From Escherichia coli (GTDB lineage: Bacteria; Pseudomonadota; Gammaproteobacteria; Enterobacterales; Enterobacteriaceae): a stretch of 205 bases of DNA. The translations under genes were made by a program, and so were the position numbers. A model generated the notes under the pieces. The model made no database searches, was not told the DNA's origin, and saw only the letters and a list, made by a program, of their open reading frames with translations. The stretch lies in NCBI RefSeq assembly GCF_003334335.1, contig NZ_QOWQ01000245.1, one strand, 5' to 3'. Shown here piece by piece: positions 1-205 of the stretch. Numbering within the stretch: position 1 is the first letter of the stretch; each line of letters begins with the position of its first letter.

Positions 1-205
1 GACCCGGGCGGACCGCCGGGGCCGAAAGGTGACACCGGCCCACGTGGAGAGGCCGGACCACCCGGACCACAGGGTCCCGCAGGCCCTCGGGGAGAAACCG
101 GCCCCGCAGGTCCTGCGGGTCCCGCAGGCAGTGTTCCGGATGCCAGCACATCACAGAAAGGTGTTGTACAGCTGAGCAGCGATACCAACAGCGATGATGA
201 AACAA
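1..205 (+). CDS. Internal fragment of a phage/prophage tail-fibre protein with a collagen-like stalk (Stf-like); partial at both ends
   Basis: Frame +1 (codons starting at nt 1) has no stop codon across the window and translates to [68 protein letters not shown]. The other two forward frames contain stops (TGA at 30-32 and 195-197 in frame 3; TGA at 173-175 in frame 2). The product is biologically coherent: a strict Gly-X-Y repeat followed by a KGxVQLSS-type motif that I recognise from phage side-tail-fibre proteins. No start or stop codon is present, so the gene boundaries lie outside the window. Recognition of the motif is from memory, not a database search. Confidence 0.8.
72..129. repeat. 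Exact 13-nt direct repeat gggtcccgcaggc (72-84 and 117-129), 45 nt apart and in frame; the core cccgcagg also occurs a third time at 103-110
   Basis: Direct string comparison: nt 72-84 and nt 117-129 are both gggtcccgcaggc. The 8-mer cccgcagg is found at 76-83, 103-110 and 121-128, encoding Pro-Ala-Gly each time. The 45-nt offset is a multiple of 9. Confidence 0.9.
103..119. repeat. Inverted repeat / near-perfect palindrome cccgcagg-t-cctgcggg (8-nt arms, 1-nt spacer)
   Basis: The reverse complement of nt 103-110 (cccgcagg) is cctgcggg, which is exactly nt 112-119. It arises from encoding Pro-Ala-Gly-Pro-Ala-Gly with alternating synonymous codons (ccc gca ggt cct gcg ggt). Its existence is certain; a functional role is not demonstrated. 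Confidence 0.85.
136..204 (+). other. Coding segment for a conserved phage tail-fibre motif immediately after the collagen-like stalk ([23 protein letters not shown])
   Basis: The translated segment fits the pattern ASTxxKGxVQLSSxTNSxxET, which I recall as the conserved motif of lambdoid side-tail-fibre (Stf-like) proteins, commonly ...ASTTxKGIVQLSSATNSTSET.... This window carries a variant with V for I and the acidic stretch DTNSDDE in place of ATNSTSE. G+C falls to about 49% over nt 131-205 by hand count. Confidence 0.65.

Follow-up and report, generated by a model that had tools for sequence, protein, structure and literature searches.

A collagen-like segment of an Escherichia coli prophage side-tail-fibre gene of the described EPclC type

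Results

The window is an internal piece of a side-tail-fibre gene

The stretch of DNA analysed here, a window of 205 bases with 67% G+C, is an internal piece of an E. coli prophage side-tail-fibre gene of a kind that has already been described. It codes for the last part of a collagen-like rod and for the beginning of a conserved joint motif; the putative receptor-binding tip is encoded elsewhere in the gene. We are highly confident that the gene belongs to a lambdoid prophage of the type that carries an immunoglobulin-binding autotransporter of the Eib family. Gene identity, domain architecture, genomic context, integrity of the open reading frame, allele structure and the pattern of conservation were observed directly. 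The features of the window and of the full-length product are listed in Table 1.

Six-frame reading revealed only two frames without a stop codon in the window, +1 and -3. Frame +1 is open over all 205 bases, corresponding to 68 codons plus one base. The 68-residue translation matched the two Pfam families expected by the original prediction, first the collagen triple-helix repeat (Collagen, PF01391; residues 4-43, i-E 2.1e-7) and then the phage tail-fibre repeat Phage_fiber_2 (PF03406, hereafter Pf2; residues 49-68, model positions 1-20 of 42, i-E 7.1e-6). This confirms the predicted fusion of a Gly-X-Y stalk to a conserved tail-fibre motif. In the full-length protein there are four Collagen matches, and the Pf2 unit is complete (model positions 1-42).

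As frame -3 is also free of stop codons in the window and a 361-residue minus-strand ORF (L003:5543..6628) spans the collagen-coding region, the real gene might be sought on the minus strand. This ORF is, however, confined to the collagen-coding part, whereas the plus-strand ORF continues into N-terminal, Pf2 and C-terminal domains that are not repetitive and have strong family matches. A comparable mirror ORF, orf206b, is found inside orf-401 of phage lambda. An open mirror frame is to be expected because coding DNA rich in GGN and CCN reads as Gly/Pro-rich on both strands, and we consider a minus-strand gene a practically negligible possibility. An Rfam search with both strands of the window gave three matches of 16-18 bits; these lie far under the gathering scores (46-70 bits) and were dismissed as chance.

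Table 1. Features of the 205-base window (nt, window positions) and of the 478-residue product of the complete gene (aa, residues).
Feature	Location	Strand	Basis or remark
Internal fragment of prophage side-tail-fibre CDS (stf-like, 'EPclC'-type)	nt 1..205	+	Codons 188-255 of the 478-codon ORF
One-residue break in collagen register	nt 1..21	+	Residues DPGGPPG plus the Gly just upstream (GDP-G-GPP)
Collagen domain 1, second part: 13 Gly-X-Y triplets plus GSV	nt 10..135	+	Pfam, run analysis
9-bp tandem repeat CCGGACCAC, two copies	nt 53..70	+	TRF; the P-EibA record has a 3-bp deletion there
Junction of in-frame 63-bp (7-triplet) deletion relative to the commoner 277-bp alleles	nt 72..73	+	Alignment with PhiR12_1 and P-EibA
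Junction of in-frame 9-bp difference (SVA-SVP in others, SVP only in the window)	nt 128..129	+	DNA alignment
Pf2 (PF03406) unit, first 20 of 42 positions	nt 145..204	+	Pfam; homologous units in Mu S and lambda Stf
phage_tail_N (PF08400)	aa 1-134		Pfam, E 2.1e-42; outside the window
Gly-X-Y run	aa 136-190		Run analysis
One-residue break, GDP-G-GPP	aa 190-191		Run analysis
Second Gly-X-Y run	aa 191-230		Run analysis
One complete Pf2 unit, then Ala/Glu/Lys-rich stretch	aa 236-277		E 7.8e-16
Gly-X-Y run (Col2)	aa 288-384		Run analysis
C-terminal segment (tip)	aa 386-478		No Pfam match

The collagen run and its break in register

Window residues 4-43 contain an unbroken series of 14 Gly residues at every third position, far longer than chance would give. 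The longest such run was 6 in 20,000 mononucleotide shuffles of the DNA, read in any of the six frames, and 8 in 20,000 shuffles of the peptide. Among the 13 triplets of the window, the X position is Pro in 10 and Glu or Asp in three, while the Y position is occupied by Ala (5), Thr (2), Arg (2), Pro (2), Lys (1) and Gln (1). These preferences fit the published profile of the prophage-encoded EPcl proteins (see below), where about half of the X positions are Pro, with Asp and Glu in addition, and Y is Lys/Arg, Ala, Gln or Thr (PMC3368898). The Gly-X-Y periodicity sits at the protein level and not in a tandem array of the DNA, the sole tandem repeat detected by TRF being a single 9-bp unit in two copies.

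The window opens with the end of one collagen run, which is followed by a break and then by a second run of 13 triplets. In the full-length protein, the two runs abut at G190-G191, and the Pfam Collagen matches are separated at the same place. A G-X-P-G-G-P-X-G break has been described in EPcl proteins with two Col domains (PMC3368898), and the first 21 bases of the window together with the upstream Gly encode exactly this motif. The register break, in the first seven residues of the window, had gone unmentioned in the original prediction.

The full-length gene is intact in the loci examined

In E. coli JE86-ST05, the window is part of an ORF of 478 codons (L001:14440-15876, WP_137466583.1) whose start codon is preceded by a Shine-Dalgarno-like GGGAGA. 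The family phrog_366 ('tail fiber protein') covers residues 1-469 of the product with an E-value of 3e-113. Its first 91 residues match the collar domain of Stf from Ur-lambda, as seen by cryo-EM (PDB 9e7m/9mgh, E 4e-29), and residues 1-135 are 51% identical to lambda orf-401. The remainder of the Pf2 unit (KAATPKAVKAVM...) and the Ala/Glu/Lys-rich stretch that follows it, AEVQAAKTKAEEAATRAAV, are encoded immediately beyond the end of the window.

Gly-X-Y repeats also occur in bacterial surface adhesins, which are exported and anchored and are not virion proteins. The NCBIfam profiles SclB, Lcl and SclA do match the protein (E 3e-39 to 4e-28), and the adjacent Eib gene codes for a genuine surface adhesin. 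The scores, however, are far under the curated cut-offs (135 versus 325, 102 versus 500 and 99 versus 400 bits) and the matches are confined to the Gly-X-Y regions. A signal peptide, an LPXTG motif and a hydrophobic segment were all searched for in the 478-residue protein and none was found, whereas the Eib-like neighbour has a clear signal peptide. Further, the N-terminus is a lambda Stf collar domain, and the gene lies between lom and a candidate fibre chaperone gene in a phage tail module. The protein thus lacks the features of a secreted or LPXTG-anchored collagen-like adhesin, and an adhesin of the Scl1/Scl2, Lcl or BclA type is a very improbable reading.

Several annotations would suit a decayed gene fragment in a cryptic prophage, without current function. 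The automatic annotation (PGAP) presents the gene as two 'incomplete' pseudo fragments in strains JE86-ST02 and SW070917, the upstream gpJ is annotated as frameshifted in UCPROB-002, and a few early-region genes of the JE86-ST05 prophage are pseudogenes. Nevertheless, each of the four loci examined has the 478-codon ORF without interruption, and neither a frame-1 stop codon nor a frameshift just outside the window was found in any of them. A mechanical ORF list contains the complete 478-residue ORF in both JE86-ST02 and SW070917. Over an alignment of 1.7 kb, JE86-ST02 shows no base difference from the copies that are annotated as intact, and within the gene SW070917 departs from them by point substitutions only. 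The pseudogene calls are therefore annotation artefacts of the low-complexity region; owing to such repeats PGAP sometimes splits an intact gene into false pseudogene fragments. The length variants compared at the sequence level are all in frame, a Shine-Dalgarno-like sequence is present, and near-identical genes (98% identity of the fibre proteins) are found in phages deposited as isolates with the laboratory hosts E. coli K-12 MG1655 or E. coli C. We thus regard decay of the fibre gene as improbable. The prophage copy of UCPROB-002 itself may be defective, or mis-assembled.

Prophage context and distribution

The prophage of JE86-ST05 is lambdoid, about 50 kb long and essentially complete. 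Upstream of the fibre gene lie V-, G-, T-, H-, M-, L-, K- and I-like tail genes, gpJ and a gene of the Ail/Lom family; farther upstream are the integrase, exonuclease, regulators, replication genes, Q, lysis genes, terminase, portal and capsid. The fibre ORF is followed after a gap of 16 bp by the gene for a 193-residue DUF4376 protein. Next come a 487-residue YadA-like trimeric autotransporter, a small hypothetical gene and the end of the prophage, which adjoins tRNA-Ser and the hya operon. The autotransporter is of the Eib type, as it matches the EibD structure 2xqh with an E-value of 3.9e-92 and is 53% identical to EibA. With J and lom upstream and prophage modules around it, the gene occupies the position expected by the original prediction, that of a side-tail-fibre gene in the late (tail) module of a lambdoid or enterobacterial prophage, and thus in mobile DNA.

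The predicted flanking genes were only partly recovered. Tail genes are present upstream, and a candidate fibre chaperone gene is present downstream, but the homology of the latter to lambda Tfa is missing: the DUF4376 protein showed no significant similarity to Tfa (BLASTP E 0.033). A sequence search of the PDB with this protein gave no match.

A 100% identical copy of the window DNA was found in five complete E. coli chromosomes, those of JE86-ST05 and JE86-ST02 from Japan, SW070917 from Galapagos wastewater, and UCPROB-001 and UCPROB-002 from Chile. A further 34 genomes contain the segment with 90-96% identity and with length differences. It thus occurs in 39 of 5,426 genomes, in every case chromosomally and covered by a CDS for a tail fibre; for the exact matches, the gene order is J, lom, stf, DUF4376, Eib-like. 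The prophage that carries this allele in SW070917 occupies another chromosomal site, near yciE/yciF, and the element is therefore mobile. The segment is also carried by nine phage records, P-EibA and eight PhiR5/PhiR12 phages, the latter with E. coli K-12 MG1655, E. coli C or ECOR strains as hosts. The window marks its genome of origin as one with an Eib-carrying lambdoid prophage.

Relation to known collagen-like and side tail fibres

Ghosh et al. (2012) catalogued 'EHEC prophage collagen-like proteins', EPclA to EPclD (PMC3368898). EPclC was defined by a PfN domain and two Col domains separated by Pf2, with a C-terminus unrelated to PfC and usually without PCoil; the first example listed is ORF-401 of P-EibA with 479 residues (PMC3368898). 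The protein studied here has the order PfN-Col-Pf2-Col, a C-terminus other than PfC and the G-G break, and is 81% identical to P-EibA ORF-401, which places it in this class. In P-EibA (E. coli ECOR-9, AF151091), the gene order J, lom, orf-401, orf-191A, eib(A) is the same, and ORF-401 shares the architecture including the G-G break and the lack of PCoil. The two proteins are almost equal in length (478 versus 479 residues), but in the window allele Col1 is short of seven triplets and of the SVA unit, and Col2 is longer (100 versus 76 residues). The view that this is a known architecture rather than a novel system is borne out by the EPclC class and by the near-identical relative in GenBank AF151091; the feature is already known.

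EPclA and EPclB of E. coli O157:H7 likewise combine PfN with collagen, and EPclB also has Pf2. They show the same X/Y preferences, the same G-X-P-G-G-P-X-G break and length variation in multiples of three residues, as published for EPcl proteins (PMC3368898). They differ in a PCoil region of about 110 residues and a PfC (PF06820) trimerisation C-terminus, neither of which was detected in the protein studied here. By analytical ultracentrifugation, CD and EM, EPclA is a trimer with a collagen CD signal that melts at 42 C and has the shape of a dumbbell, while EPclB consists of three globules, assigned to PfN, Pf2 and PfC, which are linked by two stalks (PMC3368898).

Lambda Stf (complete in Ur-lambda; split into orf-401 and orf-314 in lambda PaPa) has a homologous N-terminal collar domain (gpStfN residues 1-91, PF08400), is encoded at the same locus after J and lom, and is followed by a fibre-assembly gene, as in the prophage studied here, where the candidate is the DUF4376 gene. 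The proximal rod of lambda Stf is an Ala/Ser/Glu-rich coiled coil, in contrast to the collagen found here. Its distal part, which is similar to T4 gp37 and binds OmpC, and its chaperone Tfa (lambda orf-194) have no counterpart here, the DUF4376 protein being unlike Tfa. The fibre is therefore a relative of Stf that shares only the proximal half. Tail fibre protein S of phage Mu (gp49; PDB 5yvq/8ju3) has only the Pf2 unit in common with it. That protein is a fibre of a myovirus baseplate, without collagen, with another N-terminus and tip, and with a chaperone of the Tfa type. The collagen-like surface proteins Scl1/Scl2, Lcl and BclA share Gly-X-Y repeats without hydroxyproline, but they carry secretion and anchoring signals and are not virion parts.

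Proposed organization of the fibre

By analogy with these relatives we infer formation of a trimer with collagen triple helices, a joint role for Pf2, receptor binding by the tip and a chaperone function for the neighbouring gene product. The 478-residue protein would thus be expected to trimerise. Residues 1-91 would form the collar domain, which in lambda docks the fibre at the junction of tube and tip. The collar of Ur-lambda is built from twelve Stf N-terminal domains and sits at the gpV/gpM junction; four trimeric fibres emerge from it, each with a proximal rod (residues 102-393), a hinge (394-422) and an OmpC-binding distal part (PMC12617516). Here, a short helical stretch at about residues 100-135 would lead into a first triple-helical rod (residues 136-230), interrupted by a single G-G break in register. 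One Pf2 unit (residues 236-277) and the short Ala/Glu/Lys-rich stretch behind it would connect this rod to a second collagen rod (residues 288-384), which would end in a small tip (residues 386-478).

On this layout, three elements would come from the window: the 14 distal triplet positions of rod 1, its register break and the first half of the Pf2 unit. The window would cover the shaft and the entry to a 'knee', as a conserved spacer and joint. Because the Pf2 unit of lambda is at the boundary of rod and hinge and the middle globule of EPclB was assigned to Pf2, the window may encode the distal end of the proximal collagen rod, including the break, and the entrance to such a knee; in our judgement, the case for this assignment is evenly balanced. 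The joint role of Pf2 is proposed from its position, which is analogous to that in lambda, and from rotary-shadowing images of EPclB at low resolution. Literature searches on the structural role of PF03406 and on the PhiR12/PhiR5 phages gave no structure or function assigned to the Pf2 unit.

Conservation of the scaffold and variation of the tip

The original prediction regarded the window as a likely host-range determinant. A comparison by segments with P-EibA ORF-401 contradicts this. Identity is 99% for PfN, 97% for Col1, 100% for Pf2 with the following stretch and 78% for Col2, but drops to 23% in the tip. In the adjacent chaperone, the N-terminal 70 residues are 30% identical to the P-EibA counterpart, compared with 87% in the DUF4376 part. 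The variable unit is therefore one contiguous cassette, in which the 3' end of stf is joined to the 5' end of the neighbouring chaperone gene. The window is part of the conserved scaffold, to judge from the 97-100% identity of its shaft and joint between alleles that have such different tips. Specificity is probably determined by the C-terminal tip together with the N-terminal part of the chaperone, and receptor specificity, by analogy with other fibres, would most likely reside in the tip itself. For prediction or engineering of host range, one should hence look to the tip and the adjacent chaperone and not to the collagen/Pf2 scaffold. Lambda Stf speeds adsorption 10-30 fold and is dispensable for plaque formation (PMC12617516), and 'adsorption accessory' is for this reason a safer label for the fibre than 'host-range determinant'.

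The tip belongs to a small family. Among 1.84 billion cluster representatives, 14 relatives were found (E <= 0.001), eight of them near-identical; PG[ST]W and LFQR are motifs common to the family. The 93 C-terminal residues had no match in Pfam. An AlphaFold2 model of the tip, computed from an alignment of 9 sequences, has a mean pLDDT of 57, and a Foldseek search of the PDB with this low-confidence model gave no match with E <= 0.001. The DUF4376 protein is likely to be the fibre chaperone, by analogy with proteins of about 195 residues which have a C-terminal DUF4376 domain, are encoded directly downstream of the fibre gene and serve as fibre chaperones in the Alteromonas phages V22 and A5 (PMC7289586, PMC10579305). 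Since its N-terminal part varies together with the tip, it is probably the tip that this chaperone folds.

Length alleles and exchange of distal cassettes

Two in-frame deletions, of 63 bp and 9 bp, are the allele-specific traits of the window. Both segments are present in the fibre gene of PhiR12_1, whose product is 98% identical overall, and in that of P-EibA. On either side of the 63-bp segment is a copy of an imperfect direct repeat, CAGGGTCCGGCAGG and CAGGTCCCGCAGG. Allele spans of 205, 214, 269 and 277 bp were seen; the 205-, 214- and 277-bp alleles were compared at the sequence level, and all differences among these three are in frame. The 214-bp allele has the 63-bp deletion but retains SVA. 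With the window, this described family of collagen-like phage fibres gains a further length allele.

Larger rearrangements were found among database alleles. P0010 lacks the first Col run. In P0011 (287 residues), Col1 runs straight into the last part of Col2, so that both the window region and Pf2 are absent; the segment is therefore dispensable for the open reading frame and possibly for a functional fibre. PhiR5_2, a phage of 61.5 kb whose tail module lacks the lambda gene order, encodes a fibre of 653 residues with a divergent N-terminal domain (31% identity) and a longer proximal rod. Beginning at the window region, the sequence of this fibre hardly differs from that of the protein studied here. 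This pattern points to an exchange of the distal half between phage backbones, with breakpoints in or near the collagen-coding repeats. Such repeats would be sites of in-frame deletion and recombination, by which the length of the rod could be altered or distal cassettes swapped between phages.

As a tentative extension, the distal cassette, consisting of the end of Col2, the 93-residue tip and the N-terminal part of the DUF4376 protein, might be an uncharacterised pair of receptor-binding domain and chaperone, and the collagen-coding repeats, those of the window included, might be the in-frame recombination sites that move it between unrelated phage backbones and tune the length of the fibre. 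If this were true, the window would be part of a 'universal adaptor' for host-recognition modules, without itself being novel.

The Pf2 unit and its acidic motif

The Pf2 unit is shared with otherwise different fibres. Residues 232-277 match residues 109-154 of Mu protein S (PDB 5yvq/8ju3, E 2e-5), and the corresponding match in lambda Stf, ADTTRKGIVQLSSATNSTSETLAATPKAVKVVM, is at about residues 364-398. The motif in the window is more acidic than that of lambda Stf (SSATNSTSETL) or Mu S (TSATDSPSETL), and it had been proposed that this variant may mark a distinct allele. A tblastn search of phages with the Pf2 region returned nine near-identical records only, P-EibA ORF-401 (GenBank AF151091) and eight isolated phages. 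In all nine, the stretch of 24 residues to which the low-complexity filter had shortened the match is 100% identical. The form SDDETKAAT is also present in Salmonella and other fragments; a search of an index of 5.8 billion proteins with the short Pf2 query gave seven fragments only. Judged by these sequences, the acidic motif is a feature of the lineage and not of a new allele. With a more sensitive search, the Pf2-coding third of the window alone was found at about 80% identity in a further 100 genomes, in tail-fibre genes.

Variation of the distal fibre and its chaperone

Phage PhiR5_2 encodes a fibre in which the window region, Pf2, Col2 and the tip are almost exactly as in the window-bearing fibre. 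The N-terminal domain is divergent (31%), and lambda gene order was not seen in the PhiR5_2 tail module. Judged from the sequence comparison, this fibre provides evidence that the distal cassette moves between phage types.

The fibre tip and the adjacent chaperone vary together. Between the alleles of JE86-ST05 and the P-EibA record, the tip is only 23% identical and the N-terminal 70 residues of the DUF4376 protein 30%, while the DUF4376 domain proper keeps 87% identity. Because it is the N-terminal 70 residues that differ along with the tip and the DUF4376 domain is 87% identical, the variable part of the chaperone is the N-terminal one, which is presumably fibre-specific. The arrangement is opposite in the Tfa proteins of lambda and Mu.

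Features of the fibre gene and its surroundings
Feature	Coordinates	Remarks
653-aa fibre of phage PhiR5_2	L010:5018-6979	61.5-kb phage
stf 3' end and DUF4376 gene 5' end (JE86-ST05)	L001:15600-16100	compared with L005:2370-2870 (P-EibA)
9-bp x2 tandem repeat CCGGACCAC	window 53-70; L005:1821-1835	3-bp deletion inside, P-EibA record
Intact 478-codon fibre ORF (JE86-ST02)	L003:5440-6876	split by PGAP into two 'incomplete' pseudogene fragments
Intact 478-codon fibre ORF (SW070917)	L002:11440-12876	split by PGAP into two 'incomplete' pseudogene fragments
Eib-type immunoglobulin-binding trimeric autotransporter (JE86-ST05)	L001:16833-18296	EibD 2xqh, E 4e-92
S6-family serine-protease autotransporter (EaaA-like, ~1,335 aa)	L002:16310-20317 and L005:5932-9939	SW070917 and P-EibA

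Length variants, fusions and annotation of the fibre

Two database relatives are natural alleles from which large in-frame blocks have been lost via collagen-repeat recombination. In P0011 (287 aa), Col1 runs straight into the last part of Col2, with Pf2 and the entire window region missing; P0010 (426 aa) is devoid of the first Col run and of the G-G break. On a smaller scale, the 3-bp deletion within the tandem repeat of the P-EibA record costs the register one Gly (GPR-PQG): either the collagen run is truly interrupted a second time here, or the record contains a sequencing error.

Two further database proteins, P0013 and P0014, have the fibre tip domain joined to unrelated N-terminal sequence, which for P0014 comes from the beginning of the DUF4376 chaperone (~50 residues). 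These fusions probably arose as chimeras, through faulty assembly or gene calling on short contigs; alternatively, they could stem from a rearrangement where stf meets the chaperone gene.

The pseudogene calls by PGAP on the fibre ORF are probably an artefact from low-complexity collagen repeats in the protein-evidence alignment. DNA comparison showed the fibre gene of JE86-ST02 to be the same as copies carrying a normal CDS annotation.

Cargo at the prophage end

The cargo at the Eib-side end differs between prophages. All four examined loci with a 100% match carry the Eib-type autotransporter gene, separated from the chaperone gene upstream of it by ~360 bp. The autotransporter gene is absent from the prophage of S1-CAM-02-A, which carries the 214-bp allele. 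This prophage occupies the same tRNA-Ser/hya site, and its end comes directly behind the DUF4376 gene. The EaaA-like S6 autotransporter comes next after the Eib cassette in both SW070917 and P-EibA but is missing in JE86-ST05.

Follow-up and report, generated by a model that had tools for sequence, protein, structure and literature searches.

The window, as we call the whole 205-nucleotide stretch of Escherichia coli DNA analysed here, ends in a string of codons for acidic residues just after a conserved phage tail-fibre motif, and the question that it raises is whether this string is an anomaly of the fibre or an ordinary allele. The initial annotation had described it as an acidic variant in which the KGxVQLSS core is retained and the following eight positions carry three Asp and one Glu, where the usual versions are rich in Ser, Thr and Ala. 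Translation bears out both parts of this description: frame +1 is open through all 205 bases, nt 136–204 encode 23 amino acids (a.a.), the KGxVQLSS core lies at nt 157–180, and the last eight residues (nt 181–204) read D-T-N-S-D-D-E-T. Taken together, the analyses below make it very probable that the window is the first half of a single Phage_fiber_2 (PF03406; hereafter Pf2) repeat in a side tail fibre of the EPclC type, and that the acidic string is an ordinary, lineage-specific allele.

The window is real protein-coding sequence and matches annotated tail-fibre genes of prophages with 100% identity. Pfam searches with the window alone matched Collagen (PF01391) to a.a. 4–43 (E 2.1e-7) and Pf2 to a.a. 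49–68, which correspond to model positions 1–20 of 42 (E 7.1e-6). In the full gene, the loop runs on 3′ of the window with K-AAT-PKAVK, followed by a helix. The sole DNA repeat in the window is a 45-nt direct repeat (nt 6–50 and 51–95, 71% identical), which represents a 15-a.a. periodicity in the collagen run. No inverted repeats were found in the window, and an Rfam scan of both strands returned sub-threshold chance matches only (mir-324 with 18.5 bits vs a gathering score of 70); the window is without a non-coding element. The features of the window and of its parent protein are collected in Table 1.

Table 1 Features of the window (nt) and domains of the full-length fibre protein WP_137466583.1 (residues).
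Feature	Position	Strand	Basis or remark
Internal fragment of the 478-a.a. side tail fibre gene (residues 188–255 plus one base)	nt 1–205	+	100% DNA identity
Collagen interruption of the G-X-P-G-G-P-X-G type, (G)DPGGPPG	nt 1–21	+	First Gly lies just 5′ of the window; translation, full protein
C-terminal part of collagen-like Col1, unbroken Gly-X-Y from GPP to GPA (a.a. 4–43)	nt 10–129	+	Pfam Collagen PF01391
Short linker G-S-V-P joining the collagen run to the Pf2 repeat	nt 127–138	+	Translation
Conserved N-terminal half of the Pf2 repeat, with near-invariant Gly and Leu and predicted short beta strands	nt 139–180	+	Pfam PF03406, column conservation, model
Pf2 variable loop D-T-N-S-D-D-E-T, repeat positions 15–22	nt 181–204	+	Column frequencies and entropies, model
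Phage_tail_N (PfN, PF08400)	residues 1–134		E 2.1e-42
Collagen Col1	residues 135–231		Pfam Collagen matches 135–190 and 191–230
Phage_fiber_2 (Pf2, PF03406)	residues 236–277		E 7.8e-16, model positions 1–42 of 42
Collagen Col2	residues about 285–385		Pfam Collagen matches (288–385)
C-terminal domain	residues ~390–478		Without Pfam match

Five complete E. coli genomes carry the window with 100% identity in chromosomal prophage genes, and 39 carry it with at least 90% identity. A search with 150 nt of the window allele, at a threshold of at least 95% identity, gave 101 places, which are spread over 39 of 5426 complete E. coli genomes with up to seven copies in one genome. In strain JE86-ST05, the parent gene is the CDS at 5440–6876, with the window at L001:6001–6205; its 478 codons encode WP_137466583.1, annotated as a 'prophage tail fiber N-terminal domain-containing protein', and PHROG 366 'tail fiber protein' spans this protein entirely (E 3e-113). 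The genes run in the order tail tip J, lom, fibre, DUF4376 protein, YadA-like (Eib) protein and hypothetical protein, and a tRNA-Ser adjoins them; the DUF4376/phrog_1141 protein 3′ of the fibre is annotated as tail fibre-related. This order matches that of P-EibA (J, lom, orf-401-like, orf-191A, eibA, orf-156A). Judged by sequence and gene order, the source element appears to be a P-Eib-type lambdoid prophage of E. coli.

The domains of WP_137466583.1 are arranged as PfN, Col1, Pf2, helix, Col2 and C-terminal domain, with a linker separating Pf2 from Col1 and a helix of ~25 residues separating it from Col2. The initial annotation had placed the motif at the junction where the collagen stalk meets the distal fibre domains. 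This placement does not hold for the full-length protein, in which the Pf2 repeat stands between the two collagen segments and the distal globular domain starts ~150 residues downstream. The full-length protein has no match to PF06820 (PfC), and PfN is not separated from Col1 by a long low-complexity coil; the sequence and Pfam architecture of the protein show neither a gp37-like region nor one resembling lambda orf-314. Ghosh et al. 2012 (PMC3368898) sorted the collagen-like proteins of E. coli prophages into four types, EPclA to EPclD, and gave G-X-P-G-G-P-X-G as the typical single Col1 interruption of two-collagen prophage fibres. Their EPclC type has a non-PfC C-terminus, PCoil is often absent from it, and the P-EibA ORF-401 (479 a.a.) is listed there (PMC3368898). 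For EPclA, the trimeric state and the collagen triple helix were studied in that paper by CD, SEC-MALLS or EM. WP_137466583.1 combines PfN, an interrupted Col1 that Pf2 splits from Col2, a C-terminus that is not PfC-like, and no PCoil-like coil. This Col-Pf2-Col fibre would thus have the EPclC architecture, published in 2012.

How common the acidic loop is depends on how far from the window one looks, and we compared three samples. The sample of close homologues comprised 127 proteins, 120 of them the best full-length matches among 7,400, and 125 of the 127 carry a total of 224 Pf2 repeats. All 224 repeats from these close collagen-bearing fibres (the best 120 of 7,400 plus a few) have three or four acidic residues in the 8-mer, namely ATDSDDET (101), DTNSNDET (60), DTGSNDET (39), DTNSDDET (21) and three singletons; the lambda-type ATNSTSET occurs in none of the 224 repeats of the 125 closest collagen-bearing fibres. 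The window 8-mer differs from the commonest allele of the second repeat (Pf2#2), DTNSNDET, by one residue, Asn to Asp (AAT to GAT). In an IMG/VR sample of 80 loci, ranked by similarity to the window, hence skewed to acidic repeats and used for the collagen-flank test rather than for frequencies, lambda-type and acidic loops were both common (ATNSTSET 16, ATDSDDET 12, DTNSDDET 6, and others).

The least biased sample was a broad one, in which a profile of five mixed repeat variants matched 3,825 representatives of clusters formed at 50% identity. The 561 repeats analysed came from the top 150 of these, whose ranking mostly follows the number of repeats, with as many as 18 in tandem. The majority residues at the variable positions of these repeats read A-T-N-S-T-S-E-T-L. 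The Ser/Thr/Ala-rich consensus given in the initial annotation is therefore correct for the family, SSATNSTSETL being the sequence of lambda Stf/orf-401. Asp occupies the three positions at which the window has it in 9%, 13% and 9% of the 561 repeats (8%, 13.5% and 10% when weighted by protein), and Glu at position 21 is the majority residue (64%). At least three acidic residues are found in 13% of the repeats (17% weighted) and at least four in 5.5% (8% weighted), while 44 of the 150 proteins (29%) have at least one repeat with three or more. The exact 8-mer DTNSDDET, present 20–21 times among the close homologues and six times in the IMG/VR loci, occurs twice in the 561 repeats. This scarcity and the four-acidic state at 5.5–8% count against an ordinary allele, in that the window loop was not drawn at random from the family consensus.

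The complete Pf2 repeat recurs identically in nine deposited phage genomes, P-EibA (AF151091) and eight of the PhiR5/PhiR12 series, the latter with E. coli C, MG1655 and ECOR13 as their listed hosts; the tblastn search of the phage collection with the 40-a.a. repeat found just these nine identical copies, its sensitivity being too low for a census of the family. The lambda allele is also present in complete E. coli genomes, with at least 80% of the query covered in 98 and at least 99% identity in 96, laboratory strains such as K-12 and BLR(DE3) being among those listed. By these samples, the acidic form is in the minority across the Pf2 family and standard in the sub-lineage that bears collagen; in absolute terms it is not rare. 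The rarity implied by the initial annotation fails on the 224 acidic repeats out of 224 in close homologues and on the exact copies in the P-EibA ORF-401 and eight further deposited phages. The alignment that it had proposed as a check goes against it for close homologues, in which D/E is the rule; family-wide, Asp is a minority (9%, 13% and 9%). Its two tentative readings, a divergent lineage and ordinary allelic variation, both fared well: the acidic form marks a distinct repeat lineage, that of the collagen-bearing fibres, and the homologue data support the allelic reading.

The acidic residues sit in a variable loop of the repeat. Among the 561 repeats, the scaffold columns D1, G8, L12, S18, A24-A25-T26 and A29-V30-K31 are each 91–100% conserved, G8 and L12 even 99–100%, and all of these residues are kept in the parent protein, where K23 and the residues after it lie outside the 205-nt window and inside the gene. 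Within the loop, T16, S18, E21 and T22 are kept, and the three Asp occupy positions 15, 19 and 20. Asp15 and Asp19 are in columns of high entropy (1.9 and 2.1 bits), which rank among the most variable of the repeat. Position 20, however, is Ser in 84% of the repeats, and Asp there is a real departure which needs a coupled Lys and counts against an ordinary allele. Lys23 accompanies Asp20 in 25 of 51 repeats and occurs in 7 of 510 without Asp20 (odds ratio 69, p 3e-23, in a test that ignores phylogeny), and 18 of the 30 proteins with Asp20 show this coupling. The two classes are recognisable by the signatures 'xDETK' and 'TSETL', and the window repeat carries a net charge of −2 vs a family mode of 0. 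For the effect on trimer registration suggested in the initial annotation we found no sign: the Asp residues are on variable loop positions, and the scaffold residues G, L, T16, S18, E21 and AAT are intact.

For an exploratory AF2 model of high confidence, three copies of the module were strung together with Gly/Ser linkers, and monomer weights and just 32 diverse alignment rows were used. The units of this artificial pseudo-trimer had pLDDT values of 91–97, and its pTM was 0.69. In the model, short strands are formed at GVV and LS, the acidic stretch is an irregular loop, a bridge is formed at AA, and a helix extends from PKAVK to ...TRAA. Because the stretch is irregular in the model and its columns are variable, the acidic loop is probably exposed to solvent. 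Queried with the linker-joined pseudo-trimer, Foldseek retrieved nothing from the PDB. PF03406 was listed in 2021 among the repeat families without a known structure (PMC8078820). In a sequence search of the PDB, phage Mu gp49 chains alone contained the Pf2 repeat; going by that search and the 2021 list (PMC8078820), no solved structure is known to cover it.

We propose that the acidic class, x-T-x-S-[DN]-D-E-T-K, is the normal class of Pf2 alleles in collagen-bearing fibres. Its acidic residues would lie in a variable loop, with the conserved beta core KGxVQLSS before it and the conserved start of the AATPKAVK helix after it, and would leave the scaffold residues undisturbed, and the extra Asp at repeat position 20 would be charge-paired with the Lys at position 23. 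Pf2 and the helix that follows it may form a trimeric, non-collagenous node, a function that we infer, which would end one triple helix or rod and begin the next, giving a knob or knee in the fibre. The variant would then be a lineage marker inherited with a Pf2-helix-collagen cassette, not a functional anomaly.

Known fibres offer several parallels for such a node. In the Ur-lambda gpStf, a proximal coiled coil (102–393) is followed by a hinge (394–422) (PMC12617516), and the lambda Pf2 repeat, at about 355–392, lies directly before this hinge. Electron microscopy of the two-collagen rEPclB revealed three globular densities, of which the central one was assigned to Pf2 (Ghosh et al. 2012, PMC3368898). 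Many family members have tandem repeats with a period of ~45 a.a., which build a shaft. The Sp5 ORF67 product, which contains collagen, Pf2 and PfC, was located at the tail ends by immuno-electron microscopy, and its deletion abolished plaque formation and lysogenisation (PMC5155283), indicating that collagen/Pf2 fibres are functional tail components.

The acidic loop and collagen are associated in two of the samples. In the IMG/VR loci, all 32 collagen-flanked repeats have at least three acidic residues, and not one of the 70 repeats low in acid is flanked by collagen; deduplication leaves 7 of 16 vs 0 of 25 (p 5e-4, ignoring phylogeny). In the broad sample, 8 of the 10 repeats flagged as collagen-flanked are acidic (p 2.6e-6, again ignoring phylogeny). 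The two flagged non-acidic cases, P0179 and P0195, were recognised by eye as false positives of the Gly-X-Y regular expression, so the true count is 8 of 8, all of the xDETK class. The association is most simply read as the co-inheritance of a Pf2-helix-collagen cassette, since the collagen-linked cases share the downstream helix ...EAKTKAEEAA...VPGPKG, and since in P0248 the exact DTNSDDETK-helix-collagen block lies behind an unrelated N-terminus.

The same association might instead reflect a functional adaptation of the loop to collagen, in which Asp and Glu, with Lys23, make inter-chain salt bridges or touch the Lys/Arg-rich Gly-X-Y flanks and so set chain register and stagger or nucleate the folding of the adjacent triple helix; this is the trimer registration raised in the initial annotation. 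The tie of the xDETK class to collagen flanks is indeed strong in both samples, Asp20 and Lys23 covary, and variable positions 1–3 hold exactly one Asp in each repeat associated with collagen (ATD, or DTN/DTG), which hints at a constraint. As EPclC fibres are without the PCoil trimerisation domain, another nucleator would also be useful to them (PMC3368898). However, acidity is not specific to collagen, for in the broad sample 67 of the 75 acidic repeats lack a neighbouring collagen, and the collagen-linked cases represent one related cassette that moves as a block. The helix of ~25 residues and the linker also hold the repeat apart from Col2 and Col1, and, PCoil and PfC being the trimerisation modules in EPclA (Ghosh et al., PMC3368898), the C-terminal domain may serve this purpose here. 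We therefore regard such an adaptation as unlikely. It is similarly doubtful that the xDETK loop is a Pf2 subclass selected to interface with triple-helical or coiled-coil rods, which would make Pf2(DETK)-helix a portable module for the registration or nucleation of collagen; such a subclass could, for example, set the chain stagger and nucleate the folding of adjacent bacterial collagen by way of an inter-chain ring of salt bridges or bound cations.

Two more specific explanations of the loop have still lower probability. Phage fibres commonly bear metal ions on their three-fold axes, and the clustered carboxylates of D-x-N-x-D-D-E on three chains might form a divalent-cation site that stabilises the knee or makes it ion-sensitive; oxygen-bearing side chains stand at alternating loop positions, where the other alleles keep D, N or S. 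We consider this very unlikely, because the canonical EF-hand pattern of PROSITE (PS00018) is not matched in a regular-expression scan, with T at loop positions 8 and 12 where the 12-residue pattern (Gly/Asn-type at 6) calls for a hydrophobic residue and for Asp/Glu, because the consensus ATNSTSET builds the same repeat without carboxylates, and because the neighbouring Lys23 partly neutralises the charge. The window repeat might also be a recent deletion hybrid of two repeats, with DTNS from Pf2#2 and DDET from Pf2#1. This idea arises from the close homologues, 99 of 125 of which have two Pf2 repeats bracketing an insert of ~150 a.a.; the window repeat is preceded by collagen like #1 and followed by helix and collagen like #2, and its 8-mer resembles a #2/#1 chimera. 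Its DNA, however, is just 71% identical to #2 and 59% to #1, and the differences are spread evenly (30-nt blocks with 21–23 of 30 matches to #2 and 18–24 of 30 to #1), showing no signature of a recent crossover, while a single A to G change (AAT to GAT) explains the step from DTNSNDET to DTNSDDET. A hybrid origin is thus highly improbable, even more so than the cation site.

Returning to the reading as an ordinary allele, the acidic stretch is an already-catalogued, lineage-specific allele in an architecture published in 2012 and is not a notable anomaly. There is little novelty in it, since the window is an exact copy of catalogued genes, the architecture is published, and the allele class is normal in its sub-lineage; the finding as such matters little and its practical value is modest. 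What it does illustrate is that the lambda-type loop is the Pfam-wide consensus, that collagen-bearing fibres use the acidic, Lys-paired loop class, and that Pf2, helix and collagen travel from one fibre gene to another as a single cassette. Should the acidic loop prove to aid the registration or nucleation of bacterial collagen, it would be of interest for the engineering of recombinant collagen or chimeric phage fibres.

The window repeat was compared with those of known fibres. One of these is gp49/S of phage Mu (PDB 5yvq, 8ju3, 9ki1), a myovirus fibre without collagen, which carries a Pf2 repeat at residues 111–148, DASLNKKGLVQLTSATDSPSETLAATAKAVK (profile E 1e-14), with two acidic residues in the loop. 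The cryo-EM paper on Mu built gp49 at its N-terminus only and cites a separate crystal structure of the gp49 C-terminus, and the Pf2 repeat of Mu gp49 may not be resolved in the solved structures.

The lambda Stf (orf-401/orf-314; Ur-lambda gpStf) has a homologous N-terminal collar domain, residues 1–91 of WP_137466583.1 matching the solved collar in PDB 9e7m chain Ta/9mgh (E 4.1e-29; PF08400), and its gene is in the same place after J and lom as that of WP_137466583.1. It has one Pf2 repeat with the same conserved scaffold at the end of its proximal rod, which is an Ala/Ser-rich coiled coil in lambda and collagen in WP_137466583.1. The Pf2 loops differ, with ATNSTSETL (one acidic residue) in lambda vs DTNSDDETK (four) in the window protein, and so do the distal parts: Pf2 leads in lambda into the hinge and then a distal shaft of the gp37-like kind, whose tip binds OmpC (PMC12617516), whereas in WP_137466583.1 it is followed by the helix, a second collagen and a small, unrelated C-terminal domain.

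Also comparable are the EPclB fibres of Stx phages (933W Z1483 and Sp5 ORF67/ECs1228) and the two-repeat prophage fibres of 616–688 a.a., in which collagen is split by acidic xDETK Pf2 and Pf2#2 is continued by the same helix and Col2 as in WP_137466583.1. The EPclB fibres carry PCoil and PfC (Ghosh et al., PMC3368898), whereas WP_137466583.1 is without both. The fibres of 616–688 a.a. have their two Pf2 repeats around a globular insert of ~150 a.a., and their loop alleles are ATDSDDET and DTNSNDET or DTGSNDET, not DTNSDDET.

Among the closest relatives is the ORF-401-like protein of P-EibA (AAF63232.1, AF151091), a member of the EPclC type of Ghosh et al. 2012. It shares with WP_137466583.1 the gene context, the PfN-Col-Pf2-Col organisation with a non-PfC C-terminus, and the G-X-P-G-G-P-X-G interruption, and the two align along their whole length with an overall identity of 69%, gaps included. 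They differ in the lengths of the collagens, Col1 being longer in P-EibA ORF-401 and Col2 longer in WP_137466583.1, in the linker before Pf2 (GSVASVP vs G-S-V-P in the window), and in the C-terminal ~85 residues, presumed to be receptor-binding, which have strongly diverged. In contrast, the N-terminal 190 residues are identical, as are the Pf2 repeat, the next helix and the start of Col2, with the acidic loop included.

The window protein departs from the Phage_fiber_2 (Pf2) repeat family far more at the C-terminal end of its repeat than in its acidic loop. The repeat ends in M-A-E-V-Q in place of the family's Y-D-L-A-N, whose D, A and N each occur in 94-97% of repeats, and the following helix runs on as AAKTKAEEAATRAA into the second collagen segment (Col2), with no turn. 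This repeat end, together with the helix running on into Col2, is the true hallmark of the collagen-linked subclass.

In the acidic loop itself, all 224 collagen-associated repeats of the close homologues (in 125 of 127 proteins, 120 of the 127 being the best full-length matches of 7,400) carry exactly one Asp among the first three variable positions, the triplet being either A-T-D or D-T-N/G. Its place seems to alternate between positions 1 and 3, a possible sign of a structural constraint. Among 561 family repeats, taken from the best 150 of 3,825 representatives, Lys23 accompanies Asp20 in 25 of 51 cases versus 7 of 510 otherwise (p 3e-23), and this strong covariation between the two positions suggests a charge pair. 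It defines an 'xDETK' loop class set apart from 'TSETL'.

Features in and around the window (L001, the JE86-ST05 prophage locus)
Feature	Window (nt)	L001	Strand	Remark
Col1 interruption, G-X-P-G-G-P-X-G type	1-21	5998-6021	+	First Gly just 5' of window
Asp20 codon	196-198
Lys23 codon	begins 205
Divergent C-terminal repeat end		6241-6300		Residues 268-287, just downstream of window
YadA-like gene, 487 aa		7833-9296		Downstream of fibre and DUF4376 partner
157-aa ORF		9383-9856		After YadA-like gene; counterpart of P-EibA orf-156A

Two Pf2 repeats, one on each side of a globular insert of ~150 aa, are present in 99 of the 125 close homologues (P0030, P0049, P0095 and 96 others; loci L010 and L014-L017), whereas the window protein has a single repeat and lacks the insert. 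In these relatives, repeat 1 carries ATDSDDET and repeat 2 DTNSNDET or DTGSNDET, and the insert contains …GCLEKAKNGDD…YFHWRVDYSTKNKPD. A further protein, P0248 (481 aa), has at residues 303-370 the window's exact Pf2 loop followed by the helix and VPGPKGDRGEPGAPG collagen, all behind an entirely different N-terminus (MAEKYKTIITNAGAEKMAAA...), which indicates that the Pf2-helix-collagen cassette is swapped among unrelated fibre genes. A single collagen interruption of the type at the window start is typical of two-collagen prophage fibres (Ghosh et al. 2012, PMC3368898).

The DNA at L002:5440-6876 (NZ_AP022811.1, strain JE86-ST02) matches the intact 478-codon ORF of JE86-ST05 base for base, but RefSeq records it as two pseudogene fragments ('incomplete; partial in the middle of a contig'). 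The split call appears to be an inconsistency of annotation, for which the low-complexity, collagen-like region is probably to blame. Frames 1 and 3 of the window's minus strand are open end to end, and lambda has an annotated hypothetical ORF, orf206b (L003:1248-1868, minus strand), that lies antisense to stf across its low-complexity part. Such open frames, a by-product of GC-rich Gly-X-Y coding, are not evidence of antisense genes.

The YadA-like gene and the 157-aa ORF are lysogenic-conversion cargo adjoining the tail-fibre module. The YadA-like product is presumably an Eib-type immunoglobulin-binding adhesin; its gene occupies the position of eibA in prophage P-EibA.

Follow-up and report, generated by a model that had tools for sequence, protein, structure and literature searches.

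The window, a 205-nt stretch of Escherichia coli DNA, codes for the terminal part of the first collagen-like domain (Col1) of a side tail fibre belonging to a P-EibA-type lambdoid E. coli prophage, and the fibre has the EPclC architecture. Frame 1 is open across the window and its translation displays Gly-X-Y runs. The window corresponds to residues 188–255 of WP_137466583.1 (478 aa); in it, the final 43 codons of Col1 are followed by a short linker and the first part of a Pf2 repeat. Five complete E. coli chromosomes carry it at 100% identity, one of which is that of strain JE86-ST05. The 100% match at 1234952–1235156 of NZ_AP022815.1 is located inside a CDS annotated as 'prophage tail fiber N-terminal domain-containing protein'. 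According to the RefSeq annotation, the gene order in JE86-ST05 is gpJ, Ail/Lom, the fibre CDS (478 aa), a DUF4376 tail-fibre-assembly homologue, and a YadA-like Eib gene. The P-EibA prophage has the same gene order as that around the window match; its YadA-like gene encodes the immunoglobulin-binding EibA, and its orf-401 is ~94% identical to the window. The family is rare, as at least 80% of a 601-nt query is present in only 38 of 5,426 complete E. coli genomes. In most of the homologous loci, which are designated by L numbers, a YadA-like (Eib-type immunoglobulin-binding) gene lies 3' of the fibre and assembly genes (e.g. L001:5833-7296), and the fibres therefore represent an Eib-carrying prophage group. 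The original P-EibA record (L006, AF151091.1) reads GPRPQG near position 1850, where all other copies read GPPGPQG. This 3-nt difference breaks the Gly register and may be a sequencing error in a 2000-era record.

The domains of the fibre were assigned by Pfam on WP_137466583.1. PfN (PF08400) occupies residues 1–134 (E = 2.1e-42), and residues 1–91 also match the PDB chain 9e7m_Ta, 'Tail fiber protein' (E = 4e-29). Four Collagen (PF01391) matches lie over residues 135–230 (including 135–190 and 191–230) and 288–385. The two collagen domains are separated by Phage_fiber_2 (PF03406, Pf2) at residues 236–277 (E = 7.8e-16). PfC (PF06820) is absent, with no Pfam match at residues 386–478. The architecture is hence PfN, Col1, Pf2, Col2, and a C-terminal domain other than PfC, which is that of EPclC. 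Translation shows that Col1 has a single interruption of the type G-X-P-G-G-P-X-G, namely GDPGGPPG, which spans the start of the window. The features of the window are listed in Table 1.

Table 1. Features of the 205-nt window, in window coordinates
Feature	Position	Strand	Evidence
3' end of Col1 (first collagen-like Gly-X-Y domain) of a lambda-Stf-like prophage side tail-fibre gene	1..129	+	translation, genome match, Pfam
CCGG microhomology pair (35-38, 62-65) bounding the 27-nt in-frame deletion (PRGEAGPPG) of L031	35..65	+	
9-nt tandem repeat CCGGACCAC x2, GPP-GPQ region	53..70	+	TRF
Direct-repeat copy 1, GGGTCCCGCAGGC; GGTCC at 73-77 is the junction at which 63 nt of the common long allele are deleted	72..84	+	
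CCGGC, right-hand junction of the 45-nt deletion of L030	98-102	+	
Middle motif copy, GGCCCCGCAGG; left partner of the 18-nt deletion of L033	100..110	+	
CAGGTCC, right-hand junction of the 45-nt deletion of L018/L019	107-113	+	
CCTGCGGG, exact reverse complement of CCCGCAGG, in the fourth GPAG codon set	112..119	+	inverted-repeat pair
Second copy of the direct repeat, GGGTCCCGCAGGC; the 45-nt deletions of L089, L099, and L116 cross over in its 12-mer GGTCCCGCAGGC; right partner of the 18-nt deletion of L033	117..129	+	
CAGTGT, junction of the 9-nt deletion (SVA)	129..134	+	allele comparison
Start of the Pf2 repeat, which separates the two collagen domains; runs past the window end	145..205	+	PF03406

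The collagen part of the window is dense in short repeats. Reading of the sequence and a repeat finder both confirm the exact 13-nt direct repeat described by the initial annotation, whose two copies lie 45 nt apart from start to start and are flanked by different bases (A/C at 71/116 and C/A at 85/130). The core CCCGCAGG does occur three times, at 76–83, 103–110, and 121–128. The accompanying arithmetic is also correct: in frame 1, 45 nt make 15 codons or five Gly-X-Y triplets, and both the reading frame and the Gly register are kept. Four GPAG peptides are encoded with nearly the same codons and the Pro-Ala-Gly codon pattern CCN-GCN-GG is self-complementary, which together give rise to the dense short direct and inverted repeats. 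Owing to the same self-complementarity, a DNA hairpin is predicted at 72–123, formed by 112–119 together with 72–92; one single strand folds at -20.3 kcal/mol (z = -3.1 against shuffles) and the other at -22.8 kcal/mol (z = -4.3), both more stable than the shuffled sequences. In the commonest homologous allele, referred to below as the long allele, the repeat spaced by 45 nt is extended to a 23-nt block with two mismatches, CAGGTCC[G/T]GC[A/G]GGTCCCGCAGGC.

We estimated how often a direct repeat of at least 13 nt arises by chance in the 129-nt collagen part. Such a repeat is present in 0.2% of the sequences when dinucleotides are shuffled, in 0.75% when codons are shuffled, and in 1.35% when synonymous codons are permuted so that the protein is preserved. 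The 13-nt repeat exceeds only moderately the expectation from composition or from the repeated GPAG peptide alone. We also considered whether Col1 has a periodicity of 45 nt in particular, and rejected this. The autocorrelation is 0.46–0.53 at all multiples of 9 as far as 54 nt, which reflects a general 9-nt periodicity in which 45 has no prominence.

Homologues were collected from complete E. coli genomes and GenBank phages, from IMG/VR, and from metagenome contigs. IMG/VR was scanned twice, with a 17-mer at the Col1 end and with the context of repeat copy 1, respectively, and the metagenome contigs were scanned with a gapped pattern. The homologous segment was found in 89 occurrences falling into 24 peptide classes. 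The commonest allele accounts for 45 occurrences, has 15 further close variants, and is 72 nt longer than the window. Indels and substitutions were mapped on 44 distinct sequences, each of which was aligned pairwise to the commonest allele, as column counts from a MAFFT alignment were distorted by mosaic alleles. Several alleles come from low-coverage metagenome contigs; the key variants, however, come from complete genomes or were found in more than one independent sample. The 17-mer scan of genome contigs gave 28 matches, all in unrelated high-GC genomes and close to the number estimated by chance. A protein-database survey was unfit for allele counts, being swamped by collagen words and returning only proteins of up to 350 aa that are mostly partial. 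Among database proteins matching the segment, most bear the label 'partial' and are encoded on contigs of 0.5–3 kb, a sign that these collagen-coding repeats may often interrupt short-read assemblies. Two of the loci, L030:2214-3398 and L032:2214-3089, are called split pseudogene fragments by RefSeq. L030 has an in-frame stop in Col2. L032 is translated without interruption from start to stop, and its pseudogene call may have arisen in annotation because the region is repetitive.

Superimposed on the commonest allele, the simple-deletion alleles have clean in-frame indels and 0–1 point differences over 225 nt. The length differences among homologues include 9, 18, 27, 45, and 63 nt, and the repeats at their junctions measure 4–12 nt. 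The window allele is among the shorter ones and lies 63 + 9 nt below the common allele. Its 63-nt deletion, with the junction GGTCC inside repeat copy 1, is shared with L002, L027, L033, L071, L083, and L108. Its 9-nt deletion, which removes SVA at the junction CAGTGT, is shared with L083 and L084. The resulting peptide GSVPDAS is common only to the window, L001, L083, and L084, and nearly all other homologues have GSVASVPDAS.

The deletion of 45 nt occurs in three forms. L089, L099, and L116, three separate gut-metagenome contigs, lack exactly 45 nt, with the crossover inside GGTCCCGCAGGC and the junction reading ACA GGT CCG GCA GGT CCC GCA GGC/AGT GTC. L018 and L019, which are two prophages of one host (same IMG/VR genome number), have lost the same interval with the crossover resolved 9 nt upstream in CAGGTCC, and their junction reads ACA GGT CCT GCG GGT CCC... 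In L030, a third register is used, with CCGGC at the junction. Three distinct junctions mean that 45 nt were deleted in at least three independent events, and the two junction types of L089/L099/L116 and L018/L019 mean that this one interval recombined at least twice.

The remaining simple events are smaller. L031 lacks 27 nt at the junction CCGG. L033 has an additional 18-nt deletion between copies 2 and 3 of CCCGCAGG, and L090 has a 9-nt deletion that is not cleanly resolved; an exact fit of these two events requires an extra base change or a 2-nt crossover. L013 is a composite allele. A second, independent source of length change is the tandem array, in which CCGGACCAC goes from two to three copies and adds an extra GPP (9 nt) in L005, L015, L018, L019, L032, and about seven metagenome contigs. 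The indel endpoints are direct repeats of which one copy is kept in the product, namely GGTCC, GGTCCCGCAGGC, CAGGTCC, CCGGC, CCGG, and CAGTGT.

The initial annotation had proposed comparing homologues for length differences in multiples of 9 or 45 nt whose breakpoints lie at cccgcagg, and alleles of this kind exist in L089/L099/L116 and in L033. It had further proposed that slippage between the two repeat copies would delete or duplicate 15 codons. The deletion is borne out by the in-frame loss of 45 nt with three junctions. As for the duplication, the dispersed repeats showed deletions only, and no reciprocal +45 allele was found in IMG/VR, the 5,426 complete E. coli genomes, or the metagenome contigs. 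The complete genomes were searched for the duplication with a synthetic junction query, of which all best matches were in two pieces. The 45-nt deletion was seen in the longer parental allele and not in the window's own allele background, a result that weighs little because the window allele is rare.

We then compared the observed junctions with those available by chance. For the long allele, whose Col1 measures 357 nt, we listed all distinct in-register deletions of 9–99 nt; of these 1,748, 5.1% have a junction homology of at least 4 nt and 3.0% of at least 5 nt. The simple events observed have junction homologies of 4, 5, 5, 6, 7, and 12 nt. The junction homology exceeds the chance level given by the sequence. 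The 12-mer pair spaced by 45 nt is the second-longest in-register repeat of Col1, and an allele with the matching deletion exists.

The indels are also unevenly located. Among the 44 sequences, the PfN region (405 nt) has 39 distinct substitutions and 2 indels, and the Pf2 and linker region (171 nt) has 6 substitutions and 1 indel; the two flanks together (576 nt) hold 45 distinct substitutions versus one in-frame indel. Col1 has 24 substitutions, ~15 of which come from the mosaic shared by L007 and L101 described below. The simple in-frame indels of Col1 all fall at reference positions 613–752, which is where the window lies. No simple indels are found in the first 200 nt of Col1, which are Gly-X-Y to the same degree and have fewer repeated codon strings. 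Col2 likewise changes length in register, and in proteins sharing one C-terminus it measures 93–117 aa. The Col2 variants (L001:4300-4600 and equivalents) have PAG, (PAG)KDGTAGAEGKAGPAG (15–18 aa), and PQGPTG present or absent, and the 12-mer GGTCCCGCAGGC is found in Col2 too.

These two distributions bear on the possibility that indels arise at random anywhere, that selection for frame and Gly register alone yields the multiples of 9, and that junction homology is incidental to the Gly-X-Y periodicity. In-register offsets have a nucleotide identity of 46–53%, compared with ~25–30% out of register, and some junction homology is therefore expected; frameshifting indels (1, 14, and 16 nt) are confined to low-coverage metagenome contigs, as such selection would have it. 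However, a homology of 4–5 nt or more is found in only 3–5% of the possible deletions and yet in every simple event, and the events are concentrated in the final ~140 nt of Col1, which are dense in repeats, while sparing its first 200 nt. We regard random indels as very improbable.

It is scarcely credible that the length variants are assembly or sequencing artefacts of repetitive collagen-coding DNA. Many family proteins in the databases are indeed partial, some alleles come from contigs of 2–5x coverage, and the 3-nt difference in AF151091 violates the Gly register. On the other hand, the repeats are at most 23 nt long, below typical assembler k-mer sizes and read lengths, and the clean events are all exact multiples of 9. 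Moreover, variants are present in complete genomes (L030, L031, and L033), one variant is shared by two prophages of a single genome (L018 and L019), and a further one was recovered from three independent metagenomes (L089, L099, and L116).

Aside from the simple alleles, three sets of loci have a more complex structure. In L007 (2440-3993) and L101, the 63-nt segment that separates GPQGPAG from PRGETG is absent, and its place is taken by a divergent 99-nt collagen segment that differs in codon usage. With its 12–15 substitutions this allele is a mosaic rather than a simple indel, and it looks like a replacement from another collagen gene rather than slippage. In L117 (7242-7564; gut metagenome, ~4.5x), a 282-nt duplication joins the start of Col2 to Col1 at CCGAA. 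It duplicates the Col1 end, Pf2, and the linker, and the predicted product has three collagen segments and two Pf2 repeats; as it is known from one low-coverage contig, it could be a misassembly. In L008, L009, L010, L012, and L025 (e.g. L008:2018-3979), the module consisting of the Col1 end, Pf2, and Col2 is placed on a different and longer N-terminal region, VSVVVSGTLKSPDG..., which includes a long Ala/Ser-rich coiled coil, and the tail-gene neighbourhood is also different (DUF6682 / 'phage adaptor protein'). These fusions indicate mosaic exchange within or near the collagen region.

Such loci raise the alternative that the length alleles result mainly from homologous or mosaic recombination between paralogous collagen tail-fibre genes of co-resident prophages, the repeats being a by-product of GPAG coding without any part in the mechanism. 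Genomes matching the family hold a median of 2–3 related copies, the modularity of these fibres has been ascribed to inter-prophage recombination (PMC3368898), the replacement is at one and the same site in L007 and L101, one collagen module is found on two unrelated N-terminal architectures, and the L117 duplication joins Col2 to Col1. The simple-deletion alleles, however, are 0–1 substitutions from the common allele, so that no divergent donor is visible. Likewise, a single donor import fits less well than repeated local misalignment with one 45-nt deletion having three junctions. Homology of 4–12 nt is also below the minimum for efficient RecA-dependent exchange. Mosaic recombination is thus an unlikely, though not negligible, candidate for the main source of the length differences.

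We favour the reading that the length alleles arise via misalignment between short repeats and are filtered for frame and Gly register, to which we assign a probability of about 0.78. Short direct repeats are textbook sites of deletion. In the proposed mechanism, the short direct and inverted repeats would be the substrates for misalignment between short homologies, and the likely routes would be RecA-independent replication slippage or single-strand annealing by a host or phage recombinase. The DNA between two repeat copies would be removed. Only products in frame and in Gly-X-Y register, i.e. multiples of 9 nt, would survive selection, and the outcome would be tail-fibre alleles that are near-identical in sequence and unlike in stalk length. 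The same products would be expected from slippage, from single-strand annealing, and from unequal exchange between prophage copies, whether these are sisters or co-resident. The evidence is a comparison of natural alleles, which directly provides the alleles, the junction sequences, and the excess of microhomology; from these sequences we infer the molecular mechanism and its rate. The change probably runs from a long ancestor by deletion, because the long allele is by far the commonest and occurs with two different N-terminal architectures. Survivorship under Gly-register selection contributes to the pattern, and such a filter must act.

We also considered a single-strand polarity of slippage, as L018, L033, and the window allele keep the variants of the right-hand repeat copy. 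It was rejected because L089, L099, and L116 retain those of the left-hand copy. Regarding a contingency locus with phase variation, the sole tandem array is CCGGACCAC x2 and the clean variants are all in frame, which speaks against this class. By annotation, no reverse transcriptase with a template repeat and no site-specific invertase is present within 3–4 kb on either side of ten loci, which speaks against a programmed diversification of the tail fibre by a diversity-generating retroelement or an invertase switch there. The initial annotation had called the repeats a plausible route to fibre-length polymorphism, and near-identical prophage alleles with deletions ending in the repeats support this view. 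Its wording that the repeats could drive the variation is best understood passively, as a mutational hot spot whose products are filtered by selection.

With 0.29 nm per collagen residue (PMC3368898), the loss of 15 residues corresponds to ~4.4 nm and that of 21 residues to ~6 nm, and the Col1 domains in our sample (~89–128 aa) would measure roughly 26–37 nm. It is conceivable, though distinctly doubtful, that the repeat-dense final ~140 nt of Col1 serve to switch fibre length at a high rate, that one lysogen or lysate mixes fibres of ~26–37 nm, that exchange with co-resident prophages replenishes the mix, and that selection tunes the reach to the depth of O-antigen or capsule. If true, the switch would be contingency-locus-like and would act on length rather than expression. 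Side tail fibres help determine which cells a lambdoid phage adsorbs to, and stalk length may thereby affect adsorption and host range. The prophages bear virulence cargo, the gene for the Eib immunoglobulin-binding protein being located just downstream of the fibre here. Recurrent deletions between short repeats would account for many near-identical length alleles and probably also for the breaks in short-read assemblies, and the exact junction sequences can now be searched for.

The closest known system is the EPclC group, whose members are relatives of the N-terminal region of lambda Stf and include P-EibA ORF-401 and ECED1_1681 / ECED1_2081 of strain ED1a (Ghosh et al. 2012, PMC3368898). 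The window gene resembles them in its order of domains (PfN, Col, Pf2, Col, and a non-PfC C-terminus), in the G-X-P-G-G-P-X-G interruption (PMC3368898), and in its location 3' of gpJ (and of lom where present) and 5' of the tail-fibre-assembly gene. Within the parts of PMC3368898 drawn on here, a trimeric collagen triple helix is shown experimentally only for the related EPclA. The Col lengths tabulated for EPclC are 117/75, 106/102, and 118/117 aa, and Col domains of these prophage proteins are stated to vary in length by multiples of 3 residues (PMC3368898). The allele of L018 and L019 is probably the 106/102 entry, as its Col1 of ~106 aa equals the tabulated 118 aa plus 3 aa (GPP) minus 15 aa and its Col2 has 102 aa. 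The window allele, with a Col1 shorter by 21 aa, is absent from these tables. Variation in Col-domain length in the EPclC-type family was hence already published in 2012 and is an expected property of a known family. PMC3368898 has no nucleotide-level analysis: the words 'slippage' and 'deletion' have 0 occurrences in it, and it gives no breakpoints, direct repeats, or deletion mechanism. What is added here is the junction-level nucleotide evidence and the location of the hot zone, not a new kind of system.

Earlier work has suggested that the collagen-like repeats of phage antireceptor genes act as hot spots of recombination (PMC7242381; PMC5601072), examples being the antireceptor genes of Streptococcus thermophilus phages (Duplessis and Moineau 2001) and a spontaneous deletion in phi-Sfi21. 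In the Guarani virophage, an 81-nt in-frame deletion in the collagen-like part of ORF8 was found alongside a host-range change (PMC7242381; PMC5601072). These cases share with ours the in-frame deletions in the collagen-like coding repeats of a host-recognition protein. They differ in having longer and more regular units (27 nt in Guarani) or the exchange of a repeat-flanked variable domain, whereas the window gene has dispersed microhomologies of 4–12 nt in degenerate Gly-X-Y repeats and its case is known from sequence alone.

In E. coli, spontaneous deletions between short direct repeats arise by slipped misalignment, as in the lacI deletion spectra and in RecA-independent repeat deletion. 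The lacI-type work provides measured mutation spectra, whereas the tail-fibre case consists of natural alleles filtered by selection. The tail-fibre deletions are like those of the lacI type in that their endpoints lie in short direct repeats 9–63 nt apart, one copy of the repeat is kept, and a quasi-palindrome lies in between.

What the first reader, a model, noticed from the sequence alone, without database searches (positions are those of the whole stretch)
103..119. Near-perfect palindrome embedded in the Gly-Pro-Ala coding run
cccgcagg-t-cctgcggg is a 17-nt inverted repeat that could form a stable GC-rich hairpin in mRNA or single-stranded DNA (a stem of about 7 bp once a realistic loop is allowed). 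In a coding region this could cause ribosome or polymerase pausing, or act as a recombination or cleavage hotspot. It is more simply explained as a by-product of alternating synonymous codons for P-A-G.
Basis: seen in the sequence. Interest (0 to 1): 0.2.

Follow-up and report, generated by a model that had tools for sequence, protein, structure and literature searches.

The report
Palindrome forced by Pro-Ala-Gly codons
The palindrome is real, but it is an ordinary side effect of the DNA that encodes three consecutive Pro-Ala-Gly units in the collagen-like stalk of an E. coli prophage tail fibre, and nothing suggests it has a function of its own.

Summary
Window 103-119 is CCCGCAGG-t-CCTGCGGG, with perfect 8-nt arms. 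A second overlapping copy lies at 112-128, and a third CCCGCAGG at 76-83.

The window is nt 562-766 of a 478-aa lambdoid prophage side tail fibre gene of the known collagen-like "EPclC" type, the P-EibA ORF-401 homologue. The palindrome encodes P222-G230 (PAGPAGPAG), at the end of the first collagen domain.

CCN-GCN-GGN is its own reverse complement. The peptide therefore fixes 6 of the 8 arm pairs, and only two wobble pairs are free.

- Synonymous recoding of the gene gives a perfect palindrome with arms of at least 8 nt somewhere in the window 15.5% of the time, and at this site 4%.
- The hairpin (-15.3 kcal/mol) is no more stable than dinucleotide shuffles (z -0.56) or synonymous recodings (mean -16.7).
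- Of 387 in-frame PAGPAG sites in 117 viral genes, 14 are perfect palindromes against 16.9 ± 3.8 expected.
- Close alleles carry the palindrome by descent. One E. coli allele has a synonymous C→T at position 105 that breaks it. More distant orthologues lack the PAG run altogether.

Low interest.

The parts
1..129 (+). Frame-1 coding sequence for the last 43 residues (D188-G230) of the first collagen-like (Gly-X-Y) domain of a prophage side tail fibre protein
   Evidence: Translation. The full gene is L001 5440-6876, and the window starts at gene offset 561, in frame. Pfam Collagen PF01391 matches residues 135-190 and 191-230. PHROG 366, tail fiber, E = 3e-113.
1..21 (+). Codes D-P-G-G-P-P-G, the single conserved break of the Gly-X-Y register (G-X-P-G-G-P-X-G) typical of the first collagen domain in these proteins
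   Evidence: The motif is described in PMC3368898.
103..119 (.). The reported palindrome CCCGCAGG-t-CCTGCGGG, covering codons P222 A223 G224 P225 A226 and the first two bases of G227
   Evidence: The wobble pairs are 105:117 (C:G) and 108:114 (A:T). The other six pairs are fixed by the CC/GC/GG codon bases.
112..128 (.). Second, overlapping perfect palindrome CCTGCGGG-t-CCCGCAGG, covering codons P225 to G230
   Evidence: (I4).
73..83 (+). Third copy of the direct repeat GGTCCCGCAGG (G-P-A-G). Its CCCGCAGG (76-83) pairs with 112-119 in the whole-window fold. The 63-nt in-frame deletion relative to P-EibA and L003 has its junction here (77/78).
   Evidence: (D2, I1).
130..205 (+). Linker (SVPDAST) and the start of the Phage_fiber_2 repeat ([18 protein letters not shown]...) that separates the two collagen domains
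   Evidence: Pfam PF03406 matches residues 236-277, E = 7.8e-16, which corresponds to window 145 onward.

Best explanation
The palindrome is a by-product of coding with no function of its own.

The window lies inside the gene for a trimeric, collagen-like side tail fibre of a lambdoid (P-Eib-like) E. coli prophage. At the end of the first collagen domain the protein has three consecutive Pro-Ala-Gly units, which are the X-Y-Gly positions of GPA triplets, one of the commonest triplets in these proteins.

The codon pattern CCN GCN GGN reads as itself on the opposite strand. Any DNA encoding PAGPAG is therefore already 75% palindromic: 6 of 8 arm positions, or 5 of the 7 stem pairs. Here the two free wobble pairs also happen to match, because a CCT GCG unit sits between two copies of CCC GCA. 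That gives two overlapping perfect palindromes.

Shown here: the gene identity, the reading frame, the forced complementarity, and the lack of excess stability, enrichment or conservation. Inferred: that the hairpin has no effect on translation, transcription or replication.
For: **Gene identity**
- The window is 100% identical to E. coli JE86-ST05 NZ_AP022815 1234952-1235156, inside a CDS annotated as 'prophage tail fiber N-terminal domain-containing protein'. The CDS lies downstream of gpJ and lom and upstream of a tail fibre assembly-like gene and a YadA-like gene.
- It is 94% identical to orf-401 of prophage P-EibA.
- Pfam finds phage_tail_N, Collagen x4 and Phage_fiber_2. PHROG 366, tail fiber.
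- This architecture is EPclC in PMC3368898, where GPA makes up 12% of triplets.

**Forced complementarity**
- The pattern CCNGCNGGNCCNGCNGGNCCNGCNGG matched both strands at every site.
- The minus-strand frame also reads PAGPAGPAG.

**Chance, given the peptide**
- Synonymous shuffles give a palindrome with arms >= 8 in 15.5% of recoded windows, and at this site in 4%.
- The analytic value is 5.3%.

**Stability**
- RNA 95-130 folds at -15.3 kcal/mol, z = -0.56 against dinucleotide shuffles.
- Synonymous recodings average -16.7, and 64% of them fold at least as well.
- The whole-window z of -3.27 falls to -0.85 or -0.14 under codon-preserving nulls.
- In the whole-window fold the local hairpin is not formed; 112-119 pairs with 76-83.

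**No enrichment across lineages**
- Of 387 PAGPAG sites in 117 viral collagen-like ORFs, 14 are perfect against 16.9 ± 3.8 expected.
- With one site per ORF, 5 of 114 are perfect against 5.6 ± 2.2 expected.

**No conservation beyond descent**
- Alleles about 95% identical carry the same bases.
- JNEC-KY176 has a synonymous C105T.
- L007 and L008 lack the left arm.
- Orthologues at 67-69% identity have only one PAG.
- Other PAGPAG sites in the family are mostly non-palindromic: 13 of 16 distinct 18-mers.

**Other scans**
- No Rfam family reached its threshold.
- The terminator scan found nothing at this site.
Against: - Having both overlapping palindromes perfect is about 0.5% likely for a given PAGPAGPAG under family-wide codon usage. 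By my arithmetic from the frequencies this rises to about 4% if the flanking units are duplicates.
- As single-stranded DNA, 95-130 folds somewhat better than dinucleotide shuffles (z = -2.05). That null ignores the codon constraint.
- One relative (L007/L008) has a 45-nt in-frame deletion whose junction, CAGGTCC, is the centre of the palindrome.
- The close alleles show almost no substitutions, so nucleotide-level selection cannot be tested directly at the orthologous site.
- No experiment was possible.
Confidence: 0.93

Rival explanations
1. The GC-rich hairpin acts in the mRNA, slowing ribosomes or RNA polymerase at the end of the first collagen domain, for example to help the trimer register or fold.
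For: A 7-bp G+C-rich stem of -12 to -15 kcal/mol is predicted. It sits exactly at the boundary between the collagen domain and Pf2. The only substitution seen (C105T) keeps an RNA pair (U-G).
Against: The hairpin is not more stable than dinucleotide shuffles (z -0.56), and 64% of synonymous recodings fold at least as well. In the fold of the whole window the local hairpin is displaced by other pairings. More distant orthologues with the same domain boundary have no PAG run. Perfect palindromes are not enriched at PAGPAG sites in 117 viral genes. There is no Rfam match. From general knowledge, translating ribosomes unwind stems of this size routinely.
Confidence: 0.03
2. The palindrome acts in DNA. 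A hairpin on the lagging-strand template promotes slippage or breakage, making this a hotspot for the in-frame length changes seen in the collagen stalk.
For: Near-identical alleles differ almost only by in-frame indels of 63, 45, 9 and 9 nt within or next to the window. One junction (L007/L008) lies at CAGGTCC, the centre of the palindrome. The single-stranded DNA fold has z = -2.05 against dinucleotide shuffles.
Against: Every indel junction lies in a short direct repeat (GGTCC[C/G]GCAGG, CAGGTCC, or tandem 9-mers), which explains it by slipped mispairing or homologous exchange without any hairpin. The 63-nt and both 9-nt indels are not at the palindrome. From general knowledge, 8-bp arms are far below the lengths known to extrude cruciforms or attract SbcCD. 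Across viral genes, wobble complementarity at PAGPAG is not enriched and is if anything depleted.
Confidence: 0.04
3. The perfect match of the wobble positions was produced by templated (quasi-palindrome) mutation. Because the peptide already forces a 75% palindrome, intrastrand template switching during replication copied one arm onto the other and 'perfected' it through silent changes.
For: The sequence has the form A-t-A'-t-A with all four wobble pairs matched. A second PAGPAG site in the same gene (GPAGPAGKTG in the second collagen domain, L001 6466) has CCG GCA GGT CCT GCG GGT, which is one base away from perfect.
Against: If this process were common, perfect palindromes should be over-represented at PAGPAG sites. 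They are not: 14 against 16.9 ± 3.8, and 5 against 5.6 ± 2.2. Single wobble pairs are complementary less often than expected: 38 and 37 against about 64 ± 6.4. Adjacent units tend to reuse the same codon, as plain tandem duplication predicts.
Confidence: 0.02

Closest known systems
EPclC-type prophage collagen-like side tail fibre proteins of E. coli (type example: ORF-401 of prophage P-EibA; Ghosh et al. 2012, PMC3368898)
   Same: The domain order is the same: PfN (PF08400), collagen, Pf2 (PF03406), collagen, then a C-terminus that is not PfC. The length is the same (478 against 479 aa). The G-X-P-G-G-P-X-G break is present. The position after J and lom and before an Eib/YadA-like gene is the same. 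The window is 94% identical at nucleotide level. The PAGPAGPAG bases are identical.
   Different: The window's allele lacks 63 nt (21 codons) in the first collagen domain and a 9-nt ASV duplication after it. These are allelic length differences, not differences of kind.
Bacteriophage lambda side tail fibre Stf (orf-401/orf-314)
   Same: It shares the N-terminal PfN domain and the Pf2 repeat, and the gene lies in the same place in the tail module (PMC3368898).
   Different: To my knowledge lambda Stf has no collagen-like domains. This was not tested here.
Quasi-palindrome mutation hotspots in E. coli (template-switch model; recalled from general knowledge, not looked up here)
   Same: A short inverted repeat with a 1-3 nt spacer, in which silent changes could perfect the repeat.
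   Different: There is no statistical sign of perfection at PAGPAG sites across 117 viral genes.
Regulatory GC-rich hairpins (intrinsic terminators, pause or attenuator stems)
   Same: A G+C-rich 7-bp stem.
   Different: It lies inside an ORF and has no U-tract: the following sequence is GTCCCGCAGGC, and the terminator scan found nothing there. It is not more stable than synonymous recodings. It is not conserved in more distant orthologues. No Rfam family matches.

Membership tests
EPclC-type prophage collagen-like side tail fibre (Stf / ORF-401 family) | N-terminal Prophage tail fibre N-terminal domain (PfN, PF08400) | tested here: met
   Residues 1-134, E = 2.1e-42.
EPclC-type prophage collagen-like side tail fibre (Stf / ORF-401 family) | Two (Gly-X-Y)n collagen domains separated by a Phage_fiber_2 (Pf2, PF03406) repeat | tested here: met
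   Collagen PF01391 at residues 135-230 and 288-385; Pf2 at 236-277, E = 7.8e-16. The window spans the first boundary.
EPclC-type prophage collagen-like side tail fibre (Stf / ORF-401 family) | Single G-X-P-G-G-P-X-G interruption in the first collagen domain | tested here: met
   GDPGGPPG lies at residues 187-194, which is window 1-21 for DPGGPPG. The motif is as described in PMC3368898.
EPclC-type prophage collagen-like side tail fibre (Stf / ORF-401 family) | C-terminal region unrelated to PfC (PF06820); PCoil often absent | tested here: met
   There is no PF06820 hit, and the collagen domain starts directly after residue 134.
EPclC-type prophage collagen-like side tail fibre (Stf / ORF-401 family) | Located in a lambdoid tail module downstream of J and lom | tested here: met
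   The order is gpJ, Ail/Lom, this gene, a DUF4376 tail-fibre-assembly-like gene, then a YadA-like gene. P-EibA has the same order.
EPclC-type prophage collagen-like side tail fibre (Stf / ORF-401 family) | Forms a trimer with a collagen triple helix | not testable with these tools
   This was shown experimentally only for EPclA and EPclB (PMC3368898 abstract).
Functional nucleic-acid hairpin (cis-acting RNA or DNA structure) | More stable than expected for the composition and for the encoded peptide | tested here: not met
   z = -0.56 against dinucleotide shuffles. 64% of synonymous recodings fold at least as well.
Functional nucleic-acid hairpin (cis-acting RNA or DNA structure) | Conserved in homologues at nucleotide level, with compensating changes | tested here: not met
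   The palindrome is identical only in alleles about 95% identical, by descent. The one substitution seen is one-sided (C105T). L007/L008 lack the left arm. The 67-69% orthologues lack the PAG run. No compensatory change was seen.
Functional nucleic-acid hairpin (cis-acting RNA or DNA structure) | Match to a described RNA family | tested here: not met
   The best Rfam scores are 16-18 bits, against gathering scores of 46-70.
Intrinsic terminator | G+C-rich stem followed by a run of U | tested here: not met
   The scan found no site at window 103-128, which is L001 6103-6128. The 3' flank is GTCCCGCAGGC.
Quasi-palindrome templated-mutation hotspot | Excess of perfected palindromes where the peptide forces a near-palindrome | tested here: not met
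   14 observed against 16.9 ± 3.8 expected, and 5 against 5.6 ± 2.2.
Cruciform-forming or SbcCD-sensitive palindrome | Long perfect arms (tens of bp or more) | tested here: not met
   The arms are 8 bp. The length requirement is recalled from general knowledge and was not tested.

The most novel reading that the evidence does not exclude
Runs of Pro-Ala-Gly in collagen-like tail fibre genes are forced near-palindromes. They might act as hairpin-assisted slippage sites that help generate the in-frame stalk-length variants seen among alleles. One deletion junction does coincide with the palindrome centre. A related reading is that the observed shortfall of wobble complementarity at such sites across phages reflects selection against these hairpins.
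Probability: 0.05. Interest if true: 0.3.

Novelty: already known. Interest (0 to 1): 0.05.

Why it matters
It matters little in itself. The gene class (collagen-like prophage side tail fibres) and this allele are already annotated and described.

The useful lesson is about method. Gly-Pro-Ala-rich coding DNA is intrinsically self-complementary. Palindromes, strongly negative folding z-scores against composition-only shuffles, and long antisense open frames in such regions are therefore expected artefacts. They should be judged against nulls that preserve the codons.

Tried and rejected
- **Rfam scan of the window.** It returned only sub-threshold miRNA and enterovirus CRE noise.
- **Promoter and terminator scan of the gene.** It found nothing at the palindrome.
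- **Search for divergent orthologues that keep PAGPAG at the same position.** Close alleles are identical by descent, and alleles at 67-69% identity have only one PAG. A clean test of synonymous change at the orthologous site was therefore not possible beyond the single JNEC-KY176 substitution.
- **L062.** It has [11 protein letters not shown] at the end of a collagen block with palindrome-breaking codons. However, it is a different fibre protein with no Pf2 after the block, so it counts only as an independent instance and not as an orthologue.
- **Antisense ORFs (361 aa and 151 aa).** I considered them as possible genes and rejected them. They are a consequence of the stop-free, self-complementary GXY codon pattern, and the plus-strand frame has strong Pfam and PHROG support.
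- **Whole-window folding z of -3.27.** I rejected it as evidence of structure once the codon-preserving null gave -0.85 and -0.14.
- **Not run.** Scans of genome contigs and metagenome contigs, structure prediction and protein database searches were not used. The identity of the gene was already unambiguous, and the question concerned nucleotide-level structure.

Full report

Yes. Window 103-110 is CCCGCAGG, 111 is T, and 112-119 is CCTGCGGG. The arms are perfect reverse complements. "Near-perfect" applies only because the central base cannot pair.

- A second perfect 8+1+8 palindrome overlaps the first at 112-128.
- The arm CCCGCAGG occurs three times in the window (76-83, 103-110, 121-128), as part of the direct repeat GG[T/C]CCCGCAGG.
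- A longer imperfect inverted repeat, 72-92 / 103-123, exists.

**2. What is the surrounding sequence?**

Frame +1 is open across the window. It reads [68 protein letters not shown]. That is a collagen-like Gly-X-Y run followed by a phage tail fibre repeat.

The window is 100% identical to five complete E. coli chromosomes, including JE86-ST05 at NZ_AP022815 1234952-1235156. There it lies inside a 478-aa CDS annotated as "prophage tail fiber N-terminal domain-containing protein". That CDS sits in a lambdoid tail module: C40 family peptidase, tail assembly protein, gpJ, Ail/Lom, this gene, a DUF4376 tail-fibre-assembly-like gene, then a YadA-like gene.

Pfam finds the following:
- phage_tail_N at residues 1-134, E = 2e-42
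- Collagen at 135-230 and 288-385
- Phage_fiber_2 at 236-277, E = 8e-16

PHROGs gives tail fiber family 366 at E = 3e-113. Prophage P-EibA has the same gene, orf-401, in the same context, at 94% identity with indels.

Ghosh et al. 2012 (PMC3368898) describe exactly this architecture as EPclC, with P-EibA ORF-401 as their first listed example. They note three features that apply here:
- the conserved G-X-P-G-G-P-X-G break, which is window 1-21;
- collagen domains whose lengths vary in multiples of three residues;
- GPA as 12% of all triplets.

The window starts at gene nt 562, in frame. The palindromes therefore encode P222-G230, PAGPAGPAG, the last three triplets of the first collagen domain.

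**3. Why is it palindromic?**

Pro-Ala-Gly is CCN GCN GGN. The reverse complement of that pattern is NCC NGC NGG, which is the same pattern shifted by one base. Three results confirm this:
- The degenerate 26-mer for PAGPAGPAG matched both strands at every site in the viral collection.
- The minus-strand frame of the window also reads PAGPAGPAG.
- Long stop-free antisense frames run through the collagen region.

Within the 8-nt arms, six pairs join fixed codon bases (CC with GG, GC with GC). Only 105:117 and 108:114 join third positions. Here those pairs are C:G and A:T. For the second palindrome, 114:126 is T:A and 117:123 is G:C.

The arrangement is one CCT GCG unit between two CCC GCA units.

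**4. Is it more than chance?**

| Null model | P(at least one perfect palindrome, arms >= 8, spacer <= 3) |
|---|---|
| Dinucleotide shuffles of the window | 0.018 (0.002 for two) |
| Synonymous-codon shuffles within the gene | 0.155 to 0.163 somewhere in the window; 0.035 to 0.04 at this site |

The dinucleotide null ignores the coding constraint.

From third-position usage in 127 related collagen runs, one palindrome given PAGPAG has probability 0.053. Both palindromes given PAGPAGPAG have probability 0.005. If the two flanking CCC GCA units are duplicates, as the threefold direct repeat suggests, the second figure rises to about 0.04. That is my arithmetic from the frequencies (0.221 x 0.169).

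For a feature picked out after the fact, none of this is remarkable.

**5. Stability**

- RNA 95-130 folds at -15.3 kcal/mol (7-bp stem, centroid -12.2), z = -0.56, and 55 of 200 dinucleotide shuffles fold at least as well.
- Synonymous recodings of the same peptide average -16.7 ± 3.8, and 64% of them fold at least as well as the real sequence.
- As DNA the z is -2.05 against dinucleotide shuffles, again without the codon constraint.
- The whole window has z = -3.27 against dinucleotide shuffles. This falls to -0.85 or -0.14 under the two codon-preserving nulls.
- In the whole-window fold the local hairpin does not form. Instead 112-119 pairs with 76-83, and 102-110 pairs with 85-92.

**6. 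Homologues**

- **Close alleles.** IMG/VR prophage contigs and P-EibA and 38 of 39 E. coli genomes carry identical bases. They are about 95% identical overall and differ almost only by indels, so this is identity by descent and carries no information about selection.
- **The one substitution found.** In JNEC-KY176 it is a synonymous C→T at window 105 (CCC→CCT). It keeps PAGPAG but breaks the Watson-Crick palindrome. In RNA the pair would become U-G.
- **L007 and L008.** They carry a 45-nt in-frame deletion that replaces the left arm. The peptide becomes [11 protein letters not shown], and only the second palindrome survives.
- **More distant orthologues.** L207 to L209, at 67-69% identity over 80 aa, have GEPGPAGSAANVADATTAQKGIVQLS, with a single PAG. 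Even the peptide is not conserved.
- **Other PAGPAG sites in the family.** Only 3 of 16 distinct 18-mers are perfect, and two of those are the two halves of this same block. A second PAGPAG site in the same gene, in the second collagen domain, reads CCG GCA GGT CCT GCG GGT and is imperfect.

**7. A broader test**

If nucleotide structure, or palindrome-perfecting templated mutation, mattered at such sites, then wobble positions should match more often than codon usage predicts.

I scanned viral contigs for the PAGPAGPAG pattern without conditioning on wobble bases. This gave 117 collagen-like ORFs with 387 in-frame PAGPAG sites.

| Measure | Observed | Expected from within-ORF synonymous shuffles |
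|---|---|---|
| Perfect palindromes, all sites | 14 | 16.9 ± 3.8 |
| Perfect palindromes, one site per ORF | 5 of 114 | 5.6 ± 2.2 |
| Complementary inner and outer wobble pairs, all sites | 38 and 37 | about 64 ± 6.4 |
| Outer wobble pair, one site per ORF | 9 | 20.1 ± 3.7 |
| Same codon reused in adjacent units, Pro and Ala | 73 and 75 of 114 | 56 ± 4.5 |

There is no enrichment of perfect palindromes. Single wobble pairs are complementary less often than expected. Reuse of the same codon in adjacent units goes together with this, as plain tandem duplication would give. Whether that fully explains the shortfall is not settled.

**8. Other scans**

No Rfam family came near its threshold. No terminator-like site lies at the palindrome, and the 3' flank has no T run.

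**9. Indels**

Alignment with P-EibA, L003 and L007 shows four in-frame length differences:
- 63 nt are missing from the window between the direct repeats GGTCCGGCAGG and GGTCCCGCAGG, with the junction at window 77/78.
- 45 nt are missing from L007 between two CAGGTCC repeats.
- A 9-nt CAGTGTCGC duplication is absent from the window after position 129.
- The 9-mer CCGGACCAC at 53-70 varies in copy number.

All of these lie at short direct repeats, which fits the length variation reported in PMC3368898. One junction coincides with the palindrome centre. That is a single case, and the direct repeat is a sufficient explanation for it.

**10. Verdict**

The palindrome is a real string. It is best explained as a by-product of encoding PAGPAGPAG in a known type of prophage collagen-like tail fibre gene (confidence about 0.93). 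The functional readings remain formally possible but have no support:
- mRNA pause hairpin, 0.03
- DNA slippage hotspot, 0.04
- templated perfection, 0.02

Interest is 0.05, and the gene class is already known.

Noticed in passing
window 77/78, 53-70 and 129/130; L002, L003, L007 (alignment A1): Alleles that are otherwise nearly identical differ by in-frame indels at short direct repeats. 63 nt are absent from the window between GGTCC[G/C]GCAGG repeats. 45 nt are absent from L007/L008 between CAGGTCC repeats. A 9-nt CAGTGTCGC duplication (an extra Ala-Ser-Val) is absent from the window. The 9-mer CCGGACCAC varies in copy number.
   Followed up: partly
L083-L202 (117 viral collagen-like ORFs): At in-frame PAGPAG sites, the Pro and Ala wobble bases that would pair in a hairpin are complementary less often than within-ORF synonymous shuffles predict: 38 and 37 against about 64 ± 6.4 over all sites, and 9 against 20.1 ± 3.7 for the outer pair with one site per ORF. 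Adjacent units reuse the same codon more than expected: 73-75 of 114 against 56 ± 4.5. It is unclear whether this is only a tandem-duplication effect or also selection against hairpins.
   Followed up: partly
L001 5543-6628 (-) and 5733-6188 (-); window minus strand: Antisense open frames of 361 aa and 151 aa run through the collagen-like region, and the window's minus strand also reads PAGPAGPAG. These are most likely artefacts of the stop-free, self-complementary GXY codon pattern and not genes.
   Followed up: partly
window 1-205: The RNA fold of the whole window has z = -3.27 against dinucleotide shuffles, which looks significant. The value falls to -0.85 or -0.14 when the null keeps the peptide and codon pool. 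Composition-only nulls mislead in Gly-Pro-rich coding DNA.
   Followed up: yes
L001 7833-9296 (+), 10703-10790 (-), 11217-12205 (+): Two genes downstream of the fibre gene lies a YadA-like family gene, in the position that the immunoglobulin-binding eibA gene occupies in P-EibA. A tRNA-Ser and a frameshifted hyaA follow it, possibly marking the prophage boundary.
   Followed up: no
E. coli complete genomes (searches of window 1-205 and 88-145): This allele of the collagen segment is rare. It occurs in 39 of 5,426 genomes, all on chromosomes. Carriers often hold several copies, up to 7 places per genome, which suggests several prophages share the segment.
   Followed up: no
window 1-21: The window opens on DPGGPPG, the single conserved break of the Gly-X-Y register (G-X-P-G-G-P-X-G) that Ghosh et al. 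report for the first collagen domain of two-domain proteins of this kind.
   Followed up: yes

Follow-up and report, generated by a model that had tools for sequence, protein, structure and literature searches.

Base composition and the collagen/Phage_fiber_2 domain boundary in a side tail-fibre gene of an Eib-type Escherichia coli prophage

The side tail-fibre gene and its parts

The window, i.e. the whole stretch of 205 nt that was analysed, matched five E. coli chromosomes at 100% identity. Matches of 94-96% were obtained in 34 further genomes and in nine phage records, and in all 39 window-matching genomes at least 80% of the window was covered. In strain JE86-ST05 the window occupies nt 562-766 (residues 188-255) of a side tail-fibre (stf) gene of lambdoid type, which encodes 478 aa and is located at L001:5440-6876 within an Eib-type E. 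coli prophage. The gene order at this locus is K-I-J-lom-stf-tfa(DUF4376), followed by a YadA-like gene of Eib type, and the locus adjoins tRNA-Ser and hyaA. Frame +1 of the window is open from end to end and comprises 43 Gly-X-Y codons followed by 25 non-collagen codons. The family phrog_366 (tail fiber) was co-linear with stf residues 1-469, and the N-terminal domain aligned by sequence to the solved tail-fibre chain 9e7m. Pfam analysis of the full gene revealed the following domains:

aa 1-134, outside the window: PF08400 (phage_tail_N, PfN), model positions 1-134 of 134, E=2.1e-42
aa 135-230: PF01391 (Collagen), run 1, with Pfam matches at 135-190 and 191-230; the Gly-X-Y run covers aa 136-230
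aa 236-277: PF03406 (Phage_fiber_2, Pf2), full model (positions 1-42 of 42), E=7.8e-16, 57.8 bits
aa 288-385: PF01391 (Collagen), run 2, a Pfam match; the Gly-X-Y run covers aa 288-386

A Pfam scan of aa 387-478 gave zero matches, so no homology to PfC (PF06820) was found in the C-terminal region. The preliminary description had read the window as a tail-fibre stalk followed by a motif, and this reading was right according to the full-gene context, phrog_366 and the Pfam models Collagen and Phage_fiber_2. The window itself contains the following parts:

nt 1-129, + strand: end of the first collagen run (Col1), 43 Gly-X-Y codons from the frame 1 translation and PF01391; G+C 77.5%
nt 1-24, + strand: register interruption (G)DPGGPPG, with GG at nt 7-12; GDPGGPPG is gene aa 187-194
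nt 73-83, 100-110 and 118-128, + strand: three copies of the 11-nt repeat GG(T/C)CCCGCAGG, from a repeat search
nt 130-138, + strand: linker Ser-Val-Pro between the collagen run and Pf2, from the codon alignment and a linker survey of 16 genes
nt 139-205, + strand: start of the Pf2 repeat (PF03406); G+C 49.3%; the motif ends at gene aa 277, outside the window

At nt 100-128, alternating synonymous Gly-Pro-Ala codons give rise to palindromes that overlap one another and are perfect or nearly so (CCCGCAGG-T-CCTGCGGG-T-CCCGCAGG). As single-stranded DNA, nt 95-145 folded at -12.9 kcal/mol (z=-2.2; 6 of 200 shuffles were as good), and the palindromes may promote replication slippage beside the boundary between the collagen run and Pf2. 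A function of the hairpin as a terminator or regulatory signal was rejected, as no T-run follows it, its position is mid-gene and the palindromes derive from Gly-Pro-Ala codons. An RNA element at the boundary was likewise rejected; an Rfam scan (E<=1) gave three matches of 16-18 bits, compared with gathering scores of 46-70.

Frame +2 of the window contains an ORF of 48 aa. Alternative frames were nevertheless dismissed, frame +1 being fixed by the full-gene context and by the matches to Pfam and PHROG. On the minus strand, frames 1 and 3 were stop-free across the window and frame -3 is itself collagen-like. The open antisense frames result from the near self-complementary coding of Gly and Pro (GGN/CCN), and such collagen-like antisense frames are a trap for ORF callers.

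The DNA of L002:5440-6876, from strain JE86-ST02, was identical to that of L001:5440-6876, but the CDS calls differed between the strains. One intact CDS of 478 aa is annotated in JE86-ST05, whereas in JE86-ST02 there are two 'incomplete' pseudogene fragments and the collagen part carries no annotation. This discrepancy is an annotation inconsistency, as the sequence is the same. The prophage ends of the two loci were otherwise identical and parted from locus nt ~10763, after a YkgJ-like gene. Beyond this point lay tRNA-Ser and hyaA in JE86-ST05, but in JE86-ST02 an integrase gene together with a DUF4224 gene, which points to tandem insertion of a second element at this site.

The fibre family and a proposed architecture

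Architectures EPclA to EPclD were defined by Ghosh et al. (2012; PLoS One 7:e37872, PMC3368898), who reported the order Col-Pf2-Col, collagen (Col) lengths differing by multiples of three residues and the interruption of the collagen register in these fibres. Judged at the sequence level, the window gene is of the EPclC type, with PfN, Col-Pf2-Col, the GDPGGPPG break and no PfC. The EPclC type includes ORF-401 of P-EibA (AF151091; 479 aa), the C-terminus of which is unrelated to PfC (PMC3368898). ORF-401 and the window gene share PfN, Col, Pf2, Col and a non-PfC C-terminus, as well as the J-lom-stf-tfa-eib context. Their Col lengths differ in whole triplets, and orf-401 was 94% identical to the window with gaps included. 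The window gene differs from ORF-401 in length (478 vs 479 aa), in being without a 63-nt collagen block and a 9-nt segment encoding 'SVA', and in having a longer second collagen run (Gly-X-Y at 288-386 vs 311-385).

The Col-Pf2-Col core was also found in the EPclB-type fibres of Stx phages (933W Z1483 and Sp5 ECs1228) and in the fibres of loci L004, L005, L015 and L020. In this group the collagen likewise abuts Pf2 via a six-residue linker and the GDPGGP break is present, whereas the N-terminal half and the tail type are different, with an adaptor/DUF6682 gene upstream and no J or lom. Across the junction, nucleotide identity of L004 and L005 to the window gene was ~70%. Their annotations ('phage tail fiber C-terminal domain-containing protein' in L004 and 'tail fiber protein' in L005) suggest that the C-terminal region is different.

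Repeats of PF03406 also occur in lambda Stf, which carries PfN and Pf2 (PMC3368898), in P2 gpH and in Mu gpS, and the right side of the window lies within a full-length repeat of this family. Residues 109-153 of the Mu tail-fibre protein S (PDB 5yvq, 8ju3, 9ki1) aligned by sequence to the Pf2 segment; the literature located on the fold of Mu gpS (5yvq) deals with the chaperone part only. The P2-type fibres L006-L008 differ from the window gene in that their Pf2 is in tandem and outside collagen.

Gly-X-Y repeats are shared with Scl1/Scl2, BclA, Lcl and the streptococcal prophage hyaluronidase, and those of stf scored with PF01391, with NCBIfam models of collagen-like adhesins and with PDB chains of collagen and BclA. 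Assignment to the LPXTG collagen-like adhesins Scl1/Scl2 and Lcl (NCBIfam) was rejected, the scores (135, 102 and 99 bits) falling far short of the respective cut-offs (325, 500 and 400). Going by these scores, the likeness to bacterial collagen-like adhesins is at the level of the repeat only and the stf product is not a member of that family.

A trimeric state, a collagen triple helix and a hinged stalk have been shown biophysically for EPclA and EPclB only, and in EPclA the hinge lies between coiled coil and collagen (PMC3368898). The layout of the stf product is a PfN anchor, a short Ala/Glu helix, collagen run 1, Pf2 with an Ala-rich helix, collagen run 2 and a C-terminal receptor-binding domain. 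Three chains would form a collagen triple-helical stalk up to residue 230, as expected from PMC3368898. Pf2 and the Ala-rich helix that follows would separate two segments of the stalk as a small non-collagen node, and this node, by analogy with the EPclA hinge, may serve as a flexible joint or as a point of chain registration.

Size and cause of the G+C step

An abrupt step in base composition had been described in the window from hand counts of about 77% and about 49% G+C, and these counts were exact (0.769 in nt 1-130 and 0.493 in nt 131-205; 0.668 overall). When the window was split at nt 129/130, G+C was 0.775 on the left (nt 1-129) and 0.493 on the right, and in 30-nt sliding windows it was 0.67-0.80 up to nt 130 and 0.47-0.53 thereafter. 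The maximum-likelihood single change point was placed after nt 129 (LLR 8.85), inside the interval of nt 125-140 first proposed for it, and corresponds to the last Gly of the Gly-X-Y run (codon 43, nt 127-129). The window has just 205 nt and the change-point likelihood was flat from nt ~125 to 149 (LLR 8.53 at 147), as might be expected if base composition had fluctuated by chance in a short sequence. However, only 8 of 5000 base permutations reached the observed LLR, the step falls where one protein domain gives way to the next, and a like step was present at each collagen boundary examined, making chance a scarcely credible cause.

Partitioning by codon position showed where the step resides. 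G+C at codon positions 1, 2 and 3 (GC1/GC2/GC3) was 0.93/0.86/0.535 on the left side and 0.56/0.48/0.44 on the right side. At positions 1 and 2 taken together, 77 of 86 bases on the left but 26 of 50 on the right were G or C (Fisher p=2e-6), while GC3 was similar on the two sides (23/43 vs 11/25, p=0.62). As the window has only 43 + 25 codons, the GC3 test within it is low in power when taken alone, and the weight is carried by the tests on larger segments and several genes. GC3 was also similar between the whole of Col1 and the whole insert (p=0.74) and between both collagen runs and the non-collagen remainder of the gene (p=0.48). Five genes, independent lineages of only ~70% DNA identity among them, provided ten collagen boundaries; the same G+C step, up or down, was present at 10/10 of these and a GC3 difference at 0/10 (p=0.31-1.0). 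Resampling of synonymous codons, given the amino acids and the codon usage of neighbouring prophage genes, predicted a G+C of 0.796 on the left and 0.542 on the right, so about nine-tenths of the step is set by the protein sequence. The suggestion in the preliminary description that amino-acid composition explains most of the step was thereby borne out, and the comparison of third positions proposed there gave similar values at all three scales.

The step is very probably the reflection, at the level of nucleotides, of a border between protein domains in a coding sequence that is continuous and has been inherited vertically as one unit. As far as nt 129, each triplet reads Gly-X-Y with mostly Pro, Ala, Arg and Glu at X and Y, for which reason codon positions 1 and 2 are nearly all G or C to the left of nt 130. 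From nt 130 onwards, Ser, Thr, Asp, Lys, Val, Gln and Asn bring in codons that are A/T-rich at these positions. Composition at synonymous sites is equal on both sides and therefore offers no hint that their origins differ. The Col/Pf2 boundary is an ordinary, already published domain boundary with no sign of foreign DNA, and horizontal transfer is unneeded as an explanation for a G+C step of 28 points at the edge of a collagen-like repeat. Partitioning by codon position settles such steps fast, which calls for caution in composition-based scans of phage genes. The significance of this result is modest and goes little beyond housekeeping.

The only real GC3 discontinuity in the stf gene was observed upstream of the window, at L001:5440-5664 (codons 1-75), where GC3 was 0.75 (0.68 in J) compared with 0.50 in the other 403 codons (Fisher p=8e-5). 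Should any module joint in this gene be marked by composition, it lies within the PfN anchor domain or directly downstream of it. The lowest GC3 of the locus, 0.39, was found in the YadA-like Eib-type gene downstream of tfa (L001:7833-9296), while I, J, lom and tfa had values of 0.57-0.68.

Homologues, indels and joints around the boundary

Module exchange among stf genes is long established (PMC3945230). The boundary could thus be a recent recombination joint at which a collagen part and a Pf2 part from two different phages were joined, the G+C step then reflecting the base composition of the donors. The stf genes are well-known mosaics (PMC3945230; PMC3368898) and several clear joints were found within the family. 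Opposed to this is, besides the equal GC3, the co-linearity of close relatives across the boundary. Searches with the left 129 nt alone, with the right segment alone (at least 95% identity) and with the whole window found 39, 39 and 39 genomes, respectively, i.e. no close relative was one-sided. In a codon alignment, seven relatives showed 0-1 differences over the 114 nt before the boundary and 1-3 over the 171 nt after it, and all close relatives were 98-100% identical on both sides. None of the 60 sampled records had a similarity end-point near gene nt 690/691, and all mapped joints were located elsewhere (gene nt 444, 576-590 and 985-1061). One observation speaks for exchange in this region. 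Presence or absence of the 63-nt block, which inserts at window nt 72/73, and Gln or His at gene aa 271 occurred in all four combinations, so that the four-gamete test failed. A crossover or recurrent slippage has taken place somewhere in an interval of ~180 nt that includes the boundary; the 63-nt indel is slippage-prone. A recent joint at the boundary itself is very unlikely, and the earlier proposal that the boundary could join modules of different origin found no support as far as recent exchange is concerned.

The window and its relatives did differ by in-frame indels. At the boundary the window allele reads GGC AGT GTT CCG, while 11 of 11 other close relatives read GGC AGT GTC GCC AGT GTT CCG. 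The window allele thus is without 9 nt (AGTGTCGCC, encoding Ser-Val-Ala, 'SVA') at nt 129/130, in frame and between direct repeats of AGTGT. The short linker, giving a span of 205 nt, was present in 5 of the 39 genomes. As the linker of more distant fibres is likewise six residues long, this longer form is probably ancestral, and the window allele probably arose from it by a recent slippage deletion. This repeat-flanked 9-nt deletion, exactly at the boundary, is the only local novelty relative to the published architecture and, like the four-gamete result, counts against the domain-boundary explanation. The 63-nt block, which encodes seven Gly-X-Y triplets (GPAGQ(T/P)GPKGDKGEPGATGPA), was present in ~26 of 39 related alleles and absent from the window, and record spans with and without it were 192 and 129 nt. 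The block has the 11-nt repeat GGTCC(G/C)GCAGG on both flanks (in locus L010, GGTCCGGCAGG and GGTCCCGCAGG), which is consistent with repeat-mediated gain and loss of stalk length. The variation of stalk and linker length by repeat-flanked in-frame indels is of modest interest for host-range engineering and typing of phages.

Similarity at a greater distance showed a different picture. The search for homologues sharing one side of the junction but not the other, which found none among close relatives, did find distant homologues with one module alone. The Pf2 segment matched 944 further E. coli genomes at 60-80% DNA identity, with matches starting at window nt ~138-139, and by itself it matched phrog_988 at residues 231-281 and Mu gpS in the PDB. 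In the P2-type gpH fibres L006-L008, Pf2 is in tandem and there is no collagen, and in L003 the best-matching copy of Pf2 (copy b) follows a globular segment. In the sister stf genes of L016 and L017 the collagen runs straight through with no Pf2. In L004 and L005, collagen with the GDPGGP break stands directly before Pf2, with linkers SAANVA and SAANVV and ~70-74% nucleotide identity. On these alignments, Pf2 is an old separable module and its border with the collagen run an old domain junction, kept in at least two prophage types.

It is accordingly conceivable, with a chance slightly short of even, that Pf2 and the helix that follows are a cassette once inserted into, or lost from, a continuous collagen stalk by illegitimate or repeat-mediated recombination. 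Such an origin is compatible with the domain-boundary explanation of the G+C step and would credit the idea of modules of different origin on a deep timescale. The 60-80% matches that begin at the Pf2 edge, the tandem or globular settings of Pf2, the continuous collagen of L016 and L017 and the separate matches to phrog_988 and Mu gpS all argue for it. Against it stands the conservation of Col-Pf2-Col in at least two prophage types with equal linker length (SVASVP vs SAANVA); any insertion or loss of Pf2 would therefore be old. Also, no compositional trace is left, GC3 being equal.

Joints that could be mapped were found within the collagen-coding runs. In a data set of 421 places in 150 E. 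coli genomes, with end-points taken from 60 sampled records, whole-gene similarity started or ended at gene nt ~444 (most records), 453, 461, 576, 590, 985, 1028 and 1061, in all cases inside the runs at gene nt 406-690 and 862-1158. The preliminary description had called tail-fibre genes mosaics; this holds for the family, although its joints were located within the collagen runs and away from the boundary. Three independent joints (L003, L015/L020 and L016) were located within ~30 nt of the GDPGGP break (window nt 7-35), and the breakpoints at gene nt 576-590 correspond to window nt 15-29. The variant in L003 was similar up to the break and then continued straight into a Pf2 repeat. The fibres of L015 and L020, which belong to a different tail type, were ~97% identical to the window gene from just after the break (window nt ~15) to the gene end and carried the same tfa, and L015 also carried a YadA-like (eib-type) gene downstream. 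L016 diverged seven codons past the break. An anchored codon comparison of 12 genes showed GDPGGP to be a conserved island in otherwise divergent collagen runs. The clustering of real joints at GDPGGP within collagen-coding repeats is likewise of modest interest for phage host-range engineering and typing.

The collagen-coding repeats would supply homology both for the exchange of distal modules and for drift in stalk length. A more specific reading, which we put forward only tentatively as it is rather unlikely to hold, is that the GDPGGP break (nt ~7-35) is a preferred crossover island. Here Col1b-Pf2-Col2 and the receptor-binding domain, together with tfa and eib, would be swapped between lambdoid prophages and those of a different tail type, and the 9-nt and 63-nt indels would then tune the length of linker and stalk. 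If this were true, the register break would be kept at least partly as a recombination linker, beyond structural reasons. In L015, whose fibre belongs to another prophage type, the Eib-type YadA-like gene accompanies the distal fibre module.

The variant at L003:1374-3287 is a 637-aa stf product encoded at the same tRNA-Ser/hyaA site. Its layout is Col1a, Pf2 right after the GG-Pro break, a globular insert of ~170 aa, a second Pf2 and Col2, and recombination between the two Pf2 copies could collapse or expand this architecture.
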